A stretch of 64,000 nt of DNA from Myxococcales bacterium (lineage in GTDB: Bacteria; Myxococcota; Myxococcia; Myxococcales; Anaeromyxobacteraceae). The notes below the pieces were generated by a model. It did not search any database. It worked only from the letters and a program-made list of their open reading frames with translations, and was not told the DNA's origin. Shown one piece after another: positions 1 through 64,000 of this stretch; positions within the stretch are counted from its first letter, which is position 1, and the number at the start of each line of letters is the position of its first letter. The stretch lies in the NCBI GenBank assembly GCA_038320275.1, contig JBBQEB010000002.1, positions 1 through 64,000 of the forward strand, written 5' to 3'. The translations under genes were made by a program, and so were the position numbers.

Positions 1-1
1 G

Positions 2-265
2 GGGTTGGGGGGTGTGGTTCTTGGGCTTGGGCGCGGTGTGGGGGGGCGGCGGGGGGGGGGGGGGGGTTGGGGGGGGTGGGGGCGTCGCCGACTTCACGAT
101 CTTGACGGGTACCAGCGGCCCTTCCGACACCTTCGCCGCGATAGCCGAAGACAGGAAGATCACGCTGAGGACCACGATGACCTGCACGGCGGACGAGCCG
201 AGCAGGAACGCGCCACGCCGGGCCGCGCGCTTGCCGCCCTCTCGCTTGGTGACTTCGTCGAACAC
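2..265 (-). CDS. tonB: Energy transducer TonB, N-terminal part (runs off the window start)
   Basis: Not in the ORF track. From GTG at 265 it translates as MFDEVTKREGGKRAARRGAFLLGSSAVQVIVVLSVIFLSSAIAAKVSEGPLVPVKIVKSATPPPPPTPPPP...PKPK: one TM helix then a poly-Pro/PK linker. It is divergent from a TonB-dependent receptor. Confidence 0.8.
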   Translation of the reverse strand, partial: MFDEVTKREGGKRAARRGAFLLGSSAVQVIVVLSVIFLSSAIAAKVSEGPLVPVKIVKSATPPPPPTPPPPPPPPHTAPKPKNHTPQP

Positions 266-315
266 GGGCTCGCTCTACCTGTGGATTGGCGGCGGAATCG
301 GCCGAAAGAGGCGCT

Positions 316-344
316 TGTCTATAGTTCACCCACATGGATGTCAA
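316..344 (-). promoter_or_regulatory. Putative sigma70 promoter for tonB
   Basis: Minus strand TTGACA-N17-TAGACA, about 50 bp upstream of the GTG. Confidence 0.5.
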
Positions 345-651
345 CAGCGTTCCAGAGCGGCGAAGACGGAGCCGCTCCCTCCTTGGCGGGAAGGTGCCTG
401 TTGTCCATGAGTGAACTCGCAAAAGTTAGGACCGCCGCGCCCTGGGTCCCTCCTGCGGGTCCAGAACCTCTTGGCCCGCCGCGGCCGGCAGCGAACCCAC
501 CTGGGATCTCCCCCGGTGGCGAGGCTGCCGACGCCCCGCCAAACGTGAGAAAACCTCGCAATATTGCTGAACTGTGACGCTTCCATGACGAAGCCCTCGC
601 CTGCCCGCGCGGAGCAGGGACCCTGGGTGTGCGCAGATGTCGGGTGATCGC

Positions 652-681
652 TTGACTTCACTCAGAGGTGGCGCCTAAAAA
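652..681 (+). promoter_or_regulatory. Putative sigma70 promoter for the receptor operon
   Basis: TTGACT-N18-TAAAAA, about 90 bp upstream of ATG 773. Confidence 0.4.
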
Positions 682-772
682 TCGCGGCCTTGCGGCCCCT
701 TGGCCGCACGCAGGGCGGACGCAGGAACTCGGCAGCGTGCTCGGTGGTGCCTCGGACCAGGGAGGAAGTCAC

Positions 773-3700
773 ATGAGGAAGTCGTTCTTGCGCCTGCTGC
801 GCCTCGCGCCGCTCGCGCTGCTGTTCGCGACCGTCGCGTCCGCTCAGACGACGGGTACCATCATCGGCGTCGTCACCGACGCCTCCACGGGCAAGCCTGT
901 CGCCGGCGCGCCAGTCATCGCGACGAGCCCCAACCAGCAGGGGGAGCAGACCGCCGTCACCGACAACGGTGGCGCATACCGCTTCAACCTGCTTCCGCCC
1001 GGCCAGTACCGCTTGTTCGTCCCCGCCTTCACCGGCCAGACCCCTGACAACAAGACGGTGGAGTACCGCGAGGCCGACCGCAGCGACATCGTGGTCCGGA
1101 TCGACAAGACGCTGCGCGCCAACCTCGCGCTCGTCCCCTCCTCCGTCCAGCTCGAGGAGCAGGTGGTCCGCACCGGCAACGCGCCGGTCGTGAACATCGG
1201 AACGGCCGAGACGGGCTCCGTCGTCACGAAGGAGTTCCTCGCCAGCGTCCCGGTGGGCCGTGACTTCGCCGCCGCCGCCATCGTGGCGCCGGGCGCTCAA
1301 GGCGACCAGTTCGGCGTGGGCTTCGCCGGCGCCGGCTCCCCCGAGAACAACTACATCCTCGACGGAATGAACGTGACCGACCCGGCGTTCGGCACCCAGG
1401 GCGCGAACCTCCTCACGAACTTCGTGGAGGAGCTCAACATCAAGAGCGGCTCCTTCATGCCCGAGTACGGCCGCGCCACCGGCGGCATCGTGAACGTCGT
1501 CACGAAGTCCGGCTCCAACGAGTTCCACGGATCGGTGTTTGGCAACCTGCAGCCCGGTGCGCTCTCCCCCGCCGCGAAGGTCATCGGCCGCGACGCAGAG
1601 GCCATCGCCACCCAGTCCGCGCAGTCGAAGAACTACCACGCCGACTTCGGCTTCGAGGTCGGCGGTCCGGTCATGAAGGATCGCCTCTGGTTCTACCTGG
1701 GCTTCGCGCCGATCCTCGACCACACCGTCAGCGAGCGCTACTACCAGCGCCTCACCGAGGACCCGGCGCACCCGGGCCAGGTGCTGCGCGACGCCGGCAC
1801 CGGCCTCGCCACCGGCACGCGGGTGGGGTCGAGCTCCTACTACACGAACTCGAACAGCCAGTATCAGGTGACTGGGAAGCTGACCTACCTCTTCAACGAG
1901 AACCACAACGTCAGCCTGTCCCTCTACACGGATCCCCAGTCCACCTCGGGTCTCGCCAACGCCAATGCCCGCGAGTCCTCCGGCTTCATCTACGGCAACA
2001 CCAGCTCCACCGACGCCATCGGCCGTTACGCCGGAAAGTTCATCGACAAGCACCTCATCGTCGAGGCACAGGGCGGCTTGCACCACCAGACCAACAAGGA
2101 CGACCCGCAGACGGTGCAGGGCGTCGACCAGCGCAACACCGCCGGCGTCCAGTGGCAGCTCGTCCACCCCCTCACCGACTTCTATACGCCGGCCGAGCTC
2201 GGCAGCGCCTACGCGCCCTGCACGAGCACCGCCACCTTCAATCCATGCCCGGTGACCCGCTTCGTGACCGGTGGGCGCGCCTTCCTGGCCGACGACAAGC
2301 TCGACCGCTTCGGCGGCAAGCTCTCTGCCTCGGGCCTCTTCAGCGCGCTGGGCCATCACAACGTGAAGGGCGGCATCGACATCGAGCGCTCGAACTTCGA
2401 CCGCACCAAGAGCTACGGCGGCAACGAGTTCATCCGCGAGCGCAACACCTCGGCGTTCGGCCTCACTTTCCAGGACTACCGCGGCTACGGCGTGGTGACC
2501 GACCCGTTCGCGTCGGCGTCCAACCCCGGGTTCGGCTACGTGCCGCAGACCGTGAACTCGATCTCCAACAGCCGCGCCTACTACCTGCAGGACAGCTGGT
2601 CGCTCATCGACGCGCTGACCGTCAATTTCGGCGTTCGCTGGGAGACGCAGGACATGTACAAGGCCGGCGCCACCGGCCCCGCCAACCTCGCCATCAACGA
2701 CAGCATCGCGCCGCGCGTGCAGGCGGTGTACGACTTCACCGGCCAGGGCCGCAGCGCCATCAAGGCCACCTGGGGCCGGTTCTACGAGAACATCCCCCTC
2801 GACATGGGTGACCGCTCCTTCGGCGGCGAGACGCAGATCCAGTCCACCCGCGAGTATTGCGTCCAGGCCTCCCCCACGGTGGGCGGAACGCCGGCCTCCT
2901 GCGATCGCATCCCGAACGCCACCTTCAACCCGACGCTCGGGCGCAACACCACCTACAACCAGTACGGGGCTGGCATCGTCCCGGTGGATCCCAGCCTGAA
3001 GGGCCAGTACGTCGACCAGTACGGCGGCTCGATCGAGTACGAGTTCCTGCCCGACTTCTCCGCAGCCTTCACCTACGACGGCCGCCGCCTCGGGCGGGTC
3101 ATCGAGGACATGTCCTCCGACGACGGGAACACGTTCTTCATCGCGAACCCCGGCGAGTCGAAGCCCTTCACCTTCACCAACCCGGACGGCACCAAGACGA
3201 ACGTGAACCCGCGCACGGTCACCACCGTCGACGCGGTGACGCTGCGCCCGTACATGGTGAACGAGCCCAAGCCCGACCGCCGCTACGACGGCTTCACCTT
3301 CGAGCTCCGCAAGAACTTCTCGAAGCGATGGCTGGCGAGCGCGAGCTACACCTACTCGCTCTTCCGCGGCAACTACCCGGGCCTCTTCCGCTCGGAGAAC
3401 GGCCAGCTCGACCCGAACATCCTCTCCGAGTACGACGTCGTCTCGCTGCTCCCGAACAAGTACGGCCCGCTCCCGAGCGACATCCCGCACGCATTCAAGG
3501 TCTACGGCTCGTACATCTTCGACATCACGAACCGCTTCAACGTCCAGGCCGGCGGCGCCCTTCGCTCCCACTCGGGCACGCCGCTCAACTACCTCGGAGC
3601 GCACCCCGAGTATGGGCCTGGCGAAGCCTTCATCCTGCCCCGAGGCAGCGCGGGCCGGACGCCCTTCGTGACCAACGTCGACCTCCGCGGCGCCCTCGAG

Positions 3701-4012
3701 TACGTCATCACCCCGCCCTACGCGGTGAAGTTCACGCTCGACGTGTTCAACGTCCTCAACTCGCAGAACGCGCTCACCATCGATCAGAACTACACCTACG
3801 ACGCGGTGCAGCCGATCGTGGGCGGCCAGTGCTCGAAGCGGAACGGCGGCGAGGGCAAGAACCCGCTCTCGACGGCGGTCTCGGACTGCGCCGACCTCGC
3901 GTACCTGCGCACGGTCGACGGACGCCCGATCACAACCAACAGGAACTTCGGCCGCCCGACCTCGTACCAGGCGCCGCTGTCCGTCCGTTTCGGCCTGTCG
4001 CTCGCATTCTAG
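773..4012 (+). CDS. Oar-like TonB-dependent receptor (N-terminal carboxypeptidase-regulatory-like domain, plug, beta-barrel)
   Basis: GGAGG RBS before ATG 773; signal peptide; TTGTIIGVVTD N-domain; ENNYILDGMNVTDP and PEYGRATGGIVNVVTKSGSNEFHG plug motifs; C-terminal Phe. Confidence 0.9.
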   Translation: MRKSFLRLLRLAPLALLFATVASAQTTGTIIGVVTDASTGKPVAGAPVIATSPNQQGEQTAVTDNGGAYRFNLLPPGQYRLFVPAFTGQTPDNKTVEYREADRSDIVVRIDKTLRANLALVPSSVQLEEQVVRTGNAPVVNIGTAETGSVVTKEFLASVPVGRDFAAAAIVAPGAQGDQFGVGFAGAGSPENNYILDGMNVTDPAFGTQGANLLTNFVEELNIKSGSFMPEYGRATGGIVNVVTKSGSNEFHGSVFGNLQPGALSPAAKVIGRDAEAIATQSAQSKNYHADFGFEVGGPVMKDRLWFYLGFAPILDHTVSERYYQRLTEDPAHPGQVLRDAGTGLATGTRVGSSSYYTNSNSQYQVTGKLTYLFNENHNVSLSLYTDPQSTSGLANANARESSGFIYGNTSSTDAIGRYAGKFIDKHLIVEAQGGLHHQTNKDDPQTVQGVDQRNTAGVQWQLVHPLTDFYTPAELGSAYAPCTSTATFNPCPVTRFVTGGRAFLADDKLDRFGGKLSASGLFSALGHHNVKGGIDIERSNFDRTKSYGGNEFIRERNTSAFGLTFQDYRGYGVVTDPFASASNPGFGYVPQTVNSISNSRAYYLQDSWSLIDALTVNFGVRWETQDMYKAGATGPANLAINDSIAPRVQAVYDFTGQGRSAIKATWGRFYENIPLDMGDRSFGGETQIQSTREYCVQASPTVGGTPASCDRIPNATFNPTLGRNTTYNQYGAGIVPVDPSLKGQYVDQYGGSIEYEFLPDFSAAFTYDGRRLGRVIEDMSSDDGNTFFIANPGESKPFTFTNPDGTKTNVNPRTVTTVDAVTLRPYMVNEPKPDRRYDGFTFELRKNFSKRWLASASYTYSLFRGNYPGLFRSENGQLDPNILSEYDVVSLLPNKYGPLPSDIPHAFKVYGSYIFDITNRFNVQAGGALRSHSGTPLNYLGAHPEYGPGEAFILPRGSAGRTPFVTNVDLRGALEYVITPPYAVKFTLDVFNVLNSQNALTIDQNYTYDAVQPIVGGQCSKRNGGEGKNPLSTAVSDCADLAYLRTVDGRPITTNRNFGRPTSYQAPLSVRFGLSLAF

Positions 4013-4046
4013 GCCTGGCACTCACGGACCCAAGGGGATCGCGCAC

Positions 4047-6512
4047 ATGAACCAGACCAAGCTCTCGCGGCCGGTCGCTCTCGCCGCCCTCGCCCTCGTC
4101 GCCAGCGGCCTCGCCGGCTGCGACGATCGCTTCCGCTCCGCGGACACGTCGACGCTGAAGGTCGTTCGCGTGGTGGCCTTCGACAACACCAACGCAACCA
4201 ACCGGCCGGTGGTGGTGGAGAACCCCGGGCCCACTGCCACGCTCGACGCCGTTCCGGCGGAGCTCGGCGCGCTGCGGGTGGACTTCAGCCGGACGCTCGA
4301 CGGCAAGACGGTGCAGGTGAACCCCGGATCGACTCTGTGCACGCCGTCGTCCAACATCCACGTCACCAAGACGAGCGCCGATCCGGCGGTCGATCCGGTG
4401 GACCTCACCGGCGCCGGAGCCACCTCGGTCTGCTACAACCCCGGCGGCACCAACCCCAACATCATCATCACGCTCGAGTCGTCGCCGACCTGCGCCGGCC
4501 CGAACCCGAACGTGCCGGCCAACGGCGGACCGCTCGGCATCGAGCCGGGCGCGACCTACGTCGTCACGGCCACCGGGGTGAAGGATCTCAACGGCGGCAG
4601 CGTCGACTTCACCGTCACGGTGAAGGGCGCCGACTTCATCGCCAGCGGCACGTACTATCAGGCCGACTTCGGGACCACCAGCGGCGCCACCACCGGCCTC
4701 GCCTTCGACACGAAGGGGAACAAGGACCTGAACGGCTCCACTGGCGTGCCGCTCGGGAAGCTCGACCCCAAGACCGGCCTGTACACCACGCCCACCGCGG
4801 TGCTCACCTCGACCGCCTACACGGGCAACTACCAGCTCTACGGCACGCCCCTCACCATTCACTTCGAGGGCGGGCCCATGTGCCCGGTGGGCTACGAGTC
4901 ACTCTGCGGTGCTGCCGGCTCGGCGCCGCTCACCGTCGCGGACGATCCCGGCCACGTGGTGGACGCCGCCTACGTCGGGGAGAACCTCAATGGCCTCGAG
5001 AACCACATCGTCCCGCGGCTCCCCCTGGAGTCGGGCCAGACCTACAGCTTCGACGTGCAGCCCGGGATCCAGGACGTCAACGAGATCCTGAACGCGAACG
5101 CCGACGTGCCAGGCACCTCTGCCGGGGTCACCGCGACCTTCACCACCGAGGACGTCGGAGCCAACAAGGTCGTCTGGCGCTGGCCCAACGAGGGCACGAC
5201 GGGCGTCTACACGACCCTCGATCGCACCCTGGTCCGCAGGTGGACGGGGCAGCCCATGGTGGGCGTCGCGACCGCCAAGGCCCTCGCGGCCAACGCGGCG
5301 CCGTTCACTCCCACCGGGGTCACGCTCGCCGAGAAGGGCGGAACGGCCGTTCCGGTGACGCTCGCCGCCGGCGACACGCGCAACCGGAGCATCACCTTCA
5401 ACGCTGCCACCGATCGGCTCTCGCTGAAGAATGACACCGACTACACCATGTCCTGGACCATCCCGGGCACGGAGGGGACGGGGGCGGTGAGCTTCAAGAC
5501 GCTGCCCTTCGGCCAGGACCCCAACATCCCTGGCTTCGCGGGCGAGATGTCCACCTTCCAGACCGCCAGCGTGAGCTACCGCGGCACCATCATGAACGTG
5601 GGCGGTTCGGTGTACTCGTCGCTGGGCGGCAAGCCCATCACCTACTTCACGACGGTGACCGGGAAGGTGGCCTACTCCACCGCGGCGGCGCCCACCCTCT
5701 ACACGGTGACCGGCCGGAGCGAGTTCAGCTTCTTCCCCCTCACCGGGGGCGACGTGAAGCTCTTCCAGGGCAAGCCCAGCGACAACGTCCCCGTGACGTT
5801 GGCGCAGTCAGGCTACGCCAAGGCGGGCGCCAGCACCGCGCACCCGGCGGTCGATCCCTGGGACGTTCCGTCGACGGGCGCCGCCTCGGGCACCCTCGGC
5901 TACCCGGGCTCGCTGGTGGGCGTCGTCCCGAGCGGAATCCTCAAGCCCGGTCAGCCCTACACCATGGTCGCCAACGTGACGCCCGCCGCCGGCGGCGCCG
6001 CCACCACCATCACCTTCCCGTTCTCCACTGCGGCCTTCCGCATCGGTACCGCATACGAGGGCAGCCTCACCTACTCGCTCACGGGCAGCCCACAGCAGGC
6101 CGTCTTCAGCGCGACCCAGCCGCTCCAGCTCCGGACCACGGCGGCGGTGGACCCGGCGACCTTCAGCACCACCGACAGGGCCGACGGCCCCGTCCTGGTG
6201 GTCTCCAGCGACGGGACGCCCATCCCGGTACACCTCGCCACCCCGTCGAGCCCCGCCACCGAGCTCACCCGCGGCGCGGGCCAGTGGATTCGCGTGGTGC
6301 CCGGACCGGGCGCCGTGAAGCCCGACACCACCTACACGGTGATCGTGACGAACCAGGTGATGAGCGCCCCAGCCTGGGACGGCTCGCAGACGCCGATCAC
6401 GCCCATCACCTACACGCTCACGACCCCGTCGGACACGACCAACCCGGACGATCCCTACGCACCGGCGGTGTGCACCGCCACCACCGGGACGACGCTTCCG
6501 GGCGGCGGGTAG
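4047..6512 (+). CDS. Large Thr/Gly/Pro-rich lipoprotein with probable repeated Ig-like domains
   Basis: Lipobox LAGC; recurring L.PG..Y.V motifs (IEPGATYVV, LESGQTYSF, LKNDTDYTM, LKPGQPYTM, VKPDTTYTV); directly downstream of the receptor. Confidence 0.75.
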   Translation: MNQTKLSRPVALAALALVASGLAGCDDRFRSADTSTLKVVRVVAFDNTNATNRPVVVENPGPTATLDAVPAELGALRVDFSRTLDGKTVQVNPGSTLCTPSSNIHVTKTSADPAVDPVDLTGAGATSVCYNPGGTNPNIIITLESSPTCAGPNPNVPANGGPLGIEPGATYVVTATGVKDLNGGSVDFTVTVKGADFIASGTYYQADFGTTSGATTGLAFDTKGNKDLNGSTGVPLGKLDPKTGLYTTPTAVLTSTAYTGNYQLYGTPLTIHFEGGPMCPVGYESLCGAAGSAPLTVADDPGHVVDAAYVGENLNGLENHIVPRLPLESGQTYSFDVQPGIQDVNEILNANADVPGTSAGVTATFTTEDVGANKVVWRWPNEGTTGVYTTLDRTLVRRWTGQPMVGVATAKALAANAAPFTPTGVTLAEKGGTAVPVTLAAGDTRNRSITFNAATDRLSLKNDTDYTMSWTIPGTEGTGAVSFKTLPFGQDPNIPGFAGEMSTFQTASVSYRGTIMNVGGSVYSSLGGKPITYFTTVTGKVAYSTAAAPTLYTVTGRSEFSFFPLTGGDVKLFQGKPSDNVPVTLAQSGYAKAGASTAHPAVDPWDVPSTGAASGTLGYPGSLVGVVPSGILKPGQPYTMVANVTPAAGGAATTITFPFSTAAFRIGTAYEGSLTYSLTGSPQQAVFSATQPLQLRTTAAVDPATFSTTDRADGPVLVVSSDGTPIPVHLATPSSPATELTRGAGQWIRVVPGPGAVKPDTTYTVIVTNQVMSAPAWDGSQTPITPITYTLTTPSDTTNPDDPYAPAVCTATTGTTLPGGG

Positions 6513-6542
6513 CGAGCGAGACGCACCAGAGCTGAAGTGACC

Positions 6543-6576
6543 AGAGGCGGGCCCCCGGGCCCGCCTCTTTTCGTTT
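6543..6576 (+). terminator. Rho-independent terminator
   Basis: AGAGGCGGGCCC/GGGCCCGCCTCT inverted repeat followed by TTTCGTTT. Confidence 0.85.
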
Positions 6577-6625
6577 GGAACTCTGGGCGCCACCGGGTCG
6601 AGCAGTGGCTTCTCGAGGCAGCGGC

Positions 6626-6661
6626 TTGCGCGCGCCGCGCGCAACACGCATACGGATATGC
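6626..6661 (+). promoter_or_regulatory. Putative vapBC operator palindromes
   Basis: TTGCGCGCG-C-CGCGCGCAA (6626-6644) and GCATA-CGGA-TATGC (6648-6661) directly before the vapB ATG. Confidence 0.5.
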
Positions 6662-6868
6662 ATGCGAACCACTCTGATCTTGCGTGACGATCTCCTTCGA
6701 AGAGCCGCCGAGCTGACGGGAATCGCCGAAAAGACCGCGCTCGTCCATGCTGGTCTCGAGCTGCTCGTCCAGCGCGAGGCGGCGCGTCGGCTCGCCGCCC
6801 TTGGGGCATCGGAGCCTCAGCTCGAACTACCGCCCCGGCGACGCTCCACTGCGGATCGACAGCGTTGA
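6662..6868 (+). CDS. vapB: Type II antitoxin, VapB family (RHH)
   Basis: MRTTLILRDDLLRRAAELTGIAEKTALVHAGLELLVQREAARRLAALG; overlaps the PIN toxin gene by 4 nt. Confidence 0.85.
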   Translation: MRTTLILRDDLLRRAAELTGIAEKTALVHAGLELLVQREAARRLAALGASEPQLELPPRRRSTADRQR

Positions 6869-7224
6869 TCCTCGCGGACACGTCCGTTTGGGTCTATCAC
6901 CTGCGTTCTGGCTCCGAACCACTCTCGATGGCTCTCGAGAAAGGCGAGGTCCTGACCCATCCGCATGTCATCGGCGAACTAGCGTGCGGGAACCTTCGCG
7001 ACAGGGCCGCCTTCCTGAGATTGCTGTCGATGCTTCCGCGGTCTTCGCTCGCATCTGACGCGGAAGCGCTCGCATGCATCGAGAGCAACCGCCTGCAGGG
7101 GCGCGGTCTCGGTTGGGTCGACGTGCACCTGCTGGCTTCGGCGCTCCTCGACCGATGCCAGCTCTGGACCATGGACAAGGCGCTCGCTCGCGAGGCGACG
7201 CGCTGCGGGATTCGTTCGCCGTGA
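6865..7224 (+). CDS. vapC: Type II toxin, VapC PIN-domain ribonuclease
   Basis: ILADTSVWV, VIGELACG and GLGWVDVHLLASA...LWTMD PIN motifs. Confidence 0.9.
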   Translation: MILADTSVWVYHLRSGSEPLSMALEKGEVLTHPHVIGELACGNLRDRAAFLRLLSMLPRSSLASDAEALACIESNRLQGRGLGWVDVHLLASALLDRCQLWTMDKALAREATRCGIRSP

Positions 7225-7236
7225 GCCGGGGCAAGT

Positions 7237-7268
7237 AAAAGCCCCGTCCGCCGAAAGGCGAACGGGGC
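7237..7268 (-). terminator. Rho-independent terminator of rpsB-tsf
   Basis: Minus strand GCCCCGTTCGCC-TTTC-GGCGGACGGGGC followed by TTTT. Confidence 0.8.
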
Positions 7269-7298
7269 CGTGGTGAGTACCGTGAGGCTGGGACCGCG

Positions 7299-7961
7299 CT
7301 ACGCCTTGGCGACCCCCGCCGCCTTGGCCACCTCTTCGGCCAGGTTCTCCTGCTTCTTCTCCAGCCCCTCGCCCAGCGCGAAGCGGGCAAAGCGGCGGAC
7401 CTGGATGTTCTCGCCGATGCGCGCGACGGCCTCGGTGAGGACCTCCTGGATCGTCTTCTTGTCGTCCTTCACGAACGCCTGCTCCAGGAGGACGATGTCC
7501 TTGAAGAACTTCTCCACCTTGCCGGTGGCGATCTTCTCGATGATGGCCTCCGGCTTCTTGCCCTCGCGCGCCTGGGCCCGGGCGATCTCCAGCTCCTTGC
7601 CCACCAGCTCCGGCGGAACCTCCTCGCGCCGGACGTAGAGCGGCGAGGCTGCCGCGATCTGCATCGCGAGGTCCTTCACCAGCGACTGGAAGCCCTCCGT
7701 GCGCGCCACGAAGTCGGTCTCGCAGTTCACCTCGATGAGCACGCCAATCTTGCCGCCCATGTGGATGTAGGAGGCGACGGTGCCCTCGGAAGCGATGCGC
7801 CCGGCTTTCTTGGCGGCGGCGGCGAGCCCCCGCTTGCGGAGCACATCCTCGGCCTTGCCGGCGTCGCCGCCCGCCTCGGTGAGCGCCTTCTTGCAGTCCA
7901 TCATGCCGGCCCCGGTCTTCTCCCGGAGCTCCTTCACCGCGTTCGCGCTGATGTCGGCCAC
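7299..7961 (-). CDS. tsf: Elongation factor Ts (short form, about 220 aa)
   Basis: [19 protein letters not shown] and [13 protein letters not shown] start 5 nt after GGAG. Confidence 0.95.
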
Positions 7962-7963
7962 GG

Positions 7964-9061
7964 TCACTCCGCCTTCGGCGCGGCCGCAACGGCGGCCGGG
8001 GCCGCTGCCGAAGCCTCGGCCGCGGAGGTCACCTCGCCCTTGCGAACCACCTCGACGCCCGCGCTGGCCGCCCCGCGGTCCTCCCGAGGAGGCCGGCGGT
8101 CGCGCTGGCCTCGCCCGCCGCGGTCGCGGCGGTCGCGCCCACCACTCCGCTCGCTGGCGGCGTCGCGGTCGTCCTGATCCCGCTCCGCGTGGCCGTGCTC
8201 CGCCACCCACGCGCCGTAGCGCGCCTTCCCCTCGATGCAGGCCTCGGCCACCTTGCCGGTGAAGAGACGGATGGAGCGGATGGCGTCGTCGTTGCCAGGG
8301 ATCACGTAGTCGATGCCCTGCGGATCGCAGTTGGTGTCCACCACCGCGACCACCGGGATCCCGAGGCGGTTCGCCTCGTGGACCGCGATGTGCTCCTTCT
8401 TCGTGTCGATGACGAAGAGGGCGGAGGGGAGCCGGGTGAGATCCTTGATGCCGCCCAGGTTCTTCTGGAGCTTCTCGCGCTCGCGCTCCAGCGAGGCGAT
8501 CTCCTTCTTCGGCAGCTTGTCGTAGGTGCCGTCCTGGCTCATCTTCTCGATGGTCTTGAAGCGCTCGATGCCGGTCTTGAGGGTCTTGAAGTTCGTGAGC
8601 GTTCCACCCAGCCAGCGGTTGGTCACGTGGTACATGCCGCAGCGGCTGGCCTCTTCCTGCACCGCGTCCTGGGCCTGCTTCTTCGTGCCGACGAAGAGCA
8701 CCGATCCGCCCCGCGCCACCGCGTCCGAGACGAAGCGGAAGGCGTTGCGGGCGAGCGAGACCGTCTTCTGCAGATCGATGATGTAGATGCCGTTGCGAGC
8801 GCCGAAGATGTACGGCTTCATCTTCGGGTTCCACCGCTTGGTCTGGTGGCCGAAGTGAACCCCGGCCTCCAGGAGCTGCTTCATCGTGATGGCGCTGCCC
8901 TGGGACTGGAGGGCTGCGCTCATGCTGCCCTCGGCGGGAGCGGCTCCCTCCGCGGCGGGGGCTGCTCCTTCGGGCGCGGCGGCGGCCGGCTCGGCCTGCG
9001 CGGGCGCTGCGTCCTGAGGAGCGGGTACGGGCTGCACGTCGGGCTGCTGCTGCGTGTCCAT
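7964..9061 (-). CDS. rpsB: 30S ribosomal protein S2 with low-complexity N- and C-terminal extensions (alternative start at 8923)
   Basis: [31 protein letters not shown] and [11 protein letters not shown]. Confidence 0.95.
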
Positions 9062-9074
9062 GGGGTCTGTCTCC

Positions 9075-9186
9075 GGTTGGTGTCCGCCACTTTCCGTGAA
9101 TGCGGGACGCGCTCGCCCCGGAAGCGGAAGACCTCTCCGCATCGCGAGGGCACCGGAGCGCCCGCTGGAAAGTGTGTGAATTTACG
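9075..9186 (-). ncRNA. rpsB 5' leader (S2 autoregulatory / t44-like RNA)
   Basis: UAAAUUCACACACUUUCC...GGUGCCC...GGAAAGUGG...CACCAACC; CACUUUCC/GGAAAGUG closing stem and a possible GGUG/CACC pseudoknot, placed before rpsB. Confidence 0.7.
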
Positions 9187-9247
9187 ACGCTCTCTGCTGA
9201 TGCCCCGGGCGCCGCGTCTGGGAGAGCCCACGCCGGCGGGGAGCGGT

Positions 9248-9276
9248 CCTTTAACACGCGCCCGGAACGCTCGCAA
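9248..9276 (-). promoter_or_regulatory. Putative rpsB promoter
   Basis: TTGCGA-N17-TAAAGG with extended TG, upstream of the leader. Confidence 0.5.
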
Positions 9277-9297
9277 CCTCGCGGTGTCAGGCGGGAA

Positions 9298-10227
9298 TCA
9301 CCTCGGGCGTGACGGTCGCCACCAGCCCAGCTCCACGCGCGCGCCGTCGTACCCGCGCCAGGCCACCGGGCGGCGCGTTCCCTCCGGGCAGGGATGCCGC
9401 ACGAGACGCTCCCCGGCCTCGAGCTCCATCCCTCCGCACTCCGGACAACGGAAGCCGGCCGCGATCGCCCGGAGGTCGCCGGCGGAGAGCGGCTCCGGGC
9501 GTTCCAGGGGCGGGCCCGGCCGGGAGCCCAGCAGGCCGCGGGCGCGGTAAGCCTCCAGCTCCGCGATGTCCCCCGCCTCCCCCCCGGCGCCGCGCTCCCT
9601 CTCGGCCCGCTCCGCGGCCTGGCAGCGAGCGCAAGCGCCCATCCCGAGCGTCCGGGCCACCCGGAGGGCGCTCCAGCTCGGACCCTCTTCCTCCCAAGCC
9701 TCCCGCGCGTCGATCTCCAGGGCCGGAACGCCGAGCCGCGCCAGCGCCGCCTCCTTGTCCGGCTCGACCGCATGCGTGACCAGCACCTCCAGCGCGAGCG
9801 CGGGCACCCCGCCGCGGGTGACGAGCACGTCGCACCGCAGCGCGCCCAGCGCGCCCTCCGGCTCCGCCGCGTCTCCGAGCGCGGCCAGCTCGAGCGGCGC
9901 CTCGCGCCTGCAGGCGGGACAGCGCGCCCGCAGGGTCACCGACCGCCGTCCTGAGAAGGCCTCCGCGCAGAGAGAGAGGAGGCGCTCCTTGGCTCCGAGG
10001 TGGAGCGCGGTCTCGGGGCGGGTGAGCGGGCAGGCGGAGCCGGGACGGTGCGCGAAGTGGCGGGCGCGGATGGCGCCGAGCCGCGCGACGACCTCCTCGC
10101 CGCAGCCGGCACAGCGGAAAGGAGCGCGGGCGCGCCGGGCGGCGCGGTCGAGCTCGCGAACGTGCACGGGCGCCCCGTCACGGTCGAGCGCTCTCGCCAG
10201 CAGCACCGGGGTCGTTGCGCCCGTCAC
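9298..10227 (-). CDS. CoiA-like protein (zinc ribbon plus PD-(D/E)xK-like nuclease fold)
   Basis: CAGCGEEV...RHFAH...C...[14 protein letters not shown]...LALEV...H; additional CxxC pairs. Confidence 0.7.
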
Positions 10228-10283
10228 CTCGCGCAGTCTAATACCTCGCGCGCGCCACGCCGGCGCCCGCGGAGGATCGACGC

Positions 10284-10742
10284 ATGTCGCTCGAAACTGG
10301 AATGAAGGCGCCTCCCTTCACGCTCCCCGACGAGGAGGGGCGGGAGGTGAAGCTCGCGAGCTTCCTGGGGAGGCGCGTGGTCGTGTTCTTCTACCCCAAG
10401 GCCGCCACCCCTGGTTGAACCCGCGAGGCCAACGACTTCCGTGACGAGGTCGATGCGTTCGAGAAGAAGGGCGTGGCGGTGCTCGGGATCTCCAAGGACC
10501 TCCCGGCGGCGCAGAAGAGGTTCAAGGAAGCGCAGGGGCTGCCGTTCCCGCTGCTCTCCGACCCGGACGCCGCCGTCCAGGAGGCCTGGGGCGTCTGGAA
10601 GGAGAAGAACATGTACGGCAAGACGAGCATGGGCGCCGAGCGGACGACGGTCATCGTCGGTCCGGACGGGAGGGTGGAGCGCGTGTTCGCCAAGGTGAAG
10701 GTGGACGGGCACGTGTCCGCAGTGCTGGGCGCGCTCTCTTGA
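10284..10742 (+). CDS. bcp: Bcp/PrxQ peroxiredoxin with selenocysteine at codon 45 (TGA 10416-10418)
   Basis: GGAGG RBS; MSLETGMKAPPFTLPD...VVFFYPKAATPG-U-TREANDFRD continues in frame into the 10473..10742 ORF. Confidence 0.88.
10433..10452 (+). promoter_or_regulatory. Candidate bacterial SECIS hairpin
   Basis: CGACUUC-CGUGAC-GAGGUCG, stem starting 14 nt after the UGA, G at loop position 2. Confidence 0.65.
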
Positions 10743-12127
10743 GCGCCGGCCGCCGCGCGCCGCGAGGGGGTCCGCAGCGCGCGAGGCCCCTCCGGCCCGA
10801 CCTCGTCGATGCGGCGGTGCTGGAAGTCTACGGCCTCGTGCGCGAGGGAGGCTGGCTCGCCGATCGCGCGCTGGAGCGCGTGCTGCGCCGGGAGGGGCGG
10901 CTCTACTCCAACGAGCGCCGCGCGGTGGCCGAGTCGGTGTACGGCCTCCTGCGCTCGCAGGGGCAGCTCGCGTGGCTCCTCGGCTCGAACGACGTGCTGG
11001 CGCGCGCGGGGAGCCGCACGGCTGGGCGCCGGTCGGCCCCCGAGCCGGCCACCCTGTACGCGCTCGGATTGGTGCGCTCGGGAGCGGCCACGGCCGAGGC
11101 TGCGGCGCGGCGGCTGGGCCTCCCCCCGGCCACGCTCCTCGCCGCCCTCGACCGCGCAGACGAGCGCATCGCGGCCCTGCGCGACCCCGCCGATCGCCTG
11201 GCGGTGCGGGCCTCGCTCCCGCGCTGGATCGCCGAGCGCTTCATCTCGGAGCTGGGCGAGGAGGAGGCGGGCGCCCTGGCGCGCGCCCTCAACGAGCGCG
11301 GGCCGCTCACCGTGCGCGCGAACCTTCTCGCCACCACCCGCGAGGCGCTGCAGGCGCGGCTCGCGCAGGAGGGCATGGAGGCGAGCCCCACCCGCGCTTC
11401 GCCGTGGGGGCTCGTCCTCGATGGGCACGAGAACGCCTTCTCGCTGCCCTCGTTCGAGGAGGGGCTGTTCGAGATCCAGGACGAGGGCAGCCAGCTCATC
11501 GCGCTCGCGGTGGGCGCTCGTCCCGGCCACAAGGTCGTCGACGCCTGCGCGGGCGCGGGGGGAAAGTCGCTCGCGCTGGCCGCGGAGATGCGGGGGAAGG
11601 GCTCGCTCTTCGCGCTCGACTCCGACGGTGGGCGGCTCTCGGAGGCGAAGCGCCGCGCCCGGCGGGCTGGCGTCCACAACCTCCGCGCGCGCGAGATCCC
11701 CGCGGGCCCCGAGGCGAGCGCGGCTCTCGCGGACCTCGCCGGCGCCTGCGACAGCGTCCTCGTCGACGCGCCCTGCAGCGGTCTCGGAGCCCTGCGTCGC
11801 AAGCCGGATGCGCGCTGGCGACTGCAGCCGGCCGATCCGGCGCGCTTCGCGGCGCTCCAGCGCGAGCTGCTCCTCCGCTTCGCGCCGCTGGTGAAGCCTG
11901 GTGGGCGCCTCGTGTACGCCACCTGCGCTGTCGGGCGCACCGAGAACGAGGACGTGGTGGCATCCGTGCTTCCGGAGCTGCCCGGGTTCGCTCCGCTCCC
12001 GCTTGCTTCAGCCCTTGGTGGGGCCCTGGCAGGGTCCCTCGGCGCGGTGGGGCCGACGCTTCGGCTCCTGCCCCATCGCCATGGTACAGATGGCTTTTTC
12101 GTGGCTTCGTTCACGCGCGCAGCCTGA
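10739..12127 (+). CDS. RsmB/NOP2-family SAM-dependent RNA m5C methyltransferase
   Basis: QDEGSQ, DACAGAGGKS, VLVDAPCSG and LVYATC motifs. Confidence 0.9.
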   Translation: MSAGRRAPRGGPQRARPLRPDLVDAAVLEVYGLVREGGWLADRALERVLRREGRLYSNERRAVAESVYGLLRSQGQLAWLLGSNDVLARAGSRTAGRRSAPEPATLYALGLVRSGAATAEAAARRLGLPPATLLAALDRADERIAALRDPADRLAVRASLPRWIAERFISELGEEEAGALARALNERGPLTVRANLLATTREALQARLAQEGMEASPTRASPWGLVLDGHENAFSLPSFEEGLFEIQDEGSQLIALAVGARPGHKVVDACAGAGGKSLALAAEMRGKGSLFALDSDGGRLSEAKRRARRAGVHNLRAREIPAGPEASAALADLAGACDSVLVDAPCSGLGALRRKPDARWRLQPADPARFAALQRELLLRFAPLVKPGGRLVYATCAVGRTENEDVVASVLPELPGFAPLPLASALGGALAGSLGAVGPTLRLLPHRHGTDGFFVASFTRAA

Positions 12128-12258
12128 AATTCCCACGCACTTTCGCATACATCCGCACCGGAGCGCTCGCTTGGGCGGCTGCTGCGCCTGCAGGAGGCGT
12201 GCGTCTAGGATGGGTCAGCTGGGGGTCGCTCCTTGGAAGGGCCCGCCTGCTCCACCGC

Positions 12259-14157
12259 ATGCTGACCGCCACCCTGCTTCTCCCGGCGCTCCTCGCCTTC
12301 GGCGAGACGCCGTCCTTCCCGGCGCTCACCGCCCCTCCGGACCTGCTTCGCCCGGATCCCTGCAATCAGCTTCAGACCCTGGAGGACGGCCGCTGCGGTG
12401 AGCAGCCGCTCTGCTCGCGCCGGCAGCGGGTGCAGCTCGCCTGCGAGCTGCGCGACGCGCTCGAGAAGCGGTACGTCTTCTACCCGGTCAAGGGCCGGAT
12501 GCTGATGCGCGGGGGCCCCGGTGAGCTGTTCGACTCCGGCGATCACCTCGACGCCTGCGTCGCCGAGGAGCGGTCCATCGACCGAGAGTTCGATCCGCTC
12601 CGCTTCTACGATCGGATGCGGCGGTGCACGGCCGGGTTCGCCGACGGACACCTCCTGCTCGGCGCGCCGGCGCGTCTCCCGCAGGTCGCCCTCGGTATCG
12701 GGCTCCGCCTCGTCGAGGGGCGGGTGTACATCGCCAACCGCGAGCGGAAGCTCGTCTCCTATCTCAAGACCGTCTCGGGCGTGCGCGATCTCGAGGGGCT
12801 CCTCGCGGTGGGAAACGAGGTGGTGGAGCTGAACGGCAGGCCGGTGCGCGAGGTCCTGACCCGCCTCGCGCAGTACATCCCGGCGAGCTCCGACGCCGCC
12901 CGGCTGGAGCGCGCCGCCGACGCGCTCACCCGCCGCGACTTCGCCTATCCCGACCGCGCGACGGCGGCGGTGACGGTGGTGGTAGGCAGCGGCCGGCGCA
13001 CGCTGGAGCTGCCGTGGTGGATCTCTCCCGACGCCGAGTCGCACGTCATGACCGCCGCGTACGTGCGCCGCATCGGCCTCGCCACCACCGACCTGTTGAC
13101 CTGGCGCTACGACCAGGCGCGCGACACGTGGGACCGCGAACCGGGCTCCGCGCAGGGGTACCTGCGCACCGACACCGTCCTGCCCCCTCGCGACGCGGCC
13201 TCCCTGCGCGAGTACACGGACGACCAGGATCGCTCCGCGGTGCGCCTGGGCGAGGTGGTGCGCCGCAGGGATCGCGCCTTCTGCTACATGCAGATCCTCA
13301 CCTTTCACACGGAGTGGCTCTCCTCGCGCGACGGCCGGCAGTCCTTCGCGGAGGTGGCGGACGGCTTCGTGCGCGAGTGCAAGGAGAAGGACCTCGACCT
13401 GGTGCTCGACCTGCGCCAGAACGAGGGCGGCTACCTGGCCCACACCAGCACCCTCTTCGCGACCCTGTCCGAGCGGAAGGGCTCCTATCCGGGCGGCGCG
13501 CTCATCCTGCGCGCCAACACGCTCAACCAGCTCATCTACCAGCAGCGCGCCCCCACGCTGGGCGGCGTGCCCGCGCGCACGGCCGACGACGCGTTCGAGC
13601 CGCGCCGCATCGCCGACGCCATCGGGGCGGCGAAGCGCGCGCGGCAGGACTTCACCCCCGCCTTCCTGGAGGGCCCGGTGCGCGCCAGCTCCGCCGTCGG
13701 CGGCTACGAAGGGCGGGTGGTGGCGCTCATCGCCCCCACCTGCATGAGCGCCTGCGACCGGCTGGTCGCGCTCCTGCGCAGCTCGCGGCGGGCGCTGCTG
13801 GTGGGCTCGCCCACCGAGGGCGCCGGCGGAAGCCAACAGGAAGCCCGCAACCTGGCAGTGCGCTGGTCGGATCCCGAGGGGCTGCTCTCCGTCTCGATCC
13901 CCAACGCGGCCATGGGCGTGCAGCGGAGCGTCCCCGGCCCCGGCGAGCGCAAGGACCAGCGCACCTCGGCGGAGTTCTTCGAGGCGCTGACGTTCGAGAA
14001 CCGGCCCACCTCGCCCGACGTGCCGTACGCCACGACGCTCACCGACCTCGAGGAGCACAATCGCGGCTGGATGCAGCAGGTGGACGAGTCGCTGTTCGGC
14101 GCGCGGGTGAGCGGCCCGGCGCTGGCGGCGGGCACGGCGGGCGCGGCGGGGAACTGA
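12259..14157 (+). CDS. Secreted S41-family peptidase-like protein
   Basis: Hydrophobic N-terminus, PDZ-like GNEVVELNG, LVLDLRQNEGG, CMSACD, LVGSPTEGAGG. Confidence 0.7.
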   Translation: MLTATLLLPALLAFGETPSFPALTAPPDLLRPDPCNQLQTLEDGRCGEQPLCSRRQRVQLACELRDALEKRYVFYPVKGRMLMRGGPGELFDSGDHLDACVAEERSIDREFDPLRFYDRMRRCTAGFADGHLLLGAPARLPQVALGIGLRLVEGRVYIANRERKLVSYLKTVSGVRDLEGLLAVGNEVVELNGRPVREVLTRLAQYIPASSDAARLERAADALTRRDFAYPDRATAAVTVVVGSGRRTLELPWWISPDAESHVMTAAYVRRIGLATTDLLTWRYDQARDTWDREPGSAQGYLRTDTVLPPRDAASLREYTDDQDRSAVRLGEVVRRRDRAFCYMQILTFHTEWLSSRDGRQSFAEVADGFVRECKEKDLDLVLDLRQNEGGYLAHTSTLFATLSERKGSYPGGALILRANTLNQLIYQQRAPTLGGVPARTADDAFEPRRIADAIGAAKRARQDFTPAFLEGPVRASSAVGGYEGRVVALIAPTCMSACDRLVALLRSSRRALLVGSPTEGAGGSQQEARNLAVRWSDPEGLLSVSIPNAAMGVQRSVPGPGERKDQRTSAEFFEALTFENRPTSPDVPYATTLTDLEEHNRGWMQQVDESLFGARVSGPALAAGTAGAAGN

Positions 14158-14310
14158 GCGCGCCGGGGGCTGGCCCGGGATCGCCGCGGTTCGCCGGCAC
14201 GTCCGGCGCCTGGCTCGGGCGACGCCGGCGCGTCTTTCGGGCGGAGGATCCTGCGAGCGCGTGCCGCTTCGCCCATCGACTTGGATGAGGCGCGGCGCTA
14301 GCTCTCCACC

Positions 14311-15141
14311 ATGCCCGAGCTGCCCGAGGTCGAGGTCGCGGCGCGCAACCTCAGGGCGTGGGCGCTCGGGCGGCGCATCGTCGAGGCGGAGATCGATGCT
14401 GCCGGACGCCGCATCGTCCGGCCCGAGGAGCCGGCGGCGGTCGCGAAGGCGCTCCGGGGCCGGGAACTGGTGGAGGTCCGGCGCGTCGGCAAGCAGATTC
14501 TCCTGCGGCTGGAGGGCAGGGGCGGGCCGCTCGGCGTCATCTCCCACCTCGGGATGACGGGCAAATGGCTGCGCCGCGAAGGTGACGAGCCGCCGCCCAG
14601 CCATTCCCGCGCGCGGCTCGCGCTGGAGGACGGCGTCACCCTGCACTACCGCGATCCGCGCCTCTTCGGGAGGCTGCGCCTCGTGCCCGGGGCGCGCTTC
14701 GAGGACGTGCCCGAGGTGGCGGGGCTCGGGCCCGACTTCCTGGAGAGCGGCATCGACGAGGCGCGGCTACGGACCGCGCTGGCGAGGCGGCGCGTTCCGG
14801 TGAAGGTGGTGCTGCTCGACCAGGCGCTCCTGCCCGGGGTGGGGAACATCCAGGCCAGCGAGGCGCTCTTCCGCGCCCGCATCGACCCGCGCCGTCGCGC
14901 CGACGCGCTCACCCGCGCCGAGGTGAAGCGCATCGCGGCGGCCATCCTGGCGTCCGTTCGGGAGACCATCGCGCGGGAGGAGGGGCCGGAGCCGAGCTAC
15001 GTGGAGGAGCCCGGCAGCGAGAACCCGTTCCAGGTGTACGGACGCGAGGGCGAGCCCTGCCCGCGCTGCCGCAAGGGACGGCTCCTGCGCGAGGTGCAGG
15101 GCCAGCGATCGACCTTCTTCTGCCCGCGGTGCCAGCGGTGA
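14311..15141 (+). CDS. mutM: Formamidopyrimidine-DNA glycosylase
   Basis: [19 protein letters not shown] and C-terminal CPRC...FFCPRCQ zinc finger. Confidence 0.95.
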
Positions 15142-15211
15142 CGCGCGCGCCTCGCGCGGGGCTGGGGCTCCGTTGCCGCCCCTCGCGGCGCCGTGCTACG
15201 AGCGAGGCAGG

Positions 15212-16075
15212 ATGATGAGCTCCGACGACATCGCGCGCATGAGCGTCTCGGAGCTGCGGGCGGCCTTCGTGGAGGGCGGCCGGGCACTTCCGGCGGAGTG
15301 CGAGGCGGCCCTCCGGAACGACGTCCGGGCGGGCGCGCGCGGCGTGCTCGAGCGCGTGCTGCGGCGCCGCCGGGAGAACCGGGCCGAGGGACAGCGGATG
15401 CGGCACCTGCTGCGCTACGAGAGCGCCCTCTGGGATCGCGGTGTGACGCGCATCGCCGGGGTGGACGAGGCCGGGATGGCGCCGCTGGCTGGACCCGTGG
15501 TGGCGGCGGCGGTGGTGCTGCCGCGGGACTTCCGCCCTCGCGGCATCGACGACTCGAAGCAGGTGGATGCTGCGGGCCGGGCCCGGCTCGCGGTCGAGAT
15601 CAAGGCGGCGGCGGTGTGCTGGGCGCTCGGCATCGCGACCGTCGAGGACGTCGATCGGGTGAACATCTACCACGCAGGGCTGCTCGCCATGCGGCGCGCC
15701 ATCGAGGGGCTGGCCGAGCCGCCAGAGCACATCCTCCTCGATGCGCGCCGGGTGCGCGAGGTGCCCATCCCGCAGGACGGGATCGTCCACGGCGACGCGC
15801 TCAGCCTCACCATCGCCGCCGCCAGCATCCTCGCCAAGACGGCGCGCGACGCCATGATGGAGCGCTACGACGCCGAGCACCCCGGTTACGGGTTCGCGCG
15901 GCACAAGGGCTATCCGACGGCCGAGCACTTCGCGGCCCTGGACCGGCTCGGCGCCTGCTCGCTGCACCGCCGCTCGTTCGCGCCGGTGCGCGCAGCGCTC
16001 GGGCTCGACCCGATACAGACCAGCCTCTTCCCGCAGGCGGAGCCGGACCGCGCCGAACCGTGCGGTCGAATCTAG
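15212..16075 (+). CDS. rnhB: Ribonuclease HII
   Basis: [41 protein letters not shown]. Confidence 0.95.
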
Positions 16076-16089
16076 GCGAGCCGCGGCGG

Positions 16090-16296
16090 ATGGCCTCGAC
16101 GCTCCTCGTCCTCTTCGGCGTCGTCTCCTCGCTGCTCCTCATCGGGGCGGGCCTGCACCGGGCCGCGACGCGGAATTACCGGGACAGGGCGGGGAACGTG
16201 CACCAGGGCGCCGCCGCGGTGAGGGCCGGCCTGGTGGTGGCGCTGGTGGGCCTGTGCGAGCTCGCGCTCACCGTGTATCTCGGCATGACGGGATGA
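16090..16296 (+). CDS. Small two-TM hypothetical membrane protein
   Basis: MASTLLVLFGVVSSLLLIGAG...AGLVVALVGLCELALTVYLG. Confidence 0.55.
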   Translation: MASTLLVLFGVVSSLLLIGAGLHRAATRNYRDRAGNVHQGAAAVRAGLVVALVGLCELALTVYLGMTG

Positions 16297-16401
16297 CGGA
16301 GGGGGGAAAGGCGGCCCCCAGCGATCGCAGATTGCGGTCGCGGTCGGGGTCGCATCGCGTCCCCTCAGCTCCCGCGACGACCTTCCCCTTCCGGCCCCCG
16401 T

Positions 16402-16430
16402 TTGACGCGGGAGATCCCGGGGGCTACAAC
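16402..16430 (+). promoter_or_regulatory. Putative pcnB promoter
   Basis: TTGACG-N17-TACAAC. Confidence 0.55.
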
Positions 16431-16515
16431 GATCCTCGAGGACGCCCGACGGTGAAGGCGCGTCCGGCAGGGGCGGAATCGACCGCCCGCCGGCGCCCCC
16501 CGATCCGGCCCCCGG

Positions 16516-18078
16516 ATGACAGAACCGCATCGCTCCCGCCTTTCGCCCCCCTCCGCCGAGCCCCGCACCACCACGTCCGATCCCCAGCCGTCCCGAGCGC
16601 CCCGGCGCGATCGCGATGGCCGCGAGCGCGGCCGCGGGCGTTCCAACGAAGCGCCCCGCGGGGTCGCGCTCGACGTGCCGATGCCGTCCCCGGCCCACGC
16701 GCCGGAGATCCCGGAGGACCGCCTCGACGCGGACGCGCTCCACACGGTGGCGCGGCTGCGCCATGCCGGGCACCAGGCGTTCTTCGTCGGCGGCTGCGTC
16801 CGGGACCTCCTGCTCGGGCGCCTCCCCAAGGACTTCGACCTCGCCACCAGCGCCCACCCGGGCGAGGTCCGCGCCACCTTCCGCAACTGCCGCCTCATCG
16901 GGCGCCGCTTCCGGCTCGCGCACGTCTTCTTCCGCGGCGGCAAGGTGGTGGAGGTCGCCACCTTCAGGAAGAGCCCGGTGGACGTGGTGGAGGACGGCGC
17001 CGAGGAGAGCGATCTCCTCATCACGCGCGCCAACGTCTTTGGCACGGCCGTGGAGGACGCCCGGCGCCGCGACTTCACCGTGAACGGCCTCTTCTACGAC
17101 CCGTTCGCGGGCGAGGTCATCGACTTCGTGGGGGGCCGCGCCGACCTCGAGGCCCACCGGATGTCGACCATCGGTGAACCCGAGATCCGCATGCGTGAGG
17201 ACCCGGTGCGTGCCCTGCGCGCCGTCCGCTTCGCGGCCCGGCTCGGGTTCACCATCGAGCCCGAGACGTTCGCGGCGATGCGCCGCCACGCCGCCGAGAT
17301 CGGCCGCTGCGCGCCGCCGCGTCTCCTCGAGGAGACGTTCAAGATCCTGCGCTGCGGCGCCTCCGCCCGGGGCTTCGAGCTCCTGCGCACCTGCGGCGCG
17401 CTCCCGCTGCTCCTCCCGCCGCTGGCAGCGTTCCTCGACCGCTCGGGCGATCCCGCGCGCCGCCGGTTCGCCGCCCACCTCGCCGCGCTGGACGAGCACG
17501 TGGGATCGGGCAACGTCCCCGACGAGGCGGTGCTCCTCGGCGTCCTCCTCACGCACCTGCCGCAGGGGGAAACCGGTGCCGGCCCCGGCGAGCGCGACGC
17601 GCTCCTGTCCGAGTTGGTGGCAACCGCCCGGCTGCCGAAGCGCATCGCCGAGGGGGCGCGCCTCGCGCTGGCCGCTCAGCGCACGCTGCGCGGGACGACG
17701 CGCCGGCGGCGCCGCGGGCCGGCGGGCCAGGCCTCGCTCTCCGATGCGCTGCTCCTCATGGAGCTGTCCGTGAAGGCGACCGGCGAGGGCGTGGAGGCTC
17801 TGGCCCGCTCGCGCGCCGAGAGCGCCGCCCAGGGCGAGGCGGGCAGCCCGGTGGACCCGGACGACGCGGTGGAGGCGGAGGAGCCTGACCGCGAGGCCGC
17901 TCCTCCGCGCAAGGCGTCGTCTCCCAGGATCCACGAGGTCGCCGCGTTCACCGAGCGCAGCGCAGCGGCTCCGTCGCCCGGGGATGCCGCCGAGGGGGCC
18001 GCTTCCAAGCGGCGCAGGCGCGGTGGCCGCCGCCGGCGCAGGCGCGGTGGCGCGGACGCCGAACCCTCCGGAAGCTGA
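16516..18078 (+). CDS. pcnB: Poly(A) polymerase I
   Basis: VGGCVRDLLLG..PKDFD, PAP signature LIGRRFRLAHV, RRDFTVN, EDPVRALRAVRF. Confidence 0.9.
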   Translation: MTEPHRSRLSPPSAEPRTTTSDPQPSRAPRRDRDGRERGRGRSNEAPRGVALDVPMPSPAHAPEIPEDRLDADALHTVARLRHAGHQAFFVGGCVRDLLLGRLPKDFDLATSAHPGEVRATFRNCRLIGRRFRLAHVFFRGGKVVEVATFRKSPVDVVEDGAEESDLLITRANVFGTAVEDARRRDFTVNGLFYDPFAGEVIDFVGGRADLEAHRMSTIGEPEIRMREDPVRALRAVRFAARLGFTIEPETFAAMRRHAAEIGRCAPPRLLEETFKILRCGASARGFELLRTCGALPLLLPPLAAFLDRSGDPARRRFAAHLAALDEHVGSGNVPDEAVLLGVLLTHLPQGETGAGPGERDALLSELVATARLPKRIAEGARLALAAQRTLRGTTRRRRRGPAGQASLSDALLLMELSVKATGEGVEALARSRAESAAQGEAGSPVDPDDAVEAEEPDREAAPPRKASSPRIHEVAAFTERSAAAPSPGDAAEGAASKRRRRGGRRRRRRGGADAEPSGS

Positions 18079-18129
18079 TCGCGAGTCCGGAGGCCGCGAC
18101 TGAGGGCCCGCGCCTGCGCGGACCTCGCC

Positions 18130-18158
18130 TTGACCCTGCCCGCGCCCTTCTGTAGAAG
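18130..18158 (+). promoter_or_regulatory. Putative pyrH promoter (leaderless geometry)
   Basis: TTGACC-N17-TAGAAG ending 8 nt before the ATG; no SD. Confidence 0.55.
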
Positions 18159-18166
18159 CGCCGAAC

Positions 18167-18940
18167 ATGCCCTCCGAGCGACCCGACAAGCAGAAGCCGC
18201 GCTACAAGCGGATCCTCCTCAAGCTTTCGGGTGAGGCGCTCATGGGGGACGGAACCTACGGGATCTCTCCCAAGACGCTCGTCTCCATCGCTCAGGAGGT
18301 GAAGGACGTGGTGGAACTGGGGGTGGAGGTCGCGCTCACCACGGGGGGCGGCAACATCTTCCGCGGCGTCTCCGGTGCGACCGAGGGCATGGATCGCTCC
18401 AGCGCCGACTACATGGGGATGCTCGCCACCGTCATCAATTCCATGGCGCTGCAGGACGCGCTGGAGAAGCTCGGCGCGCAGACGCGCGTGCAGTCGGCCA
18501 TCGAGATGCACCAGGTGGCCGAGCCGTACATCCGGCGCCGCGCCATCCGTCACCTCGAGAAGGGGCGGGTGGTCATCTTCGCCGCGGGCACCGGCAACCC
18601 GTACTTCACCACCGACACGGCCGCATCGCTGCGCGCCATGGAGATCCACGCGGACGTGCTCCTCAAGGCCACCAAGGTGGACGGCGTCTACTCCGACGAC
18701 CCCAAGAAGAACCCGCAGGCCACCAAGTTCAAGAACCTTTCCTACATCGACGTCCTGAAGAAGAACCTGAAGGTGATGGACTCCACCGCCATCAGCCTCT
18801 GCATGGACAACGAGCTGCCCATCGTGGTCTTCGACCTCACCCGCCGCGGCAACATCCGCCGCGTGGTCATGGGAGAGGAGATCGGGACGACGGTGGGAAA
18901 GGGCCACACCCGCTCTGTGGGTGAATCACACGGAAGGTGA
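18167..18940 (+). CDS. pyrH: UMP kinase
   Basis: [30 protein letters not shown]. Confidence 0.97.
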
Positions 18941-18943
18941 ACC

Positions 18944-19507
18944 ATGGGCGTCGCCGAGGACATCCTGCAGGACCAGCATGCGCGCATCGCGAAGACGCTG
19001 GACCACTTTCGCCAGGAGCTCATGGGCGTGCGCACCGGGCGCGCGTCCCTGCACCTGCTCGACAACGTCCGGGTGGACTACTACGGGACGCCCACGCCGC
19101 TCAACCAGGTGGCCACGCTGGCGGTGGCCGACGCGCGGCTCCTCACGGTGAAGCCCTGGGAGAAGAACCTCATCCCGGTCATCGACAAGGCCATCCGGGA
19201 CGCGAACTTGGGAGTGAATCCCATGAGCGACAAGGATCTGGTGAGGGTGCCCATCCCGCCGCTCACCGAGGAGCGCCGCCGGGAGATCGTGAAGGGCGTC
19301 AAGCACAAGGGTGAGGAGCAGAAGCTCGCCATCCGCAACGAGCGCCGCGACGCGAAGGAGCTGATCGAGGCGGCGGAGAAGGACGGCGACCTCTCCGCCG
19401 ACGACGCGGAGAAGGCGATGGAGAAGGTGCAGAAGGAGACCGACGAGGGCGTGAAGCGCGTCGATGAGCTGGTGGCGTCGAAGGAAAAGGAAGTGATGAC
19501 GCTTTGA
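18944..19507 (+). CDS. frr: Ribosome recycling factor
   Basis: RTGRAS, VDYYG, IPPLTEERR. Confidence 0.97.
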   Translation: MGVAEDILQDQHARIAKTLDHFRQELMGVRTGRASLHLLDNVRVDYYGTPTPLNQVATLAVADARLLTVKPWEKNLIPVIDKAIRDANLGVNPMSDKDLVRVPIPPLTEERRREIVKGVKHKGEEQKLAIRNERRDAKELIEAAEKDGDLSADDAEKAMEKVQKETDEGVKRVDELVASKEKEVMTL

Positions 19508-19698
19508 GCGCGCCCAGCGCGCTGCGCGTCTACCTGCCCCTGCTTCTGCTGGGCGTGGCTGCCGGGCTCGTGCATCGGGTCGCCCGAAACCGCCCGGAGG
19601 CCACGCACCGGCGCTTCTTCGACATCCTCTGGATCCTGATGATCCTGGCTGGCGCGCCGCTCTGGCTGTTCGCCGCCGCGGCGCTCGGCTGGCTGTAG
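19504..19698 (+). CDS. Small two-TM hypothetical protein
   Basis: Overlaps the frr stop by 4 nt; two hydrophobic segments. Confidence 0.55.
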   Translation: MSAPSALRVYLPLLLLGVAAGLVHRVARNRPEATHRRFFDILWILMILAGAPLWLFAAAALGWL

Positions 19699-19732
19699 CG
19701 GTCGCGCCGCGAGGCGCGAACCGGCCCAGCTC

Positions 19733-20176
19733 TCAGAAAGAAAACACCATGGTGGCAAGCGCCAGAACCCAGAGCAGGTGGGCGCTGCCGGCATAGGCCG
19801 GCAACGTCTTCGCCGCCGCGTTCGCTCCTGCGAGGTCTCCCCCGGCCGCCGCGGCCGTGAGCTTGGCCAGGGCGGGCCGCGCCAGGCCGAAGAGGAGGGC
19901 GATGCGCGCCAGCGCGAGGACGATGCCCACGTAGATGCCGGTGCGCAGCGGACCGCCGCCGGCGGGCGAGGCGTAGACGAGGCCGAACGCGATCGTCGCG
20001 GCGCCGCTCCAGAGGTCCAGCCCGAGGCCGGTGCGCGCCTGGGCCAGCGCGGGGCCGAGGAACGCCTGGCCGGCCGCCAGCGCGCGCCGGACCGCGCCCG
20101 GCCAGAAGAGGGCCGATCCCATCCAGACCGCGGCGGCGAGGATGTGCAGGAAGCGGAGGATGTTGGAAAGATTCAT
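19733..20176 (-). CDS. Four-TM membrane protein (DUF2269-like)
   Basis: LRFLHILAAAVWMGS N-terminus; four hydrophobic helices. Confidence 0.65.
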   Translation of the reverse strand: MNLSNILRFLHILAAAVWMGSALFWPGAVRRALAAGQAFLGPALAQARTGLGLDLWSGAATIAFGLVYASPAGGGPLRTGIYVGIVLALARIALLFGLARPALAKLTAAAAGGDLAGANAAAKTLPAYAGSAHLLWVLALATMVFSF

Positions 20177-20339
20177 GGGCGGAGGAGCCTCGCGACGGTC
20201 TCGAGGACGGCGAGCCGGGAGTGCTTCTTGTCGTCGGCGGCGACCCGTGTCCAGGGCGCGTCGGGGCGGTGCGTGCGATCCAGCAGGTAGCGGATCGCGG
20301 CCTCGTCGTCGCGCCACGTCTGCTGGTGCGTGAGTCCTC
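20173..20339 (-). pseudogene. ppk2: C-terminal remnant of polyphosphate kinase 2
   Basis: WRDDEAAIRYLLDRTHRPDAPWTRVAADDKKHSRLAVLETV* resembles the PPK2 C-terminus; a degraded, frameshifted EDxR...W lies upstream; no N-terminal part. Confidence 0.65.
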
Positions 20340-20418
20340 ACAGCGGACCGACGAGTCTGCCCGGGGCAGGCAGGCAGCGTGAATCCCAGCAGGGATCATC
20401 TCCAGCGGTCTTCCGCGA

Positions 20419-22119
20419 TCAAGGCCTGTAGCCGTGCGCGATGGGCAGCCGTCGGCCCTCGCCGAAAGCCTTTGCGGTCACCTTGAGCACCGGAGCGGCC
20501 TGCCGCCGCTTGTACTCGCTGTTCACCACCATCCGCAGCACGCGGCGGACCAGCTCCACCTCGTGCCCGCGGGCGACGATCGCATCGATCGGCAGCCGCT
20601 CCGCGATGTAGGCGTCGAGGATGTCGTCGAGCACCTCGTACGGAGGGAGCGAATCCTGGTCGACCTGGCCCGGTTTCAGCTCCGCGGAGGGAGGCTTCGT
20701 GAAGGTGCGCTCCGGGATGAGCTCGCGCCCGGCGCGCGCGCTGGCAGCTCGCGACACGCGGTACACCAGCGTTTTGGGCAGGTCGCCGATCGGGGCCAGC
20801 CCGCCCGCCATGTCGCCGTACAGGGTGCAGTACCCGACGGCGAGCTCGCTCTTGTTGCCGGTCGCGAGGCAGAGCGAGCCCTCCTGGTTCGAGATGGCCA
20901 TGAGGAGCTGGCCACGGATGCGCGCCTGGATGTTCTGCGCGGCGACGTCCCCCAGTGGACTGCCCAGTCCGGAGCCGAGCGCCTCCAGATAGGCCGCATG
21001 CATGGGCTCGATGCCGATCTCGGCGAAGCGGATTCCGAGATTGCGGGCCAGCGCGGCCGCGTCCTCGCGCGAATGGCGTGAGGAGTAGCGCGACGGCATG
21101 GCCACCCCGAAGACGTTCCCCGGGCCCAGGGCGTCGGCGGCGAGGGTGGCCGTGAGCGCGCTGTCGATGCCCCCCGAGAGGCCGAGGACCGCCGCGCGAA
21201 AGCCGCACTTTCGCGCGTAGTCGCGCAGCCCGAGCACGAGGGCGCGGTACACCTCGTCGGCGTCCGCGTCCTCCCCCTCGCCGGGCGCCAGGGCCGGCGC
21301 GCCCGGGAAGCGGAGAACCTCGGGCGAGGAGCCGTCGAGCCCCACCACGATGACCGCCTCCTCGAACAGCGGCCCGCGGGCGAGCACGCTGCCGTCGGCG
21401 CCCACCAGCATGGAGCCGCCGTCGAACACCAGGGCGTCGTTTCCGCCGACCTGGTTCACGTAGGCGATGGGAGCGCCGTGCCGCGCCGCCGCGGCGCCGA
21501 TCATCCGCTCGCGGAGCGCGGGCTTTCCGAGCGAGTACGGCGAAGCGGAGATGTTCACGATGAGCTCGGCGCCGCGCTCCCGCAGGTCGGCGACGGGGTC
21601 GCGGGCGTAGCGCGGCTTCACCCAGAACCGCTTGTCGTTCCAGATGTCCTCGCAGACGGAGAGCCCCAGGATCAGGCCGAGCGCCTCGGAGCGCGCGGAG
21701 GTGGTCTCTCCCGAGGGTAGGAAGTACCGCGCCTCGTCGAAGACGTCGTAGGTGGGCAGCAGCGACTTGCGGCCCACGGCAGCGACCCGGCCGCCTTCGA
21801 TCAGCGCGGCCGCGTTGTACACGCCCGGAGGTGGCGCGTCCGCGGGCGCCTCTGGAAAGCCCACCACCAGCGAGAGCCCCGCCGACCAGGGTGCAGGCCG
21901 CGCGAGCTCCCCCAGCGTCCGGCCGCACAGGGCCAAAAAGTCCGGCATGTCGAGGAAATCGCGGGGCGGGTAGCCCGAGAGCGCCAGCTCCGGGAACACG
22001 ACCAGGGCCGCGCCCGCCCCCCGGGCGAGAGAGACGGCGGTGCGGATGCGCTCCGCGTTGGCAGCGAAGTCGCCCACGGTGGAGTTCACCTGTGCGAGCG
22101 CGATGCGGGGCGGCGCCAT
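20419..22119 (-). CDS. nadE: Glutamine-dependent NAD+ synthetase
   Basis: Nitrilase domain (IALAQ, FPEL, VCEDIW) plus LGLSGGIDS, NIQARIRG, PSAELKP. Confidence 0.95.
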   Translation of the reverse strand: MAPPRIALAQVNSTVGDFAANAERIRTAVSLARGAGAALVVFPELALSGYPPRDFLDMPDFLALCGRTLGELARPAPWSAGLSLVVGFPEAPADAPPPGVYNAAALIEGGRVAAVGRKSLLPTYDVFDEARYFLPSGETTSARSEALGLILGLSVCEDIWNDKRFWVKPRYARDPVADLRERGAELIVNISASPYSLGKPALRERMIGAAAARHGAPIAYVNQVGGNDALVFDGGSMLVGADGSVLARGPLFEEAVIVVGLDGSSPEVLRFPGAPALAPGEGEDADADEVYRALVLGLRDYARKCGFRAAVLGLSGGIDSALTATLAADALGPGNVFGVAMPSRYSSRHSREDAAALARNLGIRFAEIGIEPMHAAYLEALGSGLGSPLGDVAAQNIQARIRGQLLMAISNQEGSLCLATGNKSELAVGYCTLYGDMAGGLAPIGDLPKTLVYRVSRAASARAGRELIPERTFTKPPSAELKPGQVDQDSLPPYEVLDDILDAYIAERLPIDAIVARGHEVELVRRVLRMVVNSEYKRRQAAPVLKVTAKAFGEGRRLPIAHGYRP

Positions 22120-22375
22120 CCCTCGAACATGCTGCCGCGGAGGCTGCCGCGCCGCGGTAGACGCACGGCGCGCGACTTTGGGGCTCCGGCGGATGGTGGC
22201 CGCCGCCACGTCGGCACCCCGGGCGTCGCAGAGCCCCTTGCGGCCAGGTTCACGCCACGTCGCTGCGATATGGCGCTCCTAATGTGGCCGTATGGACTAC
22301 AGTCTTGCAAACCATTGGGCCAACCGGGCGAAACTCTTGAATCGGCAACACATTGCGTTGGAATACCGACCGGGG

Positions 22376-22404
22376 TTGTACCTCGAACGGGGCGTTAGTA
22401 TCGT
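22376..22404 (+). promoter_or_regulatory. Putative sigma70 promoter of the LuxR-type gene
   Basis: TTGTAC-N17-TATCGT within an AT-richer intergenic stretch. Confidence 0.5.
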
Positions 22405-22509
22405 CGCGGACACCGACGGGACGATCAAGAAGCGGAGTGCAAGTCGTGCACGCCAGACCGTGACCCGCGGTGAACGGTCCGACAAGGGCCCTCACGGAAG
22501 GACGAACAG

Positions 22510-22845
22510 ATGCCTGGAATGGACCTCGAGATCCTGACGCCCTTCGCAGCCAAGTTCCTCGAGGGGACCACCCTCACGCCCGCGGAGCGAGCCGAGGTGC
22601 TCCGGATCGCGCAGGGATTTGCCTGCAAGGACTCCGCTGCCGCCGCTGGAGTTTCGCCCGAGACGATCCGCGCCCGGCGCAAGCGCATCTACCGCAAGCT
22701 CGCGGTGCCTGGCTCGGGAGAGCTGCTCGCGAGCCTCCTCTCCCTCTCCCTCACCATGATCTCGAAGGGCGAGCGCATCGAGCCGCGGCCGGCTGCGCTC
22801 CCCGCGCAGCCTCCGATGGAGGCAGCGATCGTCGCAGCGCGATGA
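22510..22845 (+). CDS. Stand-alone LuxR/GerE-type HTH protein
   Basis: LTPAERAEVLRIAQG...GVSPETIRARRKRIYRKL. Confidence 0.8.
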   Translation: MPGMDLEILTPFAAKFLEGTTLTPAERAEVLRIAQGFACKDSAAAAGVSPETIRARRKRIYRKLAVPGSGELLASLLSLSLTMISKGERIEPRPAALPAQPPMEAAIVAAR

Positions 22846-22927
22846 CCGCGACGGCGGGCCGGCGGGGGCGGGCTTGCCGCTCACCCCTTCCAGCCCGACG
22901 GGCGATCCCTCCCGGTCGGCGCGCCGC

Positions 22928-24925
22928 TCAACGCTTCGGCAGCCACGCCTCGATGCGCGAGGCGATCTTCTCCGGCGAGAAGCCGTACTCCTCCACCAGC
23001 GCCTTCTCCGGCGCGCTGGCGCCGAAGCGGTCGATGCCAAGGACGAGCCCGTCCTTCCCGGCGAGCCTCCACCACTCCAGCCCGCGCGCCGCCTCCACCA
23101 CCACCACCGGCCGCGAGGACGGGATCACCGCCTCCTGGTAGGCCGCATCCTGCTCCCCGAAGCGCTCCAGGCAGGGCATCGAGACGAGCCGGCCGGGGAT
23201 GCCGCGGGCGGCCAGCAGCGCCACCGCGCCCTGCGCGCTCGCCACCTCCGAGCCGGTCGCCACCACCGTGAACCGCGCGCCCTCCGCGTCCTTCACCACG
23301 TAGCCGCCGCGGCCGGCGAAGCGCTCCGCACCCTCGGCCCGATCGAGCTTCGCGATCTTCTGCCGCGAGAGGATGAAGGCGGTGGGCCCGTTGCGCCGGG
23401 CGAGCGCATGCGCCCAGCCCTCCGCCGTCTCGAGCCCGTCGGCGGGCCGGACCACGTGGAGGTTGGGGATCGCGCGCAGCGAGGTGAGCTGCTCGATGGG
23501 CTGGTGGGTAGGGCCGTCCTCGCCCAGGAAGATGGAGTCGTGGGTCCAGACGAAGATCGCCTGCAGCCCGGAGAGCGCCGCCAGCCGCACCGGCGGGCGC
23601 ATGTAGTCGGAGAAGATGAGGAAGGTGCCCGAGAACGGGATGAAGAGCCCGTCGTAGGCGAGGCCATTGGCGATGGCGCCCATGGCGTGCTCGCGGATGC
23701 CGTACGGGATGTTGCGCCCGCCGTAGGACTCGCGCTCCACCGTGCCGCCGCCCTTGATCTCGGTGAGGTTCGACTCGGCGAGATCGGCCGAGCCGCCCAC
23801 CAGCGCCGGGACTGCGGCCGCGGCGGCTTGGATGACGGCGTGCGACAGCTTGCGGGTCGCCTCCGAAGCGGTCCCACCCGCGGCCACGAGCCGCTCGCGC
23901 AGGTCGGCCGGCACGGTGCGGGCCACGTGCGCGTCGAGCACGGCGGCCTCCGCCGCGTGGGCGGCGCGCCACGCCGCGAAGCGGCCATTCCAGGCCTCGC
24001 GCAACCCCCGCTTCTCCGCGGCCACCTCGCTCCAGAAGGCCCGCACGTCGTCGGGAACCAGGAAGGGCGGCTCGGAGGGCCACCCGAGCGCCTTCTTCGT
24101 GGCGGCGAGCTCCTCCACTCCCAGCGGCGCGCCGTGCGCGGCGGAGGTGCCCGCCTTCTTGGGCGAGCCGAACCCGATGGTGGTCTTCACGCGGATGAGG
24201 CTGGGGCGCGGGTCGGCCTTGGCGGCATCGATGGCCGCGGAGATGGCCTCGTGATCGCGGCCCGGCACCGACTGCACGTGCCAGCCGTACGCCTCGAAGC
24301 GCTTGGTGACGTCCTCTCCGGTGAAGGAGAGGGTGGTCTTGCCGTCGATGGTGATGCCGTTGTCGTCGTACAGATAGACGAGCCGGCCCAGTCCCTGGTG
24401 CCCTGCGAAGCTGGCCGCCTCGGCTGTGACGCCCTCCATCAGATCGCCGTCGCCGCAGATGGAGTAGACGAACGGCTCCTCCAGCGGATTGCCCCGCCCG
24501 AGCTGCGCGGAGAGCATGGCGTGGCCGAGCGCCATGCCGACCCCGTTCGCGAAGCCCTGGCCGAGCGGGCCGCTCGTCACCTCCACGCCTGGTGCGAAGC
24601 CGAACTCGGGGTGCCCGGGCGTGCGGGAGTGGAGCTGCCGGAACGACTTCAGGTCGTCCATCGACAGCTCGTAGCCGGAGAGGTGCAGCATTCCGTACAG
24701 CAGCATCGAGCCGTGCCCGGCCGAGAGCACGAACCGGTCGCGCCCCAGCCAGCGGGGCTCGCGCGGATCGTAGCGGAGGTGGCGCGTCCAGAGGACGAAG
24801 GCCATGTCGGCCGCCCCCATGGGCATGCCGGGATGGCCGCTGCCGGCCTTCTGCACGGCGTCCGCGGCGAGCATGCGGATGGTGTCGACCGACTGGGCGA
24901 TGAGCTCGGGGCTGGCGCTGGGCAA
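22928..24925 (-). CDS. tkt: Transketolase
   Basis: [35 protein letters not shown]. Confidence 0.97.
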
Positions 24926-24981
24926 GAGATGCTCCCGGTGGGGATGGAGGGGAAAACATCGCCCGCTGCCTGCGCGGGAGA

Positions 24982-25428
24982 TCAGGGAATTCTGGGGGGT
25001 GCTTCCAGCCAGGCCAGGGTGGGGCGGCCGCCGTCGAGGTCAATGGCGGCGACGGTTCCCGGCTGGACCCGCTGATCCGCGCCGGCGGCGAGCGACACGG
25101 CCTCGCTCGTCTCGGGATTGTGGCCCACGAGCGCCGTCCCGTCCCCCTCCGCCTCGGCCAGCGCGACGAGGTCCTCGCCGCGGGTGCGACCGGAGGCGAG
25201 GCGCCTGTCGATGAGCACCGGCGCACCGGTGGCCTGACCGAGCAGCTCGGCAGTCTGCCGCGCGCGCTCGAAGGGGCTCGCGAGGATGCGCCGCACGTGG
25301 AGCTTCGGTGCGAGGGAGCGCGCCAGGGCGAGGAAGCGATGGCGTCCCTCCGGCGTCAGCGCACGGGTGGCGTCACCCCCGGCCGCCTCCGCCTCCGCCT
25401 TGCCGTGACGCACGAGGTAGATCCGCAT
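24982..25428 (-). CDS. sixA: SixA-like phosphohistidine phosphatase
   Basis: [23 protein letters not shown]. Confidence 0.8.
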
Positions 25429-25452
25429 CGGGGGGCTCCGCCGCTCGTCGCC

Positions 25453-28400
25453 TCACCGCGTCGCGAGGAGCGCGACGGGAAAGCCGGCGAGGAGCTCGCC
25501 GAGGTCGAGCATGGCGCCCTTCCGGCGCGCTCCCGTGACGAGATCCTCGAGCTCTGCCGGGAATCCCGCGGGCAGTCGCACCTCGCCGCGCCAGACCCGG
25601 CTGGCGGGCGCGGGACCGAGGACCAGCCTGGGCGCGACGCAGACGACCGCCGCCTGCCCCAGCGTCCGCGCGAAGGCGATCACCCGTCCCGCGTCCTCCC
25701 CCTCCACCGGCAGCGGCAGGTATGCGCCCTCGAGGTACAGCTCCCGGTTCGCCTTGCGGTGGTGCAGCCCTTCGCGAAGGAGGAGGAGCTTGGCGCGCCC
25801 GTCGCGCAAACCCTGGGGCGTCGAGAGCTCTCGTGCCAGCGCCGCCCTCCCAGCGCCGTCCGGGCCCGCCCGGCGCTCGAGCTCTCCCAGGAGCTCGCTT
25901 CGGCGGCTAAAATCGACGGCGCGCCGGTTGTCGGGGTCGACGAGCGAGAGGTCCCACAGCTCGCAGCCCTGGTACACGTCGCACACGCCGGGAGAGGCGA
26001 GCTTCAGGGCGACTTGCGTGAGCGAGCTCACCCGCGCCGCGTGCGCCAGCTTGCGCGCGAACGGGACGAACGTCTCCAGGAACTCGGGGGAGACGAGCAC
26101 CGCGGCCGCGAAGCCCTTCGCGGCATCCTCGTACTCCTCGTCCGGGTTGGTCCAGCTGGAGTGGCTCTTGGCCTCCCGCAGCGCCTTTTCCAGGTAGGCG
26201 GTGATCCGCCCCAGATATGCCTTCGCCTCCTCGCTGCCCTGCGCCGGGACCTCGTCGAGGAAGGTACCGAGGAGCGTCTGGTACACGAGGAGCTCGTCGT
26301 TGCGGTCCGGCGCCGGCGCGCCGTCCACCTCGACCTTGAAGCGCCGGTTGGCCCGCGCCCAGGCCGAGACGAGCGCCCGCCACTCGCGCGGCACCTCCGA
26401 GACGGCCGCGATGCGGACCCGCACGTCCTCGCTGCGCTTGGTGTCGTGGGTGGAGGTGCCGGAGAGGCTGCCGGGCCAGTGCGCCAGCCGCTCCGCGTTG
26501 AGCTTGTGGAACGCCACCGGGGAGGTGCCGAATGCGCCCGGCTCGCCGCCCACCTCGTTGAGCGACACCAGCCGGTCGTACACGTAGAAGGCGGTGTCCT
26601 CCAGCGCCTTCGCCGTCACTGGACCCGTCACCTGCTGCAGCTTCAGCGTGAACTCGAGCCAATCGCGCCGCTCCGCCGGGGAAAGGCTCTCGGGGTAGCG
26701 AAGCAGCAGCACGTCGCGCAGGAAGTCGAAGATGGAGGGATCGGCGGCCAGGCTGCGCCGCCGGGCGCGCGCCAGCGTCCGCTCCACGTAGCGGCGATCG
26801 CGGTCGTCGATCTCCCCCGCGGGCGTGACGTAGGTGCGGTAGACGGGGAAGCTCGACACGAACTCGACGATGGCGCGGCGGAGCGCGTTGAGCGTGAAGT
26901 CGCGCGTGCGGCGGTTCGTCTCGCTGAGCCCGTTGAGGCGATGCGCGAGCATGTTGATCTCGCTCGCCATCGACGACCCCGTGATGAGCCGCTTCTTCTC
27001 GTAGGCGAGGTCGTCGAAGCTCTGCTGCAGCCCGGTGAAGCGGCCGTAGAAGCCGGTCAGCTCCTCCTCGGCCTCGCCATCCACGAAGAGGCCGCTCGCG
27101 GCGGCGAGGAACTCGTAGCCGGTGGTGCCGTCAATGGCCCAGCTCTCCGGCATGCGCTCCTTGCCGGACAGGATCTTCTCGGCGAGCACATAGAAGGGCC
27201 GGGCGGGAGGCTCGCCCTGCAGGAGCTCGCGCTCGAGCCGGTCGCGCAGGAGGCCGGCCGCGTCGGCGTCGAGGGTCTCGCCACGCGTTCCCGCCAGCGC
27301 GCGCCCGCGCGCGACCAGGGCGGAGGCCTGCAGCCGCCGGAAGTACGCCGTGGGATCGTAGAGGCCGTCGGGGTGGTCGATCCGCAATCCGGTGATCTTC
27401 CCCTGGCGCACGAGGTCGAGGACGAGTCGGTGGGCCTCCTCGAAGACGCGGTCGTCCTCCATGCGGATGGCGGCGAGGCCATTCACGTCGAAGAAGCGGC
27501 GATAGTTGATCTCCTCGCCCGCCACGCGCCAGTGCGCCAGCCGATAGGCCTGGGCGTCGAGGAGCGCGTCGAGGCGGTCGAAGCTGCGCGGGTCGCCCGC
27601 CTTGCCGTTGAAGATGGCGAGGTTCCCATCCACGTGCTCGCGCACCGCGGCCTCGGCATCGAGGAGCGCGTGCAGCCGCCGCTTCGCGACCTCCTTCTCC
27701 CGCGCGCGCTCCGCCACCTTGGCGGGGTCGGTCTCCGACCTCGGCGCGAGCTTCTCCAGGGAGGTGCAGATGCTCTCCAGCTCCCACACGCTGGGCTCGT
27801 CGGGACCGAGGCGCGTCCGGAGCTCCTCCAGCCGGTGGCGCAGGACCTGAGGCACCGAGCGCGGCGAGAGCGGGAACCGGTGGGTGTAGTAGGCGACGAA
27901 GAAGGTGCCACCCTCGCGGACGAGCGACAGCTCCCCGTTCTCCAGCACTACGCCGTACTGATCGCCCAGGGTGGGCACGAGCACCTTGTTCTCGAGCTCG
28001 CCCTTCACGGGCTTCCAGTCGATGTCGAAGGTGTGCGCCCAGCGGGAGCTGGGGCCGTTCTCGAGCACGTCCATCCACCAGGCGTTCTGGCGGCCGATGC
28101 CCATGTGGTTAGGAACGAAGTCGACGAGCTGCCCCAGCCCGTGCGCGGCGGCCGCCTCGCACAGCCCGGCATAGCCCTCGGCGCCGCCCAGCTCCGGGGC
28201 GAGGTGGTCGTGATCCACCACGTCGTAGCCGTGGGTGGAGCCGCGGACCGCCACCAGGATGGGCGAGAGGTAGAGGTCCGTCACCCCCAGCGCTGCGAGG
28301 TACGGCACGACCCGCGCCGCGTCGAGGAAGCCGAAGCTCTTCGTGAGCTGGAGGCGATAGGTGGAGCCCGGCCGCGGGGGCGAGGCGCGCCTCGATCGCA

Positions 28401-28473
28401 CCGCGCCGGCGAGCTCGCGGAAGAGGGCATCGACGAGGGGAGAGGCCGTGGTGGCCGGCGTGTCGCTGGGCAT
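25453..28473 (-). CDS. treY: Malto-oligosyltrehalose synthase
   Basis: STYRLQL, GSTHGYDVVD, INYRRFFDVN, GLRIDHPDGL, LVDPDNRR. Confidence 0.95.
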   Translation of the reverse strand: MPSDTPATTASPLVDALFRELAGAVRSRRASPPRPGSTYRLQLTKSFGFLDAARVVPYLAALGVTDLYLSPILVAVRGSTHGYDVVDHDHLAPELGGAEGYAGLCEAAAAHGLGQLVDFVPNHMGIGRQNAWWMDVLENGPSSRWAHTFDIDWKPVKGELENKVLVPTLGDQYGVVLENGELSLVREGGTFFVAYYTHRFPLSPRSVPQVLRHRLEELRTRLGPDEPSVWELESICTSLEKLAPRSETDPAKVAERAREKEVAKRRLHALLDAEAAVREHVDGNLAIFNGKAGDPRSFDRLDALLDAQAYRLAHWRVAGEEINYRRFFDVNGLAAIRMEDDRVFEEAHRLVLDLVRQGKITGLRIDHPDGLYDPTAYFRRLQASALVARGRALAGTRGETLDADAAGLLRDRLERELLQGEPPARPFYVLAEKILSGKERMPESWAIDGTTGYEFLAAASGLFVDGEAEEELTGFYGRFTGLQQSFDDLAYEKKRLITGSSMASEINMLAHRLNGLSETNRRTRDFTLNALRRAIVEFVSSFPVYRTYVTPAGEIDDRDRRYVERTLARARRRSLAADPSIFDFLRDVLLLRYPESLSPAERRDWLEFTLKLQQVTGPVTAKALEDTAFYVYDRLVSLNEVGGEPGAFGTSPVAFHKLNAERLAHWPGSLSGTSTHDTKRSEDVRVRIAAVSEVPREWRALVSAWARANRRFKVEVDGAPAPDRNDELLVYQTLLGTFLDEVPAQGSEEAKAYLGRITAYLEKALREAKSHSSWTNPDEEYEDAAKGFAAAVLVSPEFLETFVPFARKLAHAARVSSLTQVALKLASPGVCDVYQGCELWDLSLVDPDNRRAVDFSRRSELLGELERRAGPDGAGRAALARELSTPQGLRDGRAKLLLLREGLHHRKANRELYLEGAYLPLPVEGEDAGRVIAFARTLGQAAVVCVAPRLVLGPAPASRVWRGEVRLPAGFPAELEDLVTGARRKGAMLDLGELLAGFPVALLATR

Positions 28474-28488
28474 GGGGATCGGCCTCGC

Positions 28489-30039
28489 CTAGCGGTGGAT
28501 GCGCCCGGACTTGCGGGCGAGCGAACGGAGTCGCTCGACCGCCGCGCTGTCCGCGGCCAAGGCCGAGACGTTCTGCGCCATGCGATAGGTCCAGTTGGCG
28601 TCGGTGACGGTCCCCGGGGTGTTGACGCGCTCGCGCGTCCCCAGCGCGTCCTGCAGCGGCAGGAGCAGGAGATCGGAGCCGGAGCGGTAGACGGCATCCA
28701 GCAGCGCGTCGCGCACCCGATCGTCGAAGCGTGGCGGCGCCGCGTCGCGCAGCCGACCGAGGCCGGGCATCTCCAGCAGGGCCTGGCGCTCGTCGGCGGG
28801 GGCGCTGTCGTACCAGTCCGCGAGCGAGTCGGTGTCGTGGGTGCCGGTGGTGCCCACCGAGAGTGCGGGCCACCGCGCCGGATCGCGGAAGGGCATGCCC
28901 TTCACCTTCCACTCGCGCTCCCAGCGCAGGATACGGTAGCCGGGCACGCCGCAGCGGGTGAGCGAGGCGCGGACGAAGTCCGGCACGGTGCCCAGGTCTT
29001 CAGCGATGACGCGCGCGCGCCGCGAGAAGATCTGCATCATCTTCTCGCCATTGCGGATCTGCGCCGCCTCCTCCGAGGGCACGAACGCCGCGGGGCCGCC
29101 GTCGAGAGCGCGGTAGTAGGTCCGGTAGAGCCCGACCACGTGGTCCACCCGGTACAGGCCGTAAAGCTGGGCGCTGCGGCGGGCGCGCTCGTTCATCCAG
29201 GCGAAGCCGCCCTTGTCCATGACGTCCCAGCGGTACACGGGCAGGCCCCAGTCCTGTCCGGTCTCGCTGAAGGCGTCCGGGGGCACGCCCACGCTCGCGT
29301 CCAGGCGGAAGTCGAAGGGCCGCGACCAGACGTCGGCGGAGTCGGTGGACACCATGAACGGCAGGTCGCCCATGAGCTCGACGCCGGCCGCGTTGGCCTC
29401 GCGCCGCGCCGCGTGCCACTGGCGATCGAGCTGCCACTGCAGCCAGGCCTGGAAGAGGAGCTCGCCCGAGAGGCGCGCCCGCGCGTCGGCGAGGGCTCCA
29501 GGCTCGCGGGAGCGGAGCGGCGCTTCCCAGTCGGTCCAGCTCTTCTGCCGCTCGTCGTGCAGCGCGACGAAGAGGGTGTAGTCGTCGAGCCAGCTCGCCT
29601 CCCCGCGCGCGAAGGTCTCCAGCTCGGCCGCGCGGGAGGTGCGCGGCTTCCACTCGCGCTCGTGGAACGCTGCGAAGGCGAGCCGCAGCGCGCGCGACTT
29701 CACCCCGCGGGCGCGCTCCCACGCAACGGCCGGCGCCGTCCGGACCGCCTCCAGCTCGGTGCGGTCGGCGTCGGACAGGGCGTCGAGCCCTCCCGCGGCC
29801 TGGAAGTCGTCCAGCGCCTCCACGGCCACGTACACAGGGTCGAGCGCGAAGGCCGAGAGCGCGCCGTATGGGCTCGTCTGCCCACGCGAGGCCTCGTGGA
29901 CCGGCAGGACCTGGATCACCGAGAAGCCGGCCGAGCTCGCCCAGCGCGCGAACGGAACGAGGTCGGGGATCTCGCCCAGCCCCCACCCGGACGGCGTGCG
30001 AATGGAGAACAGCGGGATGAGGACGCCAGCTTGACGCAT
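28489..30039 (-). CDS. malQ: 4-alpha-glucanotransferase (GH77)
   Basis: GVPPDAFSETGQDWGLP, RVDHVVG, IAEDLG, GTHD. Confidence 0.93.
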   Translation of the reverse strand: MRQAGVLIPLFSIRTPSGWGLGEIPDLVPFARWASSAGFSVIQVLPVHEASRGQTSPYGALSAFALDPVYVAVEALDDFQAAGGLDALSDADRTELEAVRTAPAVAWERARGVKSRALRLAFAAFHEREWKPRTSRAAELETFARGEASWLDDYTLFVALHDERQKSWTDWEAPLRSREPGALADARARLSGELLFQAWLQWQLDRQWHAARREANAAGVELMGDLPFMVSTDSADVWSRPFDFRLDASVGVPPDAFSETGQDWGLPVYRWDVMDKGGFAWMNERARRSAQLYGLYRVDHVVGLYRTYYRALDGGPAAFVPSEEAAQIRNGEKMMQIFSRRARVIAEDLGTVPDFVRASLTRCGVPGYRILRWEREWKVKGMPFRDPARWPALSVGTTGTHDTDSLADWYDSAPADERQALLEMPGLGRLRDAAPPRFDDRVRDALLDAVYRSGSDLLLLPLQDALGTRERVNTPGTVTDANWTYRMAQNVSALAADSAAVERLRSLARKSGRIHR

Positions 30040-30116
30040 GCAGGTTCCCTGAGGCGCGTGAGAGGTCTTCCGGCCGGGGGGGCCCTTGCCAGAGCCACAT
30101 GTTAACTTTGCCAAAC

Positions 30117-31097
30117 GTGTCGCGCTCCGCCTCCCGCGGTCGATTCGCGCCCAGCCCCACCGGGCCTCTCCACCTCGGAAACGCGCGCACCGCCCTGCTC
30201 GCATGGCTCGCGGCGCGCGCAGCCGGAGCCTCTTTCATCGTCAGGGTGGAGGACCTCGATCGCCCGCGCGTGCGGCCGGGCATGGAGGCGCGCGCGCTGG
30301 CCGAGCTTCGCTGGCTGGGGCTCGATTGGGACGAAGGGCCGGACGTGGGGGGACCCTCGGCCCCCTACCGCCAGTCGGAGCGGGCCGCCGCCTACCGGGC
30401 CGCCCTGGACGCGCTGCGCGAGCGGGGGCTCGCCTATCCCTGCTTCTGCTCGCGCGCGGAGATCGCGGCCGCCGCCGGCGCGCCGCACGGGCCGTCCGAG
30501 GATGGGCCCCGCTATCCGGGCACGTGCTCCGAGTCGTCGCCCGCGGAGGTGCGCCGGCGCTCCGCCTCCCGCCCCCCGGCCTGGCGCTTCAGGGTGGGGA
30601 CCCGACCGGTCGCCTTCGACGACCGCGTGCACGGCAGGTGCAGCTTCGACGTGGCCGGCTCGACCGGCGATTTCGTGCTCGCCCGCGGCGACGGGGTTGC
30701 GGCGTACCAGCTCGCAGTGGTGGTGGACGACGCCGCCATGAAGATCGGCGAGGTGGTCCGCGGCGACGACCTCCTGCCCTCCACCGCGCGTCAGCTCCTG
30801 CTCTACGAGGCGCTGGGCATGCCGCCGCCCCGCTTCGCCCACGTGCCGCTCGTCGTGAGCGACGACGGGGAGCGGCTGGCGAAGCGGCACGGGGCCCAGT
30901 CGCTGGGAGAGCTGCGGGCGGCCGGCGCCGATCCGGGTCTGGTGGTCGGGCTCCTGGCGAGCCTCTCCGGGCTGGCGGCCCCGGGCGCCCGCGCGAGCCC
31001 CGCCGCTCTCGTCCCTGGCTTCGACCTGGGGCGGCTGCCGCGGGGGCCGGCGACGCTCCGGCGAGAGCTCCTCGCCGCCATTACCCCTCGGCCGTGA
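30117..31097 (+). CDS. gluQ: Glutamyl-Q tRNA(Asp) synthetase (alternative start at 30099)
   Basis: GRFAPSPTGPLHLGN, YPCFCSR...YPGTC, YQLAVVVDD, LAKR; no anticodon-binding domain. Confidence 0.9.
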   Translation: MSRSASRGRFAPSPTGPLHLGNARTALLAWLAARAAGASFIVRVEDLDRPRVRPGMEARALAELRWLGLDWDEGPDVGGPSAPYRQSERAAAYRAALDALRERGLAYPCFCSRAEIAAAAGAPHGPSEDGPRYPGTCSESSPAEVRRRSASRPPAWRFRVGTRPVAFDDRVHGRCSFDVAGSTGDFVLARGDGVAAYQLAVVVDDAAMKIGEVVRGDDLLPSTARQLLLYEALGMPPPRFAHVPLVVSDDGERLAKRHGAQSLGELRAAGADPGLVVGLLASLSGLAAPGARASPAALVPGFDLGRLPRGPATLRRELLAAITPRP

Positions 31098-31663
31098 AGC
31101 TCCTCCGCTCCGCCACCGACCCGCGCTGGGCCGCGGTGGCCCTCGCCGACCTCGACCGCACGCTGGGCGACCACGCGCACTGCGAGAAGAAGGCGGCAGC
31201 CACCGCCATGAAGCTCGTCGCCGACGCGAACCGCGAGCCCGACCTCGTCCGCAGCCTCGCGCGCCTGGCGCAGGAGGAGCAGCAGCACTTCCTCGCCGTG
31301 CTGGTCGAGCTGGGCCGCCGGGGGGTGTTCCTCCCGCCCGATGGGGGCGATCCCTACGCGCAGGAGCTCCTCGCCAAGGTGCGCTCCGGGCCGGCGAGGC
31401 TCCTCGACCGGCTGCTCGTCTGCGCGCTCATCGAGGGCCGGAGCTGCGAGCGGCTGGGGCTCCTCGGCGAGGCGCTCCCACCGGGCCGGCTGAAGGATCT
31501 GTACCTGAAGCTGGCCGCCGCGGAAGCCGGCCACGAGCGGCTCTTCGTCGACCTCGCGCTGCGGAGGGGGCCGGAGCCGGAGGTGCGCGCCCGCCTCGAC
31601 GCCCTCGCGGACGAGGAGGCGCGCATCGTGGCCCGGCTGCCGCTGCTCCCGAGGATTCACTAG
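31094..31663 (+). CDS. miaE: tRNA-(ms2io6A) hydroxylase MiaE-like di-iron protein
   Basis: DHAHCEKKAA, EEQQHF, LIEGRSCER, EAGH. Confidence 0.88.
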   Translation: MKLLRSATDPRWAAVALADLDRTLGDHAHCEKKAAATAMKLVADANREPDLVRSLARLAQEEQQHFLAVLVELGRRGVFLPPDGGDPYAQELLAKVRSGPARLLDRLLVCALIEGRSCERLGLLGEALPPGRLKDLYLKLAAAEAGHERLFVDLALRRGPEPEVRARLDALADEEARIVARLPLLPRIH

Positions 31664-31736
31664 GGTCGGGGTCGAGGTCGTGGTCGTGGTCGCGGTCGTG
31701 GTCGGGTCGCGGTCGGGTGGTGGTCGGGTGGTCGGG
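31664..31736. repeat. Imperfect tandem hexamer repeat (GGTCGN)n
   Basis: GGTCGG GGTCGA GGTCGT GGTCGT GGTCGC GGTCGT... starting right after the miaE stop. Confidence 0.85.
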
Positions 31737-31776
31737 CCAGCATCACTCGCGCCAACCGGATATGTTGCCGTTCACC

Positions 31777-32079
31777 ATGCTCACTCCCCGGAACTTCACC
31801 CGCGTGGGCGCGTACGCGGCCCTGGCGCTGTACTTCGCGGTGGGGCTCATTCCCGCCCAGCAGTTCGGTGGCTACGCGGGGATCCTCCTCGCGCAGGGGA
31901 TCTTCGGGACGCCGGTTCGGTCGACGCTCCCGGTCCATGCCCTCGTCCTGTTCGGCCGGCTCCTCGGCGCGGTGGGCGTCAGCGGTCTCTTCGCGGTGGG
32001 CGGGGCGATCGTGGGCGCCGCCGCCTGGGGCGTCGCGAAGCCGTTCCTGCGCCGGGCTCCGCTTCACGAAGAGGGCTGA
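31777..32079 (+). CDS. Hypothetical membrane protein (alternative start at 31762)
   Basis: Hydrophobic Gly-rich ORF with GC3-biased codons. Confidence 0.6.
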   Translation: MLTPRNFTRVGAYAALALYFAVGLIPAQQFGGYAGILLAQGIFGTPVRSTLPVHALVLFGRLLGAVGVSGLFAVGGAIVGAAAWGVAKPFLRRAPLHEEG

Positions 32080-32098
32080 ACAGCACCGCCGCGCGGGC

Positions 32099-33211
32099 TC
32101 ACACCGCCGTGCCCAGGGCGGCCGCCAGCGTTTCGCGCAGGTAGCGCGCCGCCAGCGAGAGGGTGCGCGCGGGCTCGCCGTCGCCGTGGGCCAGGGGCGG
32201 TGCCACCTCCATCACGTCGCCGCCGGCGAGACCCACCTCGGCCCCCAGCCTGCGCACCAGCTCGGAGACGAAGGACGATGGCAAGCCGTCCTCCTCCGGG
32301 GTGCCGGTGGCGGCGGCCTCCGCCTCGTCGGTGCCGTCGATGTCGTTGGACAAGTACACCTGCGATGCGCCCGAGGCGCGCACCGCCGCGAGCACCGCCT
32401 CCAGCGCGCGGGCGGGATCGGCGCGGACCTCCTCCGCCCACACCTGCCGCACGCCGAGCAGCGCCTCCCAGTACGGGCGGGGATGGCGCGAGGCGCGCAC
32501 GCCCACCTGGACCAGCCGCCCGCCGCGCCCGAGGAGGTCGTTCGCGTGGAAGGACCAGGTGCCGTAGCAGTAGCGGACGCCCAGCCGCTCCTCGAGGAGG
32601 TCGGTGTGCGCGTCGATCTGAACCATGCCCAGCCCCGGGCGCGCGGAGGCGAGCGCCCTCACCACTGGCAGCGCACAGGAGTGATCGCCCCCCAGCGCGA
32701 GGAGCTTCGCGCCCGGCGCCAGGCGCAGCAAGAGCTCGCAGGCGCGCTCCGCCATGGACAGCGGCGAGACGGGGAGGCGATCGCGCTCGCCGGGCGGCCC
32801 CCCGGGGCAGATGGCGGCGCGGGTGGCGAGCTTCTGCGCGTCGGAGAGCATGTCGTCGTGGAGGAGCTGCGGGACGACGAAGACGTCGCCCACGTCCACC
32901 ATCCCTGCCTTCGCGGCGCGGGCGAAGAAGGCGGGGTCCTCGTCCAGGAGCCGCTCGCGAATGGACTGCGGCCCCATGTTGGCGCCGCGCAGGAAGCCCG
33001 CGCCCACGTCGGAGGGGATTCCCAGGAGGAGCGCGCGGGCAGAGGGCACGCGCCCGAGCGCCTCCCGCCAGCGCGCGGCCACCTCGTTCTCGTCCGCGCC
33101 GCCGTAGATGCGCCGCTGCACCGCGAGCTGCTCCGCGCGCCCGGTGGAGACGACGTAGAGCCCTCCTGCGGCCGGGCGCAGCAGGAGCGTGAGCTCCTCG
33201 AGCGCGGTCAT
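32099..33211 (-). CDS. Arginase/agmatinase (ureohydrolase) family protein
   Basis: GGDHS, DAHTD, SNDIDGTD, EVAP. Confidence 0.9.
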   Translation of the reverse strand: MTALEELTLLLRPAAGGLYVVSTGRAEQLAVQRRIYGGADENEVAARWREALGRVPSARALLLGIPSDVGAGFLRGANMGPQSIRERLLDEDPAFFARAAKAGMVDVGDVFVVPQLLHDDMLSDAQKLATRAAICPGGPPGERDRLPVSPLSMAERACELLLRLAPGAKLLALGGDHSCALPVVRALASARPGLGMVQIDAHTDLLEERLGVRYCYGTWSFHANDLLGRGGRLVQVGVRASRHPRPYWEALLGVRQVWAEEVRADPARALEAVLAAVRASGASQVYLSNDIDGTDEAEAAATGTPEEDGLPSSFVSELVRRLGAEVGLAGGDVMEVAPPLAHGDGEPARTLSLAARYLRETLAAALGTAV

Positions 33212-34842
33212 GCGGCGCCGGCCCGCGGAGCGCGCCGCCGGGTGGCCGGGAGCTCCGGCGACGCGGTGAACGTGAGGGCGCCCCAGCCCCGGACCAGCTC
33301 CACGAGCGTGCGCACCGCCACGCCGGTGCCGCCCTTCGTCCGGTAGCCGCGCTCCTTCGCGCTGCGAGACGGGCCCGCGATGTCGAGGTGGGCCCAGGGC
33401 GTCTCGCCCACGAAGCGGTGCAGGAAGTGGGCGGCGGCGATCGCGGCCCCCGGCCGCTCCCCTGCGTTGCGAAGGTCGGCGACCGCGCTCTCCAGCGTCT
33501 CCTTCACCGAGGGGGTGAGCGGAAGCCGCCACACGTCCTCGCCCGCCGCGCGCGCGGCCGCCAGCACCCGATCGATCATCGGCCCATCCGGCCCGAAGGC
33601 GCCGGCGGTGGTGTGGCCGAGGGCGACGATGCACGCGCCGGTGAGGGTCGCCACGTCGACGATGCCCGCCGGCTGCAGCGTGTCCACCGCCCAGGCCAGC
33701 ACGTCGCCCAGCACGAGCCGCCCCTCGGCGTCGGTGTTGGTGATCTCCACCGTGGTGCCGTCGTAGGCGGTGAGCACGTCGCTCGGCTTGTAGGCGCGGC
33801 CGCCCGGCATGTTCTCGCAGGCGCCGAACAGCGCGCACACCGGAAAGGGCGGTCGAAGCTCGGCCACCACGCGCATGGCCGCGAGCACCGCCGCGCTCCC
33901 CGCCATGTCGGTGTTCATCGTCACCATGCTGTCGGCGGGCTTCAGCGAGAGCCCTCCCGAGTCGAAGGTGATGGCCTTCCCCACCAGCACGAGCGGCCTC
34001 GGCCCCGCGCTGTGGGCCGCCTTCCCGCGGCCTCGGCCCGCACCGTGGCCGTGGCCGCGCGCACCGCGCGGCTCCCAGCTCAGCTTCACCAGCTTGGGCT
34101 TCTCCGCCGAGCCGCGCGTCACGCCGGCGAACATCCCCATGCCGAGCGCCTCGATCTCCTTGCGGCCGTGCACCTCGCAGCGCAGGCCGGCCTCCTTCGC
34201 CAGCGCCTCGGCCGCCTCGGCGAGCCGGGCCGGGGTGCAGTGCACCGGAGCCTCGTTCACGAGGTCGCGCGCGAAGCTCACCGCCCCGGCGACGGAAGAC
34301 CCGAGCCGCGCCTCGGCGCGGACCTCTTCGGACGCCGCGGCGTCCCCGGAAGCCACCACCACCACCGCCCCGAGCGGCGGCTTCGCCTCGGCGCGCGCGC
34401 GGTAGCGCTCGAAGCGGTACGCGCCGAGAAGAGCCCCCTCCACCGCCGCGCGCGCCGCGACCTTCGCGTCGAGCTCCGGGGGAAGCCAAGCGCCCAGCCG
34501 CGCCAGCCCCGCCGCGCGGGCGGCGCGGCCCGCCTTGCCCATCGCCATCCGGAGCGGCTCGCCCCCGTGCGCAGCTGCCTCGATGCCCTTCGCCCGCGGC
34601 CCCAGCCCGAGCAGGGCGAGGCGCCTCGCCGGGAGCTTTCCGAGGGTGAAGACCTGCAAGACCTGGCCGGCCTTGCCCGTGAATCCATCCTCGGCCGCGG
34701 CCGAGAACAGGTGCCCGTCCAGCGCCGCGTCGAGCGGGCCGAGGCGCCCGCCCGAGGCGAGGTCCTCCTCGAACAGCGGGACGGCCAGGAGATCCACCGC
34801 CAGTCCCAGCGCGTCCGCGTCCGTGAGCTCCACCGCCGCCAT
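33208..34842 (-). CDS. pepA: Leucyl aminopeptidase (M17)
   Basis: VGKAITFDSGGLSLKP, NTDAEGRL, ATLTGA, WAHLDIAG. Confidence 0.93.
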   Translation of the reverse strand: MAAVELTDADALGLAVDLLAVPLFEEDLASGGRLGPLDAALDGHLFSAAAEDGFTGKAGQVLQVFTLGKLPARRLALLGLGPRAKGIEAAAHGGEPLRMAMGKAGRAARAAGLARLGAWLPPELDAKVAARAAVEGALLGAYRFERYRARAEAKPPLGAVVVVASGDAAASEEVRAEARLGSSVAGAVSFARDLVNEAPVHCTPARLAEAAEALAKEAGLRCEVHGRKEIEALGMGMFAGVTRGSAEKPKLVKLSWEPRGARGHGHGAGRGRGKAAHSAGPRPLVLVGKAITFDSGGLSLKPADSMVTMNTDMAGSAAVLAAMRVVAELRPPFPVCALFGACENMPGGRAYKPSDVLTAYDGTTVEITNTDAEGRLVLGDVLAWAVDTLQPAGIVDVATLTGACIVALGHTTAGAFGPDGPMIDRVLAAARAAGEDVWRLPLTPSVKETLESAVADLRNAGERPGAAIAAAHFLHRFVGETPWAHLDIAGPSRSAKERGYRTKGGTGVAVRTLVELVRGWGALTFTASPELPATRRRAPRAGAA

Positions 34843-34955
34843 GATCCGCCCCCTTGTCCGGCCGTGATCTGCCGGGACCCGCCGGCCCGCGCTCTTGCGC
34901 AGACCAGAAGCGGCCAGGCTTCAGAAGCCCGACCGCTCGCGCGCAGGCGATGCTT

Positions 34956-36896
34956 CTAGCGCCGGCGGCGCCGCGCCGCGATGGCGGCGAACACCCCCAG
35001 CACTGCGAACATCTCGGCGCCCGTGCCGGCGGAGCAGCCGGTGGCGAGCACGACGTGCTTCCTGGGGAGTGGGCCGCTGCCGCTCGCTCCGGAGGTCGTG
35101 CCGCCGGTCGTGCCCGCGCCAATGCCCGCGCCCGCGTCTGCGGTCGCCGTCGGCGGAAGGGCGGGGGTGGCGGTCCCGGTGGTGCCGGCGGTGGCACCGC
35201 CCGCGGAGCCGGTGTCCGGCCCGCTCGTCGGGACCGGCGCCGGGGGGCTCCAGAGCTTCCCGGTCAGCTCGAGGATGCGGTGCGCGATCTGCTCCCGGGC
35301 GGCGAGCAGGTCGCCCACGGAGGGCTGCGTCCAGGCGTTGGGGAAGAGGCGGGAGGCGATCCCGAAGGCGAGGCCCGGGTCGCCCGCATCGACGAGCAGC
35401 TTCAGATATTCGTAGTCCTGCATGCCCGCGCGGATCATCTTCATGCGCAGCGAGGCGACGGGGATGTCGGTGGAGCCGCCGATGCGCCAGGCGTTGCCCG
35501 GGTAGAAGAGCGTGCCGTCGCCGTTGCCCCCGAAGCGCCACTGGTCGCTCCAGGGATCACCGGCGAAGGCCATGGTGGTCTCGAAGTAGAGCTCGCCGGT
35601 GGCGCGATGGAGGAAAGACAGCCACTCCATGGCACGGTTGCGCACCGCCGAGGCGTCCACGGCATAGCTGGCCCACCCGCCGAAGTAGTCGCTCGTGGTG
35701 TTGCAGCCGTGGCTCATGCAGCTCTGGTAGGTCCAGAGCTCCTTGCGCGAGCCCGACAGGAACCCGTCGTACTTGCTCCGCTGCGCTCCCGCGTACGGCA
35801 GGGACGGCTTGTCGTCCATGTAGTTCAGCACCGGCGCCAGCACGTCCACAGCCCAGGTCACGCCGTGCGCGTCGGCATGGGTGATGTCGGTGGTGACGAG
35901 GGTGCGGAACTCGGGGTCAGCCGACTTCGCCAGGTTGCTCCGCCACCCGATGTCGTCCCAGTCGCAGGTGAGGGGAGGCTCGTCGCAGGTGTAGTCGAAG
36001 AGCCGGTCGAACCACCCGCGCGCCCGGAAGAACGACGCCCAGGTCCGGTGGTCGCCCTGGTTCATGCCGCCGAGGAACTGGACCGAGGTGACCTGCGCCC
36101 CCTGGAGCTGCGTGGGGGCATAGCCGTCGATGAGGCCGCCGAAGGTCCGCTGGAAGTGGTCGAGGTCGTGGTTGCCGTCGTCCATCGCGCCCAGCGTGAT
36201 GCGGTGGTCGAGGGCGAGCTGCCCGTAGCGCGCGCGCAGGCCCGAAAGCGCCTCGCCCTGTACCTGGTGCGCCTGGACGAGCGTCCCGTAGGCGAGCCCG
36301 AAGTGGCTCTTCAGCGACGAGGTGGAGGGCAGGGCGAAGTCCCACACTTTGCTCGAGACCGGGATGGTGGTGTCGCCGTCCGAGGCGTGCACCACCACGT
36401 TTCCCCCGTACGCGCCCGGCGGCGCATTGCGGGGCACGTGGTACTCGACCCAGACCATGCGCGTCTGGCCCGCGGGCACGTCGAAGGGGAACGCGTTGCG
36501 CTTCTCGCCCACCACGTCGTCCACGTCCGGCACCAGCGGATCGGGGGCACCTCCCGTGTAGCCGTCCGGCCCCGACCGGTTCGACAGCCACAGGAGCTCC
36601 TCCCGGAAGAGCTTGGGAGGGGGGATGAGGCCCGGCCCCTCCAGGCCCGTGGCTGAGACCGAGACGCCGTAGGCGGGTCCGACCACCGCCACCTGCACCG
36701 CCTCGAACTCGTTCTTGGCCGCCGAGAAGGACGCCGGGGTGAAGGGGCGCGGCTCCGTCCAGGGGCCGATCTTCTCCGCGGACGAGGCGACCCAGACGCT
36801 GGCAGCTCGGGCGGTGAGGGGGGCCGTGAGCGCGAAGGCGACGAGCGCGGTGAGCACCTTGGACGGCGACCTCGGGCGGGGGCAATGAATGGTCAA
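34956..36896 (-). CDS. Secreted DUF4091/GH123-like glycoside hydrolase with a MYXO-CTERM-like anchor
   Basis: AAKNEFEAVQ, DEP, GNGDGTLFYPG, SLRMKMIRAGMQDYEYL; Thr/Gly linker; GCSAG-TM-RRRRR tail; start uncertain (TTG after AGGAG). Confidence 0.75.
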   Translation of the reverse strand: MTIHCPRPRSPSKVLTALVAFALTAPLTARAASVWVASSAEKIGPWTEPRPFTPASFSAAKNEFEAVQVAVVGPAYGVSVSATGLEGPGLIPPPKLFREELLWLSNRSGPDGYTGGAPDPLVPDVDDVVGEKRNAFPFDVPAGQTRMVWVEYHVPRNAPPGAYGGNVVVHASDGDTTIPVSSKVWDFALPSTSSLKSHFGLAYGTLVQAHQVQGEALSGLRARYGQLALDHRITLGAMDDGNHDLDHFQRTFGGLIDGYAPTQLQGAQVTSVQFLGGMNQGDHRTWASFFRARGWFDRLFDYTCDEPPLTCDWDDIGWRSNLAKSADPEFRTLVTTDITHADAHGVTWAVDVLAPVLNYMDDKPSLPYAGAQRSKYDGFLSGSRKELWTYQSCMSHGCNTTSDYFGGWASYAVDASAVRNRAMEWLSFLHRATGELYFETTMAFAGDPWSDQWRFGGNGDGTLFYPGNAWRIGGSTDIPVASLRMKMIRAGMQDYEYLKLLVDAGDPGLAFGIASRLFPNAWTQPSVGDLLAAREQIAHRILELTGKLWSPPAPVPTSGPDTGSAGGATAGTTGTATPALPPTATADAGAGIGAGTTGGTTSGASGSGPLPRKHVVLATGCSAGTGAEMFAVLGVFAAIAARRRRR

Positions 36897-37516
36897 GGCG
36901 GCGACTCTCCTCGTCTCGGGTCCGTGGGTGCGGTCTCGCTGTCCTCGCGAACCCCCTGCCGTCACCCGGGTGTCCTTCTGGCACGGCGCGGGCTAGGCGA
37001 ACAGCAGCCGAGCAAGCAGGCGACAAGGTAGGCTCGGGTGAGCACAAGTGCGCAGAAGACGTGGGAATTTGCGCCAAATGGGTGCCGTACGGCGAGAGCG
37101 GATCACCGGGACCTCACGTTGACCTACGGTGAATACCGGCGCGGCGATGCAGCGCGGGGCGGGGCTGCTTCCGACGCTATCGGACCGATCTCGCCTGATG
37201 CCAGCCGATTTCGCGGGATCGAGGTCGAGCCCTCGGCCGCTCGCCGCATGTCGCACACCCTCCACCGCCCGGACGAACGCATCCGACGACGTGGAGAGTC
37301 GCTTCCGTTCGGACGGCCGTGCAGCCGAGCGGCCGCCACGGGTGAGGCTCTATCGGGCGTGCGACAGGTCGCCTCACCCCGGCAGGGCAGAGAGCACCCC
37401 GACGACGTTCAGCGCCGCTCAGCCTGGCGAAGTCATACCACCTCGACGCACAGCGCCATCGCACTGGGTGTGAAAGTTCGACCGTCGGAGCAGCCGTCGC
37501 CGCGTGGATCGAGCGC

Positions 37517-37882
37517 TCAGGAAACGGGATTCGTGCCGTGCGTGACCGTCACCACGGTGTGGATGCCGCCGCGAACCAGGTAGTCGCCGGTGACCTCCAG
37601 GAAGCGCGGTGCCAGCGCGCGGACGAGGTCATCGCAGATGCGGTTCGTCACCGCCTCGTGGAAGGTGCCCACGTCGCGGAAGGACCAGAGGTAGAGCTTC
37701 AGGCTCTTCAGCTCCACGCAGAGCTCCGACGGCACGTATCGGATGTGGATGGTGCCGAAGTCGGGCTGCCCCGTCTTGGGGCAGACGCAGGTGAACTCGG
37801 GGCAGTCCATCGCGATGAGGTACGGCCGCTCGAGGTTGGGATTCGGGAAGGTGTCGAGGGCGCGCGAAGGCTGGGAGGGCAT
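37517..37882 (-). CDS. queF: NADPH-dependent preQ0 reductase (type I)
   Basis: [28 protein letters not shown]. Confidence 0.95.
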
Positions 37883-38003
37883 GTCTCCTTCTTACCGCAG
37901 CGTGTGATCCGGGTCTGTCGCCTCTACCGGCGCCCGCCTGAAAAAAGGTCAGCCTGTCGCGGCCGCCTGCGACGCTTCGCGCTCTGGCAGGCGCGTCCGG
38001 CGG

Positions 38004-38019
38004 CGGTCCGCTCCTTGCT
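38004..38019 (+). promoter_or_regulatory. Putative sigma54 -24/-12 promoter
   Basis: CGGTCCGCTCCTTGCT (GG-N10-GC with TTGC), upstream of an AAGGAG RBS and ATG 38051. Confidence 0.5.
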
Positions 38020-38050
38020 TTGACCGTTGGGAAACCAAGGAGCCGACTCC

Positions 38051-38233
38051 ATGAAGAACCGCCACGTCGCGCAGCTTCCCCGGCGCATCGTCACCACCCT
38101 CGGGGACCTCATCTCCGCAGCCTACGACGCGGCAGAAGCGTTGGGGCGGAACCCGCTGGAAGGTGCGGCCGCCATCCTGACCCAGTCGCCGCTGGCGCGC
38201 CGCATGTCGAAGCAGGTCGAGCTCGTCCGGTAG
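38051..38233 (+). CDS. Small hypothetical protein (60 aa)
   Basis: Strong RBS; MKNRHVAQLPRRIVTTLGDLISAAYDAA... Confidence 0.7.
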   Translation: MKNRHVAQLPRRIVTTLGDLISAAYDAAEALGRNPLEGAAAILTQSPLARRMSKQVELVR

Positions 38234-38262
38234 GGCCCGCGCCCGTCCTACCGAGAAGCGGC

Positions 38263-38517
38263 TCAGCCGGTGCGCGGTCCGGCCCGCGGTCCGGCGCCCG
38301 GCCCGTCCGGGTCGCCGCGCTCGCGAGCGAAGGCGAGCCCGAACAACGCGAAGACGGCGCCCAGAGCCAGCACGCCCGCCACCGCGGCCCAGGACCGAGA
38401 GGCGACCCCGGCGATGGCCGCCGCCCCGAGGTCGCTCGCCACGATGAAGGGGACCAGCCAGCGCACGGCGCGGGCCCGCACCCGCTCCAGCTCCTCGGGT
38501 CGTCCGGAGGTGCTCAT
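38263..38517 (-). CDS. Small two-TM hypothetical protein
   Basis: Follows the OPT gene; two hydrophobic segments. Confidence 0.55.
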   Translation of the reverse strand: MSTSGRPEELERVRARAVRWLVPFIVASDLGAAAIAGVASRSWAAVAGVLALGAVFALFGLAFARERGDPDGPGAGPRAGPRTG

Positions 38518-38527
38518 CGCCCGGCGC

Positions 38528-40276
38528 TCAACCGCGCGAGAGTGACTGCGCGGCGGCGACCACCGCGATCACCAGGATGACGAGCGCCTCGCCAGCGATG
38601 AAGCCGGACGCCACCGGCATGTTGTAGACCGCCTCGGTCTTCGGGCTGCGCTTCGCCCAGACGGCCTGGGCGATGCCGCCCAGCACCATGGGCAGCACGG
38701 CATAGCCCGGGATGAGCATCCCCAGGCCGACCGCCGAGGGCGACGGCAGGAAGCGATGCCACCGCGGCTCCAGCACCGTGACGACGACGCCCACCACAAG
38801 GGCCAGCGCGAGGGCGGTGAGGCAGCCCTGCGGCAAGGTGGAGAAGCCCTTCGCCAGGAGCTCGGCGAAGCCGGCCCACTTCACGCTGATGGGCGAGCTG
38901 AGACCGCGTTCCCCGAAGCCATAGCGCTGGCGAAGGGCCGGGTAGACGATGGCGACCGCGCCCGCTCCCACCGGGATGCCGAGGAGCTGCATCAGCATGA
39001 GGCTGCGGTTGTTGGAGCCGATGATCTTTCCGGAGCGGTAGCACTGCATCAGGTGCTCGCCCTGGCCCGCCACGGTGCCGCTCATGCCCGAGCCGATCAT
39101 GTTGACCGGAAGGTGGCCGGGCTGGATGGCCGCGAAGACCGCTTGCATGAGGTTCGCGAGCGCGCTGATGGGCGCCCAGTTCGTCTCCCCGAGGACGCGG
39201 ATGCCCACCAGCATGAGCGGGATCGAGAGCATGATCGACACGGCTGTGAGCCAGATCGGGAAGCCGAGCGAGACCTTCTGCACCGCCGCCAGCGCAACCG
39301 CGGAGCCGGCCGCGCCCCAGGCCACCCAGCGCAGCGGGAACTCCTCGCCCGCCACGTCGCCGGCGGAGAGGTTCGCGAAGGTGCGGGCGATGACCCGCCA
39401 CTTGAGCACGAGCGCGGTCAGCCCGCCCGACACCATCAGCCCAGTGGCGGGCCACATCACCCAGCGCAGCACGTCGGCGAAGGCCTGCTTGCCCACCCAA
39501 CCCTGCGACACCAGCAAGGGCGGCGCGATCACCCAGGCGAGCACCATGCCCAGGGCCATCGACAGCGTGACGCGCAGTCCGACGAGGAGCCCGGCGCCGA
39601 AGGAGAGCACGCTCACCTCCGAGCCCATGCGCAGCGCGGCGCCGTGGGCGCCCAGCGCCAGCTCGCCCGGGATGAGCTTCCAGGGGCCCTCGCGGAAGAA
39701 GGCCACCAGCGCCGAGAGCCCCATGGAGCCGAACAGCGCCCGCAGGCGGACCGTGGCCGCCCGGGCGCCCTGGTAAAGCACCACCAGCGTCTCGCCCGCG
39801 GCGGTGCCATCGGCGAAGGTGAGGTTCTCCTCGTCGATGTAGTGCCGGCGCAGGGGGACGGCGAGGAACGCCCCCAGCAGCCCGGCGAAGGTGAACCAGA
39901 GGAAGATCTGCAGGCTGGAGAGGCGGACGTCGAAGCCGAGCCCGCGCTCGGCCAGCATGTCCATGGCGGCCAGGACCACGCACATGAAGCCAATCTCGCC
40001 GGCGGCGGTGCCGGCGGTCTGGGCCATGTTGGCCTCGTACACGGTGGCCTCGGTTCGGGTGACGAACGCGGTGGCCGCCAGCGCCATGAAGCCGAAGAAC
40101 GCCGCCACCACCGAGATGTTGGGCCCGTAGCCGATCTTGAGGACGACGTAGGGGAAGGACGCCCCCATGATCGCCGAGACGAGGAGCGAGATTGCGACGG
40201 AGCGCGGCGTCAGCTCGCGGCGCGACACCGCCGGAGCCGGCATCGCGGCGAGCTTCTCGGAGGGGAGGGCGGCCAT
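38528..40276 (-). CDS. OPT/YSL-family oligopeptide transporter
   Basis: ELTPRS, LKIG, EANMAQT, VPLRR, LTFADGTA, GETNWAP, ASGFIAGE. Confidence 0.88.
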   Translation of the reverse strand: MAALPSEKLAAMPAPAVSRRELTPRSVAISLLVSAIMGASFPYVVLKIGYGPNISVVAAFFGFMALAATAFVTRTEATVYEANMAQTAGTAAGEIGFMCVVLAAMDMLAERGLGFDVRLSSLQIFLWFTFAGLLGAFLAVPLRRHYIDEENLTFADGTAAGETLVVLYQGARAATVRLRALFGSMGLSALVAFFREGPWKLIPGELALGAHGAALRMGSEVSVLSFGAGLLVGLRVTLSMALGMVLAWVIAPPLLVSQGWVGKQAFADVLRWVMWPATGLMVSGGLTALVLKWRVIARTFANLSAGDVAGEEFPLRWVAWGAAGSAVALAAVQKVSLGFPIWLTAVSIMLSIPLMLVGIRVLGETNWAPISALANLMQAVFAAIQPGHLPVNMIGSGMSGTVAGQGEHLMQCYRSGKIIGSNNRSLMLMQLLGIPVGAGAVAIVYPALRQRYGFGERGLSSPISVKWAGFAELLAKGFSTLPQGCLTALALALVVGVVVTVLEPRWHRFLPSPSAVGLGMLIPGYAVLPMVLGGIAQAVWAKRSPKTEAVYNMPVASGFIAGEALVILVIAVVAAAQSLSRG

Positions 40277-40398
40277 GCGCGCACATTCAAGCCGGTTTCG
40301 GCCCATCCCGCCAGCGAGGGCCGACCGGAGGGGAACTGCGCCCTCCGGCGCGGGCTCGGGCGCCTCCGGATCGCGCTCTGCCGCTCAACGCGCAGCCG

Positions 40399-41385
40399 CT
40401 ACAGCGCCAGCACCAGCTTGCCGAAGGTGTCGTTCCGCTCCAGCCGCTCGTGCGCCTCGCGGGCGCGGTCGAGCGGGTAGACGCCGTCGACGATGGGCTT
40501 CACGGCGCCGCTGGCGAGGAGCGGCAGGCCATCCCGGGCGAAGAGCTGGGTGGCGCGGATCTTGTCCTCCAGCGGCCGGGGCCGGAGCACCGTGCCGGCG
40601 ATGGAGCCGCGATGGCGCATGAGGAGGGAGAGGTTCACCTCCGCCTTGGCGCCGCCCAGGGTGCCGATGACCACCACCCGCCCGCCGGTCGCGAGGGAGG
40701 CCACGTTCTCCCCGGTGTACGGGCCACCCACGAAGTCGAGGACGAGCGGCACGCCCTCGCCGTGGGTGAGCCGCCGCACCTCGTCGGCGAACCGGGGCGT
40801 CTCCTTCGGGACGAGCAGCCCGTGGTCGAGCCCGAGCGCGCGGGCCCGGTCGAGCTTGTCGGCAGTGCGGCTCGTCCCGATGACCGTCGCGCCGGCGGCA
40901 GCCGCGAGCTGCAGGGCGACGGTCGCCACTCCCGAGCCGATGGCGTGGACGAGCACCGGCCAGCCCGGCCGCAGTCCGCCCAGCGTGAAGAGCGCGTCAT
41001 GGGCCGTGATGAAGGCCTCCATGGCGGCGCCCGCCTCCTCGAACGAGAGCCGCTCGGGCACCCGCAGGAGCATGCGCTCGTGCGCGAGAGCGAGCTCGGC
41101 CTGGGCCTCGCCGCTCGCGATGGCCATGACCCGGTCGCCGCGCTTCCAGCGCGTGACGCCCTCGCCCACCTCGGCCACCTCGCCCGCCAGCTCGAGCCCT
41201 GGCACGTCCTCGCGCGTGCCCGGGGGCGGAGGGTAGAGGCCGCGGCGCTGGAGGAGGTCGGCGCGGTTCAGCGCCGCCGCGCGCACCCGGACCAGGACCT
41301 CGCCGCGGCTCGGCCGCGGGTCCGGGAGCTCCGCGACGGAGATGACTTCCGGACCGCCCTTGCCGGTGAAGACGAGCGCTCTCAC
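40399..41385 (-). CDS. NAD(P)H-quinone oxidoreductase (PIG3/MDR family)
   Basis: GGPEV, LNRADLLQRRGLYPPP, PGLE, HAIGSGV, GKLVL. Confidence 0.9.
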   Translation of the reverse strand: MRALVFTGKGGPEVISVAELPDPRPSRGEVLVRVRAAALNRADLLQRRGLYPPPPGTREDVPGLELAGEVAEVGEGVTRWKRGDRVMAIASGEAQAELALAHERMLLRVPERLSFEEAGAAMEAFITAHDALFTLGGLRPGWPVLVHAIGSGVATVALQLAAAAGATVIGTSRTADKLDRARALGLDHGLLVPKETPRFADEVRRLTHGEGVPLVLDFVGGPYTGENVASLATGGRVVVIGTLGGAKAEVNLSLLMRHRGSIAGTVLRPRPLEDKIRATQLFARDGLPLLASGAVKPIVDGVYPLDRAREAHERLERNDTFGKLVLAL

Positions 41386-41825
41386 GTGGACCTCCTCAGG
41401 ACGCCAGGTGCTCCGAAGTGACCGGTGGCCGCGCCGAACGGCGCCTCGGCGAGGGTGCCCGCCGGGTCGCGCAGAAGCTCGGCTTGCCCCGGCGCGATGC
41501 GGGCAAGCTCGCAGGCGCCGCGCCGTAGCGGACCGGAGCGCTCGGCATCGACCGGGCAGGCGGGGGCCGCGATCTCCGCGAGGCCGGGGACCGCGTCGCC
41601 CGGCTCGACCGCGACGGCGAGCGCGTAGCCGTTGTAGCCGCCCTCCCACCAGAAGGAGACGGTCGCGTCCCCGGTGGCAGCCGCCGTCAGCGCGTCGAGG
41701 AGCGCGGTGCGGAACGCCCGAAAAGGAGCGGTGTCGTGGCGAGGGTCGGCGCCGGCCGGGACGAGCGCGGCGTAGCGCGCGCGCAGCTCGTCGAGCGCGA
41801 ACAGCACGATGCGCGCCGGGGGCAT
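41382..41825 (-). CDS. Hypothetical protein
   Basis: 147 aa ORF coupled to the oxidoreductase (4-nt overlap). Confidence 0.6.
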   Translation of the reverse strand: MPPARIVLFALDELRARYAALVPAGADPRHDTAPFRAFRTALLDALTAAATGDATVSFWWEGGYNGYALAVAVEPGDAVPGLAEIAAPACPVDAERSGPLRRGACELARIAPGQAELLRDPAGTLAEAPFGAATGHFGAPGVLRRST

Positions 41826-42050
41826 GGCGCGTGACGTAAGCGGGGGGAGGGCGGGTTGCCAGGCCGGCGCGAAGCGGAAGGGGCGGGCGGCAAGCGGGCC
41901 GCCGTTTGCGCCTCGATCGTGCGCGCGTGGTTGACATCACGGTGGCGGGCGTCCGAAGGAGACGCGTCCGTCGCCTCCGCGTTCGCGGCGTCCGTGGCGC
42001 GCTCGCTCGACGCCCATTCGACTCGGCTGCCCTCGACGCCGCGCGCGGCG

Positions 42051-42653
42051 CTACTCCTCCCCGCAGCTCTCGAGAGCCTTTCCGTAGCTCGCCTTGGCGC
42101 TCTCCTTCTCCCTGGCGACCTGCGTGCGGATGTCTCCGCAGGCGGAGCGGGGCGCCTTGCGGGCCAGCACCTCGGCGGCCGTGGCGCGCAGGCGCGGATC
42201 GCTTGCCCTCTGCAGGATGGGGCGGAGCTCCTTGGCGGCGGCGCTCGCGGACAGGAAGTGCCCCGCCGCCCGCGCGGCGCTGGCGCGCACCGCGTACTCG
42301 TCCCCCTCGGCGCGCAGCCGGCCCAGGATGACCTTCTGCGCGCGCGCGCCGCCGATGGCGGAGAGCGCAGCCACGGCCTTGGCCCTGCGGGATGGGAATG
42401 CGTCGGCGTCGTTCGCGATCGCCTCCAGCGGAGCCACCGCCGCGGGACCGAGGGCGCGCCAGCGCTCCGCGCCGATGGGCGTGTCGATGCTCCTGAGATA
42501 GGCGTCGACGCGCCCGTTCACCTCGACCTGCGACAGCGATGCGGCGGGGGCGGCCCCCTCCACGGCAGGAGTTGCCGCGGATGGCCGCGCGTTCCGGGCG
42601 GGGGCGCCGATTCCGAGGGTGAGCACGAGCAGCGTCGTCGCGGTGGAGATCAT
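42051..42653 (-). CDS. Exported HEAT-repeat-like protein
   Basis: Signal peptide; repeats RRAKAVAALS, VRASAARAAG, LRATAAEVLA. Confidence 0.7.
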   Translation of the reverse strand: MISTATTLLVLTLGIGAPARNARPSAATPAVEGAAPAASLSQVEVNGRVDAYLRSIDTPIGAERWRALGPAAVAPLEAIANDADAFPSRRAKAVAALSAIGGARAQKVILGRLRAEGDEYAVRASAARAAGHFLSASAAAKELRPILQRASDPRLRATAAEVLARKAPRSACGDIRTQVAREKESAKASYGKALESCGEE

Positions 42654-42660
42654 GGGCGCC

Positions 42661-44181
42661 TCACTGGACCAGCGGGTTGGAGCGCATTACGCGCTGCTGC
42701 TCGGAGCTGAGCTCGCCCGTGCCACCGGCCAGCCAGAACATGAGGTTGTTGCCGCCGCCGCAGAGGGTACTCGCGGTGCATTCGGCGGTGGACATCGGGT
42801 GCGAGGCCGCGGGGGCCGGCTTGGAGTCGGCGCACTGCGACCGCGCCGCGTTGGTGCAGGCTTGGCAGCTGCAACGCGCGGTGTCCGCGAGCGGATCGAA
42901 GCTGGTGCCGTCCGACTCGGTCACGTGATACAGGCCCAGGAAGTGCGCCGCTTCGTGGGCGGCGATGAACGCGACCTGGTCGGCGCCGCACCCATGGAAG
43001 TTGACGTTTCCGATGCAGCTACTCCCTCTGCTGAAGCGCAGGTCCTGGACCGAGACCGCAGCGCCGCTGGCGACCGTGCCTCCGATGCTGGCTGGCCCCG
43101 GGATGGTCCCGTCCACGCCCACCACGGTCGAGTTCGGGGTGTTGGGGTCGGCCTTGGCGACGAGGTCGGTGAGGAAGATGTTCATACCGTTGCCCGGCGC
43201 GGCGTACTTGAGGAGCTGCGGCAGCGGAGCGCAGGCACCGCTCTGATCGACGTCGACGCTGCCGTACCTGGCGCGGACGTCGGCTGGGAGGTCGTGATAG
43301 CGCACGCTTCCCACGCTGATGCCAGCCTGGGCGAAGATGGACTTCAGCGACTGGGACATGCGGGCGAGGTCGGGATCGGTGGCTGCCGTGGCGGCGGTGA
43401 GCGGCGAGCCGGAGGACGGGTCTGCCACGAAGTAGAAGTCGAGCTCGAGGGTCCCGGTGGCCGGGATGCCTCCGTTCGCCTGAGGCTTCGTGAGCACCGT
43501 CACCTCGTAGCGGCTGGGCGCGATGACGGGGCAAATGGCGCCGGCGACCAGGTTGCCACTCGCGCACTCGTAGGCGTAGTCGGACACCTTTACCGACCAG
43601 GTCCCGGGCAGCACGCCTTCGCCGAGTCCCCGGCTGGTATTGGGGAAGGTGAGCGTTCCCGTGGCCGGGGATTGGCTGGCAAAAAAGGAGCGCAACGTCT
43701 CCGGGTCGGGCGGAGTCTGCCCCGCCGGCAGCGGAGCGTCGCTCATCAACTCGCCCGCGGGATCGGTCACGGTGAGGGGTACGGCGGTGTTGATCAGGGA
43801 AACGGCGGACTGTCCGGGAATCCGGACGGTGATGGAGTCCGGAGCGCTCACCGCCTGCTCGACGATGGTGACGCTGGCCGTCCCGGCGGGCACGTCGAAG
43901 GTCGGCTGGTCGCCCGCAGTGAAGGTGCCCAGGTGCAGGACCTGGCCCGCCGGCAGGGCGCTCGTGCCGACCGGCTTCAGGCTCATGTCGCAGGTGAGGA
44001 CGGCCGTGCCCGCGTCGGTACCCCCGTCCGTGCCCGCCGCGCGCTGGCAGCCGCCGCTCACGCAGACGTAGCCCGTCGGGCAGCCGAGCGGGCAGGAGGT
44101 GCCGTCGGTCCCGGGGCTGGTGCTGGAACCACAGGCGGCCAGGAGGGCGGCCGGGAGGAGGGCGAGGAGGGCTGTGCGCAT
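42661..44181 (-). CDS. Lipoprotein with metzincin zinc-protease motif
   Basis: Lipobox LAAC; Cys-rich N-terminal module; HEAAHFLGLYH; Met-turn-like NNLMFW. Confidence 0.8.
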   Translation of the reverse strand: MRTALLALLPAALLAACGSSTSPGTDGTSCPLGCPTGYVCVSGGCQRAAGTDGGTDAGTAVLTCDMSLKPVGTSALPAGQVLHLGTFTAGDQPTFDVPAGTASVTIVEQAVSAPDSITVRIPGQSAVSLINTAVPLTVTDPAGELMSDAPLPAGQTPPDPETLRSFFASQSPATGTLTFPNTSRGLGEGVLPGTWSVKVSDYAYECASGNLVAGAICPVIAPSRYEVTVLTKPQANGGIPATGTLELDFYFVADPSSGSPLTAATAATDPDLARMSQSLKSIFAQAGISVGSVRYHDLPADVRARYGSVDVDQSGACAPLPQLLKYAAPGNGMNIFLTDLVAKADPNTPNSTVVGVDGTIPGPASIGGTVASGAAVSVQDLRFSRGSSCIGNVNFHGCGADQVAFIAAHEAAHFLGLYHVTESDGTSFDPLADTARCSCQACTNAARSQCADSKPAPAASHPMSTAECTASTLCGGGNNLMFWLAGGTGELSSEQQRVMRSNPLVQ

Positions 44182-44505
44182 GGAGTGGGTAGAGCTTTGC
44201 GAAGGGCTGACGCTCCCGCGCACGACAATAATCACTTCGCCTCGGAACGGGCCGGGCGGTTCGCACGAGAGGCCGGCCGCGAACGAGTTGCAGCAGTGAA
44301 GAGCCTGGTCCTCGAGCCTGAGAACCGGAGGGACCGGCTTGCCACGAGTCTCACCCTGGATTGGAAGGAACCGCCGCCCGGTAATGAGCGTGCCGCGCTC
44401 CAGCAGCCGCCGCCGCACGTCGCGGCGGTCCTCGTCGCCTGAATTTCCTCCTGATCTCACGCCGCAGGGCGTTGAGGATCGCCGGCACGTCGAGGCGGGT
44501 CGCCG

Positions 44506-45582
44506 TCAACGCGCGAGGGCGCGCACCTTCCCGATGATGGCGTCCGTCACCTCGGAGGAGCGCGCCGTGCCTCCGAGATCCGGCGTCAGCACGCGGCCGT
44601 CGGCGGTTACCGCCATGATCGCCTTCATCATGAGGTCCGCCGCCCGCTTCTCGCCGAGGAAGTCCATCATCATCGCGCCGCACCAGACCATGGCGATGGG
44701 GTTGGCGATCCCCTTCCCGCAGATGTCGGGAGCCGAGCCGTGCACCGGCTCGAACATCGAGGGATAGGTGCGCTCGGGGTTGATGTTCCCGCTCGCAGCG
44801 AGGCCGAGGCTGCCGCAGATGGCGCCTCCCAGGTCGGTGAGGATGTCGCCGAAGAGGTTCGAGCCGACCACCACGTCGAAGGACTCGGGCCGCAGCACGA
44901 AGCGCGCAGCGCAGGCGTCGATGAGCACGCGGTCCGTCTGGACGTCCGGGAAGTCCTTTCCGACCTCGACGAAGATCTCGTCCCAGAACGTGAGCGAGTG
45001 CTGCTGTGCGTTCGACTTCGTCGCGTTGACGAGCTTCTTGCGACGGCTCCGGGCGAGCGCATAGGCATACCGGATGACACGCTCGACCCCGACGCGCGTG
45101 AACACCGACGTCTCCAGCGCGAGCTCGATGGGGAGCCCGCGGTGCGCGCGCCCACCGGCGCCGGTGTACTCGCCCTCCGTGTTCTCGCGGACGACGACGA
45201 AGTCGATGTCGCCGGCCGCCTTGCCGCGCAGGGGGCTCTGGATCCCGGGGAGGAGCAGGCTGGGGCGGACGCAGGCGTACTGGTCGAACCCCTGTACGAT
45301 GGGGAGCCGAAGGCCGCGGAGCGTGACGTGGTCGGGGACCTTGTCGGGAAATCCGACCGCGCCGAAGAAGATGGCGTCGAACGGCTTCAGGACCTCGAGG
45401 CCGTCCTTCGCCATCATCACGCCGTGCTCCAGGTAGTACTCGCAGCCCCACGGGAATTCCTCGCGGTGGAGCTGGAACCCGCCGTCGACCTCCGCGACCA
45501 CATCGAGGACGCGGACGCCCTCGGGCGTCACTTCCTGGCCAATGCCGTCGCCTGGGATGACCGCGATGTCGTAGGTCTTCAT
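44506..45582 (-). CDS. Tartrate dehydrogenase / D-malate dehydrogenase (beta-decarboxylating family)
   Basis: IAVIPGDGIG, FDQY, VRENTEGEY, TKSNA, SNLFGDILTD, FEPVHGSAPDI. Confidence 0.85.
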   Translation of the reverse strand: MKTYDIAVIPGDGIGQEVTPEGVRVLDVVAEVDGGFQLHREEFPWGCEYYLEHGVMMAKDGLEVLKPFDAIFFGAVGFPDKVPDHVTLRGLRLPIVQGFDQYACVRPSLLLPGIQSPLRGKAAGDIDFVVVRENTEGEYTGAGGRAHRGLPIELALETSVFTRVGVERVIRYAYALARSRRKKLVNATKSNAQQHSLTFWDEIFVEVGKDFPDVQTDRVLIDACAARFVLRPESFDVVVGSNLFGDILTDLGGAICGSLGLAASGNINPERTYPSMFEPVHGSAPDICGKGIANPIAMVWCGAMMMDFLGEKRAADLMMKAIMAVTADGRVLTPDLGGTARSSEVTDAIIGKVRALAR

Positions 45583-45643
45583 GGCTGCACGCTCCGCTGC
45601 GGGGGAGGAGGGCCGGGGTCGCGCCGGGAGGGCTGCCGGATCG

Positions 45644-46120
45644 CTAGAGCAGGCTTCCGCGCGGCAGCGGGACGCGCAGCAGCTGGCCAAAGACCAACAT
45701 CAGCGCGGCCGTGATCGCGATGCCCACCAGGGCCGAGCGCAGGATGACCTTCGGATCCTTGCGCTCCCCCGCGAGGTACCACGCGATGGCGGTGAAGCCG
45801 ACGATGCTGCTCAGGGCGAACCCGACGGGCCGGAGGAGCAGCGCCCACGCGAGCAGGATCACTGCGACGACCACCATGGGCTTCCGGCGCGGAAGGTCCT
45901 CCGCGGCCTCGGGGGCGCCCTCGCGGACCCGGTCCTTCATCGCCGCGTGCGGGGTGAACGAGAGCACGAACGTCGCGAGGACGAGGAGCACGAGGAGGAT
46001 CATGATGCTGTCGGGGAAGATCCCGCCGAACGAGGTGGAGTAGTCGCGCTGCACCGCGAGCGACGCGACGAAGACCAGCGCGAGGAGCGATCCGACGCGA
46101 TCCTTGGTGCGGGCGTTCAT
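45644..46120 (-). CDS. tctB: Tripartite tricarboxylate transporter small subunit
   Basis: Four TM helices; C-terminal F..LL.VPLP.G. Confidence 0.85.
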   Translation of the reverse strand: MNARTKDRVGSLLALVFVASLAVQRDYSTSFGGIFPDSIMILLVLLVLATFVLSFTPHAAMKDRVREGAPEAAEDLPRRKPMVVVAVILLAWALLLRPVGFALSSIVGFTAIAWYLAGERKDPKVILRSALVGIAITAALMLVFGQLLRVPLPRGSLL

Positions 46121-46136
46121 GATCGGGCCCTCCGGC

Positions 46137-47663
46137 TCATGGCTGCCGCGGCGCGAGGGCTGGCTTCTGGAACTTGCGCCGGAGCGGCCCGAAGTACGGC
46201 CAGACGAACGACAGGAAGCTGAGCGCGATGAGGATCCAGGAGAGCGGGCTCACGAAGAGGGCGGTCCACGGCGACGAGTACTGCTGCCCGATGAGCAGCG
46301 CCTGCACGAGGCCGGTCTCCATGATGGGCCCGAGGATGAGGCCGAGCACGATGGGCGAGGCCTCGAAGCCGAGGTACTTCAGCCAGTACCCCACCACGCC
46401 GAACCCGAGCATCAGGATGACGTCCGTGATGTTGTTGCGGATGGCATACGACCCGATGATCGTCAGGATCGCGATCCCCGGCACGAGGTAGCGCTTCGGC
46501 AGCGTCGCGACGAAGCGCGTGAGGAGCCGGCCGCCGTAGATGCCGATCGGCACCATGACCAGGGCGGAGAGGCCGAGGCCCAGCATGAACGTGTAGGTCA
46601 CGTCCGCGCGCTCCTTGAACATCTCGGGGCCGGGGTGGAGCCCCTGGAGCATCAGGACGCCGTAGATGATGGCATCGGGCGGCGCGCCGGGGACGCCCAG
46701 CGTCACGAGGGGGATCATCCCGCCGCCGACGACCGCGTTGTTGGCGGTCTCGGTCGCCACCACACCCTCGAGGTGGCCCGTCCCGAACTTCTCCGGCGTC
46801 TTCGACGCCCGGCGCGCCTCGTTGTAGGACACGAGGTTGGCGATGCTCCCGCCGGCCCCCGGCAGGATCCCGATGATCGTGCCGATGATCGACGAGCGGA
46901 GGAGGTTCGCTCGCTGCGCCAGCACTTCCTTGGTGGTGTTCCAGAAGACGCCCTTGTCGCGCTTGTACTCCAGGCTCTCGGCACGCACGTGGGCGCGCGA
47001 CGCGATGGTGAGCACCTCCGGGATGCAGAAGAGGCCGATCAGGATCACGATGAGGTCGACGCCTCCCTGCATGGCGACCGATCCGTAGGTGAATCGCACG
47101 TCGCCGCCGACGGGCGCGATGCCGATGGTCGAGATCAGGACGCCGATGGCCGCGCCAGCGAGGCCCTTCAGCATCGAGCCCTGCGCCAGGCTCGAGATGA
47201 TGGTCAGGCCGAAGACGCCCACCCAGAAGTACTCGGCGGGCCCGAACCGCAGCGCCACCTCGGCGAGCAGCGGGGCGAGGAAGATGAGCGCGATCACGCC
47301 GAACACTCCGCCGATGGCGGAGCCGATCGTGGCGGCGACGATGGCCTGTTCGCCCCGCCCCGCGCGCGCCATGGGGTAGCCGTCGAAGGTCGTGCCGATC
47401 GAGCTCGGCGTGCCGGGCGTGTTGATGAGGATCGCGCTGAACGCGCCCCCGTAGATGCACCCCATGTAGATGGCGCCCAGCAGCACGAGACCGTTCGTCG
47501 CCGTCATCGCGTACGTGAACGGCACGAGCAGCGCGACCGCCATCGTTGCGGTGAGTCCCGGGAGCGCGCCGGCGACCATCCCCACCGTCGTGCCGGCGAT
47601 GACGAGCAGCAAGTTCTGCAGCGTCGCGAGGTGCTGAAGCCCCGTGAGAAGGTTCGACAGCAT
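46137..47663 (-). CDS. tctA: Tripartite tricarboxylate transporter large permease
   Basis: GALPGL, YGG...AILINTPG, DGYPMA, ETANNA, LTLGVPG-like motif. Confidence 0.92.
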   Translation of the reverse strand: MLSNLLTGLQHLATLQNLLLVIAGTTVGMVAGALPGLTATMAVALLVPFTYAMTATNGLVLLGAIYMGCIYGGAFSAILINTPGTPSSIGTTFDGYPMARAGRGEQAIVAATIGSAIGGVFGVIALIFLAPLLAEVALRFGPAEYFWVGVFGLTIISSLAQGSMLKGLAGAAIGVLISTIGIAPVGGDVRFTYGSVAMQGGVDLIVILIGLFCIPEVLTIASRAHVRAESLEYKRDKGVFWNTTKEVLAQRANLLRSSIIGTIIGILPGAGGSIANLVSYNEARRASKTPEKFGTGHLEGVVATETANNAVVGGGMIPLVTLGVPGAPPDAIIYGVLMLQGLHPGPEMFKERADVTYTFMLGLGLSALVMVPIGIYGGRLLTRFVATLPKRYLVPGIAILTIIGSYAIRNNITDVILMLGFGVVGYWLKYLGFEASPIVLGLILGPIMETGLVQALLIGQQYSSPWTALFVSPLSWILIALSFLSFVWPYFGPLRRKFQKPALAPRQP

Positions 47664-47729
47664 GGGGGTCCTCCGCCGTGGAAGGAGAGCTGCCGCCGAG
47701 GAAGGCCGCCCTTCTCCTCGCGCGTCGAG

Positions 47730-48698
47730 CTACTTGGCCTTTGCCTGGCCGAGATCCTTCACCAGATCCTTGTAGAGGGGGATCCGAGAATTGACGAACG
47801 CGGTCGACTGCTCGGGGCCCATCTTCTCGATCTTGAACCCGTTCTCGTCCATCTTCTTCACCACCTCCGGGTCGTTCATCACGTCCTCGAAGATCGCGGC
47901 CGCCTTCTTGACCACGTCGTCGGGCGTCCCGGGCGGAGCAGCGACGCCGCGGTAGGCACCCTCGACGAGGTCGTAGCCCAGCTCCTTGAACGTCGGAACG
48001 TCGGGGAGGACCTTCATGCGCTCGTCCGTCATGATGGCGAGCGCGCGGAACTTGCCTTTGTGCTCGATCGCCATCGTCGAGTAGGACATCAGGCCGCTGA
48101 CGTGGCCGCCCATCAGCGCCGGCGCAGCCGAGCCAGACCCGGTGAACGGGACGTAGGTCGTCCTGATGCCCGCGGCCTTGTTCAGCATGATCGTACCGAG
48201 CTCGTTCGCAGAGGCGCTCCCGCTGCCGCCGAGCGTCAGCCCGCTCGGCTTCCCCTTCGCCGCGGCGATGAAGTCCTTCAGCGTCTTGTACGGGCTGTCG
48301 TTGCGCACGAGGAGGATGTTGGGCGTGCTCTCGAAGATGTAGACGTTCTCGAGGTCCGACGTCTGGTAGCCGGCGTTCCCGCGCTGCAGCGGCTGCAGCA
48401 CGATGTGCGGCAGGTTGTGGCCCGCGAGCGTGTAGCCGTCGGGCTTCGTGCTGTGCACGAGGTCCGACCATCCGACGGATCCGCCGCCGCCGATCTTGTA
48501 GCTGACGACGACGCCCTGCTTGTAGTGGCGCTTGAGCGCCTGCTCCTGGATCCGCGCGGTGATGTCCGACTCGCCGCCCGGGTTGAAGCAGATGACGTAG
48601 TTGAGGGGCTCGCTCGGGTACTCCGCGGCGTGAGCGGGCGCGATGCCCGCCGCCGCTCCAGCACCCAGGACGATCGCTGCGACAAGGCTCCGGTTCAT
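47730..48698 (-). CDS. tctC: Tripartite tricarboxylate transporter substrate-binding protein (Bug/TctC)
   Basis: Signal peptide; YP..P, PGGESDITAR, KPDGYT, LPDVPTFKELG. Confidence 0.92.
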   Translation of the reverse strand: MNRSLVAAIVLGAGAAAGIAPAHAAEYPSEPLNYVICFNPGGESDITARIQEQALKRHYKQGVVVSYKIGGGGSVGWSDLVHSTKPDGYTLAGHNLPHIVLQPLQRGNAGYQTSDLENVYIFESTPNILLVRNDSPYKTLKDFIAAAKGKPSGLTLGGSGSASANELGTIMLNKAAGIRTTYVPFTGSGSAAPALMGGHVSGLMSYSTMAIEHKGKFRALAIMTDERMKVLPDVPTFKELGYDLVEGAYRGVAAPPGTPDDVVKKAAAIFEDVMNDPEVVKKMDENGFKIEKMGPEQSTAFVNSRIPLYKDLVKDLGQAKAK

Positions 48699-48898
48699 GG
48701 GCGTCGCCTCCGAATCCGCTAGGCCAGCGTGATCAGTTTGCCAGGCGGACAGATCACACGGATGCGCGGCCCCCGCAACACAATCGGCGCAGGCCGCCCA
48801 GCACCGGATCGGGGCAGGAGAGGGCGGGTGCCCGGCTCCGCTCCGGAGCAGCGCGCGGGCTGCGACATCTCGTCAAGGGGCGAGCTCCCGCATCGCGC

Positions 48899-50233
48899 TC
48901 ATTCGAGGCCGTACTCCTTCAGCTTGTCGTAGAGCGTCCGCAGGCCGATCCCGAGGTGGGCCGCGGTCCGCTTTCGGTGTCCACCATTCGCGGCGAGCAC
49001 GCGGCGGATGGCCTCTTTTTCGAGATCCTGGAGGGTGCCGTCGAGGAGCAGGCCTGGGGAAGCGCCGGTCGGGAGGCGCGTGCGGAGGCCGAGCTCGGCC
49101 GCGCTGATCTCGTCGCCGTCCGCCAGGATCGCAGCCCGCTCGAGGACGTTCGCCAGCTCCCGAACGTTCCCGGGCCACCCGTACGCCTCCAGGCTCCGGA
49201 GCCCGGTCTCGTCGATGTGGAGCGACGGCTTGCCCATCCGGGCGCGGATCTCGGCGAGGAGCTCGGCGGCGAGCGGCAGGAGGTCCGCGCGACGCTCCCG
49301 GAGCGGAGGGACGGTGATCGGGAAGACGGCGAGCCGGTGGAACAGGTCCTCGCGGAACCGACCGGCCTGCATTTCGGCACCGACGTCCCGGTTCGTCGCC
49401 GCGACGACGCGGACGTCCACCTCGACCGTCCTCGTGCCGCCGACGCGCTCGAACCGGCGCTCCTGGAGCACGCGGAGCAGCTTCACCTGCAGCGCCGGCT
49501 TCAGCTCGGCGATCTCGTCGAGGAACAGGGTCCCGCCGTCCGCGAGCTCGAAGCGTCCACGGTGTAGCGCGGCAGCGCCCGTGAACGCGCCCTTCTCGTG
49601 TCCGAACAGCTCGCTCTCGAGCAACGACTCCGAGAGCGCCCCGCAATTCACCGCGACGAACGGTGACTCGCGCCGGCGGCTCTCGAGGTGGAGCTGCCGC
49701 GCGACGACCTCCTTGCCGGTCCCGCTCTCCCCCAGGACGAGCACCGTCGCGTCGGTGGGGCCGACCTTGCGGATCTGCTCCGCGAGCGCGACCGTCGCGG
49801 GATCGCGCGCCATCAGCCGCACGGGCGCGGGGAGGTGGGATCGCGCGCGCTGTCGGTCGTCGCGGAGCCGCCGGCGCTCCAGCGCGCGCGCCACGACGAG
49901 CCGGAGCTCGTCCGGTCCGCTCAGCGGCTTCGACAGGTAGTCGAACGCGCCGAGCTTCATCGCCTCCACCGCGGTCGAGACCGTCCCATGCGCCGTGAGG
50001 ACGATGACCTCCATCGCCGGATGATCGCTGCGCGTCCTGCGCAGCAGCGTCATCCCGTCGAGGCGCGGCATCTTGAGGTCGGTGACGAGCAGGTGGAACG
50101 TGCGCTGCTCGAGGATCTCCGCCGCGCGCCCGCCGTCCTCCGCGAGCGTCACCTGGAGCCCATCGCCGCCGAGCACCTCGGCGATGAACGTCCGGATCCC
50201 CTCCTCATCGTCCACGACGAGAACGCGCTCCAA
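48899..50233 (-). CDS. Sigma54-dependent response regulator (NtrC/ZraR type)
   Basis: REC domain, [27 protein letters not shown], Fis-type HTH. Confidence 0.95.
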
Positions 50234-50234
50234 C

Positions 50235-51572
50235 TCACCCTCCCGACGCCATCGGTCCCGTCCCGCGCGGCAGGTCCACTCGAAACACCGCGCCGCCGCC
50301 GGCGTGGTTCTCGGCCGAGATCTCGCCGCCGTGCGCCTCGACGACGCGCCGCGCGAGCGTCAGGCCGAGCCCCGTCCCCTTCGCCCGCGTGGTGAAAAAG
50401 GGCTCGAAGATGCGCTCCAGGTCGTCCCGGGCGATGCCGGATCCGTGATCGCGGACCTCGAAGACGAGGCGGTCCACCCCTGGTGTCGAGACGGTCAGGC
50501 CCACGCTGCCGGGCGCCGGGGAGCACTCGCGCGCATTGCGCAGGAGGTTCACCAGCACGGATTCGATGCGCACCTCGTCCAGGACCCACGCTGGCACAAT
50601 GCCCTCCGCCCTGACCTGGACGCCGTCGCCCACGGTCGCCGCGGCGGAGCGCGCGACCGCCATCGGGTCCGCCAGCGCTCGTTCGACCCTGCCGCTCTTC
50701 ACGAAGTCGAGGATGTTGCTGGCCAGGTCCTCGAGCCGGATCGCCTCGCGCACGACCGTGTCCGCGGAGCGGTGCGCGGGGTGCTCCTGCGGGAGCCGCT
50801 CCGCGAGCAGCTGCGCGTGTCCCTTCAGCGCGGCGAGGGGATTGCGGAGCTCGTGCCCGAGGAGCGCCGACATCTCTCCGAGTGCCGCGAGGCGCCGGTC
50901 GCGCTCTGCGGCCGCTGCACGCTCCTGCGCCTCGCGGGAGACGCGCCAGAAGAACACGGCGGCGCCGAGGAGGATCACCGCGGCGGCGCAGCTCAGGACC
51001 AACATCACCGCAGCGCGCGAGACCGTCTCGTTGGCGGTGACGGACTCGATCTCGAGCACGAGGCGATCGCGCGCGAGGGCCATCCAGCGGCGGCCGTGAA
51101 TGGGACTGCGTGGCCCGCGCTGCACGAGCGAGGTCTCGAGGCGGACCCACGTCCCGTCGCGTGCGGCCCGCAGCGTCGATCCGTCCGAGAGGACCTCGGG
51201 GCCGAGCAACACCGCGGCGGGCCCGCTCACCCCGGCCGCCGAGCGCGGAGCCTCGCCGGCTTCGCCCTGGACGGCGACGTACCTCAGGCCCTGAGGCTCC
51301 AGGCTGGCGAGCACGGACTGGAGCGCGTCCACCTCCACGCTGTCCGCTGCCGCGATCGCCTGGCGCGCGGAGAACACGGTCCCGACGGCGAGCGCGCGCG
51401 TCACCGCCGCCCCCGTCGAACGCGCGTGAACCCACGCGGACACGCCGCTCACCACGAGCGCAGCGGCCGTGACCACCGCCGTGAGCAGGAGCCCCCACCG
51501 CGCCGCGTGCGGCGAGCCCCGGACGAGGCGGACGAGGCGCAAAGGGCGGCTACCTCGGTGCGCCTCCTCCAT
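50235..51572 (-). CDS. Membrane sensor histidine kinase
   Basis: Two TM helices; HELRNPL; NLLRNA; DHGSG; FEPFFTT; GTGLGL. Confidence 0.93.
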
Positions 51573-51604
51573 GAGCCCTCACCATCGCGCCACGTCGCTC
51601 GTCG

Positions 51605-52177
51605 TCAGGAACCGTGGCGGTGTCCGCGGCCCTGGCCGCCTCCACAACCCTCGCCGCCGTGGCCGCTGCCGCCGCACCACCCGCCGCCGCATGCGCCGCC
51701 GTGGCCAGCACCGCCGCAGTCGCCGCCGCCATTCTGGGCACAGGCCGCCCCAGACTGGCAACCGCCGCCCGGGCCCCGGCCACCCGCCGGGCTCGCCGCC
51801 TGCATCGTCTGGCGCTGCGCCGGCGTGAGGACGCCGAGCGACGCGAGGCGGAAGCTCGTACGCAGGTCGAGCATGTGCTTACGAAGCTCGGCCGCCTGCG
51901 CTTGCTTCGACGCGATCGCCTGCCGGTCGGGCTGCGGCGCGCTCCAGAGCTCCCGCAGCTCGCTCGACCTCGCCGACAGCTGTTCACGCAGCGGGACCAC
52001 CTTCCGGTCGACCTCGTCTCGAAGATCGGAGACCTTCTTCTGCTGGTCGGCAGTCAGGTCCAGGCCTGCGAACGGCGCCCGCCCTGCGCCGGGCCCGCGC
52101 CAGCCCTGGGCAGCGGTCGGTCTTGCCCCGACGAGCACGAGCGCAGCGACGACTCCGAGTACGGTTGCACTTTTCAT
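51605..52177 (-). CDS. Periplasmic Spy/CpxP/ZraP-like protein with a Cys/His/Gly-rich tail
   Basis: Signal peptide; LDLTADQ and VLTPAQR LTxxQ motifs; PD...I motif. Confidence 0.82.
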   Translation of the reverse strand: MKSATVLGVVAALVLVGARPTAAQGWRGPGAGRAPFAGLDLTADQQKKVSDLRDEVDRKVVPLREQLSARSSELRELWSAPQPDRQAIASKQAQAAELRKHMLDLRTSFRLASLGVLTPAQRQTMQAASPAGGRGPGGGCQSGAACAQNGGGDCGGAGHGGACGGGWCGGSGHGGEGCGGGQGRGHRHGS

Positions 52178-52246
52178 GGGTGTGGCCCTCACATGGACCG
52201 CGAGGTTGCCCGCCATGAGCAAACGTCGGTCCTCAGGGGCTACGAG

Positions 52247-52262
52247 AGCAAAGGGCGTGCCG
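52247..52262 (-). promoter_or_regulatory. Sigma54 -24/-12 promoter
   Basis: CGGCACGCCCTTTGCT, near the consensus TGGCAC-N5-TTGC. Confidence 0.8.
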
Positions 52263-52324
52263 CGCCGTCAGGGCGCGAAACGTCACGCATCACTGCAGGT
52301 CGATCCCCGCCACGGCGCACCCGG

Positions 52325-52361
52325 CTGCGGATTCCGCAGTCCAGCGCATGCGGGATCCGCC
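52325..52361. promoter_or_regulatory. Tandem palindromic enhancer (UAS) sites for a sigma54 activator
   Basis: CTGCGGA-T-TCCGCAG and TGCGGGATCCGCC, 23 bp apart, 65-100 bp upstream of the -24 element. Confidence 0.6.
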
Positions 52362-52399
52362 CGGCGGTCTGCATCGCGCAGCTGGGCCGACGCCATACC

Positions 52400-53119
52400 T
52401 CACCGGGCCCGCGCCGCGCTGCCCCGGGGCGCTCGTGCGAGCCACGACGCACCGCCCACGACGAGCAGCGCCCACGCGGCGCCGGCGCACTCGCCGGCGA
52501 GGACGTCACTCGGATAATGAACCCCGAGGTAGACGCGCGAGGCGCCGATCGCGGCGAGGAGAAGCAACGTGCACGCGCCGATGAGCAGGCGATCCGCGGC
52601 GCGCCGTGCCACGGCGGCGAGGAGAAGCGCCGCCGTCCCGTAGATCGCGGCGCTCGCCAGCGCATGCCCGCTCGGATACGACGGTCCGGCGGCGTGCGCG
52701 ATCGCGAACACGTCCAGGGGACGTTCGCGCCCGAACACGCGCTTCAGCGATGGCGTCCAGACACCGGCGCCCACCCCCGCTGCGACCAGCGTCCACGCGG
52801 CGCGTCGCCTGCGCGTCCTCCACAGCGCCACGGTGAGCAGCACCGCCACGGGCGCGAGGACCACGGGTGACCCCAGCGCGGTCACGTCGAGCGCCGCCGT
52901 CGTGAGGGCAGGCGTGCGGAACGCCGCAACGGCGACGAGGACGCGCCGGTCGGCCGCCGCGAGGGCATGCTCCGCGACCTCCTCCGAGATCGCGACGAAC
53001 GAGGAGACGAGCGCGAGGGCGAGCCCGACCGCCACGAGGATCGGCGCGTGCCGCTTCAGCCCGGCGCGCCCGCCGCCGTGCCGGGGACCCGGCGCAGAGC
53101 GCTGGAGGTCGCTCGTCAC
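52400..53119 (-). CDS. PAP2-family membrane phosphatase
   Basis: K...RERP, SYPSGHA, SRVYLGVHYPSDV. Confidence 0.9.
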   Translation of the reverse strand: MTSDLQRSAPGPRHGGGRAGLKRHAPILVAVGLALALVSSFVAISEEVAEHALAAADRRVLVAVAAFRTPALTTAALDVTALGSPVVLAPVAVLLTVALWRTRRRRAAWTLVAAGVGAGVWTPSLKRVFGRERPLDVFAIAHAAGPSYPSGHALASAAIYGTAALLLAAVARRAADRLLIGACTLLLLAAIGASRVYLGVHYPSDVLAGECAGAAWALLVVGGASWLARAPRGSAARAR

Positions 53120-53126
53120 CGCGCGA

Positions 53127-53960
53127 TCACGCGAACGGCGCCGTGGCCTGAACGGCGGCGCTGCGCCACCCGTCCGCCTCGCGCACGTACGACCGCCGCT
53201 GCGTGGTCGCGAAGCCCCCACCCGCGTAGCTGCGGACCGCGAGCTCCAGGCGACCGTCGGCGATCTGGATCCAGTTGTAGGAGTTCGGGTCGCCCCGGAG
53301 ACGCACCGACGTTGCGCTGCCGGCGTGGACCACGAGCACGGATCGGGCGAGGCGCGCCGTCGCGTGGTCGAGCTCCCCATGGGACGGCCGGTGCAGGTGC
53401 CCGGTGAGGACGATGTCCAGCCCACACGCGGTGAGCGCCTGCAGCGCTCGACTGCTGCGTCCCGCGACGCGCCGCAGCGGGAGGTCGGCCGGGGCGCCGA
53501 GCGGGTGATGCGCGACGAGGACCCGGACGCGCTCCCCCGGCCGGCGACCGCACAGCTCCTGCCGCAGGGCCTCGATCTGCTCGAGCGAGACGCGCCCCTC
53601 CTTCCAGGTCGAGGCGCGCGCGGTCGACACGCCCGCGACGACGAGCTCGTCGTCGGCGAAGACGGGCGCGAGCTCGGCGGTGACGAGGCGCCGGTAGCGA
53701 CCGAGCGGCGAGGTGAAGCGGCGCACGACGTCGAAGAGGGGCACGTCGTGGTTCCCGGGCACGACCACGAGTGGCGCAGGGATGCGGTCCAGGAACGCGC
53801 GCGCGGCATTGAACTGGGACGGACGCGCGCGTTGCGTGAGGTCGCCGCTGACGGCGACGACCGAGGGCCGGAGCGCCTCGAGATCGGCGAGGAGCGCCGC
53901 GACGGCCGCGGGATCCTCCCGTCCGAAGTGCAGGTCCGACAGGTGGGCGATGGTCCTCAT
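53127..53960 (-). CDS. Calcineurin-like metallophosphoesterase
   Basis: SDLHFG, SGDLTQ, PGNHD, HHP, GHLH. Confidence 0.9.
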   Translation of the reverse strand: MRTIAHLSDLHFGREDPAAVAALLADLEALRPSVVAVSGDLTQRARPSQFNAARAFLDRIPAPLVVVPGNHDVPLFDVVRRFTSPLGRYRRLVTAELAPVFADDELVVAGVSTARASTWKEGRVSLEQIEALRQELCGRRPGERVRVLVAHHPLGAPADLPLRRVAGRSSRALQALTACGLDIVLTGHLHRPSHGELDHATARLARSVLVVHAGSATSVRLRGDPNSYNWIQIADGRLELAVRSYAGGGFATTQRRSYVREADGWRSAAVQATAPFA

Positions 53961-54889
53961 CCCTGCGGGTCCGGCGCGAGCACGCGCAGCGCACCGGGGC
54001 GGATCCGGTAGCGGATGGGAGGGCGCAGTCGCCGCACCTCGCCATCGAGGGCGACCCAGACCATCCCCCGGTGCGACTCGAGCGTGACCTCCCCGAGCTC
54101 GAGCGCGTCGAGGTCGCGCTCGTCGAGGCGCCCGAGCGCGGCGCGCGCGGCGACCCGGAGGAGCCCCATGCGCGTGTGCTCGCGGCCGACGAACACGCCG
54201 AGGACGCCCGCGTCGAGCGCCGCGCGGCGCTGGGTCGCGAGCAGCGCCGTGTCGTAGCGGTTGTTCCCGACGAAGACGAACGTCGTCCGCCGCGCGGCGG
54301 CACCGCCTTCCCAGCGGAGCCGCAAGGACACGGGCTGCAGCCGCGCGACGACCGCTGCTGCGGCCAACGCCGTCGCGAGCCACTTCACGCCGCCGAGGCG
54401 TTCGAGGAGCCGTTCACGCTGGCGCACGACCCGCGGGTAGATCCCGACGGACGCGTTGTTGACGAACAGGAGCCCGTTCACCTCGCCGACGTCGATGCGG
54501 CGGACGCGCGCGCGGGCGAGCGCGACCGCTGCATCCTCGATCGAAGGCGGCATGCCGAGATCCTTCGCGAAGTGGTTGAGCGTGCCTGCGGGCAGGACGC
54601 CGAGGACCTTGTCGGTCCCGGCGACGACGCCCGCGACCGCGCTCACGGTCCCATCCCCGCCCGCGGCGATGATGGCGCCGCAGGCTGCGTCCGCGGCCGC
54701 GCGCCGGGCGGCGCCCACGATGTCGCGTCCGTGCGCGGGCCAGAGCGTCGCCCGGATGCTTGCCGCCGCCAGGGCGGCGCGGACGCGCTCGACGGTGTCG
54801 CGGCTCTTTCGAGACCCGGCCCCTTCGTTGACGACGACGCCCACGTGCCCGAGCGGCTCACCGGGCGCGCCTCCCGACCCCACGTCCAT
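53957..54889 (-). CDS. Diacylglycerol/lipid kinase family protein
   Basis: VVVN..AG, AAGGDGT, LPAGTLNHFA, LDGE. Confidence 0.88.
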   Translation of the reverse strand: MDVGSGGAPGEPLGHVGVVVNEGAGSRKSRDTVERVRAALAAASIRATLWPAHGRDIVGAARRAAADAACGAIIAAGGDGTVSAVAGVVAGTDKVLGVLPAGTLNHFAKDLGMPPSIEDAAVALARARVRRIDVGEVNGLLFVNNASVGIYPRVVRQRERLLERLGGVKWLATALAAAAVVARLQPVSLRLRWEGGAAARRTTFVFVGNNRYDTALLATQRRAALDAGVLGVFVGREHTRMGLLRVAARAALGRLDERDLDALELGEVTLESHRGMVWVALDGEVRRLRPPIRYRIRPGALRVLAPDPQG

Positions 54890-54989
54890 CGAGCTACCTT
54901 CCGCGCGCACACCCGCAACGTAGCGCGCGCCAGTGTGGTCCGCCGCCCGTCGCGCAGGTCGAGGCGACCGCCGCACCCGCCGCCACACC

Positions 54990-55216
54990 TCACCCACCGA
55001 GCTTCGTGAGCACGAACGCGGAGAGGAAGCCCGACACCGTCACGAGCCCGGTGAGCAGGTGCGTCTCCTCGAACGCCTCAGGGATCATGGTGTCTGCAAG
55101 TATCGCGAGGATCGCGCCCGCGGCGACGGCGTCGTCCCGCCGACGACGTCCTGCGAGAGCCCGCGAAAGAGCGCGTACCCCGCGAGCGAGGCGACGCCGG
55201 AGATGACGGTGATCGC
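54990..55216 (-). pseudogene. Truncated, frameshifted ZIP-family metal transporter C-terminus
   Basis: ITVISGVASLAGYALF...VVGGT / (frameshift near 55131) AVAAGAILAILADTMIPEAFEE...GF; N-terminus absent. Confidence 0.7.
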
Positions 55217-55354
55217 GCTCGTCGTGACCGCGACGTTCCTGACGGCCGGGACGACAGCGGGTCTCATCGCGCTCGGGGTCTTCGTCGCCTACCAGCGCAG
55301 GCGCGCGGCGGGTGACCAACCCGTGCTCACGGACCCGGACTCCCCGGCGTCGCG

Positions 55355-56308
55355 TCAAGGGGCGGCCGCAGTAGACGGACCGTGTGGCGCGCCGGGAACT
55401 TCGCCTCGTTTCCGAGGGCCGCCGGATGCGGCCTCGATGAAGATGCGCCTCGCGCGCGGCTCCGCCTCGCGTATCAGGCGCTCGACGCGCTGGATCGCCT
55501 CCTCGATCGCGGCGCCGGGCTGGAAGGCGATCTCGCAGTTGACGAGGATCTCGCCCGGCGCGAGCTGCAGGGTCCAGATCCCCCCCACGCCGACGACGGC
55601 GCGCTCGCGCGCGATCGAGCGCCTCATGCGCTCGACGCTCTCCTTCCCGGCGCTCTCGCCGACCAGCAGGCTCCGGCTCTCGCGCGCGAGGAGCAGGGCG
55701 ACGCCCATGAGGAGCACGCCGATGCACAACGACGCGATGGCGTCGAGGGCAGGCGCGCCGAACACGTGCCCACCGAGCACGCCGAGGAAGGCGATGACGA
55801 GGCCGATGAGCGCGGCCGAATCCTCCACGACCACGGTCAAGATCAACGGGTCCTTCGATTCCCGAAAGGTGCGCCAGTAGGATCGGCCGCCACGCTGGGC
55901 GCCCAGCTTCCGCAACGCCACGACCCACGAGACGCTCTCGAAGACGGCGGATGCTGCGAGGACCACGTAGCTCCAGGTCGGGTCCTCGAGCGTCGCCCCC
56001 GAGCCCAGCCTCCGGACGCCCTCGTAAAACGACACGCCGCCGCCGACGCCGAAGATGAGGAGCGAGACGACGAGCGTCCAGAAATAGAGCTCGTGCCCGT
56101 ACCCGAAAGGATGTTCGTCATCCGCAGGCTTCTTGCTCCGCTGCTCCCCGAACAGCAGCAGAACCTGGTCGGCGGTGTCGACGAGCGAATGAATCCCCTC
56201 GGAGAGCATCGCCGAGCTGTGCGTGACGGCAGCCGCGAGGAACTTCATCACGGCGATGGCGAGGTTCGCCACCCCGGCGACGATGACGGCGGTTCTCGAT
56301 TCTTCCAT
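55355..56308 (-). CDS. Cation diffusion facilitator family transporter
   Basis: SSAMLSEGIHSLVD, HPFGYG, VVEDSAALIG. Confidence 0.9.
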   Translation of the reverse strand: MEESRTAVIVAGVANLAIAVMKFLAAAVTHSSAMLSEGIHSLVDTADQVLLLFGEQRSKKPADDEHPFGYGHELYFWTLVVSLLIFGVGGGVSFYEGVRRLGSGATLEDPTWSYVVLAASAVFESVSWVVALRKLGAQRGGRSYWRTFRESKDPLILTVVVEDSAALIGLVIAFLGVLGGHVFGAPALDAIASLCIGVLLMGVALLLARESRSLLVGESAGKESVERMRRSIARERAVVGVGGIWTLQLAPGEILVNCEIAFQPGAAIEEAIQRVERLIREAEPRARRIFIEAASGGPRKRGEVPGAPHGPSTAAAP

Positions 56309-56439
56309 TCTCCGTGCCCCGGCGCGATGCGCGCGGGCGCTCCGCGCGCTCGGTGTGACTTCACATAACTCCATCGATGCGCAGCGCGACCGATCTCGAG
56401 ACGCTCGTCTCACGGCTCAGCACGGTCTCCGGAGGCCGC

Positions 56440-56719
56440 AAACGCGACGACTCCGTCGAGGAACGGCAGCGTCGCGGCACGGCAAGCACCGCGCGGGCGC
56501 GCCCGGGCTCCGCGAGCGCGCGGGGAACACCAGCGCGCGCCTCGCCCACCGCCAGGGCCGCCGCGCGCGCATCCTCCGCGTCCGCCAGAACCTCCTCGAT
56601 CTGCGGCGCACCTCGGCCCTCCAGAACCTGGAAGAGTGCACGGCTCCGCCCGCTGCCCCATCCGCGCTGGTCCAGCGCGGATGGGGCGCGACGAGATCTC
56701 TTTCGAGCTGCCCGGTGTT

Positions 56720-56722
<3 letters not shown>
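56440..56722 (+). mobile_element. Degenerate 3' end of an IS1182-like insertion sequence
   Basis: Frameshifted ASTAGRARLRER, then QGRRARILRVRQNLLDLRRTSALQNLE, resembling a DDE transposase C-terminus; possible end CCGGTGTTCTA. Confidence 0.55.
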
Positions 56723-58432
<1,710 letters not shown>

Positions 58433-58634
58433 GTTCGCTCCTGGTGCATCGACCAGCTCGTGCGGGCTGGCAGGGTTGGCCGGGTGGGCCAGACTCCGAG
58501 GGTTTCCGGGGAGTTAATCTGTTTTCACCCCGTAAATCCACCCCGTCTGGCGAGCGAATTGCCGCAGAGCGTTGCAAGGGCCTGAACTCCCGGGAGATGG
58601 ATGTTTTGAAGCGCCCCCAACGGGTGCCCGAAGC

Positions 58635-59174
58635 TCAAGGCCCAAACATCGCCCGGACCACCAGGACCGACGCCGCGAAGCCGGCCAGGTCGGCGAGAAG
58701 CGCCGCCGGGAGGGCGTGGCGGTAACGGCGGATTCCCACCGCGCCCATGTAGACGGCGAGGACGTAGAAGGTGGTCTCGGTGGAGCCTGCCATCACCGAG
58801 GCGAGCCGACCGGCGTAGCTGTCGGCGCCGTCGGCGCGCAGCACCTCTCCCACCACGCCCAGTGCCCCGCCGCCCGAGAGTGGGCGGATGACGAGGAGCG
58901 GAACCACCGAGGCGGGGATCCCGAGCCGCGAGGTGAGCGGCTCCACCGCCGCCCCGAAGGCGCCCAGCGCCCCGGAGGCGCGCAGGAGCCCGAGCGCCAC
59001 GAAGACCGCGACGAGCGGGGGGATGACCCGCACCGCCACCGCGAAGCCCTCCTTCGCGCCCTCCAGGAAGACCGGGTAGACCTTCACGCCACGCGCGAGC
59101 CCGAGGAGCGGGATGCCCGCGACGAGCACCGGCACGGTCCAGATCGAGAGCGCGTCGAGTGCGGCGCGCAGCAC
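58635..59174 (-). CDS. spmB: SpmB-like membrane protein (gate domain)
   Basis: VY..FLEGAKEG, RPLSGGG, GSTETTFYVLAVY.G. Confidence 0.85.
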   Translation of the reverse strand: MLRAALDALSIWTVPVLVAGIPLLGLARGVKVYPVFLEGAKEGFAVAVRVIPPLVAVFVALGLLRASGALGAFGAAVEPLTSRLGIPASVVPLLVIRPLSGGGALGVVGEVLRADGADSYAGRLASVMAGSTETTFYVLAVYMGAVGIRRYRHALPAALLADLAGFAASVLVVRAMFGP

Positions 59175-59175
59175 C

Positions 59176-59769
59176 TCAGGGCTCCGGCGCCGGCGCCGGG
59201 AAGAACCTCGCCAGGAGCTTCGCGGAGGCCACCGCGGCCAGCGCGGCGCATGCGGTCGCGACCAGCGTGGGCCCGATGACGTCGCCCGGTGCCCTCGACC
59301 CGGCCGCGGCGCGGAGCGCGAGCACCGTGGTGGGGACGAGCTGGAGCGAGGCGGTGTTGAGCGCGCAGAACAGCACCTGCGCGTTCGAGGCGACGCCCTT
59401 GCGCGGGTTGAGCTCGTCGAGCGCGCGCATGGCGGCGAGGCCGAAGGGGGTGGCGGCGTTGCCGAGCCCCAGCAGGTTGGCGCCGACGTTCATCACCATG
59501 GCGCCGGCAGCGGGATGGCCGGGCGGGACCTCGGGGAAGAGCAGCCGCAGCAGCGGCCGCGCGGCGAAGGCGAGCCCGCGCACGAGCCCCGCCTCCTCGG
59601 CCACCTTCATGAGCCCGAGCCAGAGGGACATCACCCCGGCGAGGCCGAGCGACAGGGTCACCGCGCCCTGGGCCGAGGACGCCAGCGCGAGGGTGAGGTC
59701 GCCCATCCTGCCTCCCAGCGCCGCGGCGGCGAAGGAGGCGGCGAGGAGCAGGACCCAGACGATGCTCAT
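59176..59769 (-). CDS. spmA: SpmA-like membrane protein (gate domain)
   Basis: LWLGLMKVAE, LFPEVP.GHPA, ANLLGLGNAATPFG. Confidence 0.85.
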   Translation of the reverse strand: MSIVWVLLLAASFAAAALGGRMGDLTLALASSAQGAVTLSLGLAGVMSLWLGLMKVAEEAGLVRGLAFAARPLLRLLFPEVPPGHPAAGAMVMNVGANLLGLGNAATPFGLAAMRALDELNPRKGVASNAQVLFCALNTASLQLVPTTVLALRAAAGSRAPGDVIGPTLVATACAALAAVASAKLLARFFPAPAPEP

Positions 59770-59842
59770 GGATCGATTGTCGATGCGGGCCGGGGCGGGC
59801 GCGAGTTTTGGGTTAAGAGAGCGCGCGGGGGAGAACGGACGG

Positions 59843-61363
59843 ATGACCACGCTTGCCGCACCCATGCTCGCTGGGCTCCTCGCGCTCGCCGCGGCGCCCC
59901 GCGCCGGGCCGGCCGCGCCTCCGGTTTCGCCCTCCGGCACGCCGGCCGGAGCGAAGGCGGCCAGGGCGCCCGGGGTGCTGGAGCTGCGCCGGCCCGCCAC
60001 GCCCGAGTGGTTCGGCCTGTATCTCATGGGCAAGAAGGCCGGCTGGTCCGTGTCGTCGGTGCGCCAGGAGGTGCGCCAGGGCCGCAAGGTGGTGGTGGCC
60101 AGCACGGAGTCGGTGGTCTCCGGCCTGGTGGGGGGTCGACAGGTGCAGCGCTCCCAGTCCGACGAGAAGGTGTACGAGGCCCGGCCTGGCGGGCGGCTGC
60201 TCGGGTTCAAGAGCACGCGCAAGGGGGACGGCGGCGACCGCTCCGTTGAGGGCCGCTGCGAGGGCGAGCGCTGCAGGGCCCTGCTGGTGGCCGAGGGGCA
60301 GCGGCAGGAGCTGCCCATCCCCGGGGTGACCGAAACGGTGGAACAGGCCGACGGCGCGCGGCTGGCAGCGGCCCGGCGCGGGAGCGTGGAGGGCCAGCAG
60401 CTCGACCTCGAGAAGCTGCGGCTGAAGCCGATGCGCGACCGCTGGGTGGGGTCGGCCCGCGTGGCCGCCGCCGGCGTGCAGGCCGAGGTGGAGCTGGTGG
60501 AGGAGCTGGAGGAGGGGGACCGTGCCGCCACGCGGGTGTCCATCGCTCCCGATGGAAGAATCGTGGAGCTCCGCCTGGGCGACGCCGTCGTGGCGAGGGC
60601 CGAGCCGGAGGAGACGGCCAAGCGGCTCGACAAGGTGGACCTGTTCGCGCTCACCCGGGTGAAGCTGCCGCACGCGCTGCCGCGCACGGTCCCCGGCGAG
60701 GTGCGGTACGTGCTGACCGGCGTGCCGGCCGGGTTCCAGGCGGAGGATCCCCGCCAGCGCTGGGCCGCGCGGGAGGGGGGCGCGGTCGAGCTCACCGTCC
60801 AGGCGCGCCGGCCCGCGGCGGAAGATCCGGCGAAGGACGCGGCCCGCGCCCGGCTGGCGGCGGCCGGCGGCGACGAGCTCCTGGCGCCCACGCCCGAGGT
60901 GGACGCCGATGCCCCCGCCATCCGGCGCCTCGCGGCCGAGGTGGTGGGCTCGACCCCGGGGACTTACGCGGCCAGCGTGAAGCTCGTCCACCACGTGTAC
61001 CGGCGGCTGGAGAAGGCGTACGGCGTCTCGCGGGACCGCGCGAGCGAGGTGCTGGTGCTGGGCAAGGGAGACTGCACGGAGCACGCCCTCCTCTTCACGG
61101 CGCTCGCCAGGGCGGCGGGGATCCCCGCGCGCCAGGTGCACGGGCTCGTGTACGCGCGCTACGACGACGGCGTGGACGGCCTCTACTGGCACGCCTGGGT
61201 GGAGGTGAGGAGCGGGACAGAGTGGATCGCGGTCGATCCCACCTTCGACCAGGAGGTGGCGGACGCGACGCACATCGTGCTCGGCCGCGGGCCGCAGGTC
61301 GACACGGTGGGCCTCCTGGGCGCGCTGCAGGTGGCCTCCGCGGAGCCGGTCGCGAGCCCGTGA
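59843..61363 (+). CDS. Exported transglutaminase-like cysteine protease domain protein
   Basis: Signal peptide; GDCTEHA, AAGIPAR, HAWVEV, DPT (Cys-His-Asp triad). Confidence 0.85.
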   Translation: MTTLAAPMLAGLLALAAAPRAGPAAPPVSPSGTPAGAKAARAPGVLELRRPATPEWFGLYLMGKKAGWSVSSVRQEVRQGRKVVVASTESVVSGLVGGRQVQRSQSDEKVYEARPGGRLLGFKSTRKGDGGDRSVEGRCEGERCRALLVAEGQRQELPIPGVTETVEQADGARLAAARRGSVEGQQLDLEKLRLKPMRDRWVGSARVAAAGVQAEVELVEELEEGDRAATRVSIAPDGRIVELRLGDAVVARAEPEETAKRLDKVDLFALTRVKLPHALPRTVPGEVRYVLTGVPAGFQAEDPRQRWAAREGGAVELTVQARRPAAEDPAKDAARARLAAAGGDELLAPTPEVDADAPAIRRLAAEVVGSTPGTYAASVKLVHHVYRRLEKAYGVSRDRASEVLVLGKGDCTEHALLFTALARAAGIPARQVHGLVYARYDDGVDGLYWHAWVEVRSGTEWIAVDPTFDQEVADATHIVLGRGPQVDTVGLLGALQVASAEPVASP

Positions 61364-61457
61364 TCCGGAGGCGAGGCGCCGCCGCGTCCGAATCGACGCC
61401 ACGCCCGGCGCCGGGGCGCTACAATGCCCGTCCTTTTCCGATCTGGAGAACGCACCC

Positions 61458-61871
61458 ATGAACGGCCTCGACCATGTCGCCATCCTCGTCTCGGACCTCG
61501 ACGCGGCCATCGCGCTCTACCGCGACGTCTACGGCCTCGAGCTGGCCGAGGTGGAGGAGGTGCCGAGCGAGAAGGTGCGGGTCGCCATCTTCGGGCACGG
61601 CTCGGGCCGCATCGAGCTCGTCTCTCCGCTCGGCCCCGACAGCCCCATGGCGGCCACCCTCGCCAAGCGCGGCGAGGGGCTGCACCACGTCTGCCTCGAG
61701 GTGCCCGACATCGAGAAGGCCATGTCCGCGCTCTCGGCCCGGGGCGCGCCGCTGCTCGACAAGGTTCCGCGCCCAGGCGCGGGGGGCGCCAGGGTGGCGT
61801 TCGTGCATCCCAAGGGCAGCAAGGGCGTGCTGGTGGAGCTGCGGCAGGGGCCGCCTGCCCAAACGCCGTGA
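61458..61871 (+). CDS. mce: Methylmalonyl-CoA epimerase (VOC family)
   Basis: LDHVAI, IELVSP, GEGLHHVC, VAFVHPK..GVLVEL. Confidence 0.88.
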   Translation: MNGLDHVAILVSDLDAAIALYRDVYGLELAEVEEVPSEKVRVAIFGHGSGRIELVSPLGPDSPMAATLAKRGEGLHHVCLEVPDIEKAMSALSARGAPLLDKVPRPGAGGARVAFVHPKGSKGVLVELRQGPPAQTP

Positions 61872-61945
61872 GCACCGCGGAGCGCGATTTGAGAAACCCG
61901 TCACACATCGGGGAGCGCCCCCTGGCGCCCCTCCAGAGGTCATCC

Positions 61946-64000
61946 ATGTCACGGCTGTCCACCGCGCTGCTCGCGGCCGTCTTGATCGTCCCGGCCTTCT
62001 CCCGCGCGCAGGGGGCGGGCCCCACCGGAACCTCCAGCAAGCCGGCCAACCCCGCGGGGCCGGCCACCGGTGTAACGGCGGGCGGGACGCCGGACGCCGC
62101 AGCCCCGGGGGCGTCCAGCTCCGGAGCGAGCGCCCCTGCCGCCGGCGCCAGCGGCACGGGCAAGGACGCGCCCGCTCCGCCGCGACCGTCGCTCTCGCCA
62201 GCCCCGTTGCCAGGGGCGCCGGGCCAGCCCGCGGCGGCCTCGACCGAGCTCGACCCAGCCACCCGCGACCTCGTCCGGCGCGAGGTGGAGAAGGCCAAGG
62301 AGGAGATGCGCGACGAGATGCGCGCCGAGGTGCAGGGGGCGCAGTCGGCCCGAGAGTTCATGGAGACCTCCGCGGCCGGCGAGCGCCCGAGGCTCGAGTT
62401 CCTCCAGCTCAACGGCTACCTGCGCGTCCGCGGCGACCTCTTCGACAACCTCGACCTGCGCCGCGATCCGGGCCCGTCCGGCTACTCCCTGTTCCCGAGG
62501 CCGCTCGTGGACCCCGATCACCGCGGCACGCTCACCACCGCCAACACGCGCTTCCGGCTGGAGCCCACGCTCAACGTCTCCGAGCAGGTGCGGGTGCTGG
62601 CACAGGTCGACATGCTCGACAACCTCGTGCTGGGATCGACGCCGCAGGGGCTCTTCGCGCGCTCGGATGGCGTCGCCTTTCCCTTGGACGTCCGCACCCA
62701 GGTGCCGCCCGCCGACGGCGTCAACGCCGACCGCAGCTCGATCGTGGTGAAGCGCGCCTGGGCCGAGGTGCAGACGCCGGTGGGGCTCCTCTCCTTCGGG
62801 CGCATGCCGTCCTCCTGGGGGCTCGGCATCCTGTCGCACGCCGGGAACGGCATCGACGACGACTACGGCGACAGCGTCGACCGGCTGCAGTTCGCGCTGA
62901 CGCCGCTCAAGACGCCGCTCGGGCAGCTGGTGCTCGTGCCCATGTACGAGATCGTCGCGACCGGCGTCACCTCGCAGGATCTGAGGGTGGCTCGCGGGCT
63001 GGGGCAGCCCTTCGACCGCGACTCGTCCGACGACGCCAAGGCGTACGGCGTGAAGATCCTTCGCATGGACACCGAGGAGGAGACGAAGCGCAAGCTCGAG
63101 CGGGACGAGACGAGCTCGTCCTTCGGCCTCTGGTACATGTACAAGTCGCAGGCCTACGCCTTTCCGCAATGGGCTGCGTCGAGCACGCTGCCCTCCACCG
63201 GCCAGCCGGTGGCGAACGACGCAGGCACCGGGACCACCGGGTCCAACGACGCGGTGGGGACCCCGGTGAAGCGCGAAGCCACCGCGCACGTGCTCGACTT
63301 CTGGTGGAAGCGTCAGTCGCGCCGCTTCCGCTTCGAGGGAGAGCTGGTCGGGCTCTTCGGCCAGATCGCGAACGCGGGCACCGACGTCGCCCCGGTGGGC
63401 CCCGTGCTGCTGCGGCAGTTCGGCGGGAACGTGCAGGCGGGCTGGAAGTTCGCCGATGGCAAGCTGACGCTGGGCGGCGAGCTGGGGATGGCCAGCGGGG
63501 ACAGGAACCCGGGCTTCGGCAACCGCCCCGGGCGCGGCCCCGCCCGCTGCGGGGTCGGCACCCTCGGGGTCCGGGACTGCGACGTGGACGGCGCGCAGTT
63601 CGACCCGGGCGACGGCACGCTGGCGCACCCGGCCGACCGCGTGCTCGACATCCGGAACTTCCGGTTCAACCCCGCCTACCGGGTGGACCTCATCCTCTGG
63701 CGCGAGGTCCTGCAAGGCGTGACCGACGCGGCCTACCTCAAGCCCACCGTCCGCTACGAGCTCATCGAAGGGCTCGCCGCGCAGGCGGCGGTGGTCTACT
63801 CGCAGGCGGTGTACGCGAGCTCGACGCCGTCGGGCACGCACGCGCCGCTCGGACTGGAGCTCGACCTGGGCCTCTCCTACCAGTCGGACGACGGCTTCAT
63901 CGCCTTCCTGAATTACGGGCTCCTGCAGCCGCTCTCCGGGCTCGGGTACGAGAATCCCGAGGGGCGCAGCCTCTCCCGCGCCCACGCCATCCGCTCGGGC
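61946..64000 (+). CDS. TIGR04551-like myxobacterial outer-membrane protein (runs off the window end)
   Basis: Not in the ORF track (no stop in the window). Signal peptide, Pro/Ala linker, LNGYLRVRGDLFDNLDL, VKRAWAEVQTPVG, NFRFNPAYRVDLILWRE; family recalled from memory. Confidence 0.7.
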   Translation, partial: MSRLSTALLAAVLIVPAFSRAQGAGPTGTSSKPANPAGPATGVTAGGTPDAAAPGASSSGASAPAAGASGTGKDAPAPPRPSLSPAPLPGAPGQPAAASTELDPATRDLVRREVEKAKEEMRDEMRAEVQGAQSAREFMETSAAGERPRLEFLQLNGYLRVRGDLFDNLDLRRDPGPSGYSLFPRPLVDPDHRGTLTTANTRFRLEPTLNVSEQVRVLAQVDMLDNLVLGSTPQGLFARSDGVAFPLDVRTQVPPADGVNADRSSIVVKRAWAEVQTPVGLLSFGRMPSSWGLGILSHAGNGIDDDYGDSVDRLQFALTPLKTPLGQLVLVPMYEIVATGVTSQDLRVARGLGQPFDRDSSDDAKAYGVKILRMDTEEETKRKLERDETSSSFGLWYMYKSQAYAFPQWAASSTLPSTGQPVANDAGTGTTGSNDAVGTPVKREATAHVLDFWWKRQSRRFRFEGELVGLFGQIANAGTDVAPVGPVLLRQFGGNVQAGWKFADGKLTLGGELGMASGDRNPGFGNRPGRGPARCGVGTLGVRDCDVDGAQFDPGDGTLAHPADRVLDIRNFRFNPAYRVDLILWREVLQGVTDAAYLKPTVRYELIEGLAAQAAVVYSQAVYASSTPSGTHAPLGLELDLGLSYQSDDGFIAFLNYGLLQPLSGLGYENPEGRSLSRAHAIRSG

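Follow-up and report, generated by a model that had tools for sequence, protein, structure and literature searches.

A 64,000-nucleotide stretch of DNA from a member of the Anaeromyxobacteraceae (the window) carries a bcp/prxQ peroxiredoxin gene in which an in-frame UGA at codon 45 is very probably decoded as selenocysteine (Sec), predicting a peroxide-reducing enzyme that contains no cysteine. The gene lies on the forward strand at 10284..10742 and, when read through codon 45, comprises 152 codons, none of them for Cys, followed by a TGA stop (10740-10742). As the initial annotation had proposed, the ATG at 10284 is preceded by a Shine-Dalgarno-like GGAGG (10271..10275, forward strand), located 8 nt 5' of it. 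Promoter-like sites were sought at positions 10100-12300 and none were found there.

The read-through protein scores 155.4 bits against the NCBIfam BCP model PRK09437 (cut-off 140; residues 2-151, with U entered as C) and matches the Pfam AhpC-TSA domain with an E-value of 5.9e-40; in a PDB search, the best of 11 matches were BCP proteins (E 1e-34, residues 17-151). Around codon 45 it reads ...YPKAATPG-U-TREANDFRD. Both the Pxxx(T/S)xx(C/U) motif and the active-site arginine are present, in the form of Pro38 and Thr42 (10395..10409), the TGA codon 45 (10416..10418) and Arg120 (10641..10643), all on the forward strand. Across the 79 family orthologues described below, Thr42 is found in all 79 and arginine at position 120 in 78, the lone exception being a row whose reading frame diverges; Arg120 is also conserved in the alignment with BCP structures. 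The UGA was thus correctly placed by the earlier reading at the peroxidatic position, in frame with the downstream Bcp half.

Codon 50 (10431..10433, forward strand), where the resolving Cys of helix 2 is expected, is AAC, and a resolving Cys of either kind (helix-2 CxxxxC or helix 3) is absent from the 152 residues, in agreement with the original description of a Cys-free protein with Asn in place of the resolving residue. Having no resolving Cys, the predicted protein would fall outside the 2-Cys (atypical) BCP/PrxQ class. It is not a member of the PrxU family as modelled by NCBIfam NF040737 either, scoring 48.2 bits where the cut-off is 270. A single-sequence structure prediction (mean pLDDT 54.7, below 50 in the active-site segment) was set aside, and nothing about the fold was deduced from it.

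We searched 92 genomes of the family Anaeromyxobacteraceae for orthologues, defined as matches at E <= 1e-45, and found one in 79 of them (13 had no match; a second, partial match in genome G060 was excluded). Codon 45 is TGA in 64 of these orthologues and TGC in the other 15, with no other codon and never TAA or TAG, which is the pairing of Cys and TGA that the initial annotation had suggested looking for in an alignment of homologues; related genomes are non-independent samples, and this applies to all orthologue counts given here. Of the 10 genera with a match, 9 include TGA at this codon, and among 8 loci that we examined in other families of the order it is present in 3. A wider set of 80 loci, which partly overlaps the 79 orthologues and whose counts are therefore not pooled with them, has 21 TGA and 59 TGY. 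The nearest named relatives of the window protein are Anaeromyxobacter and other Anaeromyxobacteraceae records, at 63-76% identity. Gene order supports orthology, since an RsmB-like gene directly follows bcp in 21/21 same-family loci with flanking sequence. On a gene tree of 87 coding sequences, from which codons 45-57 were left out, the TGA and TGC states are interleaved, with 10 changes. A BCP from Terriglobia (L110; 55% identity) also has TGA at codon 45, together with Ser50 and a Cys at position 91 and without this hairpin sequence, and it probably represents a separate Sec lineage.

The distribution of TGA bears directly on whether the gene is instead a nonsense pseudogene or the product of a sequence error. 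TGC turns into TGA by a single base change, the end branch of the window gene is fairly long (0.22, compared to a median of 0.076), and the Sec machinery of the bin is only partly assembled. However, the conserved TGA, within the family and beyond it, in practice already refutes this explanation, which we consider the least credible of those weighed here. Decay of the downstream half was not seen: compared to the orthologue of genome G045, 83/106 residues are identical after the TGA and 30/44 before it, and GC3 is 0.94 after and 0.86 before. The half beyond the TGA is therefore as conserved as the half preceding it, a pattern unlike that of a pseudogene, and the hairpin codons described below are selected in TGA genes only. 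Sequencing runs gave one DNA match, a sediment metagenome that is possibly the source sample, and none among RNA; its contigs have only TGA at codon 45, although the covering piece starts 3 bases upstream, so that it provides no independent support.

Downstream of the UGA lies a predicted bacterial SECIS hairpin (10433..10452, forward strand), with a 7-pair stem and the 6-nt loop CGUGAC (10440-10445). The published bSECIS model describes a loop of 3-9 nt, a stem of 4-16 bp, a G in the first two loop positions, a distance of 16-37 nt from the UGA, and a minimum free energy <= -7.5 (PMC13188914). We applied these constraints as a filter of our own, and the hairpin agrees with every one of them: its stem has 7 pairs and a free energy of -7.8 kcal/mol, and its loop of 6 nt starts with C-G-U at a distance of 21 nt from the UGA. 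Compared to shuffled sequences, the 27-nt core fold has a z-score of -2.08, while the z-scores of four longer windows are non-significant (0.15, -1.12, -0.35 and 0.55). When the same filter is applied to the 1901 long frames of this genome that end in an ordinary TGA, 100 (5.3%) pass. In addition, the peptide DFRDEV yields much of the stem under GC bias: stems of 6 or 7 pairs occur even in 13 of the 15 TGC genes. For these reasons the hairpin taken alone is evidence of modest weight.

Comparison between the TGA and TGC orthologues carries the case. The full 7-pair stem is formed in 64/64 TGA genes and in 2/15 TGC genes, and in one genome (G052) the outer C-G pair is swapped in a compensatory manner to G-C. 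Three synonymous codons inside the hairpin run against codon bias in TGA genes only. Arg53 is CGT in 41 and CGG in 23 of the TGA genes and never CGC, whereas the TGC genes use CGC (11) or CGG (4); of the 352 Arg codons elsewhere in the TGA genes, 6 are CGT. Glu55 is GAA in 40/63 TGA genes and 0/15 TGC genes (background 29/533), and Val56 is GTC in 64/64 TGA genes and 2/10 TGC genes (background 454/1169). The effect of these choices in the TGA genes is an unbroken stem and a loop with G-U or G-G. This silent-site constraint is the decisive SECIS signal, and along with the restriction of codon 45 to TGA and TGC it upholds both the hairpin and the Sec reading proposed initially. The contrast also fixes the loop bases of the SECIS element by natural variation: G-U or G-G, never G-C. 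Decoding would then proceed by the bacterial pathway, with SelB and Sec-tRNA binding the G-U/G-G hairpin loop 21 nt downstream and inserting Sec; where selenium is lacking, a 44-residue fragment would be released.

The bin to which the window belongs consists of 343 contigs and is 90.7% complete, with 2.9% contamination. Two different tRNA-Sec genes score above the Rfam cut-off, at 75.2 and 73.5 bits, and selD is found at 397.5 bits, with an in-frame TGA of its own; selC and selD, which a bacterial selenoprotein requires, are therefore both in the bin. The two tRNA-Sec genes lie at contig C89:8313-8411 and contig C231:1160-1258; with each of the 14 kin tRNA-Sec loci, the C231 copy scores closer than that of C89, and kin genomes mostly have one strong tRNA-Sec copy. 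The selB gene is represented by its 5' end only: a contig breaks off after 48 codons, which have 87.5% identity to a SelB of the same genus and lie beside the same upstream gene as in 4/4 kin loci; a search of the bin for the SelB C-terminal domain found none. The only selA match (409 bits) is on contig C312 (1,904 bases). Its product has 45-48% identity to four same-family SelA proteins, and the NuoD-like gene beside it shares 41-44% identity with the copies that belong to the bin itself. Because of this poor match and the divergent neighbour, C312 is probably foreign and a contamination of the bin, a question to which tetranucleotide distance gave no answer. In the family, selB was detected in 72/92 genomes and selA in 34/41 relatives. 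Since selA is situated ~12 kb from selB in kin, the native selA may fall in the same assembly gap as the rest of selB. Of the Sec machinery to which the initial annotation had looked, the bin thus shows both tRNA-Sec genes, selD and part of selB, together with a selA match that is probably foreign.

These components also bear on the possibility that UGA is read as Cys or Trp, through recoding of the genome or suppression, rather than as Sec. Cys-inserting tRNA-Sec-like systems exist in some bacteria. In this genome, however, TGA is a working stop that terminates 1901 long high-GC3 frames, both tRNAs with a UCA anticodon score as tRNA-Sec, selD is present, and a Trp in the catalytic site would be inactive. 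We regard such a reading as very unlikely, and the decoding of codon 45 as Sec as the best explanation.

The initial annotation had expected standard gene callers to truncate such a gene, and they do. A collection of 15 billion proteins holds the 44-aa N-terminal fragment as a called protein, and the ORF listing made without read-through gives only a 3' piece starting at 10473. The 3' ORF, as given, has no match in the same collection; the full-length protein also drew a blank there, but with U entered as C this blank is uninformative.

The residue at position 50 differs between the two groups of orthologues. In the TGA genes it is Cys in 39, Ser in 20 (AGC 17, TCC 3), Leu in 2, and Ile, Glu and Asn in one each, the sole Asn being that of the window gene; in the TGC genes it is Cys in 15/15. 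The SECIS stem begins at the third base of codon 50, in line with replacement codons that end in C. No Cys at all is found in 25/64 TGA genes and 0/15 TGC genes; without two rows in which the reading frame extends past the retrieved sequence, the count for the TGA genes is 24/62. The Cys-free state changes 12 times on the gene tree. In its clade (support 100/100), the window gene is surrounded by four genes of the U/C50 form, and its Cys loss is therefore an event of its own. A naive Fisher test of Sec against Cys loss (p 0.0019) ignores kinship and is not relied upon. An independent-pairs test, with 5 pairs on supported branches, was non-significant (median p 0.25), with averages of 3.0 pairs in the expected direction, 0 against and 2.0 without difference. 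The new point offered here is therefore modest: Cys-free forms occur among Sec genes only and seem to have arisen by repeated loss, with a phylogenetic test that is non-significant.

The TGC orthologues, for example L173 (genome G085) and L189 (genome G084), are scattered among the TGA genes; each still forms 5-7 of the 7 stem pairs, and two have the full hairpin. The scatter suggests several Sec-to-Cys changes, in a tree analysis that is not rooted for direction, and a possible reading is that the TGC orthologues are recent Sec-to-Cys reversions with fossil SECIS elements. More broadly, selenium might free the enzyme from its resolving Cys, with Cys50 lost repeatedly and in Sec genes only, and with the Cys genes looking like reversions whose SECIS elements are decaying; we see the chances of this as evenly balanced. 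Glutathione peroxidases offer a parallel case, in which the Cys forms have a resolving Cys (PMC10298544). If the proposal is true, the U/C50, U/no-Cys and C/C50 forms are a natural matched set for studying how a selenenic acid is recycled without a thiol of the enzyme's own, and for asking whether the U/C50 forms use their Cys.

By the chemistry of the family, the selenolate of Sec45, which Pro38, Thr42 and Arg120 hold in place, would reduce H2O2 or an organic peroxide and would itself become a selenenic acid, as expected from peroxiredoxins generally. Having no resolving Cys, the enzyme needs an outside thiol for recycling, and for this, where the initial annotation had named no route, there is precedent in 1-Cys BCPs. 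Many prokaryotic BCPs are without a resolving Cys, and the 1-Cys BCP of Burkholderia cenocepacia (Clarke et al.) is reduced directly by thioredoxin and more efficiently by GSH/glutaredoxin (PMC8945050). We favour, though at somewhat under an even chance, a direct attack on the selenenic acid by a WCGPC thioredoxin, which would form a mixed selenenylsulfide; the second Cys of the thioredoxin would release it, and thioredoxin would then be re-reduced by thioredoxin reductase and NADPH. The bin contains two WCGPC thioredoxins and one thioredoxin reductase above cut-off.

It is also plausible, at about one chance in three, that the selenenic acid is first thiolated by a small thiol and then reduced by glutaredoxin or a second thiol, in the manner of the Burkholderia 1-Cys BCP or of Sec glutathione peroxidases. 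The efficiency of GSH/glutaredoxin towards the 1-Cys BCP speaks for this route, as do two glutaredoxins (CPYC and CPYS) and a GCS2-family glutamate-cysteine ligase-like gene in the bin. Against it, neither a glutathione synthetase above cut-off (two matches reach 57 and 52 bits, the cut-off being 299) nor bshC was found in the 90.7%-complete bin. A third route, which we hold improbable, is an intermolecular diselenide between two Sec45 residues that is then resolved by glutaredoxin or thioredoxin; against it, most BCPs are monomeric and their active site is recessed. Such a route has been proposed for another 1-Sec oxidoreductase, the MsrA of Clostridium oremlandii (PMC4479559). Direct attack by thioredoxin remains our preferred route of recycling.

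Other genes in the bin also have an in-frame TGA. Two peroxiredoxin paralogues, at contig C5:47974 and contig C59:11041, have TGA at the peroxidatic codon. For the C5 paralogue, a hairpin of 8 pairs with the loop GGGA is found 23 nt downstream; the C59 paralogue did not pass the strict SECIS filter, and nor did a thioredoxin-like TGA gene on contig C13. The latter (C13:31727-31999, L143) has a signal-peptide-like start and the motif WAPW-TGA-HTC, and is a candidate UxxC selenoprotein.

Directly after bcp in the window is an RsmB/NOL1-like RNA cytosine methyltransferase gene (10739-12127, forward strand), which scores below all specific NCBIfam cut-offs. A translational coupling of bcp to this gene, and hence its control by selenium, was considered and dropped as the spacing varies; a start of the RsmB-like gene that overlaps the bcp stop is possible in 4/19 family loci (those with the right frame caught by our script). 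Divergent from bcp, on the reverse strand at 9298-10227, lies an ORF whose product matches the CoiA N-terminal domain (E 1.3e-13); in 12/21 same-family loci an ORF of this kind adjoins bcp and separates it from the rpsB-tsf genes. Further upstream, a pair of short overlapping ORFs on the forward strand (6575-6868 and 6865-7224) resembles a VapB/VapC (PIN-domain) toxin-antitoxin module.

The initial annotation had presented the gene as a hidden selenoprotein; as a discovery this does not hold, and the window gene is an ordinary case, since a Cys-free orthologue has been on a selenoprotein list since 2006 (PMC1794560) and TxxU peroxiredoxins are a catalogued family (PMC13188914). Its value in that respect is small, and lies in giving the right annotation to a gene otherwise shortened to 44 residues by gene callers. 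The orthologues, however, provide a test system of near-identical small proteins in Sec+Cys, Sec-only and Cys+Cys forms, a set that could address the reasons for using Sec in enzymes and the recycling of a Sec that stands alone. We found no study of the biochemistry of a Cys-free Sec-BCP in the open-access literature.

Among known systems, the Prx selenoprotein family (PF00578, TxxU) is listed as an established prokaryotic family in a 2026 review, with PrxU of Eubacterium acidaminophilum as an experimental example (Söhling 2001, cited in PMC13188914). The window protein shares with this family the PxxxTxxU motif and the AhpC/TSA domain, but PrxU belongs to another subfamily, as seen from the NF040737 score above. 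The BCP/PrxQ structures of the 5iph, 5iox and 3gkk series are the best sequence matches but are Cys enzymes, and 5iox carries a second Cys in the region of helix 3, at a site occupied by Lys in the window protein. The 1-Cys BCP of B. cenocepacia likewise lacks a resolving Cys and needs an outside thiol, but its peroxidatic residue is Cys and not Sec, and the reductants were measured in that protein (PMC8945050).

The closest precedent is in supplementary file 4 of Zhang et al. 2006, which lists three selenoprotein peroxiredoxins in Anaeromyxobacter dehalogenans (PMC1794560); a TxxU Prx of this species is also shown in a figure legend elsewhere (PMC1914089). In the main text of Zhang et al., the terms 'resolving', '1-Cys' and 'BCP' do not occur, and its Table 1 counts zero Sec-to-Cys changes for Prx (PMC1794560). 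By eye, our C5 and C59 paralogues resemble Prx 2 and 3 of that list. The entry 'Anaeromyxobacter_dehalogenans_1', which was listed as a selenoprotein by computation only, differs by eye at 3 of 151 positions from the protein of Anaeromyxobacter sp. PSR-1 (L057), which in turn is 74% identical to the window protein. A BCP-type protein from Geobacter metallireducens on the same list is a more distant sequence in another order, and by eye, unaligned, it resembles the window protein in having TPGU, U-x4-N and no Cys (PMC1794560). 'Anaeromyxobacter_dehalogenans_1', a protein of 151 residues, has Ser50 instead of Asn and TSGU (TSGU-TQEAS) instead of TPGU, but like the window protein it is BCP-type, with U45, no Cys and the same DFRDEV stretch (PMC1794560).
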